Source of the DNA: a virus | DNA length: 64,000 nt | Direction: 5' to 3' (one strand) | IMG/VR virus record: IMGVR_UViG_3300022925_000006 | Shown here: positions 1-64,000 of the stretch, piece by piece | Numbering within the stretch: the first letter of the stretch is position 1 | Layout of the letters: the number at the start of each line of letters is the position of its first letter | Program-made: the position numbers and the translations under genes | Notes under the pieces: generated by a model | Told to the model about the DNA's origin: nothing | Database searches by the model: none | Seen by the model: only the letters and a program-made list of their open reading frames with translations

Positions 1-987
1 GAGAGTAAGTTCTTCACAGAAAAAGATATGGTGCCAACCACTGTTCCTATGGTGAACGTTGCGTTAGCAGGAAGTATTGACGGTGGTGTCACGCCAGGAC
101 TTACAGTTCTAGCGGGCCCGAGTAAGCACTTCAAAACATCTTTCGCACTGCTTATGGCAGGTGCGTATCTAGATGCAAAGAAGGACGCAGTAATGCTCTT
201 TTACGATAGTGAGTTTGGTAGTCCCCAATCTTACTTTGAGCAATTCGGGATTGATACCTCACGGGTGTTACATACACCCATCGCCAATGTCGAGGAACTC
301 AAGTTTGACTTAATTGGACAACTTGAGAACATTGACCGAAACGATGACGTAATTATTGTTATCGATTCAATTGGCAATCTCGCATCCAAGAAAGAACTAG
401 AAGATGCGATTAACGAGAAGTCGGTGGCAGATATGTCCCGTGCTAAAGCGCTTAAAGGTTTGTTCAGAATGAGTACACCGTACCTAACTATGAAGAACAT
501 TCCGATGCTTGCCGTCAACCACACTTATAAAGAAATTGGTCTATTCCCGAAGGATATCGTTGGTGGAGGCACAGGGATTTATTACAGTGCAGACAACATC
601 TGGATTCTTGGTCGTAGACAGAATAAGACGGGAACTGAGGTTACAGGATATGATTTCGTCATTAATGTTGAAAAGTCAAGATATGTTAAGGAGAAGTCTA
701 AGATTCCTATTAGTGTTTCTTGGGAGGGTGGCGTTGAGCGTAACTCTGGTTTGTTGGACGCTGCTCTTGCTGGTGGTTATGTCAGTAAGCCTAGTAATGG
801 GTGGTATTGTAGAGTTGACCGCTCGACTGGAGAATTGGTTGACCCCAAAGTAAGGGAGAAGGATACTCTCAAAGATGAGTTCTGGGCACCTATTTGGTCT
901 GGTACAGACTTTGCAGACTTCCTACAGTCCCAATATTCAATTACCAAAAAATCATTAGTATCAATGGATGATATTGTAGATGAATGA
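1..987 (+). CDS. uvsX: UvsX RecA-like recombinase (5' end lies before the window)
   Basis: Walker A GPSKHFKT, FYDSEFG, IVIDSIGNL, GGGTGIYYSAD. Frame is open from base 1 (ESKFFTEKDM...), so the true start is upstream. Confidence 0.95.
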   Translation, partial: ESKFFTEKDMVPTTVPMVNVALAGSIDGGVTPGLTVLAGPSKHFKTSFALLMAGAYLDAKKDAVMLFYDSEFGSPQSYFEQFGIDTSRVLHTPIANVEELKFDLIGQLENIDRNDDVIIVIDSIGNLASKKELEDAINEKSVADMSRAKALKGLFRMSTPYLTMKNIPMLAVNHTYKEIGLFPKDIVGGGTGIYYSADNIWILGRRQNKTGTEVTGYDFVINVEKSRYVKEKSKIPISVSWEGGVERNSGLLDAALAGGYVSKPSNGWYCRVDRSTGELVDPKVREKDTLKDEFWAPIWSGTDFADFLQSQYSITKKSLVSMDDIVDE

Positions 988-1393
988 GATTGAGTCAAAG
1001 TTAAGTGAGAAGATTCACTATGAGATTATTCCAGCCGATGATGAACACGGTTGGAATATTCGAATACTAGAAGAGTATCCTGAAACGGTTATCTCTTTTG
1101 GTACTATTGAATTTCTTGGAGAAGAAGACCAAGACGGTCATCTCTCTTTCAACTTCAGTGTAGTTGAATCACCTGACCCAGATTTATCACCAGAAGACTT
1201 GCCTTTTCAAGCATATGTTGGTAGAATACTAGGTTCAGTAATTGATACTTCTATCAATGAAGGAACGATGGTTGCCCATGACCAGAAAACGGGTGAAATA
1301 TTAGCAACCGAAGAAATGACTGAGGAGTTAGACGAACTATATAATGAATATCAATCTAGAACAGACAGTACTGCGGAACTTATTGACCAATGA
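980..1393 (+). CDS. Hypothetical acidic protein at the T4 gp40 position (between uvsX and gp41)
   Basis: Synteny with uvsX-40-41; overlaps both neighbours. Confidence 0.55.
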   Translation: MNEIESKLSEKIHYEIIPADDEHGWNIRILEEYPETVISFGTIEFLGEEDQDGHLSFNFSVVESPDPDLSPEDLPFQAYVGRILGSVIDTSINEGTMVAHDQKTGEILATEEMTEELDELYNEYQSRTDSTAELIDQ

Positions 1394-2756
1394 TGAATAT
1401 ATGCGGAAGGTTCTTCCGTTTATTTCACCTGACTACTTCGATGGAGTCTACAAAGGACTCTTTAAAGAAGTCACAAAGTTCGTAGCCAAATACAACAAAC
1501 TACCTAGTCTTGAATCATTCAAGATTGAGATAGACGAAAACAATTCGATGGGTGATGATAACTATCGCATTGCGTTAGACCTACTACCCAACATCTTTAC
1601 CGCAGAACCAGAAAACCTCGAATGGTTGATTGAACGCACTGAGAAGTGGTGTCAAGACCGTGCAGTTTATAATGCTGTCATGGAGTCAATCAACATCATC
1701 GATGGCAAACATGCGACACTTCAAAAGAATGGAATACCTGAGATATTGAGTAAGGCCTTGGGCGTTACCTTTGATACCAATATTGGTCACGATTATCTTG
1801 CTGATGTCGATAGACGTTATGAATTCTATCATGAACAGGAAGAACGTATTCCGTTTGACCTTGACTACTTCAATCAGATTACCAAGGGTGGTCTACCAAA
1901 CAAAACACTAAACATCGCACTTGCGGGTACTGGTGTTGGTAAGTCATTGTTTATGTGTCACATGGCTGCATCTGGTTTATCACAGGGTCACAATGTACTC
2001 TATATTACCATGGAGATGGCAGAGGAACGTATCGCAGAACGGATTGACGCAAACCTATTGAACGTGCCTATTGACCAATTGGAGAATTTATCTAAGACTA
2101 TGTTCACCGACAAGGTGCAACAGATTCAAGCGAAGACTCAAGGTAAACTTATTATCAAGGAGTATCCGACTGGTCAAGCAAACACGTCACACTTCCGTGC
2201 GTTGTTGAATGAGATGAAGTTGAAGAAGAACTTTGTTCCTGAGATTATCTTTGTTGATTATCTGAACATCTGTTCCTCTGCACGTATGAAAGGTATGGGT
2301 GGTGCTATCAACTCTTATTCTTATATCAAGTCTATTGCAGAAGAGTTACGTGGACTCGCAGTTGAGTTCAATGTTCCTATCATGTCTGCAACCCAGACTA
2401 CACGTAGCGGTTATTCTAATGACGATGTTGGTCTAGAAGATACGTCCGAATCATTTGGACTACCCGCAACTGCTGACCTAATGTTCGCACTCATCTCAAA
2501 TGATGAACTGAACAATCTTGGTAAGATAATGGTCAAACAGTTGAAGAACAGGTATAACGACCCGACTCGACATAACAGGTTTACTATAAAGATTGACCGC
2601 AGTAAGATGCGTCTCTCCGATGATGATGATGAGGAAATGATTCCTAGTCATGACCCCGACAAAGGATGGGATGATAAACCTATATTTGATAACAGTTCTT
2701 CTGGTAAGAGGATGTCTCAAGAAAACAACAAGTTTAAAAACTTTAGGATGGAATAA
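1344..2756 (+). CDS. 41: gp41-type DnaB-like replicative helicase
   Basis: AGTGVGKS Walker A, YITMEMAEE, IFVDYLNI, SATQTTR, SESFGLPATAD, KQLKNRY. Confidence 0.95.
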   Translation: MNINLEQTVLRNLLTNDEYMRKVLPFISPDYFDGVYKGLFKEVTKFVAKYNKLPSLESFKIEIDENNSMGDDNYRIALDLLPNIFTAEPENLEWLIERTEKWCQDRAVYNAVMESINIIDGKHATLQKNGIPEILSKALGVTFDTNIGHDYLADVDRRYEFYHEQEERIPFDLDYFNQITKGGLPNKTLNIALAGTGVGKSLFMCHMAASGLSQGHNVLYITMEMAEERIAERIDANLLNVPIDQLENLSKTMFTDKVQQIQAKTQGKLIIKEYPTGQANTSHFRALLNEMKLKKNFVPEIIFVDYLNICSSARMKGMGGAINSYSYIKSIAEELRGLAVEFNVPIMSATQTTRSGYSNDDVGLEDTSESFGLPATADLMFALISNDELNNLGKIMVKQLKNRYNDPTRHNRFTIKIDRSKMRLSDDDDEEMIPSHDPDKGWDDKPIFDNSSSGKRMSQENNKFKNFRME

Positions 2757-2998
2757 TGGATTATGTATGGCCAATATCAACCGTGGTACTTATGTTCATA
2801 TCCTACTGGGTCGGTAAGATTCATGGGTTTGTGCATGGCGAGGACGAGGGTTTCAATGAAGGTATTAAACAAGGAACTCCTGTAGTTGCAACCGCAATAC
2901 TACGATGGGTGCGTCAAGAAAAGGATATAAATATCAGTGACCCTGAAATTAAAGAAATAATCGATAACATAAATGTTGAATGGAAAAATGATAAATGA
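2756..2998 (+). CDS. Small membrane protein
   Basis: N-terminal hydrophobic segment; TAATG/ATGA coupling to both neighbours. Confidence 0.6.
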   Translation: MDYVWPISTVVLMFISYWVGKIHGFVHGEDEGFNEGIKQGTPVVATAILRWVRQEKDINISDPEIKEIIDNINVEWKNDK

Positions 2999-3651
2999 GT
3001 GAAGTAAATCTAATTGCATTAAGTAAACCGTCCGCAGTGACAGATTGCCGAACCGCAACTGAGTTGGTGGCATATACTGCTAGGGTGAGTAATCCCAGTA
3101 ATCAGAATAATACAAAGACGGCTCCTAAGTTGTTGAAGTATCTGATTAAAGAGAACCATTGGTCTCCCTTTGAGATGGTGCATATGACTATGGAGATTAA
3201 GACTACTCGTGATATTGCACGACAGATTCTACGTCATCGCTCGTTCTCATTCCAAGAGTTCTCTCAACGGTACGCTGTGAGTGAGAACATTGATGTTGTT
3301 CGTGAAGCACGTCTACAGGATGAGAAGAACCGACAGAACTCTATTGTAACGGATGACACACATATCAAACATGAGTGGCGTCATACTCAAGCGAGGGTAC
3401 GTAACTTCGTGAAGAAAGAGTATGCTGCCGCACTTGATATGGGTATCGCAAAAGAACAGGCACGTGCATTGTTACCCGAAGGTTTGACCGAAACTACTCT
3501 TTATATGGCTGGTAGTCTACGTAGTTGGATTCACTACTGCGACCTTAGACGTGCGAATGGCACTCAGAAGGAACACATGATTGTTGCAGAACAGTGTTGG
3601 GACGTTGTGAAGGGACACTTTCCAGAAATTGCAGATATGACCAATGACTGA
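2995..3651 (+). CDS. thyX: Flavin-dependent thymidylate synthase
   Basis: HWSPFE and RHRSFSFQEFSQRY ThyX signature; KEQARALLP. Confidence 0.95.
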   Translation: MSEVNLIALSKPSAVTDCRTATELVAYTARVSNPSNQNNTKTAPKLLKYLIKENHWSPFEMVHMTMEIKTTRDIARQILRHRSFSFQEFSQRYAVSENIDVVREARLQDEKNRQNSIVTDDTHIKHEWRHTQARVRNFVKKEYAAALDMGIAKEQARALLPEGLTETTLYMAGSLRSWIHYCDLRRANGTQKEHMIVAEQCWDVVKGHFPEIADMTND

Positions 3652-4318
3652 GATTGTAATCCGAAACAAACATCTACTAGAGATGCTTGATAAGACTGTT
3701 GATATGTTTCTTGAACATAGAGAACTGTGTGAAGAGTTATCGGATAGTTTACAACGTGACATTCCAGTACAGGAGTGGGAGAGATTCTGCCAAGAGGATT
3801 ATCTGCATGAGATGATTGCGAAGGGAGATGACCACAAAGGGTTTCCTGAAAAGGGTTATGGGTTTCAAGTATCACATGGGGTCAAACACAGGCCCGATGT
3901 GTTTGAACCATTAATGAAATGGACTAAGACCGAACTCCCAATGCAGTTTGGTGCAAGGTCAAACTCTCTCACATCCTACTATCCACCCAATGGATTTGTG
4001 GGATGGCATACCAATTGGAATGCCCATGGGTATCAAATCATTCTCACGTGGAGTGAAGATGGTGATGGGTATTTTTCTTATTATGATAGAAAGTCTGATA
4101 CGATTATCACCGAACCAGATGTTAAAGGATGGCAGGCAAGATGGTACAGGTTTGGTCGTAAAGATGAACCCCAACATCATTGTTGGCATACTGCATGGAC
4201 AAACTGTCCACGATTCACCCTTGCGTTTAAGTTTCCTTACCACATAGGTGGTGACGTATACGAAGATGCAGCCCTTGATGCGATAAATGATTTTGTAGAA
4301 GAGTTAGAAACTGCTTGA
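3644..4318 (+). CDS. Cupin / 2OG-Fe(II) oxygenase-like protein
   Basis: YYPPNGFVGWHTN ... CWHTAWTNCPRFTLAF double-stranded beta-helix pattern. Confidence 0.55.
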   Translation: MTEIVIRNKHLLEMLDKTVDMFLEHRELCEELSDSLQRDIPVQEWERFCQEDYLHEMIAKGDDHKGFPEKGYGFQVSHGVKHRPDVFEPLMKWTKTELPMQFGARSNSLTSYYPPNGFVGWHTNWNAHGYQIILTWSEDGDGYFSYYDRKSDTIITEPDVKGWQARWYRFGRKDEPQHHCWHTAWTNCPRFTLAFKFPYHIGGDVYEDAALDAINDFVEELETA

Positions 4319-4343
4319 CTTTTTAGTATTGTGATGATATACT
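4315..4343 (+). promoter_or_regulatory. sigma70-type promoter
   Basis: TTGACT-17-TATACT with TG extension; ATG 6 nt downstream. Confidence 0.7.
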
Positions 4344-4349
4344 GTATGT

Positions 4350-4886
4350 ATGATTATGAAAAGACTAGTGATAGGAATCGCTGTGCTCAGTATATTGGGT
4401 TCAGTATCAGGCGCAACAGAAAATAACGTTGAAATCCCGTTTATCTATTCAGATAAAGCCGTTCAATGTCTTGCACTCAACATCTATCATGAAGCACGGA
4501 ACGAATCCTTTGCAGGACGAGTTGCGGTTGCTGATGTGACAGTAAATCGCATGTATGATAGTAGATATCCGAATACGATATGTGGTGTTGTACATCAAGC
4601 GAAACTGAGTAAATGGCATCTTGAACAAGGACGTGAAGTACCACTGAGACATATGTGTCAGTTCAGTTGGTATTGTGATGGAAAGTCTGACCAACCCAAT
4701 GATGGAGACAGTTGGTTAAAGTCGAAAAGATTAGCACAAAACTTCTTGACTTATGGGGAATTTCGTGGTATAACAGAAGGTGCAACACACTATCATGCAA
4801 CCTATGTCAAACCTGATTGGGTTAATGACCGTGGTATGAGTATGGTGGGTAGTATCGGTGAACATATATTTTATAGGTGGAACTAA
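4350..4886 (+). CDS. SleB-like cell wall hydrolase (Hydrolase_2)
   Basis: Signal peptide; CLALNIYHEAR, VAVADVTVNR, CQFSWYCDG, GATHYHATYVKP, IGEHIFY. Confidence 0.9.
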   Translation: MIMKRLVIGIAVLSILGSVSGATENNVEIPFIYSDKAVQCLALNIYHEARNESFAGRVAVADVTVNRMYDSRYPNTICGVVHQAKLSKWHLEQGREVPLRHMCQFSWYCDGKSDQPNDGDSWLKSKRLAQNFLTYGEFRGITEGATHYHATYVKPDWVNDRGMSMVGSIGEHIFYRWN

Positions 4887-5155
4887 TGATTGATTACAAA
4901 TATAACGAAGACAAGGCAATTAGAGAATTGTCTGAATATATCGATGGCACATATGGAGAACACTACTCGAAGAATAAGTTTCAGGCAACTGAGTTTATTA
5001 TCGATGGTGGTCATGGTGATGGGTTCTGTATCGGAAACATCATGAAGTATGCACAACGATATGGCAACAAGAATGGTTATAATCGTGCAGACTTGATGAA
5101 GGTCTTACACTATGCAATCATTCAGTTGCATGTACACGACCATTACGAGAGGTAA
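4877..5155 (+). CDS. DUF3310/SaV-like protein
   Basis: HY...GFCIGNIMKYAQRYGNKNG...DLMKVLHY pattern. Confidence 0.75.
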   Translation: MELMIDYKYNEDKAIRELSEYIDGTYGEHYSKNKFQATEFIIDGGHGDGFCIGNIMKYAQRYGNKNGYNRADLMKVLHYAIIQLHVHDHYER

Positions 5156-5158
5156 TCT

Positions 5159-5356
5159 ATGATGGAGTATTTTGTCGGTACGATTGTATTGTTGATAGGA
5201 TTCTTCTTTATGTACATGTCAATACACATGGAAGAAGAAAAACGGGAAGGTCGTTACCTTCCATTGCCTTGGGAACAGGGTGGCTGGATGCACAAAACCC
5301 AAAGAAAGATATTTGATAAATCAGACATCAAATATCGTGACGGAGATAACACGTAA
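5159..5356 (+). CDS. Small membrane protein
   Basis: N-terminal TM helix; GAGG SD. Confidence 0.6.
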   Translation: MMEYFVGTIVLLIGFFFMYMSIHMEEEKREGRYLPLPWEQGGWMHKTQRKIFDKSDIKYRDGDNT

Positions 5357-5374
5357 ATTATTTTCAAAAAACCC

Positions 5375-5412
5375 TTGCCAAAAGTTGCTCTTGTTGTTAT
5401 AATAAGTACATA
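5375..5412 (+). promoter_or_regulatory. Early promoter cassette, family A
   Basis: TTGCCA-17-TATAAT followed by AAGTACATAAA; near-identical copies at 13022, 13820, 39340, 39623. Confidence 0.85.
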
Positions 5413-5432
5413 AAGTCAGAAAAGGAAATATT

Positions 5433-5780
5433 ATGAATGTAATTAAATACGATATCTACGAGTCATTCAATAGGAATGGGTCATGCAGACAAGGTGAGAT
5501 TACCACCACCTATGACACCCTTAACAACCTTTTTGGTACACCATCTTACACAGACGCAGACCCATATGAGAAGGTGTCTTGTGAGTGGGTTCTGAATGTC
5601 AAAGTCGGAGATGAAGACGATTGGTCTTATGAACAGGTTTCCATCTATGCATGGAAGTACGGTAGAATCCCTACCGAAGAGTGTCAGTGGAACATTGGTG
5701 GCCACAACTACAAAGCACAAGAGATTGTGGAGTCAATAATTGAATCGGGTATTGAACCCGCATATAGTGAGGTGGCGTAA
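5433..5780 (+). CDS. Hypothetical early protein
   Basis: AAGGA SD, downstream of the early promoter. Confidence 0.7.
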   Translation: MNVIKYDIYESFNRNGSCRQGEITTTYDTLNNLFGTPSYTDADPYEKVSCEWVLNVKVGDEDDWSYEQVSIYAWKYGRIPTEECQWNIGGHNYKAQEIVESIIESGIEPAYSEVA

Positions 5781-5965
5781 TGAGTAAGATGGGACAATTT
5801 GTTTTTGAGTGTCAGGAAATTGCAGAAAACAATTATAATGATACAAAGGAAAAGGTTATCTCTGAAGTCAAACAGACTTTTGAGGTATGGCAACAACCTT
5901 ACGCAATTGATGTTGCGGTAAGTTGCTGGGAAGAAATTCAGTCAGATATGCAAAACTATTTCTGA
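5780..5965 (+). CDS. Hypothetical protein
   Basis: TAATG coupling; GAGGT SD. Confidence 0.65.
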   Translation: MSKMGQFVFECQEIAENNYNDTKEKVISEVKQTFEVWQQPYAIDVAVSCWEEIQSDMQNYF

Positions 5966-5994
5966 TTGGTAATATTAACTCTAACTAAGGAAAT

Positions 5995-6285
5995 ATGAGA
6001 AAGAGTAACTTTGATAGGAGACCACAACGTCCTAAACCAAAAGTGTGGCCTAAAGACGGTGCTAGGCAAGTCACCGTAAGATATGATGATGTCGAGACCG
6101 CCTTGAAAGTATTCAAGAGAAAGGTTAAGAAATCAGACATTCTCTTTGATATCAAGAAGAAGGAGTTCTTTGAGACAAGAAGAGAGAAAGGAAGAAAAGC
6201 TAAACTCGCTGCTATCAGGAGGGTTAAAAAGCAAAAAATGAAACAAGCAGAACTTGATGAAAGAATGAAGTTCCGTTACAGATAA
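5995..6285 (+). CDS. rpsU: Ribosomal protein bS21 homolog
   Basis: VTVRYDDVETALKVFKRKVKKSDILFDIKKKEFFE..REK.RK.KLAAIRR matches the S21 pattern; short N-terminal extension. Confidence 0.85.
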   Translation: MRKSNFDRRPQRPKPKVWPKDGARQVTVRYDDVETALKVFKRKVKKSDILFDIKKKEFFETRREKGRKAKLAAIRRVKKQKMKQAELDERMKFRYR

Positions 6286-6296
6286 ATCAAAACTCT

Positions 6297-6304
6297 TATA
6301 AATA
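6297..6304 (+). promoter_or_regulatory. T4-type late promoter
   Basis: Exact TATAAATA in the intergenic gap. Confidence 0.75.
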
Positions 6305-6350
6305 TAGAAGTCAGGTAGACTTAACAAAGTAACAAGGGTGTGGATGTGTC

Positions 6351-6536
6351 ATGAAAAAGACAAAAAGAATAAAATCCCGTCACGGGAATCTGTTGTTTGA
6401 CAACAATAGTCCTTTTAAACAAAAGGTAGTACTCGATAAAACGAAGTACAACCGCAAAAAGAATCCCCGCAAAGTCGGGGATTTTTCTTATTGGTCTTTA
6501 TTAAATTCTCTAAAGGGTCTAACCTTTCCATCATAG
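6351..6536 (+). CDS. ArfA-like basic peptide (putative alternative ribosome-rescue factor)
   Basis: LLFDNNSPFKQKVVLDKTKYNRKK resembles the ArfA core (LL.DPLFRQRV......SY.RK). An intrinsic terminator lies inside the ORF before the stop codon. Confidence 0.6.
   Translation: MKKTKRIKSRHGNLLFDNNSPFKQKVVLDKTKYNRKKNPRKVGDFSYWSLLNSLKGLTFPS
6456..6489. terminator. Bidirectional rho-independent terminator inside the ArfA-like ORF
   Basis: AATCCCCG-caaagt-CGGGGATT stem; T-tract TTTTTCTT on + and TTCTTTTT on -. Confidence 0.85.
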
Positions 6537-6799
6537 AATAACATTTTATACCAAGGAGTGTCCCTCTTCATGCGTGGAAGGGTGTACTCAAACTTCTTAC
6601 CTTCCCTGTTAATCCAAACAACATGATATCCAATCCATCTTCTTGATGGATACCACTGTGCCTTCCCACCATTCACAATAATATTTTCTAGTGTCCAGAA
6701 ATAACAGTTGTTCTTCTTAGTGAACAAACGTATTGGCCATGACCAGAAAAACACAATCATTAATGTGAATGTTATTAATTTTCTGTATAAAGTATCCAT
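6488..6799 (-). CDS. Hypothetical membrane-anchored protein
   Basis: N-terminal hydrophobic helix; ends at the bidirectional terminator; CATATATA-N5-ATG upstream on the - strand. Confidence 0.6.
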   Translation of the reverse strand: MDTLYRKLITFTLMIVFFWSWPIRLFTKKNNCYFWTLENIIVNGGKAQWYPSRRWIGYHVVWINREGKKFEYTLPRMKRDTPWYKMLFYDGKVRPFREFNKDQ

Positions 6800-6826
6800 A
6801 TAATTATATATATGGAAGTCGTTTCT

Positions 6827-6834
6827 TATAAATA
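6827..6834 (+). promoter_or_regulatory. T4-type late promoter of the csg-FecR-cyclase operon
   Basis: TATAAATA-cctac-ATG. Confidence 0.8.
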
Positions 6835-6839
6835 CCTAC

Positions 6840-7121
6840 ATGGAAAATGCATTTACTCTAATCAATGAATTGGGGTTTCCTATAGCCGCTGCACTGATTG
6901 GCGGTTTCTTTATGTTTCTGACTCTCAAGTATATAATGGACGGTGTTATTGGTCAGGTGAAATCTATTCGTGGAATAGTGGGAAGCCTTGATAACCGTGT
7001 AAAAACTATGAATCATGATATGGTTCGTATGGACACAACTATGTGTGTTGTTCTGGGAATAAGACCAGACCTAACCCGCATCAGTAGAGCTAATGGTAAA
7101 GAAGATGCGAGACGAGACTAA
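6840..7121 (+). CDS. Small membrane protein (GFPI motif, TM plus coiled coil); paralog of the next gene
   Basis: INELGFPIAAAL TM segment; LDNRVKTMNHDMVR. Confidence 0.7.
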   Translation: MENAFTLINELGFPIAAALIGGFFMFLTLKYIMDGVIGQVKSIRGIVGSLDNRVKTMNHDMVRMDTTMCVVLGIRPDLTRISRANGKEDARRD

Positions 7122-7372
7122 TGATAGAATTTATAGACAGTATAAAGTCTTTCGGGTTTCCGATAGTATCAGCGGTGGGTATGCTGTATATGATTTACTT
7201 CGTGTGGAAAACAATCACCGAAGAAGTCGAGAAGAACTTAGATGATACACAAAAGACCTTAATTGGTTTGATTGACAGAATAAGAATGTTAGATAATGAT
7301 ATCATCCGATTGCAACAGAAACTAGATACTGCAATCGAATTAAAGAGAAAACAAGATGAAGAAAATAACTAA
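7121..7372 (+). CDS. Small membrane protein (GFPI motif, TM plus coiled coil)
   Basis: IKSFGFPIVSAV TM segment; LIDRIRMLDNDIIR. Confidence 0.7.
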   Translation: MIEFIDSIKSFGFPIVSAVGMLYMIYFVWKTITEEVEKNLDDTQKTLIGLIDRIRMLDNDIIRLQQKLDTAIELKRKQDEENN

Positions 7373-7844
7373 GTTTACCGTGATTGAAAAAATAGAATCG
7401 ATTATATTATTGGTTTGTTTTGGACTTATGTTTTTTGTGTTTGCCGAAGTTTCGGCTGCACCGATTGAACATAAGTTTAAATCGCCGTCATTCAGTGGAG
7501 TGAACACTAGTTCTCATTATTTAACAATTGAGAACCAAGAAGCATCTCGTAAACAAGCCATAAAACAAGAGATAAAGGAATTACAGGAACAATTGGAAAG
7601 GGATGCTGAGAATACCACCCTTGCAAAATTTATTAGAAATGTGGAAAGTAGAATTTATTCTACCCTATCACGACAGATTGTAGACAGTATGTTCGGCGAG
7701 AATCCTAGTGATACGGGTTCATTTAACATTGAAGGTACAGGAATATCATACGTCAGAAATGGCGATAGTGTGGAGTTAACAATTACAGATGAGAATGGTA
7801 ATACGACTGTTATCGTTATTCCTCTTGGGGACTTTGGTATCTAG
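7356..7844 (+). CDS. csgF: Curli assembly component CsgF-like
   Basis: Signal peptide then HKFKSPSFSG...YLTIENQE (CsgF F..PnFgG-type motif); F..N.ESRIYS.LSRQI; directly upstream of csgG. Confidence 0.8.
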   Translation: MKKITKFTVIEKIESIILLVCFGLMFFVFAEVSAAPIEHKFKSPSFSGVNTSSHYLTIENQEASRKQAIKQEIKELQEQLERDAENTTLAKFIRNVESRIYSTLSRQIVDSMFGENPSDTGSFNIEGTGISYVRNGDSVELTITDENGNTTVIVIPLGDFGI

Positions 7845-8604
7845 TTGTACTTCTCTCGGTAGTGGAAACTTTGAGATACCACAGAGAGATGAACCAAGAA
7901 TACAGGAAACATTACTCCAACAAGAACTGAAGAATGTTTCTAGTCCGAAGAGGAAACCGACAGTAGCTGTGTATCAGTTTACTGACCAGACGGGACAGAA
8001 AAGACAAAATAGTGGTGGTGGAACTTCGTTTAGTTCTGCGGTAACACAAGCACCTTCGGTGTACCTAATACGTGCATTGAAACGTGCAGCGAACGGAAAT
8101 TTCTTTCGTGTTGTAGACCGTCAAATTATTGACCATGTCACTAGAGAAAGACAACTGATACGTCAAACTCGTCAAAGTTACGAGGGAGATGAATCTCAGA
8201 AATTACCAGCATTAACGTTCGCTGGGATGATAATTGCAGGAGGTATAGTAGGATACGATACTTCGATTGACACAGGTGGCGCTGGTGCTAGATACCTCGG
8301 TATTGGAGCGTCCCGTGAATTTAGTATTGATACTGTGACCGTAAATATACGGTTAGTGTCAGTTGCAACAGGCGAAGTCTTGCTTGATGTAATAACAAGT
8401 AAGACCATACTATCCACGGCTTTTGGTGGGGATGTATTTAAATTTATAGAGCAGGGCACCCAACTGGTTGAGATTGAATCAGGGGTGACTCAAAATGAAA
8501 GTGTTTCCATAGCGACCCAACGTGCTATAGAAACGGGAGTCCTTGCGCTCATTAATCGTGGAAACGACATGGGGTACTGGACATTTAACGGAGAAAATAA
8601 ATGA
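7789..8604 (+). CDS. csgG: Curli secretion channel lipoprotein CsgG
   Basis: Lipobox LVSSC; VAVYQFTDQTGQ, FSSAVTQ, ERQLIR, GGIVGYDT, GGAGARYLGIG, VSVATGEVL..V..SKTILS. Confidence 0.92.
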   Translation: MRMVIRLLSLFLLGTLVSSCTSLGSGNFEIPQRDEPRIQETLLQQELKNVSSPKRKPTVAVYQFTDQTGQKRQNSGGGTSFSSAVTQAPSVYLIRALKRAANGNFFRVVDRQIIDHVTRERQLIRQTRQSYEGDESQKLPALTFAGMIIAGGIVGYDTSIDTGGAGARYLGIGASREFSIDTVTVNIRLVSVATGEVLLDVITSKTILSTAFGGDVFKFIEQGTQLVEIESGVTQNESVSIATQRAIETGVLALINRGNDMGYWTFNGENK

Positions 8605-9323
8605 ACGTTAGGCATTTAAGTTTTGCTATGATGTTCGTAATCGGTTTTGCGTATGCAGACAATGAAATATATATTGACCAAGTAGGAGATGGGTCTTCGA
8701 TTGACATCGTACAGGATGGTTCGGGGAACGTGATTGGTGGTTCTGCTTCAGACACCACTAAGATGTTACTTTCGGGTAGCAACATGGATTTCAATGTCAA
8801 CATGACTGGTTCGGGTAATACACTGATAGGTGATATTATTGGTTCTGGAACTATCGTTGACCTTGATATCAATGGTTCGAGTAATGACCTGTTATTTGAT
8901 ATTGATAAAGGAAATGTGTATGGAGCTACCAATGGCGATTACTTCATTAATATCACTGGTGGTAATAACGCTTTAGACTTTGATATTGGTTCGATTGATA
9001 CTGCCAACGACTTAGACTTTGACTTTGTCTTGGATGGTGATTTTAACACTGGAGACATTAATATTGATGCGTCAGGTTTGACATTCAATATGGATGTTGT
9101 AGGTGATAACAGTAACTTACTTTACAATGCTAGTGGTTATGATGGACACAACTTTGTGTTGAGAGGCATTGGTAGCTATTGGAATATAGAAGTAAATCAA
9201 GAATCAACTTTACAGTCTGATTCGTTGGAGATAGATTATGATGGTGACGGAACAAGTGCGACAGCGAATACTATTTGTATTAGTCAGTCTGATTCTGGTC
9301 TTAACTCCAACTGCGGTAACTAG
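8601..9323 (+). CDS. Secreted curlin-like beta-solenoid repeat protein
   Basis: Signal peptide (AYA|D); NEIYIDQVGDGSSIDIVQDGSGN and repeated x-hydrophobic-x-G-x-x-N units; rich in G, N and D. Confidence 0.75.
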   Translation: MNVRHLSFAMMFVIGFAYADNEIYIDQVGDGSSIDIVQDGSGNVIGGSASDTTKMLLSGSNMDFNVNMTGSGNTLIGDIIGSGTIVDLDINGSSNDLLFDIDKGNVYGATNGDYFINITGGNNALDFDIGSIDTANDLDFDFVLDGDFNTGDINIDASGLTFNMDVVGDNSNLLYNASGYDGHNFVLRGIGSYWNIEVNQESTLQSDSLEIDYDGDGTSATANTICISQSDSGLNSNCGN

Positions 9324-10359
9324 TGCTGACGTAGGCGCAGTAGATAAAGCGGTTGGTTGGAGACAGATTGTTCGTGATTTGAACAAGATTGAACCAAGGG
9401 CTGGTTCGGATATAGCACCCAAGGACGACCTTCGCACAGGTGAGGGACGGATGCAAGTGTCTTTTGTTGACGATAGTAAACTTCGTATGACAGAACATAC
9501 TCGCATAGTTATAGACAACGTAGTATTTGATGAAGACCCAAGTAAGTCTGATTTGGCAATGACCTTTGCTCAAGGTACGGCTAGATTTATATCTGGTCAA
9601 CTGGGTAAGGTTGATAAAGAGAATATCAGACTCAAGACCCCGACCGCATCTATCGGTATCCGTGGAACAGATTTCACGGTTACGGTAGATGAGTTTGGGA
9701 AAACTTTGGTTGTACTTTTGCCTGACGTAAACGGTATCTCCTCGGGCGAGATTATCGTTTCAACAATGACAGGTGAAGTAGTACTCAACAAACCATTTCA
9801 ATCTACCACAACAACCGTTGCCGAAGTGGCCCCAAGTGAACCAGCAATCCTAGATTTGACTCTGGATATGTTGAACAACATTATGATTATCAACCCACCT
9901 AAAAAGAAAGAGACTCAAGAAGAGTTCATGGCAAATGTCAGTGCGACCAAGAATATCAACCCTCTTGACGTAGACTTTTTAGACCAAGACTTGTTAACCG
10001 AAGAAGAACTAGAGAGGGACTATCTAGAATTCAATGAACTAGATATCAACTACTTAGATGTTGACCTACTCGAAGACTTATTGGATAGTTTCGATTCATT
10101 GGGTGAAGATGTGTTGAAAGAACAAGAGTCTACAGGTGAATTATCTCTCAGTGGCACCGAAGAAGGATTTGATACGGTTACTCAGGTTGCAACCATTGTA
10201 GATGGTGACAAGGTTACTTTTTCTAGAAACGTCAGTGACATTGCAGAGGTTTCGGTAGATAAGACATCATCAACTTTAATAACAATAGAACAAGACGGAA
10301 AATCACTAGACCCCATTAAATTAAACGGCCAAGATACTCAGATAAATATAGTACAATGA
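9238..10359 (+). CDS. FecR-domain periplasmic protein
   Basis: Signal peptide; D.LRTGEG.MQVSFVDDSKLRM, G.ARFISG, TPTASIGIRGTDF FecR signature; acidic C-terminal linker. The start may be the GTG near 9256. Confidence 0.85.
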   Translation: MMVTEQVRQRILFVLVSLILVLTPTAVTSADVGAVDKAVGWRQIVRDLNKIEPRAGSDIAPKDDLRTGEGRMQVSFVDDSKLRMTEHTRIVIDNVVFDEDPSKSDLAMTFAQGTARFISGQLGKVDKENIRLKTPTASIGIRGTDFTVTVDEFGKTLVVLLPDVNGISSGEIIVSTMTGEVVLNKPFQSTTTTVAEVAPSEPAILDLTLDMLNNIMIINPPKKKETQEEFMANVSATKNINPLDVDFLDQDLLTEEELERDYLEFNELDINYLDVDLLEDLLDSFDSLGEDVLKEQESTGELSLSGTEEGFDTVTQVATIVDGDKVTFSRNVSDIAEVSVDKTSSTLITIEQDGKSLDPIKLNGQDTQINIVQ

Positions 10360-12176
10360 AGACATGGCACGTTCTTATCACACTGGGGTTGATGGTAGGA
10401 TTACGATTTCTTGACCCCTTCCTATTAGAGAGTGCTAGACTCTCTTTCTTTGATTCCCTTCAAAGAAACCAAGAAACATCTATCTCAGAACAGATTGTAC
10501 TGGTAGATATTGACGAAAAGACTTTAGATAAGTTTGGTCAATATCCAATTCCCCGTAAGGTCATGGCAGATGAGATTGATAAGATTGATGGTAGTATTAT
10601 TGCATTCAATATCTTGTTCTCAGAAGAAGACAGAATGGGAGGCGATGAATACTTTGCAGACATTCTATCTTGGAAACAATCGGTGGTTGCTATTGCACCA
10701 TCCAATAGAACCAACACAGACTACCGACCACCCCGTATCGGAACTGCAACCTTTGGTGACCGAGATGCCGAAGACTTCAGACCCGAACTGCCAGGCATGT
10801 TATTTGCACAACCAATCATACATGAGAATGTATTTGGTTACGGAACGATATCATCTACACAGGATGTTGATGGTATCACAAGAAGACAACCTCTATTGGA
10901 AAACTTTGATGGAAGACTCTATCCCGCATTTGGATTAGATGTTCTCAGGGTTGCCGCAGGAGACTCATCTTATCAGATATCCACGGATGAATACGGAATC
11001 AAGTTTGTTCGTGTACCACAGTTTAAAAATATCATAACTGATACTAGTGGTAATATCACTATCGCATACTGGAATGAATTTAAGAGATACTCGTTCACGG
11101 AACTAGACACTATACCAAAAGGCAGTATAATCGTGATTGGAGCGAACTTTGAGGGTTCTAGTATAGTTGCGACACCCGTGGGGTCAATGTATCCTCATGA
11201 CATTCAAGCGAACATAATCAAGACTATGATTGATGGTGTCGTTTTAAAGCGACAGGACGAATTTATTTTCTATGAGGTCTTGACAAGTATCATACTTTCT
11301 GTTATACTATTAGCTTTTATAACCTATGCACCAATAAGTGTATCTGGTATGACGTTTGGTGTCATACTAGGTGGATTATATTACTTTGCCAACGATACCT
11401 TCTCAACCTACTATTATATGGTTGACCCTGTATTCCCTATATTAACGTTAGTAATAATATTTGCACATGGTTCCTTTGTACAGTTCTACACACAGTTTAA
11501 AGCTAAACAGATGATTAAGGGTCAGTTCGGAACTTACCTATCACCCGACATGGTAGACATGTTGGCAAAAGACCCAAGTCTCATGAAGTTAGGTGGTGAG
11601 AAGAAAGAGATGACGTTTCTGTTCATGGACATATGTGGATTCACCCCCATATCAGAACATTACAAAAACAAGGACGATGCGGAAGGATTGGTCACACTTA
11701 TTAATAACTATCTTAATGAGATGACGAAAATTATCCTAAATAACGGTGGTACAATCGACAAGTATATGGGCGATTGTATTATGGCATTTTGGAATGCACC
11801 TTTACCCTGTAAAAATCACGCAGAGATGGCAGTTAGGTCTGCAATAGAAATTGAAGAGAAAACGAATGAACTCCGAAGACAATATAGTGAACAGGGTCTA
11901 CCCCCCATCAATGTTGGAACTGGTATCAATACAGGTACTTGCATTGTTGGTAATATGGGTAGTGAGTCACGGTTTGATTATTCAGTCATCGGAGACGCAG
12001 TCAACCTTGCAGCAAGACTCGAAGCAACCGCAGCTCGAGGAGACTACCTTGAATACAAGACCATCTACTCTAGTTTCACAATGGAAAAACTCACCACTAT
12101 TAATTCGAGACCAATAGGTCAGATTAAAGTGAAGGGTAAGGAGGAAATGATTGATATCTTTACAATGGACAGATAA
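10356..12176 (+). CDS. CHASE2-domain class III adenylate cyclase
   Basis: IVLVDIDEKTL...GQYP.PR and DVDGITRR (CHASE2); three TM helices; FMDICGFT, IDKYMGDCIM, GNMGS..RFDYSVIGDAVNLAARLE. Catalytic and ATP-specifying residues are intact. Confidence 0.93.
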   Translation: MKTWHVLITLGLMVGLRFLDPFLLESARLSFFDSLQRNQETSISEQIVLVDIDEKTLDKFGQYPIPRKVMADEIDKIDGSIIAFNILFSEEDRMGGDEYFADILSWKQSVVAIAPSNRTNTDYRPPRIGTATFGDRDAEDFRPELPGMLFAQPIIHENVFGYGTISSTQDVDGITRRQPLLENFDGRLYPAFGLDVLRVAAGDSSYQISTDEYGIKFVRVPQFKNIITDTSGNITIAYWNEFKRYSFTELDTIPKGSIIVIGANFEGSSIVATPVGSMYPHDIQANIIKTMIDGVVLKRQDEFIFYEVLTSIILSVILLAFITYAPISVSGMTFGVILGGLYYFANDTFSTYYYMVDPVFPILTLVIIFAHGSFVQFYTQFKAKQMIKGQFGTYLSPDMVDMLAKDPSLMKLGGEKKEMTFLFMDICGFTPISEHYKNKDDAEGLVTLINNYLNEMTKIILNNGGTIDKYMGDCIMAFWNAPLPCKNHAEMAVRSAIEIEEKTNELRRQYSEQGLPPINVGTGINTGTCIVGNMGSESRFDYSVIGDAVNLAARLEATAARGDYLEYKTIYSSFTMEKLTTINSRPIGQIKVKGKEEMIDIFTMDR

Positions 12177-12305
12177 CTTCCTTTCACCACAATCCCCACT
12201 TCGGTGGTATAGACCGTAAGGTTCTCACTTTCTTCTTTTATAAGAAAAAGTTCTAAAAACTCCCCTTTTTATTCCATATTAATCTACTTATTATCAAAAT
12301 AAGTG

Positions 12306-12362
12306 TTGACGAAACCTGCCTAATCGACTATAATGTATATGTAAAGTCGAGTTGAGAGAGAG
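12306..12362 (+). promoter_or_regulatory. Early promoter cassette, family B
   Basis: TTGACG-17-TATAAT then GTATATGTAAAGTCGAGTTGAGAGAGAG, identical downstream to the copy at 16538. Confidence 0.85.
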
Positions 12363-12366
12363 AATT

Positions 12367-12510
12367 ATGGGTTATGTATTGCGTTGTTTGAAAACTGATT
12401 TTATTATTGTCAACAAAGTGTTTGAGACTGTTCCAAAAGCATTGAAGTATCGAATGGAACACTTGGAACGTGGTGTTGCGTGGGTTGATTATTTGGAGGA
12501 GGTTGTATAA
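12367..12510 (+). CDS. Small early protein (47 aa, not in the ORF track)
   Basis: MGYVLRCLKTDF...LEEVV*; directly after the promoter and GAGAG SD; TAATG-coupled to the next gene. Confidence 0.6.
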   Translation: MGYVLRCLKTDFIIVNKVFETVPKALKYRMEHLERGVAWVDYLEEVV

Positions 12511-12782
12511 TGGCTCTTGCACCAATGAGTGTTGAACCCGTGTTAGGTGAGTTCGTAGAGAAGGAGTGTGGTAACTACTTTCACTACTCTGAGAATGATG
12601 ACCCATTCCATTGGTGTGAGGACTTTCCCCACAAGATATGGGTAGGTGACCAGATTGGTTCTCCCTATCGTTATGGTCTGGTCAAGAAGACCGTTGCTTA
12701 TGTCTGTGTTGATGAAGATGAATTTGGTCTCCCTGTTGTGGAGAAATGGTTTCTTAAAAAGAACGTGGAGTTTATTGTATGA
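12510..12782 (+). CDS. Hypothetical early protein
   Basis: GGAGG SD; coupled to its neighbours. Confidence 0.65.
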   Translation: MALAPMSVEPVLGEFVEKECGNYFHYSENDDPFHWCEDFPHKIWVGDQIGSPYRYGLVKKTVAYVCVDEDEFGLPVVEKWFLKKNVEFIV

Positions 12783-13018
12783 TTAACGAAAATGGTATAG
12801 AAGTAATCCCTACCCATATTGGAGGTGTGTGGAACATTACACATTCCTTTACACAATCCAAGACAGATGTCTCGGAATACTACTACAACCCTGAGTTGGA
12901 TAAGTTTGGTAACAAGGATGACTGGGTCTGCAAAGACGGTTGGGTACGCATCGTTGTTGACGCATCTCTGCCCGCCCAAGAAGTTGACAAAATCTTTTTT
13001 TACTTATTTTCAAAATAA
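12779..13018 (+). CDS. Hypothetical early protein
   Basis: ATGA overlap; GGAG SD. Confidence 0.55.
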   Translation: MINENGIEVIPTHIGGVWNITHSFTQSKTDVSEYYYNPELDKFGNKDDWVCKDGWVRIVVDASLPAQEVDKIFFYLFSK

Positions 13019-13021
13019 CGC

Positions 13022-13056
13022 TTGACAAACGTTGCTGTTGTTGTTATAATAAGTAC
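13022..13056 (+). promoter_or_regulatory. Early promoter cassette (A/B hybrid)
   Basis: TTGACA-17-TATAAT-AAGTAC followed by the family B leader TCGAGTTGAGAGAG. Confidence 0.85.
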
Positions 13057-13084
13057 TTAGTTAATCGAGTTGAGAGAGTAAATT

Positions 13085-13222
13085 ATGAATTATGAAGTTT
13101 CAATCCTAATGAACGACCTTGCGATGCTGATAGAGGCATCAGAGATTTTCACTGAAGCGGAGTACAATAAAAAGTACAACGCACTAATAAAAGAAATAAC
13201 TGCCTTAGGAGGGTTTGAATAA
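13085..13222 (+). CDS. Small early protein (45 aa, not in the ORF track)
   Basis: MNYEVSILMNDL...GGFE*; after the promoter; TAATG-coupled. Confidence 0.55.
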   Translation: MNYEVSILMNDLAMLIEASEIFTEAEYNKKYNALIKEITALGGFE

Positions 13223-13446
13223 TGATGATTAATGGATTAATAGGTACGCATCTCGCAACGAACGAAAGTGTTGAGATACCGATGAACTACAAAGAGATGC
13301 AATTGGCGCTTGACGATACTAATACTATCGGCGAGTCATGGTTTATGATGACTGATATGGTGTTCGACAGAACTGGTATCGAGATAGTTGACCAAATCGA
13401 ATTGAACTACATCGTTGTTAACGGTGTTCAGAAAGTATTTCACTAG
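13222..13446 (+). CDS. Hypothetical early protein
   Basis: AGGAGG SD. Confidence 0.65.
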   Translation: MMINGLIGTHLATNESVEIPMNYKEMQLALDDTNTIGESWFMMTDMVFDRTGIEIVDQIELNYIVVNGVQKVFH

Positions 13447-13456
13447 GAGATTTATT

Positions 13457-13810
13457 ATGGGTATTCACGTAAACATTTATAAGCAAGCAAGAGACGAAGA
13501 TTCTATTTTCGGTAACAATGACTGCACCGCTGGTGGCGAGTCAAGTTATGCAAAAGGTTTTTGTGTGGTAAACGCAGAAGGGCCATTTGAACCGTGTGAG
13601 GATTATCCTGCCGCAGAGTTAGTGATGGCAGAACCAATCGGTGGTAGAAAAATCCTCAGACTGATTCCAGTTTCCAAGAAAGGAAAGTGGACAATGTTTG
13701 GTGGTAACTATGCGGGTTGTTCTGACTCAAGGTTCTCAAGACTTTGTGACCAACTACTCGGTGGTTCGTTCTACGGTGCGGTTGCAGTTCACGATAGGGT
13801 GGAAGGTTGA
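13457..13810 (+). CDS. Hypothetical early protein
   Basis: AGGAG SD before ATG 13457; MFGGNY...SDSRFS...AVHDRVE. Confidence 0.7.
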   Translation: MGIHVNIYKQARDEDSIFGNNDCTAGGESSYAKGFCVVNAEGPFEPCEDYPAAELVMAEPIGGRKILRLIPVSKKGKWTMFGGNYAGCSDSRFSRLCDQLLGGSFYGAVAVHDRVEG

Positions 13811-13819
13811 AATTAGGGC

Positions 13820-13859
13820 TTGACAAAGTCCGCACTTATTGTTATAATAAGTACATAAA
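13820..13859 (+). promoter_or_regulatory. Early promoter cassette, family A
   Basis: TTGACA-17-TATAAT-AAGTACATAAA. Confidence 0.85.
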
Positions 13860-13881
13860 CAAATAAAAGAGAGAATATATT

Positions 13882-14847
13882 ATGAGCATGAATGACGTTT
13901 TACAGATTGAAACAATGGCCTATGCGGGGTCTTCACCTTGGGGTGAGATTGGTACGCAAGTACCGAACGACCTATCCCCACAACAAATTATGACTAAGGC
14001 AGGACTTGACTGGTCTGTCGAGAAAGTCCCGACCTTTGCAATCATGGGTGATGAACAAATCCCCACGGGTCAGGAAGCACTTGTCAGGTCTTCGGACAAC
14101 AAGATTCTAACTCAGGTTGGTAAGAACTGGCATCCTGTCCAGAACGAAACTGCGTTTGAGTTCTTCAACGACTTCTGTTTGGAAGGTGGTATGGATATGC
14201 ATACTGCGGGTTCACTGAAGGGTGGTAAGATGGTCTGGGCACTCGCCAAGATTAACGAGTCATTCGATGTGTTGAAGGGTGACCAAGTAGATTCCTACCT
14301 GTTGTTCTCCAACCCACACGAGTATGGTAAGTCAATCGATGTTAGATTCACCCCAATCCGTGTTACTTGTATGAACACCCTTGCGATGGCAATCAAAGGT
14401 TCTGCGGTTAACGGAATGAAACTTAATCACCGTAAGGCATTTGACCCTCGTAAAGTAAAAGAGACTATGGGTATTGCACACGAGAAGTTTGAACAATACA
14501 AAGATGTTGCTCAGTTCCTTGCTGGTAAACAGTTCTCTATGGACGCACTGGTTCAATACTACAACGATGTGTTCCCTAGAACGTATCAGGGTAAAGAAGA
14601 AGTCGAAGTCAAGACGATTCAGGACTTGACCTCTAATGGTCAGAAAGCGTTTGAGTTCTTGGAGTCACAGCCTGGTGCTGAGTTCGGAAAGGGTTCATGG
14701 TGGCAAGCACTTAACAGTGTGACCTACTTGACTGACCACCAGATGGGTAGGGAAGCGGACTCAAGATTGACTTCCGCATGGTTCGGTGCTAACCAGACCA
14801 GAAAAATCAAAGCAGTGGAAAGGGCAGTCGCATTAGCGGCTGCTTAA
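13882..14847 (+). CDS. DUF932/DUF945 phage-plasmid protein
   Basis: PW...G, AGLDW.V, VQN..AF.FF, AGSL.GGK.VW, FTPIRV.C.NTL, W.A.N.VT...DH. Confidence 0.85.
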   Translation: MSMNDVLQIETMAYAGSSPWGEIGTQVPNDLSPQQIMTKAGLDWSVEKVPTFAIMGDEQIPTGQEALVRSSDNKILTQVGKNWHPVQNETAFEFFNDFCLEGGMDMHTAGSLKGGKMVWALAKINESFDVLKGDQVDSYLLFSNPHEYGKSIDVRFTPIRVTCMNTLAMAIKGSAVNGMKLNHRKAFDPRKVKETMGIAHEKFEQYKDVAQFLAGKQFSMDALVQYYNDVFPRTYQGKEEVEVKTIQDLTSNGQKAFEFLESQPGAEFGKGSWWQALNSVTYLTDHQMGREADSRLTSAWFGANQTRKIKAVERAVALAAA

Positions 14848-14876
14848 TTGATTGATATATAGGAGTACGTTTTATA

Positions 14877-15044
14877 GTGAAACGTGGTGAGAAAAGTTTA
14901 GCTGTAAGAGCAGAGCAACAGATTTCGATTTGTTGCGAAACTCTTTGTGACCGTGAAACGGTAATAGAATATATTGACGAACTTAAAGTGGAAATCGCAG
15001 ATATGAAAAAGTATATTGCGGCACTTGAAGAAGCAATACAATGA
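14877..15044 (+). CDS. Small coiled-coil protein (55 aa, not in the ORF track)
   Basis: AGGAG upstream of GTG; MKRGEKSLAV...LEEAIQ*. Confidence 0.5.
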   Translation: MKRGEKSLAVRAEQQISICCETLCDRETVIEYIDELKVEIADMKKYIAALEEAIQ

Positions 15045-15053
15045 TAATTAAAA

Positions 15054-15338
15054 ATGGAGAAAAAAATGAAATTGAATGATGTAGTTGCCGTTATGTGCAA
15101 CAGTGGTGAATATGTTGGTAAATATTCCAAAGAAGATGACACTACGGTAACAATTACCGACCCTCGAATGGTAGTAAGTACCCAAGAAGGTCTGGGATTT
15201 GCACATGGTATCTGTGTTACTGGTGAGGCTGATGTCCGTACCGTTGACATATATAAGTCTAGTGTGTGTTTTGTAACGCCTGTTAATGATGATTTGCGTA
15301 AAGCATATATTAAAAACACGAGTGGACTTATCGTCTAA
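15054..15338 (+). CDS. Hypothetical, possibly Sm-like fold
   Basis: VVAV...SGEYVGK......VTITDPR.V beta-rich pattern. Confidence 0.5.
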   Translation: MEKKMKLNDVVAVMCNSGEYVGKYSKEDDTTVTITDPRMVVSTQEGLGFAHGICVTGEADVRTVDIYKSSVCFVTPVNDDLRKAYIKNTSGLIV

Positions 15339-16516
15339 TGAAACGTAGGATTCTATGCGTAGATTACGGTCTATGCAATTTCCACAATCTAAGGATACTG
15401 GCAGAGGCTGGCCACGAAGTTTTTGTAACCAATACTTCGGGGAAAGCCCCTCATCGAGCACCAACCGCTTACTATAAATCTTTGGGAATAACACTATTAG
15501 ATGACTTGGGGGTTACTGAACGTGAGAGTGTTGCACGTAGATTCGTGAAGGATAATAGGATTGACACCATTATCAATTCATGGCCTAAGTTTATTGTACC
15601 AAATGAATGGAAACGTGACCTAGACTATATTGGACTTAGCGAAGAGTCCGCATGGTTAGAATGTCGTAAGTGGTGGACAAGACAACATATCGATGAACTT
15701 GGAGTTAAACTTCCGAAGTTACTGGATAAGGTAACTGCCCCTTGTGTAGTCAAACCAATACAGACATCTGGAAATAACGATAGTGCGTCAATTGTTCTCA
15801 ATCAAAACCATGTCGATTGGGTAGGAAGATTATTAGACGTAGACCCAGCATTCGATTATTATATTGAAGAGTATATCTCTGATAACATTGAGACCAATGT
15901 TGAGTTTGTTGTCTCTGGTGGTAAGTGGTCTATCTACCATCATCAACAGGTGATGGGTGAGGATGATGCAAAAATAGCTGGTAACTTTACTCACTGGACT
16001 CGTTTTGCAGGATATAAGAAATTGTCTGGTAAAAATCTTGAAATCACTCTGGATAATGCAAAGGTCATTCTAGACTGGGTAGCGACACTGGGCGGTGATT
16101 ATCTTGGTCAGATTACTGGACTTATCAAAGATGGTGAGTGGTACTTCTGTGAGATAAACTCTCGACCCGAACAATCCAATAGTCTGCCTTACTTTATTAC
16201 TGGGGATGAATGGTTGGAAGCAATGCATGGGAAACCTGAGATAATCGGAGACTCATATGGTGAAGTTCAGAAGGTGGTACTACAACCCGACTCTCCAGAT
16301 GTCCCATATCCATTTCACCTACATGAGAAGTATGGAGTTAATATCCCATGTGGACTAGACATCCTTGCTGGTAAACACCGACTATCTCGACAGTTTAGGA
16401 AAAGGTCACCTGATAAATGTATCGGAATTATCGTGGTTGACCGCAAAATACCCACAGATTTCATCGATGAGATTGAAAATAATTCCAAATATTCTGTAAG
16501 TCATTGTTTTTTATAG
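15338..16516 (+). CDS. ATP-grasp ligase, PurD-like
   Basis: A.LECRK.W, PCVVKP, YIEEYI, FCEINSRP ATP-grasp motifs; divergent from true PurD. Confidence 0.65.
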   Translation: MKRRILCVDYGLCNFHNLRILAEAGHEVFVTNTSGKAPHRAPTAYYKSLGITLLDDLGVTERESVARRFVKDNRIDTIINSWPKFIVPNEWKRDLDYIGLSEESAWLECRKWWTRQHIDELGVKLPKLLDKVTAPCVVKPIQTSGNNDSASIVLNQNHVDWVGRLLDVDPAFDYYIEEYISDNIETNVEFVVSGGKWSIYHHQQVMGEDDAKIAGNFTHWTRFAGYKKLSGKNLEITLDNAKVILDWVATLGGDYLGQITGLIKDGEWYFCEINSRPEQSNSLPYFITGDEWLEAMHGKPEIIGDSYGEVQKVVLQPDSPDVPYPFHLHEKYGVNIPCGLDILAGKHRLSRQFRKRSPDKCIGIIVVDRKIPTDFIDEIENNSKYSVSHCFL

Positions 16517-16537
16517 GAATCTTATTTTCGAAATAAG

Positions 16538-16594
16538 TTGACAAACCTTGCCCAATAGACTATAATGTATATGTAAAGTCGAGTTGAGAGAGAG
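16538..16594 (+). promoter_or_regulatory. Early promoter cassette, family B
   Basis: TTGACA-17-TATAAT-GTATATGTAAAGTCGAGTTGAGAGAGAG. Confidence 0.85.
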
Positions 16595-16600
16595 TTTATT

Positions 16601-16723
16601 ATGCAGATAACATACAAAGGATATTGCGCTCTGGGTGGCGCATCTAATCCAAGACTTTACTCACGAACTGTGTATTTGGGTAAACACTATATGCACACCG
16701 CTTATTACTTGATGGGGTACTAA
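16601..16723 (+). CDS. Small early protein (40 aa, not in the ORF track)
   Basis: MQITYKGYCALGGASNPRLY...; first ATG after the promoter cassette. Confidence 0.5.
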   Translation: MQITYKGYCALGGASNPRLYSRTVYLGKHYMHTAYYLMGY

Positions 16724-16724
16724 T

Positions 16725-17135
16725 ATGTATAGTATTGAAGGTCGTCACGCTAAACCAGAAATCGTTGCGGAGTACGTTATCCGTCTTATGCAAGCTTTGA
16801 AGATTCACCGATTCACCGCCAAACATATCACCGTCAAGTTCAAGTCTGAACTACCTGACTATGCTCAGGGACTTTGTGAGGGTGATAAAGATTACGCCTA
16901 CATTCAGATAGGTAAGTTCGACCAAACCTTTCTTCAACAGATGCAAGCACTGGCCCACGAGATGGTACATGCTCGTCAGTTCCTTCGTGGTCAATTGAGT
17001 GCTGAAGGTGTGTGGAAGTGGAAGGGTCGCAATGCTGACAACTACGCTTACACTAACCAACCTTGGGAAAAAGAAGCCTACCGTCTCGAACGTGAATTGT
17101 TCCTTGATTGTTTCCCGTTTGAGAAGATGGTGTAA
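16725..17135 (+). CDS. Zincin-like metallopeptidase
   Basis: LAHEMVHARQ HExxH motif; Y..QPWEKEA. Confidence 0.75.
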   Translation: MYSIEGRHAKPEIVAEYVIRLMQALKIHRFTAKHITVKFKSELPDYAQGLCEGDKDYAYIQIGKFDQTFLQQMQALAHEMVHARQFLRGQLSAEGVWKWKGRNADNYAYTNQPWEKEAYRLERELFLDCFPFEKMV

Positions 17136-17143
17136 TTTAGGGG

Positions 17144-17200
17144 TTGCCGATTGTTGTTTTGTGTGATATAATACTTGTATTGAGAATGAGAAGAGAGAGG
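17144..17200 (+). promoter_or_regulatory. Early promoter cassette, family C
   Basis: TTGCCG-17-TATAAT then ACTTGTATTGA.AATGAGAA, shared with 63817. Confidence 0.75.
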
Positions 17201-17210
17201 TGATTATATA

Positions 17211-17810
17211 ATGGAACAGTGGAAATTGCGTTACCAAACCTATCTGTTGAAACACGAAGCAAAACAGAATCGTGGTGCAAAGTATTCTCGTGATACTGAG
17301 AAGACCAAGACCTATAAAGCGGAGTGGTCATTCCAATCTAGTGCAGAGATTCCTGACTTCAAAGACCTTAAAGAAGCGCAGAACTTTGCAAAGAAACTCT
17401 ACAAGAGTAAGACGTGGATTAAATTGTGGCAGAAATCTATTGAGAATGATGTTGGTAAAATCTTTAACGGACAACCTCAAGTAGTTGGTATGTCACGTAA
17501 GAGTAAAACCATGGCGGGATACACCAACGGTACTACCGTTACACTTTGTCCTGTTACTGGAATGAATAAGTATGTACTGTTACATGAACTTGCACACTGT
17601 CTCGGACACATGCATCACGGACGTTCGTTCCGTCAATGCGTCCTGAGTCTGGTTGGTGCATTCATGGGTGCGAAAGAAAAGAAAATTCTGAAGGCGGAAT
17701 TTAAGAAACGTAAACTCGCTTGTGGCGAGGCACGTAAACCAATGACCTATGAACAGTGGGTCTCTTCTGTAAGACGTATGGAGAAAATGCGAAATGAAAA
17801 TGAAAATTGA
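17211..17810 (+). CDS. Metallopeptidase-like (SprT/M48-type) protein
   Basis: VLLHELAH.....HHG..F motif. Confidence 0.7.
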   Translation: MEQWKLRYQTYLLKHEAKQNRGAKYSRDTEKTKTYKAEWSFQSSAEIPDFKDLKEAQNFAKKLYKSKTWIKLWQKSIENDVGKIFNGQPQVVGMSRKSKTMAGYTNGTTVTLCPVTGMNKYVLLHELAHCLGHMHHGRSFRQCVLSLVGAFMGAKEKKILKAEFKKRKLACGEARKPMTYEQWVSSVRRMEKMRNENEN

Positions 17811-18045
17811 AATTGATAGTAGTGCTTGGTTCACCGAGAAGGGTGTAGAAGTGACAACCTTTATCGGAAACTGTGATGAGCCTGTCGTGGAAATAACAGA
17901 ATTGTATAAAGATTTGATTGATAAGGAACTTGATGCACATCGATTCCCCGATGGGACGATTGACGAGAGGGCCGAAGATTTTGTCTTAGCGCTTGAGTCA
18001 GCGGCCGCTTATGCGAGGAAAGAATTGGAGTTCAGACGTGGTTAA
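17794..18045 (+). CDS. Hypothetical protein
   Basis: Overlapping, co-oriented ORF. Confidence 0.6.
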   Translation: MKMKIEIDSSAWFTEKGVEVTTFIGNCDEPVVEITELYKDLIDKELDAHRFPDGTIDERAEDFVLALESAAAYARKELEFRRG

Positions 18046-18337
18046 AGAAGTACCGACACTCGAAGAAATTGAAAACAGTAATCGTTGGCAGAAGTCAGCT
18101 ACACCTAAACAAGACCTTAGTTGGTACATAAAGTGGGTAGCGTCCGTCTTGATACTTGCTGGAATGTCTATTCGAGGACTTGAAGGATTTCAGTTGTGGG
18201 ACTTGACAATTTCTGCGGCAGGTGTTACTCTATGGTTATGGGTAAGTATATTATGGAAAGACCGTGCATTGATTGTTGTGAACAGTGTTGGTCTATTATT
18301 ATTGATTCGCAACCTTATTGGAGCATTGAATGTTTGA
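18038..18337 (+). CDS. Small 3-TM membrane protein
   Basis: WYIKWVAS...W.DRALIVVN; GGAG SD before the GTG. Confidence 0.65.
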   Translation: MVKEVPTLEEIENSNRWQKSATPKQDLSWYIKWVASVLILAGMSIRGLEGFQLWDLTISAAGVTLWLWVSILWKDRALIVVNSVGLLLLIRNLIGALNV

Positions 18338-19007
18338 ACATGAGAACATAGAACTGACTGAAATGGATGCAGTCACAACCGAAACTGGTCGTAAATACAG
18401 GACACCAGACGGGATTGACCTACCATCTATTACAACAGTACTGTCTATTCTGTCTCGTGATTCTATTGCGAAGTGGCGTAAACGTGTGGGTGAGGAGGAG
18501 GCAAACCGTGTCTCTACCCGTGCCTCTGGTCGTGGTACACGTGTTCACGAAATCTGTGAAAAGTATGTGGACAATGACCCCGATTATAAAGAAGGTTATA
18601 CACCCGATATCATTGAGTCATTCATGCAGTTACAACCTATCTTGGATGAACGTCTGACTAAGGTCTATGCACAAGAAGCGCCTCTCTACTCCACCCATCT
18701 TGGGGTGGCAGGTCGTGTTGACTGTGTTGGTATCTTTGATGGTAAACTATCCATCATCGACTACAAGACCTCTATGAAACCTAAGAAACTAGAATGGGTC
18801 AAGAACTACTTCATGCAAGAAGCTGGTTATGCTGTAATGTGGGAAGAACGTACAGGAATGCCGATTACTCAATTGGTTACCATCATCTCTGTTGATAACA
18901 GTGAACCTCAAGTGTTTATTGAACACCGTGACAACTGGGTGAATACTTTGCGAAATACCATAGAAAAATACAACGAGGAGCAAAATTCGACTTCCATTTT
19001 GTTATAA
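18330..19007 (+). CDS. PD-(D/E)XK exonuclease (Cas4/RecB-like phage exonuclease)
   Basis: PSITTVL, RGT.VH, AGRVDC, IIDYKTS, Y.MQ..GYA. Confidence 0.85.
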   Translation: MFEHENIELTEMDAVTTETGRKYRTPDGIDLPSITTVLSILSRDSIAKWRKRVGEEEANRVSTRASGRGTRVHEICEKYVDNDPDYKEGYTPDIIESFMQLQPILDERLTKVYAQEAPLYSTHLGVAGRVDCVGIFDGKLSIIDYKTSMKPKKLEWVKNYFMQEAGYAVMWEERTGMPITQLVTIISVDNSEPQVFIEHRDNWVNTLRNTIEKYNEEQNSTSILL

Positions 19008-19010
19008 ATA
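19003..19010 (+). promoter_or_regulatory. T4-type late promoter
   Basis: Exact TATAAATA heading the 19047-27614 block. Confidence 0.75.
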
Positions 19011-19046
19011 GTGGTATAATACACTTTTATAACTTATGGGATATCG

Positions 19047-20339
19047 ATGTTACAGTTTAGTCAACTCAACGAAACTTCCTTAACTTTTGGGGAAATTGTG
19101 CGTCCTGATAGGGCGTATCGTGCTGACCTATTCATTACGAAATACAAATCTGGAGAACCCTTTGAGACTACTGGTGGTGATAAGGTAGTTCTTCAGTATG
19201 ACCCCTCAGTAGAAAAGGCAATTCGCACTGGAAATAATAAAGGTCTACCTACCAAAGCACTCAAGACTCTGGATGGCCAAGAACTTACATTCGGTAAACT
19301 AAAGAAGACCGCAGAGTTTGGTGGTGGTCGTGGTTCTGGTGGTGGTTCAGATAACACTCGTGCAACCGAATCCGCACAATGTGTTTATGCACAATTGATG
19401 TGGGACAACCCCAATACAAAATTCTCTCCTGACGAACTCAAGTCTGCATTCCAGAAAACAAATACCGATGCCAAGTTAGACGAGATTCTACTGAATGATG
19501 ACCAGTGGATTGCATCATCTATTAACGGTGCAAGGATTCTTCATAAAGTATTGAAGAAGAAACAGTATACATGGCATCGTGGTTCACAGTGGGTTTCTAA
19601 ACTTGAAGAAGTATTCAAGAAACTCAATAGTGAAGAGAAACTATTCAGTAACGTAAATAAATGGACTCCCGCAGATATCTGGGCAGTCGCTCGTGGTGCA
19701 GAAAACAAATACAACATTCATGGTGCAAAAAGTTTCTCAGAACTTAACAATGAACTCTTGAAAGCATATGCCGCTCGTGATATAATGGGTATATCACTCA
19801 AGAAGATTGGGAAGAAACCTAAATTGTCACAAGTAAATTTCCGTGCGCCATTCGTACCACCCAAATTTATCAAACAAACCTTCGGTAAGAAGAACTTCTA
19901 TGGTGCAAAGGACGGATACTTGTACGGGTCTGGTGGATTCCAGATTCAGTTCCGTACCTTTCCAACCTTCCAATGTGAGATTGTTGGTAAGAAAGCGAAA
20001 CATGGTAAGGTGTCCTATGGTGGTATCAGTGATGCAATGAAAGATGCAACTGGTAGACCCCTGACAAATAAAAAGGTTGTTGAACAGATGTTGAAGAACA
20101 AACCCGATATGTTCTATGATAACTTCTGGAAAAACTATTCAATGACTAGTGAGAAAGATAGTAAAGAAACTCTCATGGCAAATCTACAGAAGAAAGACTT
20201 TGAGTGGAACGTATCTAAGTACATGGTATTGGAACTATTTACTGCAATCAAAGGTCGGGAACAACAAGTACTGGACTACCTAGTTCGTATCGCAAAGTCA
20301 CAAACAAAGAACTCCGCTGTTCACTTGAAGGTGTCGTAA
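19047..20339 (+). CDS. Putative virion-packaged protein with a restriction-endonuclease-like fold
   Basis: TESAQC / KWTPADIW / GISLKK resemble PD-(D/E)XK motifs; CTS-like N-terminus MLQFSQLNE. Confidence 0.5.
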   Translation: MLQFSQLNETSLTFGEIVRPDRAYRADLFITKYKSGEPFETTGGDKVVLQYDPSVEKAIRTGNNKGLPTKALKTLDGQELTFGKLKKTAEFGGGRGSGGGSDNTRATESAQCVYAQLMWDNPNTKFSPDELKSAFQKTNTDAKLDEILLNDDQWIASSINGARILHKVLKKKQYTWHRGSQWVSKLEEVFKKLNSEEKLFSNVNKWTPADIWAVARGAENKYNIHGAKSFSELNNELLKAYAARDIMGISLKKIGKKPKLSQVNFRAPFVPPKFIKQTFGKKNFYGAKDGYLYGSGGFQIQFRTFPTFQCEIVGKKAKHGKVSYGGISDAMKDATGRPLTNKKVVEQMLKNKPDMFYDNFWKNYSMTSEKDSKETLMANLQKKDFEWNVSKYMVLELFTAIKGREQQVLDYLVRIAKSQTKNSAVHLKVS

Positions 20340-21559
20340 TGAATTTTAATGATTTTATAACAGAACAGAAGAATACTCACATGACCCATATTGAGGATAA
20401 GGTTCTCTATGGGGGTGTGAATGGTACACGTCAAGCAATCAATGCACTACGTGAACTCCGTGATATGTTAGCTGGACAAACTGACTCTAAACTGTCAACC
20501 AAGTGGGACGGTGCTCCCGCAGTCTTCTGTGGTCAAGACCCTAGTGACGGGAATTTCTTTGTTGCGAAGAAAGGTATCTTTGCAAAGAATCCTAAAATCT
20601 ATAAATCTGCACAAGAGATTGACGCAGACATGTCGGGTGACCTTGCAGACAAGATGAAACTTGCATTGAAACATTTACCAGAACTTGGTATCAAGGGTGT
20701 GATTCAAGGGGACTTCTTGTTTTCAAAACCAGACGTTAGTACCGATACCATTGATGGTCAGAAGTACACAACCTTTCACCCCAACACTATCATCTATGCA
20801 GTACCCTATGACCAAGCTGATGCAATCCGTAAGGCAAAGATTGGTATCGTCTGGCACACTACATATACGGGTAAAGACTTTGAGTCGATGAAAGCATCAT
20901 ATGGTGTAGACGTGTCGAAATTTAAGAGTTCTGTAAACGTATGGTCACAGGACGCAATGTTGCGTGACGTGTCTGGTGCGACCATGAACAAGAAAGAAAC
21001 CGCAGAGGTAACCAAACATTTGTCCGATGCGGGTAAGATATTCAACAAGATATCTGGTTCCACCTTACGTGAGTTAGAACGTAATCAAAACCTTGCTCAA
21101 CTTATTGAACAGTACAATAACACTTTTGTGCGGCAACAAATGGTCATTTCTAACACTAATGCACACGTAACAGGTTTAATCAAGTGGTTGAATGATAAGT
21201 TTCAGAAAGAAGCTGACAAACGTAGTACCGAAAAGGGTAAAATGGTTCAGTTTAAGAAACTAGAAGAGTTGATGAAGTTCTTCTCTACAAGAAACAAAAA
21301 GAATCTAGTTGCAATGTTTGATTTGCAAAAAAATATTGTTCTTGCAAAACTAAAACTTATAAATAAACTTAATAGCATAAGTTCAATTGACTCTTTCGTC
21401 CAGACCAAAAAAGGTTATAAGGTTAAGACGGGAGCTGAAGGATTTGTCGCTATTGATAAACTAGGTGGTGATGCGGTCAAGTTGGTTGACCGTCTAGAAT
21501 TTTCGTATAATAACTTCAGTCCAGATATACTGAAGGGATGGGATAAACCAAAGAGGTAA
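20339..21559 (+). CDS. DUF6267-like protein with ligase/capping nucleotidyltransferase motifs
   Basis: STKWDG (motif I), QGDF (III), EGFV (IV), VKLV (V); N-terminus MNFNDFITE. Confidence 0.6.
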   Translation: MNFNDFITEQKNTHMTHIEDKVLYGGVNGTRQAINALRELRDMLAGQTDSKLSTKWDGAPAVFCGQDPSDGNFFVAKKGIFAKNPKIYKSAQEIDADMSGDLADKMKLALKHLPELGIKGVIQGDFLFSKPDVSTDTIDGQKYTTFHPNTIIYAVPYDQADAIRKAKIGIVWHTTYTGKDFESMKASYGVDVSKFKSSVNVWSQDAMLRDVSGATMNKKETAEVTKHLSDAGKIFNKISGSTLRELERNQNLAQLIEQYNNTFVRQQMVISNTNAHVTGLIKWLNDKFQKEADKRSTEKGKMVQFKKLEELMKFFSTRNKKNLVAMFDLQKNIVLAKLKLINKLNSISSIDSFVQTKKGYKVKTGAEGFVAIDKLGGDAVKLVDRLEFSYNNFSPDILKGWDKPKR

Positions 21560-21562
21560 ACT

Positions 21563-22045
21563 ATGGCTAAACCAATGAGCCTAAAAACATTTCTAAATGT
21601 GGACTACACTCAGACGGGTGATGAGTACCAAGCAACCAATGCAAAGAAGCGTAAGCGTGATATTGGGGCTGGAACTGACGCTGAGTATTCTTCAACGAAT
21701 CCGCCTACAAAAGACGAGGCACTAACTTTACAACAACGTATGAAGTTATCTCGTTCTCTCAAAAAGAACAAAGCAAAAATTGCTATGGGTCGCAAACGTG
21801 CTGAACGTAAAGTCGCTGATGTTGACACTTTAAAAAAACGTGCAAAGAAACAAGCACGTATGCAATTCTTTAAAAAAATCACTAAGGGTGTGGATAAGGG
21901 TGAAATGTCAATGGGTCGCAGAGCGTCCATTGAGAAACGCCTAGATAAGATGAAACCCAAGATTGATAAACTCGCAAAGAAATTACTTCCGAAGGTTCGT
22001 AAAGGTGAACTTGAACGGAAGAGAGGTGGAAACAAAAGTGATTAA
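21563..22045 (+). CDS. Basic helical protein
   Basis: K/R-rich; GAGG SD. Confidence 0.7.
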   Translation: MAKPMSLKTFLNVDYTQTGDEYQATNAKKRKRDIGAGTDAEYSSTNPPTKDEALTLQQRMKLSRSLKKNKAKIAMGRKRAERKVADVDTLKKRAKKQARMQFFKKITKGVDKGEMSMGRRASIEKRLDKMKPKIDKLAKKLLPKVRKGELERKRGGNKSD

Positions 22046-23909
22046 AGATTTTAAATCCTATCTAGTCGAAGAGGCTAAAGAGGTTTATTTTACGTTTGGT
22101 AGAATGAATCCGCCTACGATTGGCCATGGAAAAGTATTAGATACCATTGCACAAAAGGCCAAGGGGGCAGACTGGAAGGTCTATGTCTCTCAGTCTACTG
22201 GTGCAAAAGACCCACTATCATATTCTGACAAAGTAAAACACCTACGTAAGATGTTTCCGAAACATGGTCGTAACATCATGGTCGATAAGGGTGTGAAGAG
22301 CGTATTCGATATTGCTGCCAAGTTGTATGACCAAGGATACAAGAAAATCACTATGGTAGTCGGAGAAGACCGTCTACGTGAGTTTGATGTCCTGTTGAAT
22401 AAGTATAATGGTAAGAAAGCACGTCACGGATTCTATAACTTCGAGTCTATCAATGTTGTGTCGGCTGGTCGTAGAGACCCTGATGCCGAAGGTGTGGAAG
22501 GTATGTCTGCGTCCAAACAACGTGCCAATGCCAAAGAGAACGATTACCAATCATTCACACAGGGTGTTCCGAAAGGAATGTCTGACCGTGATACTCGTAG
22601 ATTGTTTAATGATGTTCGTAAAGGTTTAGGTCTCAAGGAAGAGCATTCTTTTAAACGCCACATCGAACTACCTAAAGTCTCTGACCTGAGAGAACAATTC
22701 GTTAAAGGTGAGTTGTTCGAACTGGGTGATACTGTTGTTATCAAAGAAAGTGATGAGGTTGGTACAGTATCAGTCCTTGGCGCTAACTATGTCATCGTAG
22801 AATGTGGTGACCGTAAAATCCGTAAGTGGTTAGACGCAGTAGAGTTGGTAGAGAAAAAGGCAGTCCAAGACCCTGATATCAAAGACAAGGAAGGTACTCA
22901 ACCTAAGAAGTACTATGCAGGTTTAGAGAAGTCTACCAAGAGTAAGCGTGATGCACATTTCAAGAAACATGGTAAGAAGGCAGACGATGATGATTCCGCC
23001 TATAAACCCGCTCCTGGCGATAAGACAGCAAAAACGAAACCATCCAAGTACACCAAGCAGTTCAAGGACATGTATGACGAAGACTGTTGGGACGGTTATA
23101 AACAAGTCGGTATGAAGAAGAAGGGGAACAAGACTGTTCAGACCGAAGATGTGTCACAACAAGAACTTAATGACCTAGAGAAATTCGCAGACAGACTCCT
23201 CAACAAGTTCGATGTCGATATTGAATTCACAAGGCATTTCGCTGACCGTATGAATGACAAACGTAACAAACCCGCAATCACTGTGGCAGAGTTACAACGT
23301 CTGTTCAAGAAGATGGCCCAGAACAAGGGTAAGAAGATTAAGAAACACGGTAACAGTGAAGCTATTCTCAAGGACATGCAGTCCGACCTAAATCTGCCTG
23401 TGGTTATCAACTGGAAGAACGGTGAGTTCGAAGTTGTTAACAAAACAATAATGCGTAAGAAGGCATTCAAGTCACCTGACCCAGAACTCAAGTATGAAGG
23501 TATGGCATTCGACAAACTGAAGTCTATGACTGTCGGTAAGAAACAGTATCAAGACGCATTACAAGCCCTGAAGAAACTACTTGCACGTAAGAAAAAAGAG
23601 AGTGGTGGTAAACTAAGACACTCTACCCACTACTACGCCATGCAGATTGCCAAAACCTATAACAACATGAATGATAAAGTACTTCATAAAATGTTGGGTG
23701 AAGAAAGTGGTGCAGGCGAAGAAGGTACGGATAAACTTCTGAAGAAGTATAAAAAAGATACTCCGATGGAAGAAGACGCAGTTCAAGATGCAAAAGACCG
23801 TATCAAACGTGAGAAAGAACAAGATAAGAAGAAACACGATTCACTACTTGACCGTGCCAGACTTGCACGTGCAAGAACAAAAAATAGAAATACTAGACCC
23901 AATGAATAA
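22038..23909 (+). CDS. HIGH-motif cytidylyltransferase/NMNAT-like protein with a multi-domain C-terminal extension
   Basis: FTFGRMNPPTIGH, VVGEDR, MSAS; GTG start with GAGGTGG SD gives MIKDFKSYLVEE. Confidence 0.8.
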   Translation: MIKDFKSYLVEEAKEVYFTFGRMNPPTIGHGKVLDTIAQKAKGADWKVYVSQSTGAKDPLSYSDKVKHLRKMFPKHGRNIMVDKGVKSVFDIAAKLYDQGYKKITMVVGEDRLREFDVLLNKYNGKKARHGFYNFESINVVSAGRRDPDAEGVEGMSASKQRANAKENDYQSFTQGVPKGMSDRDTRRLFNDVRKGLGLKEEHSFKRHIELPKVSDLREQFVKGELFELGDTVVIKESDEVGTVSVLGANYVIVECGDRKIRKWLDAVELVEKKAVQDPDIKDKEGTQPKKYYAGLEKSTKSKRDAHFKKHGKKADDDDSAYKPAPGDKTAKTKPSKYTKQFKDMYDEDCWDGYKQVGMKKKGNKTVQTEDVSQQELNDLEKFADRLLNKFDVDIEFTRHFADRMNDKRNKPAITVAELQRLFKKMAQNKGKKIKKHGNSEAILKDMQSDLNLPVVINWKNGEFEVVNKTIMRKKAFKSPDPELKYEGMAFDKLKSMTVGKKQYQDALQALKKLLARKKKESGGKLRHSTHYYAMQIAKTYNNMNDKVLHKMLGEESGAGEEGTDKLLKKYKKDTPMEEDAVQDAKDRIKREKEQDKKKHDSLLDRARLARARTKNRNTRPNE

Positions 23910-24129
23910 ATTCAATCAACATATTGAAGAAGGTGCGTTGGCTGATAAGTCCAAGAAGTCTGGTATATCTGTCGATACATTAAGAAAGGTTTATAATCGT
24001 GGTGTTGCAGCATGGAAGACTGGTCACAGACCAGGCACTACTCCCCAACAATGGGGATATGCTCGTGTTAATGCCTTCATAGTAAAAAAGAAAAAAGGTG
24101 GTCTGAACCACGATAAGGATTTAGCGTAA
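23902..24129 (+). CDS. Small conserved phage protein (DUF5824-like)
   Basis: LRKVYNRGVAAWKTGHRPG.TPQQW.YARVNAF; N-terminus MNKFNQHIEE. Confidence 0.7.
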   Translation: MNKFNQHIEEGALADKSKKSGISVDTLRKVYNRGVAAWKTGHRPGTTPQQWGYARVNAFIVKKKKGGLNHDKDLA

Positions 24130-25424
24130 TGAAAACATTAAAAGAACTCAGAGAAAAGACTCTGACTCCCGCAGAGAAAAAGAAACGGGAAGAGATTGCC
24201 AAGTCAATGGAGAAAGACAATCCTGACATGCCTATGGGCAAGAAGATGGCGATTGCTACTGCCACCGCAAAACGTGTCGCTGAAAGTGACTTCGAACCTC
24301 ATATGATGTATGACCCGAAGACTGGTGAGTCCGAGAAGGCAGAGAAACCTGAAGACCATGAACGTCTGAAGAAGAAGGGTTATACTCACGAGAAACCAGA
24401 AGTTAAAGAATCCAAATCCGCAACACAGAGTGATGATGATTGGGTTGTAGTTGGAAAGGGTAGAAAACCTGTTCGGTTTTTGAAGAATCCCAAAAATAAT
24501 AAAGCACCTCGCAACTGGCAAAAATCTTCTGATGAACAAGAAGTAATACGAGTGAGTAAAGCCAAGCAGATGGGTATAATTAAGAAAGAGTCAGTAGAAC
24601 TTGAGGAAGCAAAGTCCTCATCTGGTTACGAACTCTATCACCGTGATTTCTCTGGTGCAATGCAACACGCATATGCACACGCAAAGAAGAAAGGTTTTAC
24701 TGTAGACAAAGACGATATTGATTCCAAGGTTGCAATGGGGCCAAAGAGACCATCCAGTGGTAAGACTAATAGGTATATCCTAGATACCAACAAGAAACAA
24801 AAACTTCACGTACAGGTTGCGAACCTAGACAACAAACGATATGAGTTAAATATGTATATAGAATCTGTTGAATCCCTTGATGAGTCCGTCATCTCCGATG
24901 TCAAGGACATCGTTGCAAACAAACAAGCGAAGAAAATCCAAGGTGTTATGGTTGATATGTTCACCGCATCTGCTATCTCACAAATTTACGACAAAGTGAA
25001 TGATGCGAATAAGGCGAAGATGGACAAGTTAAAGATTACTAAACTTGCTGACCTCGCAATGAAACTCATGAAGAGGGAAGATTTTGTCACAGAGAATACT
25101 CGTGCAAAGCGTGATGCCATGAGAGCCATGGGTAAACGTGGTAAAGATAGTGCTGATATAGATATGGATGCAACTGACGATGACCGCAAGGCAGCATCTA
25201 AAAATGTTCTTATGCAAATCCGTAAAGCGTCTGACCTACCTAAAGGCGGTGAGATTGAGTTCCCTGACAGTGGTAAGAAAGGTAAGATTTCACAGGATGA
25301 CGCAAAGAAGATTTCTAAATTGTTTGACATATTGAAGAAACCACAGGACAAAGAAAAGTTTCAGAAAGTAATATCAAAAGACCTGAAAGGTATTCAGGCA
25401 CTTTTAAAGAGGTTAGGACGATAA
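24129..25424 (+). CDS. Modular putative internal head protein
   Basis: MKTLKELRE N-terminus; several short domains separated by (L/V)xE sites. Confidence 0.6.
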   Translation: MKTLKELREKTLTPAEKKKREEIAKSMEKDNPDMPMGKKMAIATATAKRVAESDFEPHMMYDPKTGESEKAEKPEDHERLKKKGYTHEKPEVKESKSATQSDDDWVVVGKGRKPVRFLKNPKNNKAPRNWQKSSDEQEVIRVSKAKQMGIIKKESVELEEAKSSSGYELYHRDFSGAMQHAYAHAKKKGFTVDKDDIDSKVAMGPKRPSSGKTNRYILDTNKKQKLHVQVANLDNKRYELNMYIESVESLDESVISDVKDIVANKQAKKIQGVMVDMFTASAISQIYDKVNDANKAKMDKLKITKLADLAMKLMKREDFVTENTRAKRDAMRAMGKRGKDSADIDMDATDDDRKAASKNVLMQIRKASDLPKGGEIEFPDSGKKGKISQDDAKKISKLFDILKKPQDKEKFQKVISKDLKGIQALLKRLGR

Positions 25425-25425
25425 A

Positions 25426-26169
25426 ATGTTTAAATCACATTATCTTGGAGACGGTACACTTGCAGAAGGGATTCATATCTCTCGTGGTGCAGTTGCACGA
25501 ACCTCACACATCAACAAGTTTGGGTATAATGCTTCGGTAGGTATAAACTTTGAGACGGTTACTGACTTGGGTGGTGACCAATACTATCCAACAAGTGCGG
25601 GTGTAGTTTCTGTAGTATCTGATGATGCGAATGATGATGATGGTGACACTGGTGCAAGGACTGTTGAGATTCAAGGTCTTGATAGTAACTATGATGAAAT
25701 CTCCGAAACTGTAACACTGAATGGTACAAGTGCGGTAACGACTACTGCATCATTTCTCCGTGTTTTTCGTGGCAAGGTTTTGACTGCTGGGTCAAGTGGA
25801 ACAAATGAAGGTCTTATCACTCTGTCTATTGGTGGTAACAATGTCGCAAGGATTAGTGCGGCTAATGGTGGTCAGACACTCATGGCAGTGTACACTGTTC
25901 CTGCTGGTTGTAAAGCATATCTGATTAAGTTCCAAGGTTCATTAAGTAAGAATCAAGAAGCACAGTTTATGATTAGAACTAAGAATGGAACGCCAGACGC
26001 TGCATGGCAAGTCAAATCTATGTTCGGTACATTTGCAAATACTGTAGGGTATGAGTATCCAGTGCCTCTAGAAATTACCGAAAAGACAGATATTGAGGTT
26101 CGTGTAAAGGCGGGTGCCGTTTCAGAAGCTGGTGCAATTTTTGACATAGTAAAAGTAAGTGATATCTAG
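25426..26169 (+). CDS. Beta-rich putative virion structural protein
   Basis: Rich in G, T and S; in the late block. Confidence 0.55.
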   Translation: MFKSHYLGDGTLAEGIHISRGAVARTSHINKFGYNASVGINFETVTDLGGDQYYPTSAGVVSVVSDDANDDDGDTGARTVEIQGLDSNYDEISETVTLNGTSAVTTTASFLRVFRGKVLTAGSSGTNEGLITLSIGGNNVARISAANGGQTLMAVYTVPAGCKAYLIKFQGSLSKNQEAQFMIRTKNGTPDAAWQVKSMFGTFANTVGYEYPVPLEITEKTDIEVRVKAGAVSEAGAIFDIVKVSDI

Positions 26170-26678
26170 TGAAAAGATTTAACGAACATTGTTGTGGAGG
26201 CGAGTCTACTCTGGTAGAGAATAATATATACCGTGTCGGTTCCGAGTCGTATTTTAAATACTGGCGTGATTTGCGTGAACAGTATCTAAAGGGCGAACTA
26301 CAAATAGACCCCAGTGAGATTGACATTATGGAATCTGACCTTGGTGAGTTCGCACAGTTCAACGGTGAGAATGTTGCATTAGATTGTATCTTTGAGGAAG
26401 AGAAACAACCAGAACTAAACAAACCAAAGAAGGGTGGCCCAAAGAAGTACTACGTGTATGTCAAAGACCCCTCATCTGGTAATATCAAGAAAGTATCTTG
26501 GGGTGATACCACTGGACTTAAAGTCAAGTTGAATGACCCGAAGGCACGTAAGTCATTTGCCGCACGACACGATTGTGCGAACAAAACAGACAAAACAAAA
26601 GCAGGATATTGGGCATGTAGATTGCCTCGTTATGCAAAACAATTAGGACTATCTGGTGGAGGAAGTTTCTTTTGGTAA
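26169..26678 (+). CDS. Conserved phage protein
   Basis: KKYYVYVKDP...VSWGD...RKSFAARHDC....KAGYWAC. Confidence 0.7.
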   Translation: MKRFNEHCCGGESTLVENNIYRVGSESYFKYWRDLREQYLKGELQIDPSEIDIMESDLGEFAQFNGENVALDCIFEEEKQPELNKPKKGGPKKYYVYVKDPSSGNIKKVSWGDTTGLKVKLNDPKARKSFAARHDCANKTDKTKAGYWACRLPRYAKQLGLSGGGSFFW

Positions 26679-26941
26679 AACCCTACATGGAGTTGAAGGT
26701 TCGTAATGGTAAGATAAGGGTTTTTAGAGAAGATGTTAAAGAGGAAGACCTCATTTGGCACCAAGATACTAAGGATAGAAGTATTCATGTCATGGAAGGA
26801 TATGGATGGCAACTACAGATAGACAACGAACATCCTATGGACTTATTAGAAGGACATAGTTATAGTATAGACAAGATGGAATATCACCGAATAATTAAAG
26901 GTGAAGGTGATTTGGTTATTAGAATATATGAAGGTACTTAA
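26672..26941 (+). CDS. Small cupin-like protein
   Basis: WHQD...GWQLQ.D...YHRIIKG. Confidence 0.55.
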   Translation: MVKPYMELKVRNGKIRVFREDVKEEDLIWHQDTKDRSIHVMEGYGWQLQIDNEHPMDLLEGHSYSIDKMEYHRIIKGEGDLVIRIYEGT

Positions 26942-27614
26942 TGTAATTTATCGTGGTGGGGCTGGTGGTGAATTTTTTGGAGGACTCTTACAAGAATTAG
27001 ACGGAGTCGCAACCAAACCACTGGTACACAATCCTACTACCGAAAGATGGTTTTTGCAAAGGGAAGATTATCAGTCACACGAACCAGAAGTGACAAGGAA
27101 TGACCCTAGAGAAGTGCAGAAGCCAGAATGGAATAAAGAACTGTGGAATATTAGATTAGACCATGGTTACGGTTTTCCGATTAACCAAGAGTTCTGGACA
27201 GATTATTGTTGGAACGATTGGGATGAAACGAAGACCATTGTGTTTATATCTAAGACCAAAGAGTCATTAGATTATACACAGGCACTCGCTAAGTGTAAGT
27301 TGGTTCGAGAAGAAGACCACAAGGCGGGCGAAGATATGATTAAGGATGGTATTCTTGCTCATGACCAGTTTTGGAATAGGCCGTGGGAATCACAGGCAGA
27401 GATGTTTGCGATGTGGATGGATACGATACCCACAGAACATTCCTTACTATTGGTTGACCCTTGTGAGTTATTTTTTAATGACAAGGAAGATACCAAGAAA
27501 GAATTAAAGAGGGTCAGTGAATATCTTGGAATGAAAGTACCAAGTCACTGGCAAAATAAGATAGAAGATTATAGACTCAAGAATAAAAGTCTTATAAATA
27601 GAACTATAGTTTAA
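26928..27614 (+). CDS. Hypothetical, possibly a P-loop/sulfotransferase-like fold
   Basis: N-terminal VIYRGGAGGEF loop. Confidence 0.45.
   Translation: MKVLNVIYRGGAGGEFFGGLLQELDGVATKPLVHNPTTERWFLQREDYQSHEPEVTRNDPREVQKPEWNKELWNIRLDHGYGFPINQEFWTDYCWNDWDETKTIVFISKTKESLDYTQALAKCKLVREEDHKAGEDMIKDGILAHDQFWNRPWESQAEMFAMWMDTIPTEHSLLLVDPCELFFNDKEDTKKELKRVSEYLGMKVPSHWQNKIEDYRLKNKSLINRTIV
27593..27600 (+). promoter_or_regulatory. T4-type late promoter
   Basis: Exact TATAAATA. Confidence 0.7.
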
Positions 27615-27633
27615 AAACTTATGGGAAACTGAG

Positions 27634-27912
27634 ATGGCACAACCAGAACTACAACGCCTCGATAGAATCGAGGAGAAGATAGACCGACTATCGGAAGCAA
27701 TGATTAGTCTTGCAAGGGCAGAAGAAAAACTTATTGCCATCGAAAAAAACAATCACAACAATACTGATAGAATGAACAGATTCTCACAAAAATTAGATGA
27801 TATAGAAAAGAAGGTGGACGACAATGCTCGTACCGTCTCAATTATTAATAAGGTCGTATATGTGATTGGTGTTGCATTTATCGGCGCAATCGTAAAATAC
27901 TTCTGGATGTAA
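27634..27912 (+). CDS. Coiled-coil protein with a C-terminal TM helix
   Basis: RLDRIEEKIDRL heptads; hydrophobic C-terminus. Confidence 0.7.
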   Translation: MAQPELQRLDRIEEKIDRLSEAMISLARAEEKLIAIEKNNHNNTDRMNRFSQKLDDIEKKVDDNARTVSIINKVVYVIGVAFIGAIVKYFWM

Positions 27913-27923
27913 CGGAGAAAACA

Positions 27924-28994
27924 ATGAAAACAGTTGACATAAAAAGACTAGGTGAAGCGTGGGCATCCGTAACATCTGGTGAATCTCAAATTGACGAAGC
28001 TCGTCAAATGAAAGACCCTAAGAAAGACACTATGGTCTCTAAGGGTGGTAAGACAATCGTAATCGATAAGTCAAAAGAGAAAGAATACCTCAAGAAAGGT
28101 TGGCAACTCGCAGAGAAACAAAAACTTGACCCTGTTGATGACAAGGCCAACGATAAAAATTTCAAAGACCGCAAAGACAAAGACATCGATAATGATGGTG
28201 ATGTAGATAGTTCTGATGAGTATCTGCATAAGAAACGTGCGGCCACTGACGATGCAATTGACGGTGGTAAGAAACCTGCTGACAATGCAAAAGTGAAAAA
28301 AGAAGAAGAAGAAGAGTCGGAAGATAAACCTAAGAAAAAGAATCCATTTGCCAAGAAAGACGATGGTGAAGAAAAAGATTCTGAAGACAATGGTGACGAA
28401 GAGTCAGATGACGAAGAAGAGAAACCTAAAGTTGCTGGCAAGAAAGACGACAAGAAGAAAGTCGCTTCTAATGCCAAGACTGCGGAAATCTCTAAGATTG
28501 GTGAAGATGTTGACCTAGTTGACGCAATCAAAGACCTACATAAGATGTGGGAAAGTGCTGCAAAACAACAGAAGTCTAATGCAACTAAACCAGAAGAGAT
28601 TGATTCTAAAGAATCACCTAAGTCTAAAGAGTTTGCTGCTGCACACAAGAAGTCTGATAAGAAGATTGAAGATGGTGAAGAAGCTGGTCATGACGTAACC
28701 TTTAAAGCAGGTACAGTAACCAAAGCAAACTCTGGTAAACGTCCAGTGGATAATGCTACTGGTGACAAGAATGTTGTTAAATCAACTGAAGCACCTACTA
28801 AAAAACTTAAAGAGGGTGCTCAAGTAGTTGATGCATCTACTCAACATGGTTCTATATCATTAGTTGATATGGCACGGGCACAACTTGCAGGTGACATGAA
28901 GACTATGGATAAAGAAAAAGAGAAGAAAGCATATGACGCTCGTACTAAAGAAGCAAAAGCTTTCCTTGAAAGAATGGCAAAACGAAGAGGTTAA
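27924..28994 (+). CDS. Highly charged low-complexity late protein (scaffold/internal-protein-like)
   Basis: Rich in K, E and D; DIDNDGDVDSSDEYL Ca-binding-like motif. Confidence 0.65.
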   Translation: MKTVDIKRLGEAWASVTSGESQIDEARQMKDPKKDTMVSKGGKTIVIDKSKEKEYLKKGWQLAEKQKLDPVDDKANDKNFKDRKDKDIDNDGDVDSSDEYLHKKRAATDDAIDGGKKPADNAKVKKEEEEESEDKPKKKNPFAKKDDGEEKDSEDNGDEESDDEEEKPKVAGKKDDKKKVASNAKTAEISKIGEDVDLVDAIKDLHKMWESAAKQQKSNATKPEEIDSKESPKSKEFAAAHKKSDKKIEDGEEAGHDVTFKAGTVTKANSGKRPVDNATGDKNVVKSTEAPTKKLKEGAQVVDASTQHGSISLVDMARAQLAGDMKTMDKEKEKKAYDARTKEAKAFLERMAKRRG

Positions 28995-28996
28995 TT

Positions 28997-29347
28997 ATGA
29001 CTATTAAAGCCCCCGCATGGTGTGAAAATGCCGTCCCTACCGCAAATGGATGGGAAGACCCTGTATCTGGTGAATTGTATTCATCTGGTGGATTCACTCA
29101 AGAACAAATTGATGAGTTTCATGGTATTGCACCTAAACCACAACCACAGGTTTTAACCGAAGTTCCAAAAAATAACTTTGTGAAGACTCCTGTTCAAACA
29201 TTGACTGAAGCCCCTGTTGGTGGTAAGTCTCTAGATGAAATGACTAAAGTTGAACTAGAAGCGCTTGGACGTACTTACGGTATTGAACTAGACCGTAGAC
29301 AACACAAAGAAACTCTAATAGAGCAAATATCTGACATAATTGGCTAG
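28997..29347 (+). CDS. Hypothetical with a C-terminal Rho-N/HeH-like helix pair
   Basis: LDEMTKVELEALGRTYGIEL....KETLIEQI. Confidence 0.55.
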   Translation: MTIKAPAWCENAVPTANGWEDPVSGELYSSGGFTQEQIDEFHGIAPKPQPQVLTEVPKNNFVKTPVQTLTEAPVGGKSLDEMTKVELEALGRTYGIELDRRQHKETLIEQISDIIG

Positions 29348-29349
29348 TT

Positions 29350-30090
29350 ATGAATCTGCTGGCAAAGGCGAATGAATATATTGTAGGAAATAGTGGATAC
29401 GGAATTATAGGTCTGTTCTACATAAGTCTTGCAGTTGTCGGATATGATTTAACAATCAATCAGAACTGGTCATTGTTGTGGTGGTATCCTGTAGGAACTG
29501 TCATAATGTTGGTACTCAGTTCTGCATTCTACCATCGTTCAATCGCACACCCAACATGGAAGTGTCCAAACTGGTTGAGATATCCATTGACGTTTATCTC
29601 AACTGGTCTTGGATTAGGTGCGGTAATTCCTTGGGTCGCAACCCATAGACAACACCACTACCATTCAGAAGTAGACGGTGACCCACATGGGCCGCAGTAT
29701 TCTCTTCGACACAATCTCAACATCTATCTTACCAAACCCAACTTTATGTATGTCAGAGACATACTGAGAGACCCCCTATATGTTGCACAATTAAAATACT
29801 TTTGGTTGTGGGCAGCAATTACTATTGGTCTGTTTAGTTTAATGTTTGGATTTGTTGAATGGGCATTTGTATATGTTACCATGATTGTACACCAAGTATT
29901 CTTGTTATATGTTGGTCATATCAGATGGATTCCACAGAATGGATGGAAAGGACATTTCCTTGGACTCATTTATTCACCTGAAATCTATCACCTAAAGCAT
30001 CATGATAAACCCATGAACGCTAGACTTGGTAAAGTTGATTTACCCTATTTGTTATTAATTAAGTGGTTCAAACACAATGGTGCTAGATAG
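29350..30090 (+). CDS. Membrane fatty-acid (delta-9-type) desaturase
   Basis: His boxes YHRSIAH, HRQHH, DPHGP, YHLKHH; TM helices. Confidence 0.85.
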   Translation: MNLLAKANEYIVGNSGYGIIGLFYISLAVVGYDLTINQNWSLLWWYPVGTVIMLVLSSAFYHRSIAHPTWKCPNWLRYPLTFISTGLGLGAVIPWVATHRQHHYHSEVDGDPHGPQYSLRHNLNIYLTKPNFMYVRDILRDPLYVAQLKYFWLWAAITIGLFSLMFGFVEWAFVYVTMIVHQVFLLYVGHIRWIPQNGWKGHFLGLIYSPEIYHLKHHDKPMNARLGKVDLPYLLLIKWFKHNGAR

Positions 30091-31057
30091 AAATCTAATT
30101 CATTCCGACTTTATATTATACCCACATAGAATAAAACGAGAAAAGTTCTTTGAGGAAATTGACCGTGCAAAGAACTATCTATCAACACGATTCTCTAAGG
30201 GTGACCATATAACGATTGGATATACCAATAATAATATAACAAGTCTTGCGTTTATATTCGCATCCTTTGAACTTGGTATTGCAGTAAAGGTAATGAGTGA
30301 ACCCTTTTTCTGCGGCCCAGAGTTCGACCCAGAACGTTTTGAACATCTATTGACATTGATGAAAGATTATGATACAATAGACGGACGTTGGATACTTGAT
30401 GGTATGGTCAACGATAGAGATGATGAGATACTAGGTGGACGTGCTACAAAAAGAGATATCTTTGGCAGTTCATTTCAGAATATGATAAATGAACTAGGTA
30501 TCCCAAACTATTATATGGGAGATTATAAATCCTCCATAACAAATACCATCGATGTTGATGTTGCGCCAACAGATAATGCAACGTCTTACTTTGAGGGTGG
30601 CGATTGGTTAAGTGTTCCACCAGTAAAGTTTAAGTCTCACGAATATGTCTTAGAGAAGGTCAATAACCAACACATATGTTTTAAAGATAAGGTTGTTGGA
30701 TTAACAAAGAACATGCATCATGACAATGCACTGGAGAGATTGATACTACCCGCAATGATGCATAGTAGTAAATTAGTTGACTTTCAGATTCCTGAACCTG
30801 ACTTTGGTGGATTCTTTGTTACAAACGACAAAATAAGTATAGAGGAAATGTTTGATTACATCTTGACCTTTGTGGATAAACTCATTGATGTGTTTGAAGT
30901 CGATATTATTATGGCTCCAAGCGATGATACTTTATTTGAGTGGTTGAGTCGTAGAGATACTGACTTCAAAAAAACACTAGAGATTATACTTCACGACAAG
31001 ATTACCGATGAACATAGAAAATGGGAATCTGAATTAGATATTAAATTTGTTATATAA
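30077..31057 (+). CDS. Degenerate adenylation (ANL)-like protein; paralog of 38117
   Basis: KGDHITIG....LAFIFASFELGI and NMHHDNAL match the paralog; the SGTTG loop is lost. Confidence 0.5.
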   Translation: MVLDRNLIHSDFILYPHRIKREKFFEEIDRAKNYLSTRFSKGDHITIGYTNNNITSLAFIFASFELGIAVKVMSEPFFCGPEFDPERFEHLLTLMKDYDTIDGRWILDGMVNDRDDEILGGRATKRDIFGSSFQNMINELGIPNYYMGDYKSSITNTIDVDVAPTDNATSYFEGGDWLSVPPVKFKSHEYVLEKVNNQHICFKDKVVGLTKNMHHDNALERLILPAMMHSSKLVDFQIPEPDFGGFFVTNDKISIEEMFDYILTFVDKLIDVFEVDIIMAPSDDTLFEWLSRRDTDFKKTLEIILHDKITDEHRKWESELDIKFVI

Positions 31058-31074
31058 ATGATATACATACCTAC

Positions 31075-31434
31075 ATGATGAAATTGACAAAAGACAACCT
31101 CACCCTATACGCCGCACAAAACTATCACAACCCTCGTTGTATTGATAGTGAGGAGTTCTTCGAAGACCTCAAGAAAATAAAATACATCAAACGATTACTC
31201 AATCGTTATAGAGATACTGGCATACTGTCAGAACGTCTTATTCTAAACCACCTTATCGTTATATTTAATGTGTTCGGTTACGAAGCAGGATTGAATATCC
31301 TAGAACTCAAGATTGAATTGGAACACTGGGGTGTACTCAAACCCTTTCTAATCTTTCTTAAAGCAATCAAGAATACCGAATACACCAATATCGAAATGGA
31401 CAAAATAGTAGTTGAAGCTTTAAGAACGATATGA
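31075..31434 (+). CDS. Conserved T4-like hypothetical protein
   Basis: YAAQNY.NP.C...EEF.EDLK.IKYIKRL...ERLILNH.I..FNVFG. Confidence 0.7.
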   Translation: MMKLTKDNLTLYAAQNYHNPRCIDSEEFFEDLKKIKYIKRLLNRYRDTGILSERLILNHLIVIFNVFGYEAGLNILELKIELEHWGVLKPFLIFLKAIKNTEYTNIEMDKIVVEALRTI

Positions 31435-31883
31435 TTATTCCCACAGAATCTAAGTGTGGTGACTGCACCGTATGTTGTGAAATCATGGGTTATACTGGTG
31501 CATGGAAGAGTGTGGATAGATATAACGAAGCCGAGTTCTATGGTGTAGATTATGGTGCGTGGAGTACTTGTAGTAAACTCTGCAATACTGGATGTTCTAT
31601 CCAAGAAGACAAACCAAAGATATGCGAAGAGTTCTTTTGTTCTTATATTCAACATGACCTAGAAGACCACTATCGTCCAAAGGACTTTGGATTTGTTGCT
31701 AACATACAACCGTGGGATGGTGCATTAAGTATCCTTTCAATGGATAAAACTCTACCACCAGAAATTCAGTATGACAATAACAAAAAACGTTTAGATGATT
31801 TAATAGAGGAAATACTAGTCGCAGAAGGTAAACAATTAAAAGTTCGGTTACGTACTAAACAGGGAACAATTAGATTACGATGA
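31431..31883 (+). CDS. YkgJ-like Cys-rich Fe-S/Zn protein
   Basis: CGDCTVCC ... C..L...GCSI...KP.IC..F.C. Confidence 0.7.
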   Translation: MIIPTESKCGDCTVCCEIMGYTGAWKSVDRYNEAEFYGVDYGAWSTCSKLCNTGCSIQEDKPKICEEFFCSYIQHDLEDHYRPKDFGFVANIQPWDGALSILSMDKTLPPEIQYDNNKKRLDDLIEEILVAEGKQLKVRLRTKQGTIRLR

Positions 31884-33265
31884 AGTTCTTTATATGTGAT
31901 GACCATAAGAAGTTTACCAAGACTGAGTTTGTATCTTTCGGTAGGTGGCATTTTTACTATGACGATAAAGTATCTGTTTATAAAGGAAAAGACTTTATTG
32001 TACTTTACTCTGGGTATTTGATTGAGGGTGACATAGAAGAAGTTGCTTCAAACTTTAGTTTCCATGATGCAAACGGAAACTTCTTTGCCGTTAAGCTGAC
32101 CAAAACTGATTACGAAATATCTGTTGACTACTTCAACAATCACAAGATATTTACTGCGGACAAGTATGGGATTGAGATTACCAATCATTTACCATATATG
32201 ACAATCAAAGAAGAAGATGTTGTCCGAAAAAAAATTAGATATGATTACAGACGTGAGATATATCCGATACAACAAGAAACTTTCTTTACTCACATTACTT
32301 CGTTTCTTCCTGACTACGACTATATTGAAGATTGTAAACAAGCACTCAAACAAGAAGTTTGGGATGTAGATGAACTTACCGATTACATACACGAATGCAT
32401 GTCACAACATGCACAAGTAATCAAAGACAAATACAAGAATAGATTTATCTCTCTGAGTGAGGGATTAGATTCTGCGGTTCAGTCTCAGTACTTCAAGGAT
32501 GACCCACAATATCTGTATCACATCTATCCGTGTGATGCGGGTGATGACGGACTCAAATACAAAGAGATTGCACAAAACAACTTCACTAATACTCAGATGT
32601 TCAAGTATGAGTCTTCAAGGAATAAAGAATACACCCATAAATTTTTAAGAGATTCATCTACTCGTTGGTCTACTATTCTACCGACCATGATACAGGTAGA
32701 GGAGGCAAATCCTGATATCGTTTTATACGGTGTTAATGGTGATGAGATGTTCTTCCGTGATTTGTTTCCACACCTATACTTATTAACTCTGAAGTATCAC
32801 GACAAAAGTGTATGGTATATTCATAACAAGATTATAGATGACCTTGAACCCAAAAGAGGTCAATATGGTGCAAACTATACACTAGGAGCATATAAGAATA
32901 CAGATGATTATGTAGAAGAATTTGTGGATGATTGCTTGCATTCTGGGATGAATCGTGATATAATAGAAGGTATGATGCATTTACAGATGACACCTAAGAT
33001 GTACACCCGTGCAATTAGTTGTAACAATGATGTGATTACGGCATCTCTATATAATGATAGACGAATCTACCATGAAGTATTTAAACTAAACACTGAGTTT
33101 TTGGAAGAGTACGCAATGGATTCTCCTATTCAGAGAAAGATACTGGAGAAGTTTGATTACAAATTTACGACACCCCATAAAGATGTGTTATATGCAGATT
33201 ATGATGGGATATTAAATAACATTTTTTCTGCGACTGTGCCAAGTTGTATGGAACAAAACATATAA
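31880..33265 (+). CDS. Asparagine-synthetase-like amide ligase
   Basis: ANGNFF in the N-domain; SLSEGLDS PP-loop; GVNGDEMF. No N-terminal Cys. Confidence 0.7.
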   Translation: MKFFICDDHKKFTKTEFVSFGRWHFYYDDKVSVYKGKDFIVLYSGYLIEGDIEEVASNFSFHDANGNFFAVKLTKTDYEISVDYFNNHKIFTADKYGIEITNHLPYMTIKEEDVVRKKIRYDYRREIYPIQQETFFTHITSFLPDYDYIEDCKQALKQEVWDVDELTDYIHECMSQHAQVIKDKYKNRFISLSEGLDSAVQSQYFKDDPQYLYHIYPCDAGDDGLKYKEIAQNNFTNTQMFKYESSRNKEYTHKFLRDSSTRWSTILPTMIQVEEANPDIVLYGVNGDEMFFRDLFPHLYLLTLKYHDKSVWYIHNKIIDDLEPKRGQYGANYTLGAYKNTDDYVEEFVDDCLHSGMNRDIIEGMMHLQMTPKMYTRAISCNNDVITASLYNDRRIYHEVFKLNTEFLEEYAMDSPIQRKILEKFDYKFTTPHKDVLYADYDGILNNIFSATVPSCMEQNI

Positions 33266-33268
33266 ATA
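33261..33268 (+). promoter_or_regulatory. T4-type late promoter
   Basis: TATAAATA-aagtt-ATG. Confidence 0.8.
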
Positions 33269-33273
33269 AAGTT

Positions 33274-33876
33274 ATGGGATTACTTAAATCAGCAGCAGAC
33301 CTAGTCTATACGATTCGATTCTTGAAATTGTTAGTCACTCCGTTCGAGAAGACTGACGCATTCAAGGCGGGTATTATTGACGAAGATGGGCAAAAACGCA
33401 AAGACTTCAATACAAATAGTACTGATGACCGTGAAGCATACCGTTCTCATTATACACCATTTCACCGTCTTGTATTTAATCTAAAACGTTTGATGGCAAA
33501 AGTGCCTGGCGGTCAATCGGTGATTGCACGTTATGGTGCCGCTCTGGCCTTAATTAAAGAGGATGGTCAGTTGAGTGATGCACGTATTATGCAAATCCAT
33601 GAAGAGACTGGTATTGATATTCTAGATGTCCTCGCAGAAGAAACCTCGTGGTTTATGCTTGAGGACAAAGAACTGTCGCCTGGCATTTACCGCATGAAAC
33701 ATGATACTGTGACTGCAACAAAATGTGAAGATATTGTAAAGAAGGGCGATAAAATAAGGATTGTAGAGACAGACGCAAAACCAATTGATGAGATTCTTGG
33801 TCTGGACATCTACAAAGGAATACACCAAAACTCTAAACAGTGGGTGTATTTTACAAGTGGGGAGATTACCCGATGA
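33274..33876 (+). CDS. Conserved T4-like late protein
   Basis: D.VYT.RFLKLLVTPF..T.AF..GIID..G; YT.FHRLVFNLKRL. Confidence 0.7.
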   Translation: MGLLKSAADLVYTIRFLKLLVTPFEKTDAFKAGIIDEDGQKRKDFNTNSTDDREAYRSHYTPFHRLVFNLKRLMAKVPGGQSVIARYGAALALIKEDGQLSDARIMQIHEETGIDILDVLAEETSWFMLEDKELSPGIYRMKHDTVTATKCEDIVKKGDKIRIVETDAKPIDEILGLDIYKGIHQNSKQWVYFTSGEITR

Positions 33877-34052
33877 AGAAATTTAAACAGTTTGAGGAAG
33901 AGATGACTGGCACAACTGCGGTTGCAGGTGCAGGTGACGATAGTGAAACCGTACCAGTATATCTTGGTAAGAAGAAGAAGAAAAAGAAACCTGATGTAGT
34001 AAAAAGGTTTGTAGACACTAGAAAAGAAATGAGAAAACGTTGGAGTAAATAA
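33873..34052 (+). CDS. Small putative internal head protein
   Basis: MKKFKQFEEE CTS-like start; GGGAG SD. Confidence 0.6.
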   Translation: MKKFKQFEEEMTGTTAVAGAGDDSETVPVYLGKKKKKKKPDVVKRFVDTRKEMRKRWSK

Positions 34053-34513
34053 TGTTAAGTGGATTACTAGGTAGTGTGTTAGGATTTGGTGGTTCTGTTG
34101 TACCCGCAATCACTGACCACTTTAAAACAAAAGCAAACAACAAATTTGAACTTGAAAAAATGGGTAAGATGGCGGAACTACGTGCCGCTGGATTTGACCA
34201 AGAGTTCAGAATGTACGAAACAAAAGCGGATGATAATGAACATGATAGATTGGTTCAGCATGACATTAGTATCAATCAAGGGACAGGATTTATTGCTGGT
34301 CTTCAGAAGTCGGTTAGACCTATTATCACCTACTGTTTTTTCGGACTTTTCTGTGCTATTGAAGTTACCCTTTTGATGCAAGCACTGGAAGAGGGTAGGT
34401 CAATCTCCGACTCACTCAATATCCTCTGGGACGATGACACAAAGGCAATCTTTGCTGCAATTATCTCGTTCTGGTTTGGTTCTCGTGCTATTGATAAGTC
34501 TCGTAGAAAATAA
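34052..34513 (+). CDS. Holin-like (3TM-type) membrane protein
   Basis: SVRPIITY, TM helices, FWFGSRA C-terminus. Confidence 0.6.
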   Translation: MLSGLLGSVLGFGGSVVPAITDHFKTKANNKFELEKMGKMAELRAAGFDQEFRMYETKADDNEHDRLVQHDISINQGTGFIAGLQKSVRPIITYCFFGLFCAIEVTLLMQALEEGRSISDSLNILWDDDTKAIFAAIISFWFGSRAIDKSRRK

Positions 34514-34516
34514 GCC

Positions 34517-34545
34517 TTGACTTTTTACCCTAACTAGGGTACAAT
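34517..34545 (+). promoter_or_regulatory. sigma70-type promoter for nrdAB
   Basis: TTGACT-17-TACAAT. Confidence 0.65.
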
Positions 34546-34616
34546 ACAAAAACTGAAAAACTCTGGCGTGATATATACTATTACGCCCTGAAAAACTATA
34601 CTCTATGGAAAAGTAA

Positions 34617-36611
34617 ATGCCCCTAAAAATTGATAAAAAGAAAGACAAACTGCTAGCAGAATACGCAGTTGGAATGTTAAAAGATTTCTACCTAAATGAT
34701 TATGAAAAGAGTCCCCAAGAAGGATTCGCAAGGGCAGCTAAAGCATGGAGTAAGTATAGAGACGAGATGGACGAAGACCTCGCACAACGTCTATATGACT
34801 ATGTGTCTAATAAGTGGTTTATGTTCGCATCTCCTGTATTATCCAATGCACCCAACGGTCACGACCAAAAGAACAAAGGGATGCCTATCTCTTGTTTTCT
34901 TACCTACGTACCCGACACACTTGAGGGACTGATTGGTCACTCTTCTGAATTACGTTGGTTATCCGTTTATGGTGGTGGTGTCGGTGGACACTGGTCAGAC
35001 GTAAGAACTGTATCAGACATTGCGCCTGGCCCTATGCCGTTCCTACACACTGTTGATGCCGACATGATTGCATATAGACAGGGTAAGACTCGTAAGGGTT
35101 CATATGCAGCCTATATGGACGTACATCATCCTGATATTGTGGAATTCATGAATATGAGAATTCCTACAGGTGACGTTCAACGTAAGGCATTAAACTTACA
35201 CAATGCAATTAATATTACCGATGAGTTCATGGAAGCTGTTCATGCAAATAAAGAGTTTGCATTGCGTGACCCCAAAGACGATTCTGTCAAAGAAACTATT
35301 AATGCTCGTAAATTATGGGAACGTATTATAGAGATTAGGTTCCGTACAGGCGAACCATATCTGAACTTTATTGATACCGCAAACGCATCACTACCAGAAC
35401 CATTAAAAGAGAAAGGTCTAAAGATACACGGGTCAAACCTGTGTAATGAGATTCATCTTCCAACCAGTGCAGATAGAACTGCGGTGTGTTGTTTGTCGTC
35501 TCTCAACTTAGAATATTACGATGAATGGAAAGATACAACTATTGTCCGTGATATTGTGCGGATGCTTGACAATGTCTTGCAGTACTTTATTGAGAACGCA
35601 CCAGACACAATCGCCCGTGCAAAGTACAGTGCAGAACGAGAAAGAAGTATCGGACTCGGAGCAATGGGATTCCACAGTCTCTTGCAAAAACATGGAGTCG
35701 CATGGGAAAGTGAAACGGCAAGAGAAATCAATCGAACCGTGTTCCAACACATTAACAAAGAAGCCCATAAAGAAACCGAACTCCTTGCAGAAGAAAGGGG
35801 TGAGTATCCTGATGGTATTGGGTCTGGTAAGAGAAACTCCCATCTTATTGCCATTGCCCCTAACGCATCCAGTGGAGTAATATTATCAACCAGTCCCTCT
35901 ATAGAACCATTGAAAGCCAATGCGTACACTCATAGAACTCGTGCTGGTTCATTTCTTGTAAAGAATAAATACCTTACTCAATTACTTGATGAGAAGGGTC
36001 AGAACAATGAATCTAACTGGACTTCTATTATTACTAAGAAGGGTTCGGTACAACACCTACCATTCCTCACAGAAGGTGAGAAGGCAATCTTTAGAACTGC
36101 TGATGAGTTAGACCAAAATTGGGTAGTTCAACATGCAGCTGAACGTCAAGAGTTTATCTGTCAAGGACAGAGTGTTAATCTATTCTTCCCGTCTGGTTGT
36201 GAAAAGTCATATGTAAACAGGGTGCATCTGAAAGCATGGAAAGAAGGACTCAAGGGTCTCTACTACTTGCGTACAGAGGCAAAACAAAGAGCAGAGAACG
36301 TATCCGAGAAAGTAGAACGTGTCGCACTCCAAGGCGATACTCGTAGTATTGTCTATGGTAAGTCTGATTGCCCTTTCTGTTCCATGGCAAAGGAAGAACT
36401 CAAGTTGAGAGGCATTCCTTATGATTATATTGACCTACAAGAACTCGGAAAAACTACAAAAGAAGTAACAGGACGAGATGTTAAGACCGTTCCACAAATA
36501 TATATCGAAGGTGAGTATGTAGGTGGGTATGATGACTTAATGGAATATTTTAACAAACCAATAATAACAGAAACAGACGCAGACGATGAATGTCGTGCGT
36601 GTGAGGGATAA
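34617..36611 (+). CDS. nrdA: Class Ia ribonucleotide reductase alpha subunit with a fused glutaredoxin
   Basis: PISCF, GSNLCNE, VCCLSS, APNASS, LKGLYY; then CPFC...KTVPQIYIEGEYVGGYDDL; C-terminal CRACEG. Confidence 0.95.
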   Translation: MPLKIDKKKDKLLAEYAVGMLKDFYLNDYEKSPQEGFARAAKAWSKYRDEMDEDLAQRLYDYVSNKWFMFASPVLSNAPNGHDQKNKGMPISCFLTYVPDTLEGLIGHSSELRWLSVYGGGVGGHWSDVRTVSDIAPGPMPFLHTVDADMIAYRQGKTRKGSYAAYMDVHHPDIVEFMNMRIPTGDVQRKALNLHNAINITDEFMEAVHANKEFALRDPKDDSVKETINARKLWERIIEIRFRTGEPYLNFIDTANASLPEPLKEKGLKIHGSNLCNEIHLPTSADRTAVCCLSSLNLEYYDEWKDTTIVRDIVRMLDNVLQYFIENAPDTIARAKYSAERERSIGLGAMGFHSLLQKHGVAWESETAREINRTVFQHINKEAHKETELLAEERGEYPDGIGSGKRNSHLIAIAPNASSGVILSTSPSIEPLKANAYTHRTRAGSFLVKNKYLTQLLDEKGQNNESNWTSIITKKGSVQHLPFLTEGEKAIFRTADELDQNWVVQHAAERQEFICQGQSVNLFFPSGCEKSYVNRVHLKAWKEGLKGLYYLRTEAKQRAENVSEKVERVALQGDTRSIVYGKSDCPFCSMAKEELKLRGIPYDYIDLQELGKTTKEVTGRDVKTVPQIYIEGEYVGGYDDLMEYFNKPIITETDADDECRACEG

Positions 36612-36614
36612 CCA

Positions 36615-37595
36615 ATGGCACTATTAGATTTTAGCAAAACATACAAACCTTTCCTCTACCCTTGGGCGGTAGAACTAGTAAAGAAACACGAAGAGATTCA
36701 CTGGATTGAAGACGAGGCGGAATTGTCCGAAGATATTCAAGACTGGAGAACTAAACTAAGCGAAAATGAAAAAGAATTCATCACTCAAGTATTGAGACTG
36801 TTTACTCAGTCGGACGTACAGGTGGGTGAGAACTATCACGAGCTGTTGATTCCTAAGTTTAAGAACAACGAGATTCGTAACATGTTGTCCTCATTTGCAA
36901 ACCGTGAAGGTGTACACCAACGTGCATATGCATTGTTGAATGACACTCTGGGTTTACCCGATGAAGAACACTCTGCTTTTATGGAATACAAAGAGATGGC
37001 AGATAAGATTGACTTCATGAAAGAGGGTGATATCAACTCGCATACAGGTCTTGCACTCGTACTTGCACAATCTGTATTCAACGAAGGTATGTCATTGTTT
37101 GCGTCATTCGTGATGTTGTTGAACTTTCAACGTTTCGGTAAGATGAAAGGTATGGGTACGATTGTTGAGTGGTCTATCAGAGACGAGACTATTCATGTAC
37201 AAGGCAACGCAAAACTGTTCCGTGAGTTTACTAACGAACACCCACGAATCGTTAATGACGAATTGAAATCTAAAATCTATCAGATGGCACGTAATGCTGT
37301 CAAACTAGAAGACCGATTCATTACACTTGCGTACCAGTCTGGTAATATTGAGGGTCTATCTGAAGAAGAGGTAAAACAATATATTCGTCACATTGCAGAC
37401 CGTAGACTGTTACAACTTGGTATGAAACCAAAGTTTGGTGTCAAAGACAATCCACTACCGTGGTTGGACTGGGTACTGAATGGCGCATCACACGACAACT
37501 TCTTTGAGAAGAGAGTCACCGAGTACTCCGTAAATGGTATGGAAGGTGACTGGGGTTGGGTTGATGAGGCTGATAAAGTAGTGGGTGTTGCCTAG
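36615..37595 (+). CDS. nrdB: Ribonucleotide reductase beta subunit
   Basis: FTQSD, EGVHQRAY, EGMSLF, IRDETIH, NFFEKRVTEY. Confidence 0.95.
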   Translation: MALLDFSKTYKPFLYPWAVELVKKHEEIHWIEDEAELSEDIQDWRTKLSENEKEFITQVLRLFTQSDVQVGENYHELLIPKFKNNEIRNMLSSFANREGVHQRAYALLNDTLGLPDEEHSAFMEYKEMADKIDFMKEGDINSHTGLALVLAQSVFNEGMSLFASFVMLLNFQRFGKMKGMGTIVEWSIRDETIHVQGNAKLFREFTNEHPRIVNDELKSKIYQMARNAVKLEDRFITLAYQSGNIEGLSEEEVKQYIRHIADRRLLQLGMKPKFGVKDNPLPWLDWVLNGASHDNFFEKRVTEYSVNGMEGDWGWVDEADKVVGVA

Positions 37596-37720
37596 TGGAA
37601 GAAGAGAACGAAACATATGTTTTGGAATGTTCTCTATGTGAAACCGAAACAGAGGTTCTTGTAAAAGACTGTGAAGAAGAACCCGAATATTGTCCCATGT
37701 GCGGAGTGACTATAAACTAA
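37595..37720 (+). CDS. Small zinc-ribbon protein (41 aa, not in the ORF track)
   Basis: GTG start overlapping the nrdB stop; CSLC...CPMCG. Confidence 0.6.
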   Translation: MEEENETYVLECSLCETETEVLVKDCEEEPEYCPMCGVTIN

Positions 37721-37734
37721 TCATATATACCATT

Positions 37735-38139
37735 ATGTGGATATATGAAGATAAAGAGTTTGAACCAGAAGACGAAGTCTTGGAGCAATACCAAGGCTTT
37801 GTCTACTGTTTGACAGAGTTAAGCACTGGTAAAAAGTATATTGGTAAGAAATTCTTCTGGAAACCCAAGATACTCCCTGTTACAAAAACAAGAAAAAGAC
37901 GCAAAAGAACGAGAGTCCAATCGGACTGGCGGGACTACTATGGTTCGTCCGAGAAGGTAAAAACCCTCGTAGAAGGGGGGCAGGACTTCAGGAGAACCGT
38001 TCTCAGACTGTGCCGCACTAAAGGTGAGTGTTCGTACTACGAAGCGAAACTACAATTCGAATATGATGTTTTGTTGAGTGATGAATACTATAATGAATTC
38101 ATTGGTTGTAAGATACATGCAAAACATATTAAATCGTAA
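37735..38139 (+). CDS. GIY-YIG-like protein
   Basis: GFVY.......KKYIGKK...YYGSS...E..LQF...YN. Confidence 0.7.
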   Translation: MWIYEDKEFEPEDEVLEQYQGFVYCLTELSTGKKYIGKKFFWKPKILPVTKTRKRRKRTRVQSDWRDYYGSSEKVKTLVEGGQDFRRTVLRLCRTKGECSYYEAKLQFEYDVLLSDEYYNEFIGCKIHAKHIKS

Positions 38140-39331
38140 CATAATCGGCGGCCCTCTAGGAATTATCTACAATGATATGTCTAGATTCGATATTGATATT
38201 GCAATCAATCGAATGAAGTGGAGACTCTTTGATGCGGGTGCAAAGAAGGGTGACCTAGTAACCATCTCAATCATGGAAGTGAGTCTTGACCATGTTGCGT
38301 CTATATTTGCGTGTGCAGAGATGGGATTGCGAATCTTTATTCTAGACAGTCCCGCAACCAAAGAATCTCTACCATTTACCAAACTCGCATTACACGGCCC
38401 ATCCGACTACTACATCTATAGTTCTAACGAAGACACCACCAAAATCTATAACGGTCTGCACGATGAGATGATGAAACGATATGGTGGAGTCGGTATTGAT
38501 AGTGAAGAACCGACCAAAGAAGTCTGGTTCCAAGGAGCGGAGGTATACCCAACTGACCCATTCCTAGTAAGTTCCACATCTGGCACAACTGGCCCATCTA
38601 AAGCAATCACGTTTTCACACCAAGAGGTGATAGGAATATCTCACCGTAATATTGATATCTTTTGGTTTGGTGAAGATGCGAAGGTAATTCATTCCAGAAA
38701 CTTGCACCACGCATCTGCAATGTTGACCCACCTATTACCCGCACTCATGAACGCATACTCACACAGTTCATTTGCGATTGGTCATGACCGCAGCGCAGAC
38801 GAAGACCTCAATAGACTATCGGGTCTAAAGGACTTAATCAAGACGCCCCCGTCCAACATCATGATACCCAATAAAGAGGAACTTTATGATTTCCTAGAGA
38901 CTTTCGCTGGGCCATTCAAGAGAACTGTTAATATCAATATGTGTGGATTTGTATTGGATGAGGAGTTTGTTGAACTTGCGAAAGAATACAATGTTCATTT
39001 TCAGTCACATTTCGGTACTATTGATACCGCTATCCCACTTTTTATAAACCGTGTGGGAAAAGACTCTACAATTATCCCTAATGGTCTGGGGGTATTGGCC
39101 GATGATTTCTACAAGACCACCCTAGAAAATGGTCGTATGAAGGTAGAACACGAGTGGTGGAACGAACCTCGTTATATTGAGGACGATATAGAACTAATAG
39201 ACGGACAATATGTATTACACCCGAAACCAAGAAATAATGTAGAATTGCCCGAAGGATTTGACATCACGCCTTTCTTCCAAGACACTAAAATCAACTACGA
39301 ACAACTACGTGGCCACCTAAAAATAATTTAA
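38117..39331 (+). CDS. AMP-binding (ANL) adenylation-like enzyme lacking the C-terminal lid
   Basis: SSTSGTTGPSKA P-loop; LHH; HFGTID. Confidence 0.7.
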   Translation: MQNILNRNIIGGPLGIIYNDMSRFDIDIAINRMKWRLFDAGAKKGDLVTISIMEVSLDHVASIFACAEMGLRIFILDSPATKESLPFTKLALHGPSDYYIYSSNEDTTKIYNGLHDEMMKRYGGVGIDSEEPTKEVWFQGAEVYPTDPFLVSSTSGTTGPSKAITFSHQEVIGISHRNIDIFWFGEDAKVIHSRNLHHASAMLTHLLPALMNAYSHSSFAIGHDRSADEDLNRLSGLKDLIKTPPSNIMIPNKEELYDFLETFAGPFKRTVNINMCGFVLDEEFVELAKEYNVHFQSHFGTIDTAIPLFINRVGKDSTIIPNGLGVLADDFYKTTLENGRMKVEHEWWNEPRYIEDDIELIDGQYVLHPKPRNNVELPEGFDITPFFQDTKINYEQLRGHLKII

Positions 39332-39339
39332 AAAAAGTG

Positions 39340-39379
39340 TTGCCAAACCTTGCTGTTGTTGTTATAATAAGTACATAAA
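39340..39379 (+). promoter_or_regulatory. Early promoter cassette, family A
   Basis: TTGCCA-17-TATAAT-AAGTACATAAAGT. Confidence 0.85.
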
Positions 39380-39392
39380 GTGAGAAAAGGAA

Positions 39393-39614
39393 ATGATTAT
39401 GTTTAAAGAATTTATTGAGTATGTTAACGGGTTTTACGGTAAAGGCGGTATCTACGCCAAGGAAGACTACGCAACTATTCCCCAAATCCAAGCTGCGACT
39501 GAAGCGTATATCAACAGGTTGACTGAGACAGTCACTTGGGGTGGTGGCGACAGTCTTGATAGAGAGAGGGTTGGTCAAATCCTTGTGGATGAAATGAGTG
39601 TGAAACTTTATTGA
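39393..39614 (+). CDS. Hypothetical early protein
   Basis: Cassette between two family A promoters; FYGKGGIY...GDSLDRE.V. Confidence 0.65.
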   Translation: MIMFKEFIEYVNGFYGKGGIYAKEDYATIPQIQAATEAYINRLTETVTWGGGDSLDRERVGQILVDEMSVKLY

Positions 39615-39622
39615 AAAAAGTG

Positions 39623-39662
39623 TTGCCAAAAGTTGCTGTTGTTGTTATAATAAGTACATAAA
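39623..39662 (+). promoter_or_regulatory. Early promoter cassette, family A
   Basis: TTGCCA-17-TATAAT-AAGTACATAAA. Confidence 0.85.
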
Positions 39663-39682
39663 CTAAAGAAAGGAAAGAAATT

Positions 39683-40105
39683 ATGGCGTTTGTATCTCAA
39701 GAAGAAAAGAAAGCCCTTGCTGTTGAAGTCAAGAAAGTCTGCAAAAAGTATGGGTTCAAAGTGAGTCTGAGTGTCAGACATCACAGTACTTTGGTCGCAA
39801 AGGTCAAAGGTGCGAAACAAATCCTTGAGGGGTACTGTGCAGAACAGATGACCCCTTTTAAGGTTGCCAAGAGGGAGTTCAACGGTTACAATAACTTCTC
39901 TCCCGAAGCAGTTATGGAAGAGTCTGCGAAGTGGGGTCACGATGTGAACCTTTACTGGTTTGAAGAGAACTACTGTCCTACTGGGGTGAAGTTCTTAAAA
40001 GAACTAAAGGCGGCGATGGAAGGGCCTGAGTTCTTCTGTGAAGATGATGCAATGACTGACTACTTTCACAGAAGTCACTACACTGACGTTAACCTGTACG
40101 CATAA
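39683..40105 (+). CDS. Hypothetical early protein
   Basis: K.SLSVRHHSTL...DAMTDYF; AAGGA SD. Confidence 0.7.
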   Translation: MAFVSQEEKKALAVEVKKVCKKYGFKVSLSVRHHSTLVAKVKGAKQILEGYCAEQMTPFKVAKREFNGYNNFSPEAVMEESAKWGHDVNLYWFEENYCPTGVKFLKELKAAMEGPEFFCEDDAMTDYFHRSHYTDVNLYA

Positions 40106-40131
40106 TGGAACAGTTTAAGGAATGATATATA

Positions 40132-40323
40132 ATGGGTATGAGTGAGAAAGAAATTCTCAAGAAAAAAGGTGCGATTGCGATTGAGGAATATATTGCAATC
40201 GCACAAAAAAGACTTGAAGAAGCTAAATTAAACAAGGACGAAGAAGGAGTCGCAGTTGCGACTTATCTCGTTGCAGAATATGAACAGATGTTGGAAGAAT
40301 TTGTTAAATATTATGCTAAGTAG
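40132..40323 (+). CDS. Hypothetical protein
   Basis: Helical ORF with AAGGA upstream. Confidence 0.55.
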   Translation: MGMSEKEILKKKGAIAIEEYIAIAQKRLEEAKLNKDEEGVAVATYLVAEYEQMLEEFVKYYAK

Positions 40324-40362
40324 AGAACCTTCCGAGTATATATAATATTATAAGAGGAAACT

Positions 40363-40785
40363 ATGCAAAAAGAAGTGTTTGAAATCTTCGAAGATTTCAC
40401 TAAATTGAAAGCAAGAAAAGATAAGATTGCTTTCCTACAACAACAGGGTAACGAAATTCCCGCTATTAAAGATGTCCTTCGAGGTGCATTCGATGACCGT
40501 CTCAAGTTTGTCTTACCCGAAGGCAAACCACCCTATACCCCAAATAGACCCGAAAGTGTCCCGTCAACTTTACGTAATCTTCACCGACAATTTGGTGACT
40601 ACGTTGAAGGAGCTAGGTCTAAAGAGATGGGTCAAATTAGGTTAGAAACAAGATTCATTCAGATGTTAGAAAGTATCCATGCTGAGGATGCACTAATAGT
40701 TCTGGATATGGTGGCAAAGAAACCACCAGTCAAAGGTTTGACAAAAAAGATTGTAGAAGAGGCATTCCCTAATTTACTTTCTTAA
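40363..40785 (+). CDS. Conserved T4-like protein (DUF6433-like)
   Basis: FD..LKF.LPEG.PPY; E..FIQMLESIH..DA. Confidence 0.7.
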   Translation: MQKEVFEIFEDFTKLKARKDKIAFLQQQGNEIPAIKDVLRGAFDDRLKFVLPEGKPPYTPNRPESVPSTLRNLHRQFGDYVEGARSKEMGQIRLETRFIQMLESIHAEDALIVLDMVAKKPPVKGLTKKIVEEAFPNLLS

Positions 40786-40823
40786 CTTCGTTATGTTTCT
40801 TTTAATAACAAGGAGCGCAACAT

Positions 40824-40997
40824 ATGCCAAGAAACCAAATAGAGCGATTGAAGAATGATAGCAGAGAACTTGACAATTACATCCACCGTCTCAAGAAAAA
40901 GGGAAGAGACAACCTTGCTCACAAGTTAGCTGTTAAAAAATCATTACTTAATCAAACTATTGCCGAATATGAAAATTCAAATTCACTTCTAGCATAA
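40824..40997 (+). CDS. Small protein (57 aa, not in the ORF track)
   Basis: AAGGAG SD; MPRNQIERLKNDS...LLA*. Confidence 0.6.
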   Translation: MPRNQIERLKNDSRELDNYIHRLKKKGRDNLAHKLAVKKSLLNQTIAEYENSNSLLA

Positions 40998-41021
40998 AAG
41001 GTAGGTGGTAATTATCTCGGA

Positions 41022-41044
41022 GGGGGTGCTGGTCACCCCCTTTC
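41022..41044 (+). terminator. Rho-independent terminator
   Basis: GGGGGTG-ctggt-CACCCCC followed by TTT. Confidence 0.6.
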
Positions 41045-41062
41045 GTCATTTGGAAATAAATT

Positions 41063-41404
41063 ATGTTATTGACTATGTTAAAATCTAAAATCCACGGTGC
41101 AATCGTCACCGAATGTGACCTTCGTTACGAAGGGTCTATTGCAATCGATGAAGATTGGATGGACGATGTCGGAATACTCCCCAACGAACAAGTAGATGTT
41201 GTCAACCTAAATACAGGTGGACGATGGACTACTTACGCTATTCCCGCAAGACGGGGCAGTGGTTGGATAGGTGTCAATGGTGCGGGTGCAAGACTGGCGG
41301 TCGAAGAAGACGAAGTTATCATCATGGCATATTGTCAAACATCTCAACTGAAAGCAAGATGGTTAAAACCCAAAATTATAACTGATGAGGAAATGTACAA
41401 ATAA
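41063..41404 (+). CDS. panD: Aspartate 1-decarboxylase
   Basis: MLKSKIH.A.VT..DL.YEG|SI self-cleavage site; R.TTYAI; NGAGARL. Confidence 0.93.
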   Translation: MLLTMLKSKIHGAIVTECDLRYEGSIAIDEDWMDDVGILPNEQVDVVNLNTGGRWTTYAIPARRGSGWIGVNGAGARLAVEEDEVIIMAYCQTSQLKARWLKPKIITDEEMYK

Positions 41405-41640
41405 TGCCGTTATATACAATCATTAATGTCAAGAACGGAGAAACCGAAGACCTAATGTGTTCGTATGATTCTCTACAGGAGAAACTGGAAGACTTGGGAG
41501 AGGACTGGAGACAACAAGTGGGTGCTCCAAATCTTATTACTCATACAGGTAGTGTGATTAGTAAAACTTCGGGGGACTGGCAAAACTTAATGACTAAAAT
41601 TAACAAAGGTTCTGGAAGAGGGAATACCGTCAAATCATGA
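41404..41640 (+). CDS. FmdB-like small protein
   Basis: MPLYT...GE start, typical upstream of phage phoH. Confidence 0.55.
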   Translation: MPLYTIINVKNGETEDLMCSYDSLQEKLEDLGEDWRQQVGAPNLITHTGSVISKTSGDWQNLMTKINKGSGRGNTVKS

Positions 41641-42323
41641 CTATGAAACGTCTCAAAATAGACCACTTACTAACATACCAAGCGATTACCGAAAACCAAG
41701 GGCTTGCATACGAAGCATTCAAGGAAGGAGACCACCTCGTTCTTTGTGGTTCTGCTGGTACAGGTAAAACCTTTGTAGGTATGTACCTTGCACTACAAGA
41801 TGTCATGGATAAATCTTATGACCAAGACAAACTTGTTATTGTAAGAAGTGTAGTCCCTACCAGAGAGATGGGTTATCTGCCAGGCTCTGTGGAAGAAAAG
41901 ATTGATGCTTATGTTGCACCTTATCGTGCAATCGCAACCGAACTATTCAACGAGAAGACTGCATACGAGAACCTAGAACAACAAGGTCATATTGAATTTG
42001 TGTCTACATCGTTTATTCGTGGCACAACTTTAGATGACTGTATTGTACTTGTGGATGAGATGCAGAACCTCACCTTCCACGAATTAGATAGTATCATTAC
42101 AAGGGTGGGACGTAACAGTCGTATTATCTTCTCTGGTGATTATTATCAGTCTGACCTCAAGTCGAGTTCAGACAAAAAGGGTATCCTTGACTTCATGAAC
42201 ATCATAGAAGTCATGAATAATTTTACAACCGTAGAATTTGGATGGGCAGATATCGTCCGTTCAGACTTTGTTAGAGACTATATAATGACAAAGGAAATGG
42301 TTGAAAGAGGAAACATAAAATGA
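41637..42323 (+). CDS. phoH: PhoH-like ATPase
   Basis: GSAGTGKT, GYLPG, FIRGTTL, VDEMQN, GD..QSDL, DIVRS. Confidence 0.95.
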   Translation: MTMKRLKIDHLLTYQAITENQGLAYEAFKEGDHLVLCGSAGTGKTFVGMYLALQDVMDKSYDQDKLVIVRSVVPTREMGYLPGSVEEKIDAYVAPYRAIATELFNEKTAYENLEQQGHIEFVSTSFIRGTTLDDCIVLVDEMQNLTFHELDSIITRVGRNSRIIFSGDYYQSDLKSSSDKKGILDFMNIIEVMNNFTTVEFGWADIVRSDFVRDYIMTKEMVERGNIK

Positions 42324-42784
42324 AATTAAGCAAAAACTTTTCACTCAAAGAGTTTACAAGGTCAATGACCGCAACTCGTTTGGGTATTGATAACACACCT
42401 GAAGGCGAACACTTAACGGCTGCAAAAGAATTATTCACTAATGTGATTCAACCAGTGAGAGACAAATTTGGTATCACTCGAATCACTTCGGGTTATCGTT
42501 CACCAGCACTAAACGAAGCAATCGGTGGTTCTACAAAGTCACAACACTGTAAGGGTCAAGCTGTTGACTTTGAATGTGACAGGGCAGATAACCTAGTAGT
42601 TGCACAGTGGATTAGGGACAATTTAAAATTTGACCAACTCATCTCGGAGTTCTATGAAGCAGGTGACCCAACATCTGGTTGGATTCACGTTACTTGGGTA
42701 AGTGCAGAACACAATCGTAACAGATGTCTGACCGCAAAACGTGTAGATGGTAAAGTACAATATAGTGTTGGATTGCCTGAATGA
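42320..42784 (+). CDS. Peptidase M15A endolysin-like protein
   Basis: SGYRSP.LN.AIGGS..SQH..GQA.D ... WIHV. Confidence 0.88.
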   Translation: MKLSKNFSLKEFTRSMTATRLGIDNTPEGEHLTAAKELFTNVIQPVRDKFGITRITSGYRSPALNEAIGGSTKSQHCKGQAVDFECDRADNLVVAQWIRDNLKFDQLISEFYEAGDPTSGWIHVTWVSAEHNRNRCLTAKRVDGKVQYSVGLPE

Positions 42785-43641
42785 ACTTAATCTTTCAATA
42801 TATGATTACGAACGAGGAAACCGAGAAACGGAAGTCTGTTCCTGAGTATCCCCAAGGTACACGTTCTGAGTTATATCGTGTAACTGGTGACCTGTCGGCA
42901 AAATCATTTAGAGAGTATGCCAGAGATATTGGTGTGCATCATCAATACTCAACCAAACAAGTATTTACTGCGGGCAAGACTGGTTCAACTGTGCTGCTTT
43001 TCGAGTGCTTGCGTATCATATATGACCCAATATATGACCGCTATGATAAGATTGCGTTTATCGACAGTGACATTATCTGCAACACACGAGAGAACATTTT
43101 TGACCAAACCAATGGTTATGATGTGACGGGTGTCTTTGAATCTGAGATACGTTCTGGTACGGATGGTGGATACAATACTTGGGACTACAGTGACAAGATT
43201 AAGAAACAGTTGATTACCAAGTATGAACGTAACGGTATCCCAATTGTACCCACAGAATCCCCATATCGTCCGTCCTGCGTCACTACATTCAATACTGGGG
43301 TATTGGTATGGACTAAGGAAGCACGTCTCAAAGCGAGAGAGTGTTTCGATGACTGGTATGAATATATGGCGGATGGGGACAAACACGGTGACCCATTCTG
43401 GTTGAATAACGACCAACCCTTTATCTCTGGCCAGTTGACCAAACATGGGTTCAACATTCAGAGTATAGACCAGAAATGGAATGATACCCCAACCCACTGG
43501 AAAGATGACCGTGGATATGACATGAACTTTCTCCACTACACTGGTGGTGGTAATAAGGTTGTCATGTTGGATGATTATGAAGCTGATAAATTCAGGTATC
43601 TCGTAACCGATGAATACAGGAATCCTTGGCAAGAGCCATAA
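42781..43641 (+). CDS. Glycosyltransferase (GT8/GT34-like)
   Basis: IDSD DxD motif, FNTGV, NDQ, WN, FLHY. Confidence 0.8.
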   Translation: MNLIFQYMITNEETEKRKSVPEYPQGTRSELYRVTGDLSAKSFREYARDIGVHHQYSTKQVFTAGKTGSTVLLFECLRIIYDPIYDRYDKIAFIDSDIICNTRENIFDQTNGYDVTGVFESEIRSGTDGGYNTWDYSDKIKKQLITKYERNGIPIVPTESPYRPSCVTTFNTGVLVWTKEARLKARECFDDWYEYMADGDKHGDPFWLNNDQPFISGQLTKHGFNIQSIDQKWNDTPTHWKDDRGYDMNFLHYTGGGNKVVMLDDYEADKFRYLVTDEYRNPWQEP

Positions 43642-43645
43642 ACGC

Positions 43646-43674
43646 TTGACAAAACATGTTTATCTTGTTATAAT
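43646..43674 (+). promoter_or_regulatory. sigma70-type promoter
   Basis: TTGACA-17-TATAAT; spacer similar to 63313. Confidence 0.8.
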
Positions 43675-43680
43675 ACTAAC

Positions 43681-44298
43681 ATGATGAAAAAAGAACCATT
43701 AACAAAAGGAAAAGAAGTGCTAAGTCAGTACCATAAGGTAATACTTACAGATGCAGATGGTGTTCTCCTGAACTGGGGATATGCCTTCGATGTGTGGATG
43801 ACCGAGAAAGGTTATGTCGCAGAAGACAAATTAAAGTATGATATCGCAGAAATCTACGGTATCACTAAAACAGAATCTAAGAAACTAGTCAGAGAGTTCA
43901 ACGAGTCTGCCCATATGGGTTTTGTGCCTCCGTTAAGAGATGCAATCCAGTATGTCAGAAAGTTGCACGAAGAACACGGTTATGTGTTTCACCTGATTAC
44001 GTCAATGAGTAAAGACGAGAACGCACAGAAACTAAGAACAATGAACATTCAGAAGTTGTTCGGTGAGACTGCGTTTACCAAGTTCATCTACCTCGACACT
44101 GGGGCAGACAAGGATGAGGTATTGAGTCAATACGAAGGAACAGATTATACTTGGGTTGAAGACAAGGTTGAGAATGCACACGCTGGTGCAAACTTTGGTC
44201 TGGATTCTATTGTCATGGAACATGGATACAACATGGACGATGACAGTTTCCCACTCATGAAGGGTTGGAAAGACGTGTACGAGTACCTAGTCGGTTAA
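43681..44298 (+). CDS. HAD-family 5'(3')-nucleotidase-like protein (T4 30.2-like)
   Basis: TDADGVL, WVEDK..NA. The start may be the GTG near 43717. Confidence 0.8.
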   Translation: MMKKEPLTKGKEVLSQYHKVILTDADGVLLNWGYAFDVWMTEKGYVAEDKLKYDIAEIYGITKTESKKLVREFNESAHMGFVPPLRDAIQYVRKLHEEHGYVFHLITSMSKDENAQKLRTMNIQKLFGETAFTKFIYLDTGADKDEVLSQYEGTDYTWVEDKVENAHAGANFGLDSIVMEHGYNMDDDSFPLMKGWKDVYEYLVG

Positions 44299-44318
44299 AA
44301 CTTCTTATATATAACTAC

Positions 44319-45833
44319 ATGAAAAGATATGTAGGTTACTCAGAATATTACCATGACGCTGCAATGGCCATCGTTAACCCCGATGGTTCAGTCGAATGGG
44401 CATCCCAATCAGAACGTTATAGTGGTAGAAAACACGATGACTTAATACACCCACCTATGTGGGAGTTTGTCAACAGAGAAGACCACGTAACTTTCTACGA
44501 AGACATTGATTTACGAAGAGAGAAGATGGGCGGTTTCCGAACCTTTGGTGGTTGGTCTGACCGTGGATTTCTAAACGAAAAAGCAGAACAAAGCACTCCA
44601 ATGCGTAACTCATTGATGTTTGATTCTTTCAATCTACATCATGAAAGTCATTGTGCTCTTGCATTCTTTACCCGACCTTGGGAATCAAAAGAAGATACTG
44701 TTTGTGTTTCTGTGGACGGTTCAGGCGAACTCGAATCAATCGCAATCTATGACCACAACCTTAAACCAATTAAAAAAATTATGTGGCCTCAGTCCTTGGG
44801 TTCACTCTATGGTCAAGTCGTTGTATCATTAGGATATCAAAATCTCAGAGATGAATATATCATCATGGGTCTTGCGTCCTATGGCAAACCCGATGACACC
44901 CTCTACGAAATACTATACAACGCTTACCACTGGTATGAAAGTGACCATGGGTTGAGGGTTAAACAGATTGTAGATTTTGAGGGTGGTTCAATTGCAGAAA
45001 GTCCCCTGTCAGCAAAATTTGTTCAGTACGGAGAAAGAATTAATAGTAGGTGTAAGGACATTTCACAAGAAGATGCTTCCGCAACTATACAAAAATTCTT
45101 TGAGGATGAAGTCCTTGAGATTATGAAAGAAGCAAGGAAGTATGGTTCTAAACTAGTTTATGGTGGAGGGTGCGCTCAGAACGTTACTGCAAACTCTAAG
45201 ATTTATGAATTGTTTGATGAGATGCATATCGCAATTGCACCCAATGACGCTGGTAATGCTCTGGGGTGTGCTGCATACACATGGCACAAAGAGACTGGTG
45301 GAACACACCTGACATGGTCACCATACCTTGGTCACAACATTGACCGAGAGATAGACCCCAAAGAAGTTGCACAATACCTTGTAGATAATAAAGTGTGTGG
45401 TGTCGCAAATGGACGTGCAGAGTATGGCCCTCGTGCGTTAGGCAACCGTTCTCTCCTTGCAGACGTAAGATTCGATGTGAAGGATACGGTAAACGATATC
45501 AAGCGTAGACATCGATTTAGACCCTTTGCCCCCGCTATTCTATCTGAACATGCAGAAGAATACTTTGATGGCCCAATGAACAAGTATATGCAATTCATCG
45601 CAAAGGCAAAACACGACTATTCGTCTGTTACCCATGTCGATGGAACAGCAAGAGTTCAACTAGTGACTCCAGACTGTGAATCAGTCCTTCGTCAAATACT
45701 AGAAGAATATTATAAATTAACAGGTGTACCGATGTTACTAAATACATCACTGAACATTCGTAACAAACCTATGGTCAATACCATAGAAGATGCAATCGAA
45801 TGGGAAAAGAAATATAAAGTAAAGGTGTTTTAA
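44319..45833 (+). CDS. NodU/CmcH-family carbamoyltransferase
   Basis: HDAA, ERYSGRKH, HHESH, VDG.GE, MGLASYG, GGCAQN, EYGPRALGNRS, RPFAP, HVDGTARVQ, LNTSLN. Confidence 0.92.
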   Translation: MKRYVGYSEYYHDAAMAIVNPDGSVEWASQSERYSGRKHDDLIHPPMWEFVNREDHVTFYEDIDLRREKMGGFRTFGGWSDRGFLNEKAEQSTPMRNSLMFDSFNLHHESHCALAFFTRPWESKEDTVCVSVDGSGELESIAIYDHNLKPIKKIMWPQSLGSLYGQVVVSLGYQNLRDEYIIMGLASYGKPDDTLYEILYNAYHWYESDHGLRVKQIVDFEGGSIAESPLSAKFVQYGERINSRCKDISQEDASATIQKFFEDEVLEIMKEARKYGSKLVYGGGCAQNVTANSKIYELFDEMHIAIAPNDAGNALGCAAYTWHKETGGTHLTWSPYLGHNIDREIDPKEVAQYLVDNKVCGVANGRAEYGPRALGNRSLLADVRFDVKDTVNDIKRRHRFRPFAPAILSEHAEEYFDGPMNKYMQFIAKAKHDYSSVTHVDGTARVQLVTPDCESVLRQILEEYYKLTGVPMLLNTSLNIRNKPMVNTIEDAIEWEKKYKVKVF

Positions 45834-46166
45834 ATGGAAGAAAATAAAGATATGCAAAGAGATTTTTATCATCCCGCAGATTCAAATGGGGACGGTAAAG
45901 TCTCGGATAGAGAACAGGACATGTATTTTGAGTTCAAAAGAAAGGAACTAGAAGACAAAGATGCAATGCGTGACGCACAACGTAAGATGGCATGGTTTGC
46001 CCTCTATGGTATGTTGTTATATCCCTTTGCAGTTGTTTTGACTAATCTACTAGACCTGACCCAATCGGGTATTATTCTGGGTGATATGGCTCCAACATAC
46101 TTTGTATCGGTTGCCGCTATCGTTGCTGCATTCTTTGGTGGACAAGTATTCGCAAATAAGAAGTAG
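45834..46166 (+). CDS. Membrane protein with an EF-hand-like loop
   Basis: DSNGDGKVSDRE; two TM helices. Confidence 0.65.
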   Translation: MEENKDMQRDFYHPADSNGDGKVSDREQDMYFEFKRKELEDKDAMRDAQRKMAWFALYGMLLYPFAVVLTNLLDLTQSGIILGDMAPTYFVSVAAIVAAFFGGQVFANKK

Positions 46167-46169
46167 ATA

Positions 46170-46973
46170 ATGGAAAAGGTTAGGTGGAGAGGTACTTGGG
46201 GTGTTGGTGATGCTATGCAAGCCCTCAACTGTTGTCATAACTATTCTTTTCATAACAAGAAGAAAGTTAATCTAGAAATGCATTGGGAACACGGTGAGGA
46301 TTATCTTCACCATCCCGATGACCCCGAAACAATCATTCAAAGAATGGAATGGATTCACAATCAATATCATCGACAAGATGATGTTACTCTCACCCACGTC
46401 TATAACTCTGACCTGTTCGAACACGGTAATGTAAACCCAAACAAAAGAAAAGACCGATTCTATTTTGATTCAAATGCGTTTGACCCAAAGGAATCTGCTC
46501 CTAATGACTGGGTGTTCAAACCCGAAGCCTTTGTCCCCAAGAAAAAGAAGATAGTTATATGGACACCTCATTATAATAGTGAACCACCAAGAAAGTGGAA
46601 AAGGTTCTTGACAAAAGATGATTGGGGTGTTATAATAAGCTCTCTGCGCTGGGAGGGTTGGATACTAGTTGAATTGACCTATAGAACACCTATTAAAGAT
46701 GTGTTCAAACAGATACAAGAAGCTGATTTTATAGTCTGTTACGATGGTATGTGGCATTATATTGCACGAAACTTTGGTAAACCTTTGTTCGTACCATCAT
46801 GGGAACAGATTACTTATTTCAATACACCTCAAGCAGTAACAAGACCAAATAGACATGAGGTACTAGATTTCTTTGGAGATGGTAATGAATCATTCACACC
46901 CAATCTCAATGAGATGAAATCTAAAGCACAAGACTATATAGACATGTTACAAGAAAGATACTATGAAAGATAA
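46170..46973 (+). CDS. GT-B (GT9-like) glycosyltransferase
   Basis: GVGD at the N-terminus; I..ADFIVCYDGMWHYIA..FGKP. Confidence 0.6.
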   Translation: MEKVRWRGTWGVGDAMQALNCCHNYSFHNKKKVNLEMHWEHGEDYLHHPDDPETIIQRMEWIHNQYHRQDDVTLTHVYNSDLFEHGNVNPNKRKDRFYFDSNAFDPKESAPNDWVFKPEAFVPKKKKIVIWTPHYNSEPPRKWKRFLTKDDWGVIISSLRWEGWILVELTYRTPIKDVFKQIQEADFIVCYDGMWHYIARNFGKPLFVPSWEQITYFNTPQAVTRPNRHEVLDFFGDGNESFTPNLNEMKSKAQDYIDMLQERYYER

Positions 46974-47003
46974 AAAGATACTACAAGTAATAGGGGATTT
47001 AGT

Positions 47004-47963
47004 ATGAAAATTGATAGAGCAGTAATTGAAATAAACGGTGGGTGTAACTACTCGTGTACTATGTGTCCTCAAGATATGAGAACAGGTGGACGTGATAAAA
47101 GATTCCTACGTAAGATGAACCTATTAGAGTTTGAGAACAACGTAGCTGATTGTGCAAAACATGGACTCAATGTAGTTAACCTAGAAGGTAGTGGAGAACC
47201 CACACTGAACAGAAATCTACCTGAGTACATTAAGATTGTTAAGAAGTATGGTGCGAAGTGTTTCATGTTCTCTAATGGATTCCGTATGCACGGTGACTTT
47301 ATGAAGAAGTGTGTTGATGCGGGATTAGACTTCTATAGATTTTCATTCATTGGATACAATCCTGATAAATATCAAGAATGGATGCATAATACTCAAGGCG
47401 GTAACTTTGATTTCATTTGTAAGAACATCAAAGAGATGCAAGAATATGTAAAAGAAACGGGTAGTGACTGTGTGGTCGCAACCTACCATCTTATAACTGA
47501 TAATGATAATTTAGAGGAGGAACTTAATGAATATAAAGCAGTGGTTAATAGACTTGGAGTTAAAACAGAAATTTGGAAGATGCATAACTGGTCTGGAGTC
47601 TATGATAACAAAGACAAACGTCAAGGTAAAGTTAAAACGTGCGGTAGGCCATTCTCTCCTGATGTTGTTATACGTGCTGGCGGTCTTGACGGGAAAACTG
47701 GGGCAGTGGCTCCTTGTTGTCAAGTCTTGGGCAGAGACGAAGAGGCAGTCCTTGGTCATACGAGTGAGAAGTCTATAGAGGATATATGGAACGATATTCC
47801 ATACACCGAACTTAGGGAACAACACACAACAGGAGATTATCCCGACTATTGTAAGGGGTGTGACTTCCTTCTAGATGACCCTGAAGTATTAGTCTATAGT
47901 AATCACGATAGAGACCTACATAAGATGCATGGAACTGATTTTGACCTTGAAGATTACCGATAA
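47004..47963 (+). CDS. Radical SAM / SPASM protein
   Basis: CNYSCTMC, GSGEP; C-terminal C...PCC...CKGC. Confidence 0.9.
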   Translation: MKIDRAVIEINGGCNYSCTMCPQDMRTGGRDKRFLRKMNLLEFENNVADCAKHGLNVVNLEGSGEPTLNRNLPEYIKIVKKYGAKCFMFSNGFRMHGDFMKKCVDAGLDFYRFSFIGYNPDKYQEWMHNTQGGNFDFICKNIKEMQEYVKETGSDCVVATYHLITDNDNLEEELNEYKAVVNRLGVKTEIWKMHNWSGVYDNKDKRQGKVKTCGRPFSPDVVIRAGGLDGKTGAVAPCCQVLGRDEEAVLGHTSEKSIEDIWNDIPYTELREQHTTGDYPDYCKGCDFLLDDPEVLVYSNHDRDLHKMHGTDFDLEDYR

Positions 47964-48555
47964 TATATGGATGATACAGATACCTGATAGTAAGGTATCT
48001 CAACATTATGCAAAACAGGCAATACAAAGTTGGGAATCTCACGGTTTTCAAGTAAATCTATTTGATGCAGTCACTCCAAAGACTCTACATCTATATGACG
48101 ATATACAGCTTGACCAGTATCACGGTAAACGTGATTTCACTGATACTGAAATGGGTTGTTGGTATAGTCACTATCTGTTATGGGAGAAATGTGTTGAAGA
48201 ACGAACGCCCATAACAATTATAGAACACGATACCGAATGTCTTACTTCTGATATGCCTATTATCGCACCATACTTTTCAATCTGTGATTTTCAGAATAAT
48301 GAAGAGTTTCATAACTATTGTGATAGGTTTGAAGGACACCCTTATTGGTGGCATTACAAGTTATGCCCTATTACTTCTGGATATTATATTGAACCAGAAC
48401 AGGCCGAAGACTTGTTATTAGAATGTGTGACCAAGAGACATACAAGATATGTTGATGATATAATGTTTGATAAATTAAATAAAGATTTAAATTTAATTGC
48501 GGATTACTGTAGACCTATATATGATACAAAGGTAGGAGGAACAGTTGACCACTAG
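47929..48555 (+). CDS. GT25-like glycosyltransferase
   Basis: FDAVTP, GCWYSHY.LW, IIEHD. Confidence 0.75.
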   Translation: MELILTLKITDNIWMIQIPDSKVSQHYAKQAIQSWESHGFQVNLFDAVTPKTLHLYDDIQLDQYHGKRDFTDTEMGCWYSHYLLWEKCVEERTPITIIEHDTECLTSDMPIIAPYFSICDFQNNEEFHNYCDRFEGHPYWWHYKLCPITSGYYIEPEQAEDLLLECVTKRHTRYVDDIMFDKLNKDLNLIADYCRPIYDTKVGGTVDH

Positions 48556-49339
48556 AATGATATTCCAAGTGTCGGTGGGTAAACCATCTAAACTATACGA
48601 ACACTGTATTGAATCAGTCGCACATTATTGTGCGAAGTATGACATTGAACATATCGTATTGACTCAACCTAAACTAAGAATCAAACCTGATATCTTTACC
48701 AGTGGACGTAGTGAAGAATCCTACATGAAATATGGTGGATATCTTCCTATCTTTGAAAAGGAAAATGCATTTGACTATCTCGATAGATTTGACCAGATTG
48801 CAATTGTGGATGCCGACATTTACATCCGAAATGATGCACCCAATATATTTGATGATTTTGGTACTGACCACGCATTTGGGGCAGTAGTAGAACGTGAAAT
48901 GGATATACAGTCTTGGTATGGAAACAAGATTATAAACTATTCACAGATGCAGTACCGACACCTACACAGTTCTGGCCATGGAGACTTCAAACCAAACAAT
49001 CTGGGATACGAGTTCTTTAATATGGGGTTGATTCTCCTGAACTCCAAGTTATTCAAACCATACCTCAAGGGACAAGACCCTCACAGTTTCCTGAACCGTA
49101 TGGAATTTAAAGACTTTGTAGACGGTGTTGGTGCATACAAGTGGAGTACTGACCAGACCCTACTAAACTATTTCCTGAAGAAGTATAGAATACCTACCAA
49201 ACATATGGAAGGTAAATGGAATGGACTATTCAGTGCAATCAATAATGTAAAAGATTGTAACTTTGTGCATTTCTTTCTAAAGGATAAACTCCCTGACGGT
49301 GGAGAAAATGTTGACCAGTTAATGAGTCAAATTATATAA
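48545..49339 (+). CDS. GT8-like glycosyltransferase
   Basis: VDADI, FFNMG, TDQTLLN, WN, FVHF. Confidence 0.8.
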   Translation: MTTRMIFQVSVGKPSKLYEHCIESVAHYCAKYDIEHIVLTQPKLRIKPDIFTSGRSEESYMKYGGYLPIFEKENAFDYLDRFDQIAIVDADIYIRNDAPNIFDDFGTDHAFGAVVEREMDIQSWYGNKIINYSQMQYRHLHSSGHGDFKPNNLGYEFFNMGLILLNSKLFKPYLKGQDPHSFLNRMEFKDFVDGVGAYKWSTDQTLLNYFLKKYRIPTKHMEGKWNGLFSAINNVKDCNFVHFFLKDKLPDGGENVDQLMSQII

Positions 49340-49342
49340 ATA
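49335..49342 (+). promoter_or_regulatory. T4-type late promoter
   Basis: Exact TATAAATA. Confidence 0.75.
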
Positions 49343-49392
49343 CTATAGACAATACCGTCAATTATATTAATAGAGTGAATAGGAGAACCCTA

Positions 49393-50091
49393 ATGTTAAA
49401 CCCGAACGATTTTGTGAAGAAGATTCGCAAAGATAACCAAGCCCTGTTCGAAGCGTCTAAGATGAACACTAAGGCGTATTTCGAAGGTGACCTTCCTGAA
49501 GAGGAGATGGTCAATCACTTCATTGGTCGCATGGTCAATGAACGTATGAACATGCAAGAAATCTCAATGCAGATTGCAAATGCATCCGATGACGCAGACC
49601 CTAAAGAGTTAGAACTTCTTTCTAAACAAGCAGCAGATGAAGCAAAACATTACCGCATGGTTCGAGAAGTAATCGAACACATTAAAGGTGAGAAGATTGA
49701 TGTAGTCCAAGCACTTGAAGATGAGAGAAAGGCAAACACCGCAAAAGGTGCTGCACTTCTAGAGAAGTATGATGCACAAGAAGATGAGGCAGTCCTTGCC
49801 GCATATCAACTTGTTGCGGAAGGACGTGCAGAAGCTGTCTGGAATCAGATGGCAGACACCATTCAAGATGAATTCATCTCAACTCGTTATCGTGAGATTG
49901 CGAAAGACGAAGGTTTCCACAGTGCAATCGGTGGATACTCGTTACGTAAACTTGCGACAGATGAAGAGACTCAAAGTCGTGTCCAACGTGTTGTTGACGC
50001 AATGCGTAAAGACCTATTTGAAATCTCTTGTAGAAATCAAGTTGAAGCAGAAGGTTCGAGAGAACTGGTAAACGCAGCTTACGGTTGGTAG
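49393..50091 (+). CDS. Ferritin-like di-iron protein
   Basis: NE...DEAKH and AE...DEGFH carboxylate/His pairs; AGGAG SD before ATG 49393. Confidence 0.8.
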   Translation: MLNPNDFVKKIRKDNQALFEASKMNTKAYFEGDLPEEEMVNHFIGRMVNERMNMQEISMQIANASDDADPKELELLSKQAADEAKHYRMVREVIEHIKGEKIDVVQALEDERKANTAKGAALLEKYDAQEDEAVLAAYQLVAEGRAEAVWNQMADTIQDEFISTRYREIAKDEGFHSAIGGYSLRKLATDEETQSRVQRVVDAMRKDLFEISCRNQVEAEGSRELVNAAYGW

Positions 50092-50643
50092 ATGAAAATT
50101 GGACTCACGCAAAGAGTCCTCACGCACAATAAACAAGTACATGATTCCTTAGACCGTTGTTGGTACACATTTCTAAGGGGTCATGAACTTGTTCCTATCC
50201 CAAATCGTGAAGACTTAGATTACGAATCCCTCGCAAAATCTCTAGACCTTCTCATCATTACTGGTGGGGGGAACGAGAGTGTTCGAATTACCACAGAAGT
50301 AAACATGGCAACAGAGATGTCTAAGTTGGGCAAACCTATGCTCGGCATATGTCATGGTGCATTTTTACTTACCGAAATACTTGGTGGTAAAACAAGAATA
50401 GGTAAAGAGGGACATTATAATGTCGAACACTTGGTACATAGTAAGTATCAACCCCACAGGGTAAATAGTTTTCATAATGTTGTTATTGACAAAGTACCAC
50501 CAAATAGTGTATCATTATGTATAGACGAAGATGGTGATTGCGAGTCTTGGATAAAGGATAATATTTGTGCTATCGTGTGGCATCCTGAGAGGATGACCAT
50601 ACCCTATATACCCAAAGAGATAAAAGAGATTATAAGATTATGA
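50092..50643 (+). CDS. Class I glutamine amidotransferase (peptidase C26-like)
   Basis: TGGG, LGICHG, VNSFH, WHPE. Confidence 0.88.
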   Translation: MKIGLTQRVLTHNKQVHDSLDRCWYTFLRGHELVPIPNREDLDYESLAKSLDLLIITGGGNESVRITTEVNMATEMSKLGKPMLGICHGAFLLTEILGGKTRIGKEGHYNVEHLVHSKYQPHRVNSFHNVVIDKVPPNSVSLCIDEDGDCESWIKDNICAIVWHPERMTIPYIPKEIKEIIRL

Positions 50644-51308
50644 AGGGAATGTTAAATATAGAAAATGGTGAAACCTATAAGGTTCGTGACGTATGGAGTT
50701 ATGACGTTACGGTTACCAAAGACTCAGTCCACTACCTTGGAGATGAGTTTGAAGGAACAAGTTATCTAATGGGTAAGAATTGTGATATTGATGTGAAAAA
50801 AGGATACACCATTCACCGTGGTGATTTTGCAGGACAGATAGGAAAAGAGTTTCTAGTATCTGGCGAGACGTTTGCTCATATAAAATTCTATGGATTATCC
50901 ATGAATGATGACCGACTGTTTATACCTCATGGTCTACCGAAGGGTAATCTATCCTACATGGATGGTGGTACAAACACCACCGCAGTAAATCCTGGCAGAC
51001 TGGGACTTCCTGTTATCAACTATGTCCACTTCCCCGCAGGGATGAAACAAACCCTACACACCCATCCAAGTCAACGTATTGGTCTTATACTTTCTGGTAA
51101 AGGTGAGATTGAACTTGACAATGGTGTAATGTTTCCTATCAAAGAAGGTGACTGTTGGGTGATGGATAGAAATGTGTTACACAACTTCATGTGTAACCAA
51201 GGTGAAGATGTCACCCTATTTGTGTTCAGTCCTGACTCTGGTACAGGGCCGACAGATGAAATTAATCCATTGAAGGTGAGAACTTATGTCGGACAAACAC
51301 GGGTCTAA
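50640..51308 (+). CDS. Cupin-domain protein
   Basis: QTLHTHPS.RIG.ILSG.G...GD.......LHNF. Confidence 0.8.
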   Translation: MKGMLNIENGETYKVRDVWSYDVTVTKDSVHYLGDEFEGTSYLMGKNCDIDVKKGYTIHRGDFAGQIGKEFLVSGETFAHIKFYGLSMNDDRLFIPHGLPKGNLSYMDGGTNTTAVNPGRLGLPVINYVHFPAGMKQTLHTHPSQRIGLILSGKGEIELDNGVMFPIKEGDCWVMDRNVLHNFMCNQGEDVTLFVFSPDSGTGPTDEINPLKVRTYVGQTRV

Positions 51309-51924
51309 GAAACTACTCATAATTACAGGGCCCCAAGGTTCTGGAAATCATCTATTCAGCAAGGTGTTCAGTTATCATTCAGATGTAGTGGGATGGGACT
51401 TTGGTGACAAGTACTGGATACCATCTGACGAAGAACCCTTTGCGGAGTGTTGGGTTGACCCATCCAAGACAAAGAGTCAATTGACCCAAGACTATGTGGT
51501 TGCAAATGTTAGTGTACCATTTGTCTATGATGGCGTCAAGCAAATTCCTCAAATACAAGAAGTTGTTTACGAAGCACAAGATGCGGGTTATGAAGTGAAG
51601 GTCTGTATCGTAACAAGAGACCGAACCATTAACGAAGAACAACAACTCAGAGTTCGTAAGGAAGTAACCCTACCAACCGCCTTGCAGTACTACTACAACC
51701 TAGATGCGACTATAGAATTTATATCACACGAATCACTCTACCTTTATGGTGGTGCATATCTGAAATGGTTAGGTAAAGTTCTTGACTTTCCGATTGCCTA
51801 TAGTGACGAACGAATATTGAAAGACATCAAAGAGAACCAGAATGCAAAGTACGTGAAACACGTAGAGGAACACTGGTTGGATGAACATGTATGGAATGGG
51901 ATAAGACCAAAAAATGAAAGGTAA
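51286..51924 (+). CDS. P-loop/sulfotransferase-like protein
   Basis: IITGPQGSGNH; IVTRD; SHESL. Confidence 0.6.
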   Translation: MSDKHGSKKLLIITGPQGSGNHLFSKVFSYHSDVVGWDFGDKYWIPSDEEPFAECWVDPSKTKSQLTQDYVVANVSVPFVYDGVKQIPQIQEVVYEAQDAGYEVKVCIVTRDRTINEEQQLRVRKEVTLPTALQYYYNLDATIEFISHESLYLYGGAYLKWLGKVLDFPIAYSDERILKDIKENQNAKYVKHVEEHWLDEHVWNGIRPKNER

Positions 51925-52483
51925 GTATTTATTAATGACAGGAGCGCCAGGCAGTAGATGGTCTGGGGTTGCAAATAACATTCACGTATCTAGTAGTTTT
52001 GACCAGACTGATTGCACTGAAGAGAGGTCATTCTCTCATCATAATGGATTAGTACATGGCGGTGCATATTTTGACCCCATGATGGAGTTTCCGTTTCGAA
52101 AAGAAGAATGGGACTTGCCTTTTTCTGGTGAAGGTGTTAGACTAATAAAGTCACACACATTAGCTACATCTCTACTTTACTATGTTGACCATCCTATTGT
52201 TATGGTATTGAGAAATGATTATGAGTGTTGGACATGGTGGAACGAGTGTGGTGGTTTTGATATCCCCTATCCCAACTATGCATGGTACAAAAATCAAGAC
52301 AATATGTTTGCTCAGATTACGTTGCAAAATATGTCTATAAATTCTTTCATATATAACCATAGAGATAAAGTAACTAAATGTGAAAGTAATCTTGAAGTAC
52401 TAAAAAAATTAGGATTAGACTCTAACGTGACAAAAGATAATTATAGTAAAAAAGATGTGAGTGTATATGTCTACCAACCTTAA
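51914..52483 (+). CDS. P-loop/sulfotransferase-like protein
   Basis: MTGAPGSRWS; LIKSH; MVLRN. Confidence 0.55.
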   Translation: MKGKYLLMTGAPGSRWSGVANNIHVSSSFDQTDCTEERSFSHHNGLVHGGAYFDPMMEFPFRKEEWDLPFSGEGVRLIKSHTLATSLLYYVDHPIVMVLRNDYECWTWWNECGGFDIPYPNYAWYKNQDNMFAQITLQNMSINSFIYNHRDKVTKCESNLEVLKKLGLDSNVTKDNYSKKDVSVYVYQP

Positions 52484-53012
52484 TCCACATATGGATTTTT
52501 TAAAAGATTACTTTACATACGACTGGCCAAGTTCACGTACTGCGGGACTTGATAGATATTACTGGACGGGGTTTAAATTAATTGAAGAAATCAGAGAAGG
52601 GGAATCAGTTCTGGATGTTGGTTGTGGTCTCAATCCTCTTAAGCGTCATATTACCAATCTTCATGGAATTGATATCACAGACATAGGTTCCGATGAACAG
52701 GTTGCAATTGAAGACTACCATACAGATGAGAAGTTTGATGTTGCGTTTGCACTGGGTAGTATCAACTTTGGTGATTGGGAACTAATCCAACAACAGACTA
52801 AGTCAATGTGTAATGCATTGAAACAGAAGTCACGTATCTATTGGAGATGTAATCCCGCACACCGTGACCATGGTAATGATAAGGTACAGGATGTGCCTTT
52901 TTGGCACTGGACACTAGACCACCACTTGTTGTTATCAAAACAAAACGGGTTTGAGGTGACTGAGTTTATGCAAGACCTTAATCGATATTATGTGAAATGG
53001 GAAAGAACATGA
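52461..53012 (+). CDS. Class I SAM methyltransferase
   Basis: VLDVGCG, GID, FDVAFALGSINF. Confidence 0.85.
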   Translation: MYMSTNLNPHMDFLKDYFTYDWPSSRTAGLDRYYWTGFKLIEEIREGESVLDVGCGLNPLKRHITNLHGIDITDIGSDEQVAIEDYHTDEKFDVAFALGSINFGDWELIQQQTKSMCNALKQKSRIYWRCNPAHRDHGNDKVQDVPFWHWTLDHHLLLSKQNGFEVTEFMQDLNRYYVKWERT

Positions 53013-53704
53013 TGGGGAAAAAAATATTTATTCATATCCCCAAGAACGGAGGAATGACCATAAGGAGAAATCCCGAACTGTCAAGTAAGGTGTTTCTGGC
53101 ACAGCCAAAGAACCATATCAATCCTGAGTATACCCAAGGTCTTGTTTCTAAAATGAAACAGACTAAAGACCATGAGGGTTATGAACATGCTCGTTGGAGA
53201 GACTGGAAGGTAGAACTACGAAATGAAGTTCCTGCTTTTGCCTTCGTTCGTAATCCTTGGGACAGGGTTGTGTCTCGTTACTTTTTCGCAAAGAAAGTTA
53301 TTGAAATAGAAGAGAACTCTGACCACTACGGTGAGACTGATTACTGTGACTGTTCATCCTTCGAAGCTTTTCTAGAGGAAAGACATAAGTGGGGAAACGA
53401 AGAATATATGTGGCATCGTGCAGTTCGTGGTTGGTATAATGCATTTGATTATGTCGAGAACGGAAATGGTAAAGTCGTTTGTGATATACTTCGATTTGAA
53501 AACTATAATGAAGATATTAAACTGTATCTTGGAACTCTGACTAACCCACCACCACGTAATGTGACTGCGGTAAACAAGGGTTCTTATCAAGATATATACA
53601 CTAAAGAGACTATACAGATTATTGCAGACTGGTATAAAAAAGATATAGACTATTGGGGTTTTGATTTTGATACAGGTGCAACCAAAAACATTTGGAATGG
53701 ATAA
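53009..53704 (+). CDS. Sulfotransferase family 2
   Basis: FIHIPKNGGMTI (5'PSB), FVRNPWDRVVS (3'PB), LRFEN. Confidence 0.88.
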   Translation: MMGKKIFIHIPKNGGMTIRRNPELSSKVFLAQPKNHINPEYTQGLVSKMKQTKDHEGYEHARWRDWKVELRNEVPAFAFVRNPWDRVVSRYFFAKKVIEIEENSDHYGETDYCDCSSFEAFLEERHKWGNEEYMWHRAVRGWYNAFDYVENGNGKVVCDILRFENYNEDIKLYLGTLTNPPPRNVTAVNKGSYQDIYTKETIQIIADWYKKDIDYWGFDFDTGATKNIWNG

Positions 53705-54290
53705 GGTTATATTCATACATATTCCTAAGAATGGAGGAATGACTATACAACACAACGGTGTGTTTAAAGATAAAGTTCATATCCATTTATGGAAAAAAGA
53801 ACATCGTCATTGGCGATATCTTGATATGAAAGACGATATATTAAAAAAGTATAAAACTTTTGCTATAGTAAGAAACCCTTGGTCAAGAATTGTATCTCGT
53901 TATATGTGGTCAAAACTTGATTGGCCAAAAGAATATCCAAAATTTACTTCGTTTGAAGATTTTATTGAACAACGAAATGAATTTCCAACCGAGGATTTTT
54001 ATATGTGCCCTATTCGTAGTTGGTTAACTCAATACGATTATGTTGTTGAAGAAGACGAAAAAATTAATAGTAACATTCTTCGTTTTGAAAACTATGATGA
54101 GGACATAAATTTATATTTTAATTTAAAACATAATGTGACACCTAGTAATGTTACAGGATACGATATATCTTACAGGGATATATACACTAAAGAAACTATA
54201 CAGATTGTAGCCGATTGGTATCAAAAGGACATTGACCATTGGGGATTTGACTTTGATACAGGTGCAACGAGGAACTATTGGAATGCTTAA
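53697..54290 (+). CDS. Sulfotransferase family 2 (tandem paralog)
   Basis: FIHIPKNGGMTI, VRNPWSRIVS; C-terminus nearly identical to the preceding gene. Confidence 0.88.
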   Translation: MDKVIFIHIPKNGGMTIQHNGVFKDKVHIHLWKKEHRHWRYLDMKDDILKKYKTFAIVRNPWSRIVSRYMWSKLDWPKEYPKFTSFEDFIEQRNEFPTEDFYMCPIRSWLTQYDYVVEEDEKINSNILRFENYDEDINLYFNLKHNVTPSNVTGYDISYRDIYTKETIQIVADWYQKDIDHWGFDFDTGATRNYWNA

Positions 54291-54900
54291 ACAATTATTT
54301 GACAAATACAAGTGCGATAAGGGCACAGAGAAACATCATTACTATAAAGAGTATGAACCATACATGGAGTCTGTAAGAGAAGAACCTATCAATCTTCTTG
54401 AGATTGGTACGTTTAAGGCAGCTTCTACTCGTGCATTTCATGAATACTTTCCTAACGGAACAATTTACACTATTGATATCTTTACTCGCACCAATCCCAA
54501 AGACCTAGATATTCTGAGTGAAGAACGTGTCAAGTGGTTAAAAGCAGATTCTATGGACGCATCTCTTGGTACGAAAATGAGGAATGCGTGGGGTGATGTC
54601 GAGTTTGATTTTATTATCGATGATGGCGCTCACTGGCCCGAAGCTAATCGACTGACCTTTGAGAACTGTATCCCGTTCCTAAAAGATGATGGAACATACT
54701 TTATCGAAGATATATGGCCTATGCATCGTATGAGTCAAGCAGAGTTACAACACCCTTGGATTCAGAATAGATTAGACCTGTATGACATGTTGAAACATAA
54801 CCGTCTTATGACTAAACTCTCAGAATATAGTCACAAGACATACGATAGACGCAAGGAAACTAAGTGTGGTGACACTTATATTATAGCGGTAAATAAATGA
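54283..54900 (+). CDS. SAM-dependent (sugar O-)methyltransferase
   Basis: CDKG...HHY, LLEIG, IIDDGAH, G.YFIED. Confidence 0.85.
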   Translation: MLKQLFDKYKCDKGTEKHHYYKEYEPYMESVREEPINLLEIGTFKAASTRAFHEYFPNGTIYTIDIFTRTNPKDLDILSEERVKWLKADSMDASLGTKMRNAWGDVEFDFIIDDGAHWPEANRLTFENCIPFLKDDGTYFIEDIWPMHRMSQAELQHPWIQNRLDLYDMLKHNRLMTKLSEYSHKTYDRRKETKCGDTYIIAVNK

Positions 54901-56243
54901 TAAAGACAATTCTATTTGACCTAGACGGTGTTCTGGTCAGTACTAAGAAAATACATTTCGATGCTTTGAATGAAGCGTTGGATAAGTTTGGTTATCCACA
55001 AATAACAGTAAAGGAACATCTATCTAAGTATGACGGTCTGACTACAGAAGATAAGTTGGAAAGGCTGGGTGTATCGAAGGACGTGATTGATAAACTTCAA
55101 ATACACAAACAATCTGTCACTTACTACAAAATGAACACTATCAAACCGAACAAGGACATTACTGAAGTCTTTGGTAAACTTAAAGAACTTGGATTTACTA
55201 TTGGTATCTGTTCTAATGCTATCGGTAAGACTGTACAAAAATGCGTAGAGATGTTACAACTTGATGAGTATGTGGATGTTGTTCTGAGTAGTTACGATGT
55301 TACCAACCCAAAACCACACCCTGAGATTTGGTGGAATGCAATGATAGGTTTGGGTGTACATCCTTCTGAGTGTATCATCATCGAAGATTCTCCGACAGGA
55401 TTGATGTCTGCATATTCTAGTGGTGTACCTGAACATCAAATTCTACGAGTTAGTTCTCCCGAAGATGTTACTCTAAGTTTGGTTGATAGAATTCAAAATG
55501 GCAAAAATACGACACTTAAATGGGTTGACCCAAAGATGAACGTATTGATTCCTATGGCGGGTGCGGGTAGTCGATTTGCAAAAGCTGGATATAGTTTTCC
55601 CAAACCTTTGATTGATGTCAATGGTAAACCAATGATTCAGACTGTGGTCGAGAACCTTGGTATTGATGCAAACTATATCTTTATTGTACAGAAGGAACAC
55701 CGAGAAAAGTATAACTTAGACTCTATGTTAAATTTGATTGCACCAAACTGTAGAATCATTGAAGTAGATGGTGTTACCGAAGGTGCAGCTTGCACGACAT
55801 TACTTGCAGAAGAGTATATTGCCAATGAACAACCACTGATTATTGCAAACTCTGACCAATGGGTAGATTGGAATCCAATTGAGTTTATGTATAAGATGCA
55901 AGAACTAAACGCAGATGGTGGTATTGTTACTTTTAAAGCAACACACCCTAAGTGGAGTTATGCAAAAGTTGATAATGATGGCATGGTAACCAAGGTTGCC
56001 GAAAAAGACCCAATCAGTGATAATGCGACTGTTGGTTTCTATTACTGGAAACGTGGTGAGGATTATGTTGAGTCTGCAAAAGATATGATTGCTATGCAGA
56101 AACGAGTGAACGGTGAGTTCTATGTGTGTCCTGTATTCAATCAGGCAATTCTAATGGGTAAGAAAATCTTTATTCATGAAGCATCTGAGATGTGGGGACT
56201 TGGTACACCCGAAGACCTAGAGACATACTTACGTGGTTGCTAA
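54897..56243 (+). CDS. HAD phosphatase fused to an NTP-sugar nucleotidyltransferase-like domain
   Basis: FDLDGVL, KPHP, IEDS; then IPMAGAGSRF..G...PKPLI, EK..IS..A.VG.Y, LGTPEDL. Confidence 0.88.
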   Translation: MIKTILFDLDGVLVSTKKIHFDALNEALDKFGYPQITVKEHLSKYDGLTTEDKLERLGVSKDVIDKLQIHKQSVTYYKMNTIKPNKDITEVFGKLKELGFTIGICSNAIGKTVQKCVEMLQLDEYVDVVLSSYDVTNPKPHPEIWWNAMIGLGVHPSECIIIEDSPTGLMSAYSSGVPEHQILRVSSPEDVTLSLVDRIQNGKNTTLKWVDPKMNVLIPMAGAGSRFAKAGYSFPKPLIDVNGKPMIQTVVENLGIDANYIFIVQKEHREKYNLDSMLNLIAPNCRIIEVDGVTEGAACTTLLAEEYIANEQPLIIANSDQWVDWNPIEFMYKMQELNADGGIVTFKATHPKWSYAKVDNDGMVTKVAEKDPISDNATVGFYYWKRGEDYVESAKDMIAMQKRVNGEFYVCPVFNQAILMGKKIFIHEASEMWGLGTPEDLETYLRGC

Positions 56244-57001
56244 TGAAGATTGCATTGTGTCTATCGGGTAGATGGAATGAGTTTTGTGATTCAAAGTGGG
56301 TAGAACGTTCGAGGGAAATTCTTCCTCACGATAAGATGTTCACTGGTTTATGGAATGGTCAAAGTGCGGTGGATACCACCGTAGATTTCTATTTTGATGA
56401 ACCCGAAAACAAATATCATCCTGTATTTGATACTGAAGCCTATCCTGATGATGCGTCTCGTTTAAGACGGGATATCTTTCCTAAACTACTTAAAAATGCC
56501 GAAGAGGGAGACACTAGTCATAGTCAGTTGAAACACGCACATGCATCTGCGAACTGGCACAAACAGATTCTCATACACAATGAGATGATGAAGTCAGTAC
56601 CACAAGAATACGATATGATTATTCGTACACGATTTGATGTAATAGTATCTGACCAATTACCTTGGGATGATATTATCAAAGATGCATACGAAAGAATAAT
56701 TCCGAAAGGATTCAATTGTATGAACTACTATGGCACTCATGACTTCAATAAACTTAAAGGTATGAGTAAGGAGACTACTTACTATATCAATGATGCGTTG
56801 ATAATCCATCCAAGAGAGTGTTGGGATACGGACTTAGTGGATTCTCTATATAAGGATAAGAAGTTAAAAAGTGCAGAAGAGGGATGGTATCAAATACTAT
56901 CCGAACCCTTTGGATTTTATCATGAGAGTTATCATGGTGGATGTTACCTATCAGAGAGATGGGAGTATGTGAGAGATGTTGATGAAAGCCTTCATAATTA
57001 G
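56243..57001 (+). CDS. Glycosyltransferase-like hypothetical protein
   Basis: MKIALCLSG..R/W; YD.IIR.RFD pattern. Confidence 0.55.
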   Translation: MKIALCLSGRWNEFCDSKWVERSREILPHDKMFTGLWNGQSAVDTTVDFYFDEPENKYHPVFDTEAYPDDASRLRRDIFPKLLKNAEEGDTSHSQLKHAHASANWHKQILIHNEMMKSVPQEYDMIIRTRFDVIVSDQLPWDDIIKDAYERIIPKGFNCMNYYGTHDFNKLKGMSKETTYYINDALIIHPRECWDTDLVDSLYKDKKLKSAEEGWYQILSEPFGFYHESYHGGCYLSERWEYVRDVDESLHN

Positions 57002-57695
57002 TATGATAAACAACCATGAGTCCACAGTTGCGACTCGTATGGTTATTGAATCTATTAAGAAAACTAAAAGTAAATTAGAACCAATTATTCTACCCGCAAC
57101 TACGCCTATGACAATAGGTGACGGAATGGAGTCTTTGGAGATGTCTGGTATAGCTTGGACATATCCTTTGGACGAACACCAAGACGGTCTTGATATGAAA
57201 ACAGGCCTGCGTCTTACTCATTACAAAACTGCGAACCATCCAAATCGAGTTGCGTGTATGATATCTCATATGAGATGTTGGCAGAAAGCAATCGACCTTG
57301 ATGAGACCATTGTTGTACTGGAACATGATGCACTGTTTGCCAGACAATTAAAACCTAATGACTTGACAGAAGAGTGGAAAGGTGGTATAATAGGGCTTAA
57401 TGACCCAAGAGGTGCAACTAGAAGGTCTCAAGAGTTTCATAGAAAAGTATCATCATTCGTTGGCCTACAACCAGTTCCTAGTGTAGATGACTGGGACGTA
57501 CCCCAAGGTCTTGCGGGTAATTCCGCATATATGATATCACCCAAGGGTGCTAAGAAACTACTAGATAAGGTGAAAGATATCGGAATGTGGCCTAATGATG
57601 CATTGATGTGTAAACAGATGTTTCCGTGGTTACAGGTTGTGTATCCTTATTATACAACTATACAGAGGGGGTTGAAGTCAACCACAACACAATGA
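56982..57695 (+). CDS. GT25-like glycosyltransferase
   Basis: MKAFII, AC.ISH..CW, VLEHDA, AYMISP.GAKKL. Confidence 0.8.
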   Translation: MKAFIISMINNHESTVATRMVIESIKKTKSKLEPIILPATTPMTIGDGMESLEMSGIAWTYPLDEHQDGLDMKTGLRLTHYKTANHPNRVACMISHMRCWQKAIDLDETIVVLEHDALFARQLKPNDLTEEWKGGIIGLNDPRGATRRSQEFHRKVSSFVGLQPVPSVDDWDVPQGLAGNSAYMISPKGAKKLLDKVKDIGMWPNDALMCKQMFPWLQVVYPYYTTIQRGLKSTTTQ

Positions 57696-58339
57696 AAGCA
57701 TTTGTAATTACAATTAAAGACAATCCACAATCATTAAAGGTTGCGGAACGTTGTATCGAATCTGGATGGAGACATGAACTTCAAATTAAAATGTTTGATG
57801 CCATTACTCCTAAAGATAATCCTGTAGAACTATTAAAGACAAGGGGTATTGACCCCGTACAATTTGATGAGAAGTATTCTCGTAACTTGAATTGTATTTC
57901 GGCATTCCTATCACACTACGCATTGTGGGAAGCCTGTTCCAAGGGTAACGAGAACTTTGTTATCTTTGAACATGATGCCGTGATGGTGGCACCACTACCA
58001 TTTGTGTTTCCTAACTATGTGATGAATATGGGAAAACCATCTTACGGTAAGTGGAACACTCCACCAATGTTAGGGATTAATCCGTTAACAACTAAACGAT
58101 ATTTTCCTGGCGCTCATGCGTACATGGTGACTCCAGCTGGTGCAAGACTATTGGTGGAGAATGCGCCACTGTATGCAAAACCAACTGACGTTTATTTAAA
58201 TCTGACCACATTCCCTTGGTTACAAGAGTGTTATCCTTTCGTTGCAGAAGCTAGAGATACTTTCACGACTATTCAAGTTGAAGAAGGTTGTAAAGCAAAA
58301 CATAATTGGAAAGAAGGATATGAAATCATCGATGCGTGA
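57692..58339 (+). CDS. GT25-like glycosyltransferase
   Basis: MKAFVI, FDAITP, FLSHY.LW, FEHDA, GAHAY.VTP.GA. Confidence 0.8.
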   Translation: MKAFVITIKDNPQSLKVAERCIESGWRHELQIKMFDAITPKDNPVELLKTRGIDPVQFDEKYSRNLNCISAFLSHYALWEACSKGNENFVIFEHDAVMVAPLPFVFPNYVMNMGKPSYGKWNTPPMLGINPLTTKRYFPGAHAYMVTPAGARLLVENAPLYAKPTDVYLNLTTFPWLQECYPFVAEARDTFTTIQVEEGCKAKHNWKEGYEIIDA

Positions 58340-58997
58340 AGTATTTTTAACAGGGTGTGACGTAAACACCGAATGGCAATTGCCGTGGTTTATTAAGAAG
58401 TATAGAGAACACAATACGACTCCAATTATTTGTGCTGACTTTGGTATGAGCAAGGACGGTCGTAAACTTGCAGAAGAACACTTTGATTTGGTTATTGGTA
58501 TCATGAGTGAAGCACAAGGGTGGTTCAAGAAACCTCGTGCAATTCTGGACGCAACCAAACTAGATGATGTTGAAAAGGTTTGTTGGTTGGACACTGATTG
58601 TGAAGTTACCGATGACATCTCAACTATTTTTGATTTGACCGAAAAGGGTAAACTGGGTATGGTCAAAGACAGGCCTTGGTCTACTCGTAGAGATGAACTT
58701 GGAGAATGGTATAACTCTGGTGTAGTCGCAGTAGAAGGAACGCCTAATATCCTACGTGCGTGGGCAGACGAATGTATTCGCAATCCTGTACAGGGTGACC
58801 AAGAGGTTTTATATCTTATGATGGGTGGTGATGCCCTCAAGAAGTTATCATGCATTCAACCTATACCACACTCATATAACACTTTAAGATTAGACTACAT
58901 AGATAACATACAAGTAAAGAATCCAAAGATTATCCATCACACGGGTAAGAAGGGTAATGAAGTAATAAGGAGTCAAATGAATGAATTATCTAATTGA
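58332..58997 (+). CDS. GT8-like glycosyltransferase
   Basis: WF.KP, WLDTD, YNSGV, GDQE.L, IIHHTG. Confidence 0.78.
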   Translation: MREVFLTGCDVNTEWQLPWFIKKYREHNTTPIICADFGMSKDGRKLAEEHFDLVIGIMSEAQGWFKKPRAILDATKLDDVEKVCWLDTDCEVTDDISTIFDLTEKGKLGMVKDRPWSTRRDELGEWYNSGVVAVEGTPNILRAWADECIRNPVQGDQEVLYLMMGGDALKKLSCIQPIPHSYNTLRLDYIDNIQVKNPKIIHHTGKKGNEVIRSQMNELSN

Positions 58998-59196
58998 AGC
59001 ATTGGTTAAAAAACTAGAAGGTGAGATTGCGGTTGCACAAGCAAACATTACGGTGTACCAAAAGAATCCTGCTGGTATCGGAGAACACTCTGATATCGTA
59101 GAAGCGATTGAAGTGCAAATCGGTAAGATTGCAGAAGCAGAAGATAAACTCAATGTTTGTCTTGAACATTTTGGATTTGGAAAAAGGAATGCATGA
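58981..59196 (+). CDS. Small conserved phage protein
   Basis: G.I..A.ANI.VY..NP.GIGEHSDI. Confidence 0.7.
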   Translation: MNYLIEALVKKLEGEIAVAQANITVYQKNPAGIGEHSDIVEAIEVQIGKIAEAEDKLNVCLEHFGFGKRNA

Positions 59197-59596
59197 ATAC
59201 AGAACAAAAGTAGTACGTGTCGTTGATGGTGATACCGTTGACGTTGACATCGATTTAGGTTTTGGTGTCTGGTTAAGAAAAGAACGTATTCGCTTACTTG
59301 GTATCGACACCCCCGAATCACGAACACGTGATAAAGTTGAAAAGAAATATGGATTGGCTGCAAAAGCATTCCTCAAGAAAGCTTTAGGAACAACCCCTAT
59401 TCTTAAAACAACAAAGGATGGTAAGGGTAAGTTCGGACGTATCCTTGGTACATTTGTTGTTGAATATGACGATGGTAGTCGGATTGATATCAATCAATAT
59501 TTGGTTGACAATTACCATGCAGTAGAGTATAATGGACAATCTAAAGAAATTATTAAAGACCAACATTTGGCAAATAGAGAATTAGTACAACTATGA
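59189..59596 (+). CDS. Thermonuclease (SNase-like)
   Basis: VVDGDTVD, RLLGIDTPE, GKFGRILG. Confidence 0.9.
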   Translation: MHEYRTKVVRVVDGDTVDVDIDLGFGVWLRKERIRLLGIDTPESRTRDKVEKKYGLAAKAFLKKALGTTPILKTTKDGKGKFGRILGTFVVEYDDGSRIDINQYLVDNYHAVEYNGQSKEIIKDQHLANRELVQL

Positions 59597-59847
59597 AAGT
59601 ATTACACAACAACGTCCTAGTGACACAAGCAGAAGTTGAAGAGAAAACCGCAGGTGGTATTATCCTATCGGGTGATGTCACGTCTGGTAATAAGCCAGCA
59701 ATCGTTATCGCAGTTGGTGATACGGTTGAGGATATCAAACCCAAGAACAAAGTATTTCTTGACTGGAGTAAATCCATGCCAGTAGAGATTGATGGTTTGA
59801 AGTGTGCGGTAATAAACCAATTAGATATTAAGTTGATTGTAGAGTAA
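59593..59847 (+). CDS. groES: GroES-like co-chaperonin
   Basis: MKVLHNNVLV...EEKTAGGIIL mobile loop; VIAVG. Confidence 0.85.
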   Translation: MKVLHNNVLVTQAEVEEKTAGGIILSGDVTSGNKPAIVIAVGDTVEDIKPKNKVFLDWSKSMPVEIDGLKCAVINQLDIKLIVE

Positions 59848-59850
59848 AAC

Positions 59851-60477
59851 ATGAGAGTTAATGTTCTAGGTAATGGTGACCATGCGGGAATCTTTAAGAG
59901 AGGAACGCCAGGCAAATTGTTGATTTGCAATATGCCCCCATTTGAAATTCCTCGTAGTGAAGTACACGCAACTTGTATGGTTGACTTCAAGATGATGAAG
60001 GCACTTCAAGAGGGTCGCATCAAACTGGACATGTATGATTGGGTATTGGGTCAAAGACCTAAAATCTGGATGGAACAGTCTGGAACATTCTATATGAAAT
60101 ACTCACATCTTATCAAGGGATTCTATACTCATATTCCCCCATATGCGGCAGGAAAGGGTGACCCCAAGATGGCTGCAACTAACTTCAATTGTGGCCACAT
60201 GGCAGTCCATTATGCATGTGCAAAGATGAGGGCTACCGAGGTTCACATCTATGGGTTTGATAGTATTTTTGATATGAACCTAGAGAGTTTCACTGACCTA
60301 CTTCTAGAGTCAGACCGCAGTACTGGTAACACTGTTAGACTCGCAAACAACTGGAGACCCATATGGACTAATATGTTTAAGGAGTTTCCTAATGTTGAGT
60401 TTAATCTATACCACTCTCATAATAACATCAAGATTCCTATTGGTGACAATGTAAAGATTCGTGCAAAAAGAACTTGA
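59851..60477 (+). CDS. Hypothetical (MAF/sialyltransferase-like Rossmann pattern)
   Basis: VLGNG.., CN, N.GHMA..YA, HIYGFD. Confidence 0.5.
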   Translation: MRVNVLGNGDHAGIFKRGTPGKLLICNMPPFEIPRSEVHATCMVDFKMMKALQEGRIKLDMYDWVLGQRPKIWMEQSGTFYMKYSHLIKGFYTHIPPYAAGKGDPKMAATNFNCGHMAVHYACAKMRATEVHIYGFDSIFDMNLESFTDLLLESDRSTGNTVRLANNWRPIWTNMFKEFPNVEFNLYHSHNNIKIPIGDNVKIRAKRT

Positions 60478-60502
60478 CAATTTATATCAAGACTGATATA
60501 AT
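60474..60502 (+). promoter_or_regulatory. sigma70-type promoter for the tRNAs
   Basis: TTGACA-17-TATAAT with TG extension. Confidence 0.8.
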
Positions 60503-60521
60503 TATTAAATGATTGGGAATA

Positions 60522-60597
60522 CGACTTATGGTGAAACTGGATATCATACGAGTCTTCTAAACTTGGGTTCAAGGTTCGAGTCCTTGTAGGTCGGCCA
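60522..60597 (+). tRNA. tRNA-Arg(UCU)
   Basis: Acceptor CGACTTA/TAGGTCG; anticodon arm CGAGT-CTTCTAA-ACTTG; T arm CAAGG-TTCGAGT-CCTTG; encoded CCA. Confidence 0.92.
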
Positions 60598-60607
60598 ATC
60601 AATCACT

Positions 60608-60682
60608 GCCTCCGTAGTTTAACGGATAAAACGATGCGCTACGAACGCATAACTCGTGGTTCGATTCCATGCGGGGGCGCCA
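60608..60682 (+). tRNA. tRNA-Arg(ACG)
   Basis: Acceptor GCCTCCG/CGGGGGC; anticodon arm ATGCG-CTACGAA-CGCAT; GGTTCGATTCC; encoded CCA. Confidence 0.93.
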
Positions 60683-60685
60683 AAC

Positions 60686-61366
60686 TTAGGTTCTTTTCTT
60701 CTTTTCTCTTTCTTTCTTAATCCAAGATTTTGCTTTGGCATTCTCTGGTTCTTTATCTAAGAACTTCCGAACATCTTTGTATGCACGGAGAGTCTCTTTC
60801 TGGTAATCCTTACCTTCAGAGTTATCAACAATTAACATATTCTTTTTACCAAAGAAAGTCTGGAATGCACCAATGTTCTTTTGAACAGTCTTCCAGTAGT
60901 TTGTAACTTCCTTCTCACCAATAGTACGGTCACGTGCTTTATCACGTGCAATTGCAGTATCAAGGTCAGTGTTAACAAATATCATTGCGATATCATAACC
61001 CAAGTCTTTCATTGCCTTTGCTTGTTTCTTGACCTTATCAAAGTCTTTACCTGTACCATCAACCACAACACCAAGTCTACCCATAAGGTATAGTGCTTGT
61101 TTTTTACCTGTGAGCGCTTTTGCACGACCACGGATATCTTGACCTTGAACTGAGAAGATATTTTCAGGAGACATTTCCAGTCCTGCTTTCTTCATTGCAA
61201 CTTCATAGGCATCGTCTGAGTTTATAACTTTCAAACCAAGTGCGGGAAGACCAGTCTTACCTACGATGAATGATTTACCAGACCCAGGCCCACCAGCAAG
61301 GAACACTGCTTTGAAAATAGCGGGGTCATCAACACCCTCTGTTATAAACTTTTTAAACTTAATCAT
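60686..61366 (-). CDS. Zeta-toxin/Pnk-like P-loop kinase with a CTS-like N-terminus
   Basis: LAGGPGSGKS, INSDD, VVDGTG, A.AR..AR.R lid; MIKFKKFITE. Confidence 0.75.
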   Translation of the reverse strand: MIKFKKFITEGVDDPAIFKAVFLAGGPGSGKSFIVGKTGLPALGLKVINSDDAYEVAMKKAGLEMSPENIFSVQGQDIRGRAKALTGKKQALYLMGRLGVVVDGTGKDFDKVKKQAKAMKDLGYDIAMIFVNTDLDTAIARDKARDRTIGEKEVTNYWKTVQKNIGAFQTFFGKKNMLIVDNSEGKDYQKETLRAYKDVRKFLDKEPENAKAKSWIKKEREKKKRT

Positions 61367-62214
61367 TAGTATACCTTGAATTCTTTTCTGATTACTTCGG
61401 ACAGTCTTTGTAGGATAACGTCTAGGTTACCTATAGACTCTTCGTTTTCTTGTAAATGCGACATAGTATGTATGGTATTATTTATATGTTCTGATATCTC
61501 AGACATATCTTTTGTGTCACCCGTAATTCTGAGTTGAGTTGCAGGTAAAGGTGTACCGTCAATGACTGATTGGGCTAGGTCTCCACCATCATGACGAGTT
61601 TCGTACAAGTCGATTAGGTCAAACCCGATTGTACAAACTGGAGAGAAATCCGTCTTTATATCGTTTGCTTCAAAAGTCTCGTCCGAATTCATCGGAATGC
61701 CTGCTAAGAAGACTGCGTCAAATTTTATGTCATCTGGAACGTCAACCATATAGGTACTATCTCCCATGACATATGGTTTGTTCGCAGCAATTCGATTTAC
61801 ATTGAAATGTCTCATTAAACTTCGTGCGAAACTTTGATGTGTTTCTGAATATGCGACATATACGTTGGTCGATACCGAAAAGTGTTTATTAATTATAGGC
61901 CAAATATTACTCTGTACGTTAGGCATAATTCTATCAACAGTATTGTCCCATAGACTTGGGTAGTTACTGTCTCTAAACGAAGGCACTACCAAAACATTAT
62001 TGTATCTTAATCGCACAATAATATTGTTTATAATAATAGACCACATTATCATCGCATTGATACTGTCTTGTTCTACAGTATAATCATAGGTGGGGTCAGA
62101 TGCCATGAAATCTTGTATCTTTTTCCATAGACTTCCATAACTATTTTCGTCAAGTAACAATGCTCTTGTTTTACTATCGGTCTTTTCGATGAAGACATCG
62201 TATAAATTATTCAT
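61366..62214 (-). CDS. Hypothetical protein; paralog of 62214-63008
   Basis: Shared NVLVV.SF.DS.Y, KFD.V.L.G, FDLID.Y and KVY end. Confidence 0.7.
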   Translation of the reverse strand: MNNLYDVFIEKTDSKTRALLLDENSYGSLWKKIQDFMASDPTYDYTVEQDSINAMIMWSIIINNIIVRLRYNNVLVVPSFRDSNYPSLWDNTVDRIMPNVQSNIWPIINKHFSVSTNVYVAYSETHQSFARSLMRHFNVNRIAANKPYVMGDSTYMVDVPDDIKFDAVFLAGIPMNSDETFEANDIKTDFSPVCTIGFDLIDLYETRHDGGDLAQSVIDGTPLPATQLRITGDTKDMSEISEHINNTIHTMSHLQENEESIGNLDVILQRLSEVIRKEFKVY

Positions 62215-63008
62215 TAGTACACCTTATAATATTCATTCACGTTTTCGAGATTCAATGCAAGTCTATAAAACAATAGTTGTTGTCTCAGGTTTTTCATATA
62301 ACCAGCACTAGTTACAAGACGAGTTGTTTTATCATAAACTTTTGTTGGAGTGTTTACACACTCAATGACTCTTTCTATGTGGTCTTCTAAATTGTCTGCA
62401 CCACCCTTGAGGTCTCTTAAATCGTTACGATATATATCAATTAGGTCAAAAGTAGATGTACAATATCTTGCGAATTTCTTTTTAACATCCGAAGCTTTGA
62501 AACTACCTTTCTTGAATGATTCTGAACCAAGAAGAACTACTACATCAAATTTCTCGTCAGTCTTAATTTTAAAATCACCATCAACTCTGAAATGACCATC
62601 AACATCTATGGTATCAACTCCAAACTTCTCATAGATTGGTTTGAAGAAATTAGTACCACCTTTGGTTGAAGTGACCGTCATCTTACCGTCACTTTCGTTA
62701 AACTTATGAACAATAGGTAAGAAATGGTCACCCGCACTTTTAACCGCTCTGTAGTTACGGTCTCTCAATCGGTCATACACCGAGTCTTCGAATGAAGTCA
62801 CCACAAGGATGTTACTGTATCCACCGCAACACAATAGTGCATCAACGATACTTGCGTCAGTGATAAGTGTTGTGAAGTCAGTTACAGTTATACGCTTATT
62901 GTTAAAACGATTAAAGTCGCCCAACATACTTATCAATCTTTCTTTCGCATCAAGATTAATGATGTTACTTTGCTTGCCATTCTTGGGTTGAGTGCGGTAT
63001 AATAACAT
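62214..63008 (-). CDS. Hypothetical protein; paralog of 61366-62214
   Basis: Same shared motifs; TAATG coupling. Confidence 0.7.
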   Translation of the reverse strand: MLLYRTQPKNGKQSNIINLDAKERLISMLGDFNRFNNKRITVTDFTTLITDASIVDALLCCGGYSNILVVTSFEDSVYDRLRDRNYRAVKSAGDHFLPIVHKFNESDGKMTVTSTKGGTNFFKPIYEKFGVDTIDVDGHFRVDGDFKIKTDEKFDVVVLLGSESFKKGSFKASDVKKKFARYCTSTFDLIDIYRNDLRDLKGGADNLEDHIERVIECVNTPTKVYDKTTRLVTSAGYMKNLRQQLLFYRLALNLENVNEYYKVY

Positions 63009-63277
63009 TACTTTGTACCCTGATAAATTGTCTGTATATGGTCTTCAAACTGTTCAATCTTCTCAAGACGGTTAGGCCACAAGATATATTCCTTTTCGGG
63101 GTTTTGTTTGAGATTGTTCAATAGGGGTTGAACCGCATTGTACAGTTTGTCCAGTTTATCTTGGGTTTCGGACACAGAAGTAGACACGTTGGCGACTTGG
63201 GACTGTGCTTGTTGCACTGCCTCCAGTTCGTTCTCGTCTACAAGGGTAAACCCAAAATCGAATAGTTCGTTACTCAT
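63008..63277 (-). CDS. Conserved T4-like late protein
   Basis: FDFGFT.VDE.EL...PLL.NL..NPEKEYI.WPNR. Confidence 0.75.
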   Translation of the reverse strand: MSNELFDFGFTLVDENELEAVQQAQSQVANVSTSVSETQDKLDKLYNAVQPLLNNLKQNPEKEYILWPNRLEKIEQFEDHIQTIYQGTK

Positions 63278-63282
63278 AGTTC

Positions 63283-63290
63283 TATTTATA
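63283..63290 (-). promoter_or_regulatory. T4-type late promoter of the minus-strand operon
   Basis: TATAAATA-gaact-ATG on the - strand. Confidence 0.8.
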
Positions 63291-63312
63291 CCTCATTTAA
63301 ATTAAATAACGC

Positions 63313-63341
63313 TTGACAAAGCATGTTTATTCATGTATAGT
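63313..63341 (+). promoter_or_regulatory. sigma70-type promoter
   Basis: TTGACA-17-TATAGT. Confidence 0.7.
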
Positions 63342-63360
63342 GTATTTATATAGTAAGGAG

Positions 63361-63663
63361 ATGAAGATGCAAACCTTTCACGGTTCAATGAAGTATGATA
63401 TTCATGGTCGCAAACGTAAGACCAATGCATGGAAAAAGACCCCCAAACATAACCCCGAATTTAAACCTCTTGAAAGTTACTCTATAGGTAATGGTGAAGA
63501 CCATCGTAAGAAGTACCCGTCAGCTAGTGAAATGGGCTATGTCCCACAAAAAGACAACTCTTACAAACTAGAAGAGTCCAAGAAGTTTACTGTCGCACCC
63601 GCATACAATAAAGGTGCATACCAAGTCATCCCCCGTGGTGATGTTAAACATATAGGAAAATGA
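63361..63663 (+). CDS. Conserved phage protein
   Basis: TAAGGAG SD; APAYNKGAYQV motif. Confidence 0.7.
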   Translation: MKMQTFHGSMKYDIHGRKRKTNAWKKTPKHNPEFKPLESYSIGNGEDHRKKYPSASEMGYVPQKDNSYKLEESKKFTVAPAYNKGAYQVIPRGDVKHIGK

Positions 63664-63839
63664 TTATGGAAACTCCCTTATTAAACCCCGATACTCGCAC
63701 TAAATTTGAGGTGTTTGCTCGTGATATGTTTCTAGAAAATTGTTCAGAACGTGATACGTTCAAAGAACCATTGTTGACATATGACGAATATGTCGAAAAA
63801 AACATGAAGTTTTTGCTTGACAAATTCAGAGAACTCTGA
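63660..63839 (+). CDS. Small protein (59 aa, not in the ORF track)
   Basis: ATGA overlap; AGGA SD. Confidence 0.55.
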   Translation: MIMETPLLNPDTRTKFEVFARDMFLENCSERDTFKEPLLTYDEYVEKNMKFLLDKFREL

Positions 63840-63870
63840 TATAATACTTGTATTGATAATGAGAAAGAGG
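63817..63870 (+). promoter_or_regulatory. Early promoter cassette, family C
   Basis: TTGACA-17-TATAAT-ACTTGTATTGATAATGAGAA. Confidence 0.8.
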
Positions 63871-63877
63871 TGTATGT

Positions 63878-64000
63878 ATGATTACTTTTGCAACACAAGA
63901 ACGGATTGACGTTCTAAAAGAAAAATTTGATGAGTTGACCGAAGGTATGGATAATTGGAAGATGCCTATTGATACGGTAGTTCCAATCCGTGAACTGGAT
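63878..64000 (+). CDS. Early protein, truncated by the window end
   Basis: GAGGTG SD; frame open to base 64000. Confidence 0.6.
   Translation, partial: MITFATQERIDVLKEKFDELTEGMDNWKMPIDTVVPIRELD

Follow-up and report, generated by a model that had tools for sequence, protein, structure and literature searches.

A short basic gene of a pelagimyophage-type phage with a conserved terminator-like hairpin ahead of its stop codon, possibly encoding an ArfA-related ribosome-rescue peptide

The locus and its phage

The window, i.e. the whole 64-kb stretch of viral DNA that was analysed, contains a very basic open reading frame (ORF) of 61 codons on the plus strand (6351–6536), which a preliminary description had singled out as a possible phage-borne ribosome-rescue gene of the ArfA type made from a message without a stop codon. 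The part of this ORF conserved among relatives comprises codons 1–45 (6351–6485, plus strand) and specifies an ArfA-like basic peptide; codons 1–36 show selection at the protein level, and codons 37–45 double as an RNA hairpin. Folding, a terminator scan and conservation all identified this hairpin, which together with the T-run behind it resembles an intrinsic terminator and occupies 6459–6489 (plus strand). The remainder (6486–6536, plus strand) is a formal, unconserved tail that differs among homologs and ends in the stop codon TAG (6534–6536). Upstream of the ATG, a purine-rich, Shine-Dalgarno-like stretch (6336–6344, plus strand) aligns with the AGGAG of the homologous loci L001, L008 and L010 at an equal distance from the ATG. 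An exact match to the T4-type late-promoter-like motif TATAAATA was located at 6297–6304 (plus strand), 47 nt 5′ of the start codon. The motif occurs 11 times in the window against 4.1 copies expected, a count reached in 0 of 100 shuffles, and a motif resembling it is also present 5′ of the gene in the relatives L005 and L008. As the preliminary description had proposed, we infer that the copy at 6297–6304 acts as a late promoter.

Directly upstream on the plus strand lies a gene for a phage bS21 (5995–6285), as identified by Pfam Ribosomal_S21 (E 2.5e-11) and TIGR00030 (E 1e-9). The position of the ORF immediately after bS21, which had been pointed out earlier, is real in the window and does not extend to the clade as a trait: the homolog is preceded by an S21 gene in L001, L010 and L014 but not in L005, L008 and L012. 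The bS21 gene is a neighbour and no part of the switch considered below. On the minus strand, the ORF list contains a convergent ORF of 103 aa (6488–6799) without a match in Pfam, NCBIfam or PHROG, and its 3′ end extends into the formal tail of the ArfA-like ORF. The earlier statement that the frame beyond the hairpin is just the antisense of this gene proved correct: 6488–6536 is antisense to the 3′ end of the convergent ORF, the stop codon of which is immediately adjacent to the hairpin. On the minus strand, the same hairpin (6462–6483) is followed by CTTTTT and, in the terminator scan, its stem starts directly after the stop of the convergent gene, of which it is likely to be the terminator.

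Examination of homologs on marine metagenomic and viral contigs revealed the gene order cell-wall hydrolase, DUF3310, sometimes S21, the ORF, a 69-aa gene, CsgF, CsgG and FecR. CsgF- and CsgG-like curli secretion genes, typical of pelagimyophages, also lie just downstream in the window (7356–8604; Pfam families on homologous loci). Identity of the CsgG amounted to 44% with the protein of Pelagibacter phage HTVC008M and to 39% with the one of OM43 phage Melnitz, and curli genes and S21 are hallmarks of pelagimyophages (PMC7029224). Based on the gene order, the CsgG identities and these hallmarks, the window belongs to an uncultured pelagimyophage-type, T4-like phage. In HTVC008M, the nearest cultured phage, no homolog was detected by the DUF7230 model PF23876 or by the profile built from the pelagimyophage clade, and no cultured carrier of the clade gene was identified. 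Two adjacent tRNA-Arg genes (anticodons TCT and ACG) are present at 60522–60682 of the window, and no tmRNA gene was found in it. Fatty-acid genes, encoding a ketoacyl synthase (FabF-like) and a fatty-acid desaturase, were noticed near the locus in the relatives L005, L014 and L010; in L010, the desaturase gene is the one convergent on the hairpin.

Conservation of the peptide and of the hairpin

A search of 5.8 billion proteins yielded 17 close homologs of the ORF (49–88 aa, E 1e-12 to 1e-17), and a scan of viral contigs added 66 loci. A nucleotide search of the phage collection returned no relative, and tblastn gave a chance-level match alone with the ORF as query and none with P0141, a search in which the low-complexity filter may hide lysine-rich matches. 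Alignment of the homologs revealed 22 invariant positions extending up to N-P-R-K-x-G-D-F; beyond GDF nothing is common and the lengths differ. Within codons 1–36 the amino acids are conserved, with a synonymous codon entropy of 0.7–1.9 bits at most codons and only four codons invariant, and both the Shine-Dalgarno sequence and the ATG are conserved among relatives. Judged by this codon-level pattern, the ORF is a real, conserved gene under purifying selection.

The tail was also considered as a conserved C-terminus, and this was rejected, there being no conservation after the hairpin: the post-hairpin tails comprise 4–23 codons, the sequences of which are wholly different among homologs. In L001, L005 and L019, the formal stop is supplied by the promoter motif of the next gene, namely the TAA contained in TATAAATAA. 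Since the formal stop falls within the promoter motif of the next gene in several loci, the "tail" is ordinary intergenic DNA, in which a terminator is followed by the next promoter. In the window, the tail (6486–6536) is probably not translated from terminated transcripts.

The hairpin of the window is formed by pairing of 6459–6469 with 6476–6486 around a 6-nt loop (6470–6475) and is followed by TTTTTCTTATT; it has 11 pairs, a 5-pair GC core and a T-run that is only 5 T long in the window type. The 71-nt region around it folds with −17.9 kcal/mol (z −2.9). As previously described, hairpin and T-run are situated inside the ORF and before its stop; they lie within codons 37–46 (stem and loop in codons 37–45), with 47 nt separating the stem from the stop codon. 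When intrinsic-terminator-like sites were defined strictly, no other strong one was present on the plus strand anywhere in the window. With one such site in 64 kb, the phage seems sparing with canonical terminators, so that the one inside the gene stands out.

In all of the approximately 28 distinct clade loci, the hairpin plus T-run ends 14–65 nt before the stop, and in none of them does a stop precede the hairpin. Two expectations set out beforehand, that protein conservation should end at the hairpin and that the in-ORF element should be kept in related phages, were thus borne out by the alignment. The nine hairpin codons had a synonymous entropy of 0–0.65 bits, and 98.9% of the pair cells remained paired across 25 distinct loci, G-U wobbles arising in five sequences from a C-to-U change. 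In L036, L037 and L041, one pair was changed on both sides, from C-G to U-A, by which the encoded Arg became Cys and the encoded Gly became Arg; since this compensatory double change altered two amino acids, pairing has been preserved at the expense of the protein. In L038 and L042, three loop bases and one residue have been lost and the stem has been kept. The case for selection of the hairpin as RNA is therefore good but not overwhelming, consisting mostly of invariance together with a single compensatory pair.

The preliminary description had cautioned that the hairpin is also the terminator of the convergent gene. By its position, the hairpin does serve the convergent gene as well in the window, so that this caveat holds there; as the sole explanation it does not. 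A convergent gene follows the hairpin in the window type and the L010 type only, the next gene being on the same strand in L001, L005, L008, L012 and L014, i.e. in five of the seven context types. The view that the hairpin is merely the terminator of the convergent gene was rejected, and because most relatives are without a convergent gene, the hairpin is a property of the ArfA-like gene itself.

Relationship to DUF7230 and ArfA

ArfA (YhdL, PF03889) is the RF2-dependent alternative ribosome-rescue factor of beta- and gammaproteobacteria. Direct searches with the window ORF returned nothing for ArfA in Pfam (no match at E ≤ 1, and thus no score reaching the 25.5-bit gathering score of PF03889), in NCBIfam or among any PDB chain, and comparison with E. 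coli ArfA by BLASTP and by Smith-Waterman alignment with shuffles was not significant. The ORF also had no match to Pfam DUF7230 (PF23876) at E ≤ 1, remaining below its gathering score of 27 bits, and it matched the PHROG family phrog_2701 with E 5.8e-4. When the clade profile was run against 1.84 billion representatives, 35 small basic proteins (39–111 aa) were retrieved at E ≤ 0.001, most of which are DUF7230 members, and the core common to them is K-S-R, L-F, S-P-F, K-V-V, T-K-Y-x-R-K and K-H-K. PF23876 itself was matched by 23 of the 37 aligned sequences, with a best E of 1.8e-8. The membership of the window ORF in DUF7230 is therefore transitive, resting on the relatives that are found by the clade profile and match PF23876.

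DUF7230 (PF23876, phrog_2701) comprises small basic, mostly viral proteins of unknown function, and it is by profile search that the gene belongs to it. The gene shares the core motif from K-S-R through L-F, S-P-F and K-V-V to T-K-Y-x-R-K. The two differ in how they end: in most members of DUF7230 an ordinary stop follows K-H-K, but the conserved part in the pelagimyophage clade runs into a terminator hairpin and the stop has been moved further downstream.

Two distant relatives matched Pfam ArfA weakly and in the C-terminal register (P0153, E 0.014; P0151, E 0.17). Alignment of the family with a narrow set of ArfAs by hhalign gave P 4.1e-4. Since the first homolog search for ArfA had given only near-identical enterobacterial sequences, diversity was drawn from tblastn of plasmids/chromids and phages, and with 88 family members against 20 diverse ArfAs, hhalign gave P 1.1e-4 and a probability of 57%. 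The register of this alignment places 1) the invariant Phe of S-P-F on F25 of ArfA, 2) K-x-K-V-V on R-Q-R-V-E, and 3) K-Y-x-R-K on S-Y-x-R-K, with a 3-residue gap at KGKGS. The F25 equivalent is nearly invariant across the family, as F or Y; the C-terminal, channel-binding half is clearly ArfA-like, whereas the N-terminal half aligns weakly. In ArfA, residues 15–31 constitute the RF2-docking strand, F25 of which occupies a hydrophobic pocket; the tail is accommodated by the empty mRNA channel, and no residue of it is individually essential (PMC6299226). Homology at the profile level was thus found for the functional core of ArfA, i.e. the F25 strand and the basic tail. In cross-HMM comparison, the matches outranked all reversed controls: the family profile placed 13 real sequences ahead of them, and the ArfA profile at least 40.

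The likeness to ArfA extends to further properties. Both proteins are small (52–55 aa in mature ArfA, ~45 aa here) and basic, both have a central strand with the conserved Phe, a C-terminal tail of the Y-x-R-K-x-K-H type is common to the wider family, and in both an RNA hairpin inside the ORF would leave the mRNA without a stop. There are differences as well. The KGKGS motif of ArfA is absent from the family, which has D-K/R-T-K, three residues shorter, in its place, and the N-terminal third differs. The pelagimyophage clade has the hairpin-encoded N-P-R-K-x-G-D-F instead of the K-H-K tail. Truncation would be by intrinsic termination here, whereas RNase III is responsible in E. coli, and the presumed host class of the phage is without arfA.

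The strongest link to ArfA comes from a naturally occurring intermediate in Pseudoalteromonas phage J2-1, a protein annotated as ArfA, which scored 41.3 bits with Pfam ArfA and 28.6 bits with DUF7230 over overlapping residues and so passes both cut-offs. This protein combines an ArfA-type N-terminal half with a DUF7230-type C-terminal half. When the clade-only profile A2 was applied to the 142-kb J2-1 genome, the single match was the annotated ArfA gene (E 0.015). Because direct searches fail, the link to ArfA is made by profile methods and the bridging J2-1 sequence alone. From these comparisons we conclude that DUF7230, including the window gene, represents a divergent branch of the ArfA family. 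The match to ArfA profiles anticipated for the gene accordingly stands for the family, through hhalign, cross-HMM comparison and J2-1, and does not stand for the window ORF itself, which has no Pfam ArfA match and fails both Pfam thresholds.

Canonical ArfA homologs are present in cultured phages (L085–L090), including phages of Alphaproteobacteria (Erythrobacter, Roseobacter and Citromicrobium), and most of them have ordinary stops. The phages with true ArfA copies are Arash, pf16, J2-1, RXM, XM05 and CRP-212; the loci of Pseudoalteromonas phage J2-1 and Citromicrobium phage RXM correspond to L087:383–538 and L088:383–565, respectively. The copy of Salmonella phage Arash is annotated as "ribosomal protein L2" and looks mis-annotated.

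A possible rescue factor from a stop-less message

Distant members of the family (L047–L084) have ordinary stop codons and are without an in-ORF hairpin. The same applies to the ArfAs of phages J2-1, CRP-212 and XM05; in both groups, the ordinary stops lie about where the hairpin sits in the clade. In view of the ordinary stops in distant members, the stop-less design is a trait of the pelagimyophage clade and not of the whole family, and the factor does not need it; the positions of these stops also indicate a functional peptide of ~40–50 residues. As read from the alignment, the K-H-K end has been replaced by the terminator in the pelagimyophage clade and the nearby stop has been lost. The arfA of Citromicrobium phage RXM contains a GC hairpin inside the ORF, well 5′ of the stop.

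In brfA, a rho-independent terminator within the ORF produces a non-stop mRNA and places the gene under the control of trans-translation (PMC6881298). The regulatory layout of BrfA (YqkK, Bacillus subtilis) is identical to that of the clade gene, the terminator of brfA lying in the coding region ~9 codons before the stop, and a GC-rich stem with a T-run, inside the ORF, conserved among homologs and 5′ of the stop, is what was found here. The proteins themselves differ, BrfA being 62–71 aa long with N-terminal helices and chromosomally encoded in Bacillus, and a sequence relationship was neither detected nor expected. A third factor, ArfT of Francisella tularensis, is a basic protein of 40 aa that has an ArfA-like charged tail and is not regulated by truncation (PMC6299226). 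By this description it resembles the stop-bearing members of DUF7230 in being without truncation control, and it differs in having no F25 equivalent and in working with RF1 or RF2.

A similar arrangement was observed on bacterial chromosomes. Among 61 Fibrobacteraceae genomes searched, 15 have a chromosomal ORF of ~79 aa with a DUF7230/ArfA-like motif, R-T-R-V-V-R-D-K-T-K-Y-N-R-N-x-K-H-K-K, in its C-terminal half. The ORF was found at ten loci (L102 and L107–L115; genomes G001, G030, G034, G037, G040, G043, G046, G049, G051 and G058), eight of which (L102 and L109–L115) contain a GC-rich in-ORF hairpin 48–151 nt before the stop, followed by tails that vary. We regard this ORF as a candidate for a rescue factor made from non-stop mRNA. 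A published survey covering 15,259 genomes detected arfA neither in the 2,376 Alphaproteobacteria nor in the 1,956 members of the FCB group (Fibrobacterota, Chlorobiota and Bacteroidota) that it included (PMC11633108). Given this absence from the Alphaproteobacteria surveyed, the phage would bring in a pathway that its host class is without.

Parts of the region were detected in four salt-marsh RNA runs of the metatranscriptome, the gene being covered in one alone. There, X1 (313 nt, depth 3) spans 6251–6563 across the hairpin; as a contig it gives neither strand nor ends and may represent DNA or antisense RNA. Prediction of a complex between the peptide and the RF2 of Caulobacter, used as a stand-in, gave a score of 0.02, which speaks neither for nor against an interaction.

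We favour, with a probability of roughly 0.55, the reading that the gene encodes a divergent phage-borne ArfA relative of ~45 residues, made as a rescue peptide from a built-in non-stop mRNA. From the sequence we infer that transcripts terminate at the hairpin, that the product is tagged and that RF2 is recruited for rescue, events that would proceed as follows. Transcription would be driven by the late promoter and the host RNA polymerase would terminate at the intrinsic terminator in codons 37–46, leaving an mRNA without a stop codon, at the 3′ end of which ribosomes would stall with a nearly complete peptide. As long as the host tmRNA-SmpB has spare capacity, the product would be tagged and degraded; once trans-translation is saturated, as is plausible late in infection when host transcription is failing and mRNA is degraded, untagged peptide would accumulate. 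Its basic C-terminal part would then enter the empty mRNA channel of stalled ribosomes and the central SPF-K-x-K-V-V strand would recruit RF2, so that the nascent chain would be freed and the ribosomes returned to the synthesis of phage proteins. Such a mechanism would require the peptide to be compatible with the RF2 of a host whose class, Alphaproteobacteria, does not itself carry arfA. The interpretation given in the preliminary description is supported as far as sequence analysis goes.

It is possible, with a distinctly lower probability, that the peptide is an ArfA-like rescue factor and its overlap with the terminator is incidental, the terminator having come to lie, by drift, within the dispensable 3′ part of the ORF in a compact genome without any sensing of tmRNA. 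The protein would then be made through sufficient read-through or through tmRNA-independent release, and the terminator would end the transcription unit of the gene itself and, in some phages, that of the convergent gene. Constitutive expression appears workable from the ordinary stops of the distant members and several phage ArfAs, in the window and L010 the hairpin has a second role, serving the convergent gene, and a T-run of only 5 T in the window type would also suit this explanation. However, not one of the approximately 28 diverged clade members has gained a stop before or within the hairpin, though one substitution suffices; if the terminator works at all, terminated mRNAs would be stop-less by construction; and the layout recurs independently in brfA, in the arfA of phage RXM and in Fibrobacteraceae. 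The data are compatible with both explanations, and we regard an incidental overlap as less likely than an adaptive tmRNA-sensing switch.

It is unlikely, and somewhat more so, that the peptide binds the ribosome without rescuing it, by blocking tmRNA-SmpB or host factors in the mRNA channel or by biasing translation together with bS21, or that it is an unrelated basic nucleic-acid-binding peptide. Such a role would agree with the clear ArfA likeness of the C-terminal, channel-binding half beside the weakly aligned N-terminal half, but the alignment also takes in the RF2-contacting strand with its nearly invariant F25 equivalent (F or Y). The adjacency to bS21, which would suit a bias of translation, is seen in part of the clade and is not conserved, and a stop-less layout has so far been known only from rescue factors. 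That there is no protein-coding gene at all, the frame being a chance one over a 5′ leader and terminator or the transcript an sRNA, is highly improbable: the shortness of the ORF, its richness in lysine and the lack of a Pfam match for the window sequence would fit, but the idea is contradicted by the codon-level pattern of conserved amino acids with synonymous sites free at most codons, by the 35 profile relatives (E ≤ 0.001, most in DUF7230) and by the conserved Shine-Dalgarno sequence and ATG.

In the published literature, no paper was found that deals with DUF7230 or with the synthesis of a phage ArfA from mRNA without a stop codon. The arfA gene of phage RXM is mentioned in one sentence of one paper (PMC8953757), and phage copies of ArfA are already annotated in GenBank records. 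We suggest, tentatively and with somewhat less confidence than for the gene itself, that DUF7230 may be a large, mainly virus-borne radiation of ArfA-type RF-dependent rescue factors, the pelagimyophage version of which would be wired as a sensor of tmRNA overload by its in-ORF terminator, with the same module on the chromosomes of Fibrobacteraceae.

Ribosome rescue is essential in bacteria, and, to our knowledge, RF-dependent back-up factors (ArfA, ArfT and BrfA) are known from only a few lineages. Pelagimyophages infect the most abundant marine bacteria. If the suggestion is true, a foreign rescue pathway would reach the host during late infection, where it might counteract host mRNA decay or abortive-infection nucleases generating non-stop ribosomes, and the module of Fibrobacteraceae would extend RF-dependent rescue beyond Proteobacteria and Bacillus. 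Should the reading hold, a Pfam family of unknown function would become a recognisable branch of ArfA, phages would be importing rescue capacity with a bacterial-style feedback switch into hosts that are without arfA, and infection by phages of the SAR11 type would provide a natural situation where trans-translation can be expected to become limiting.
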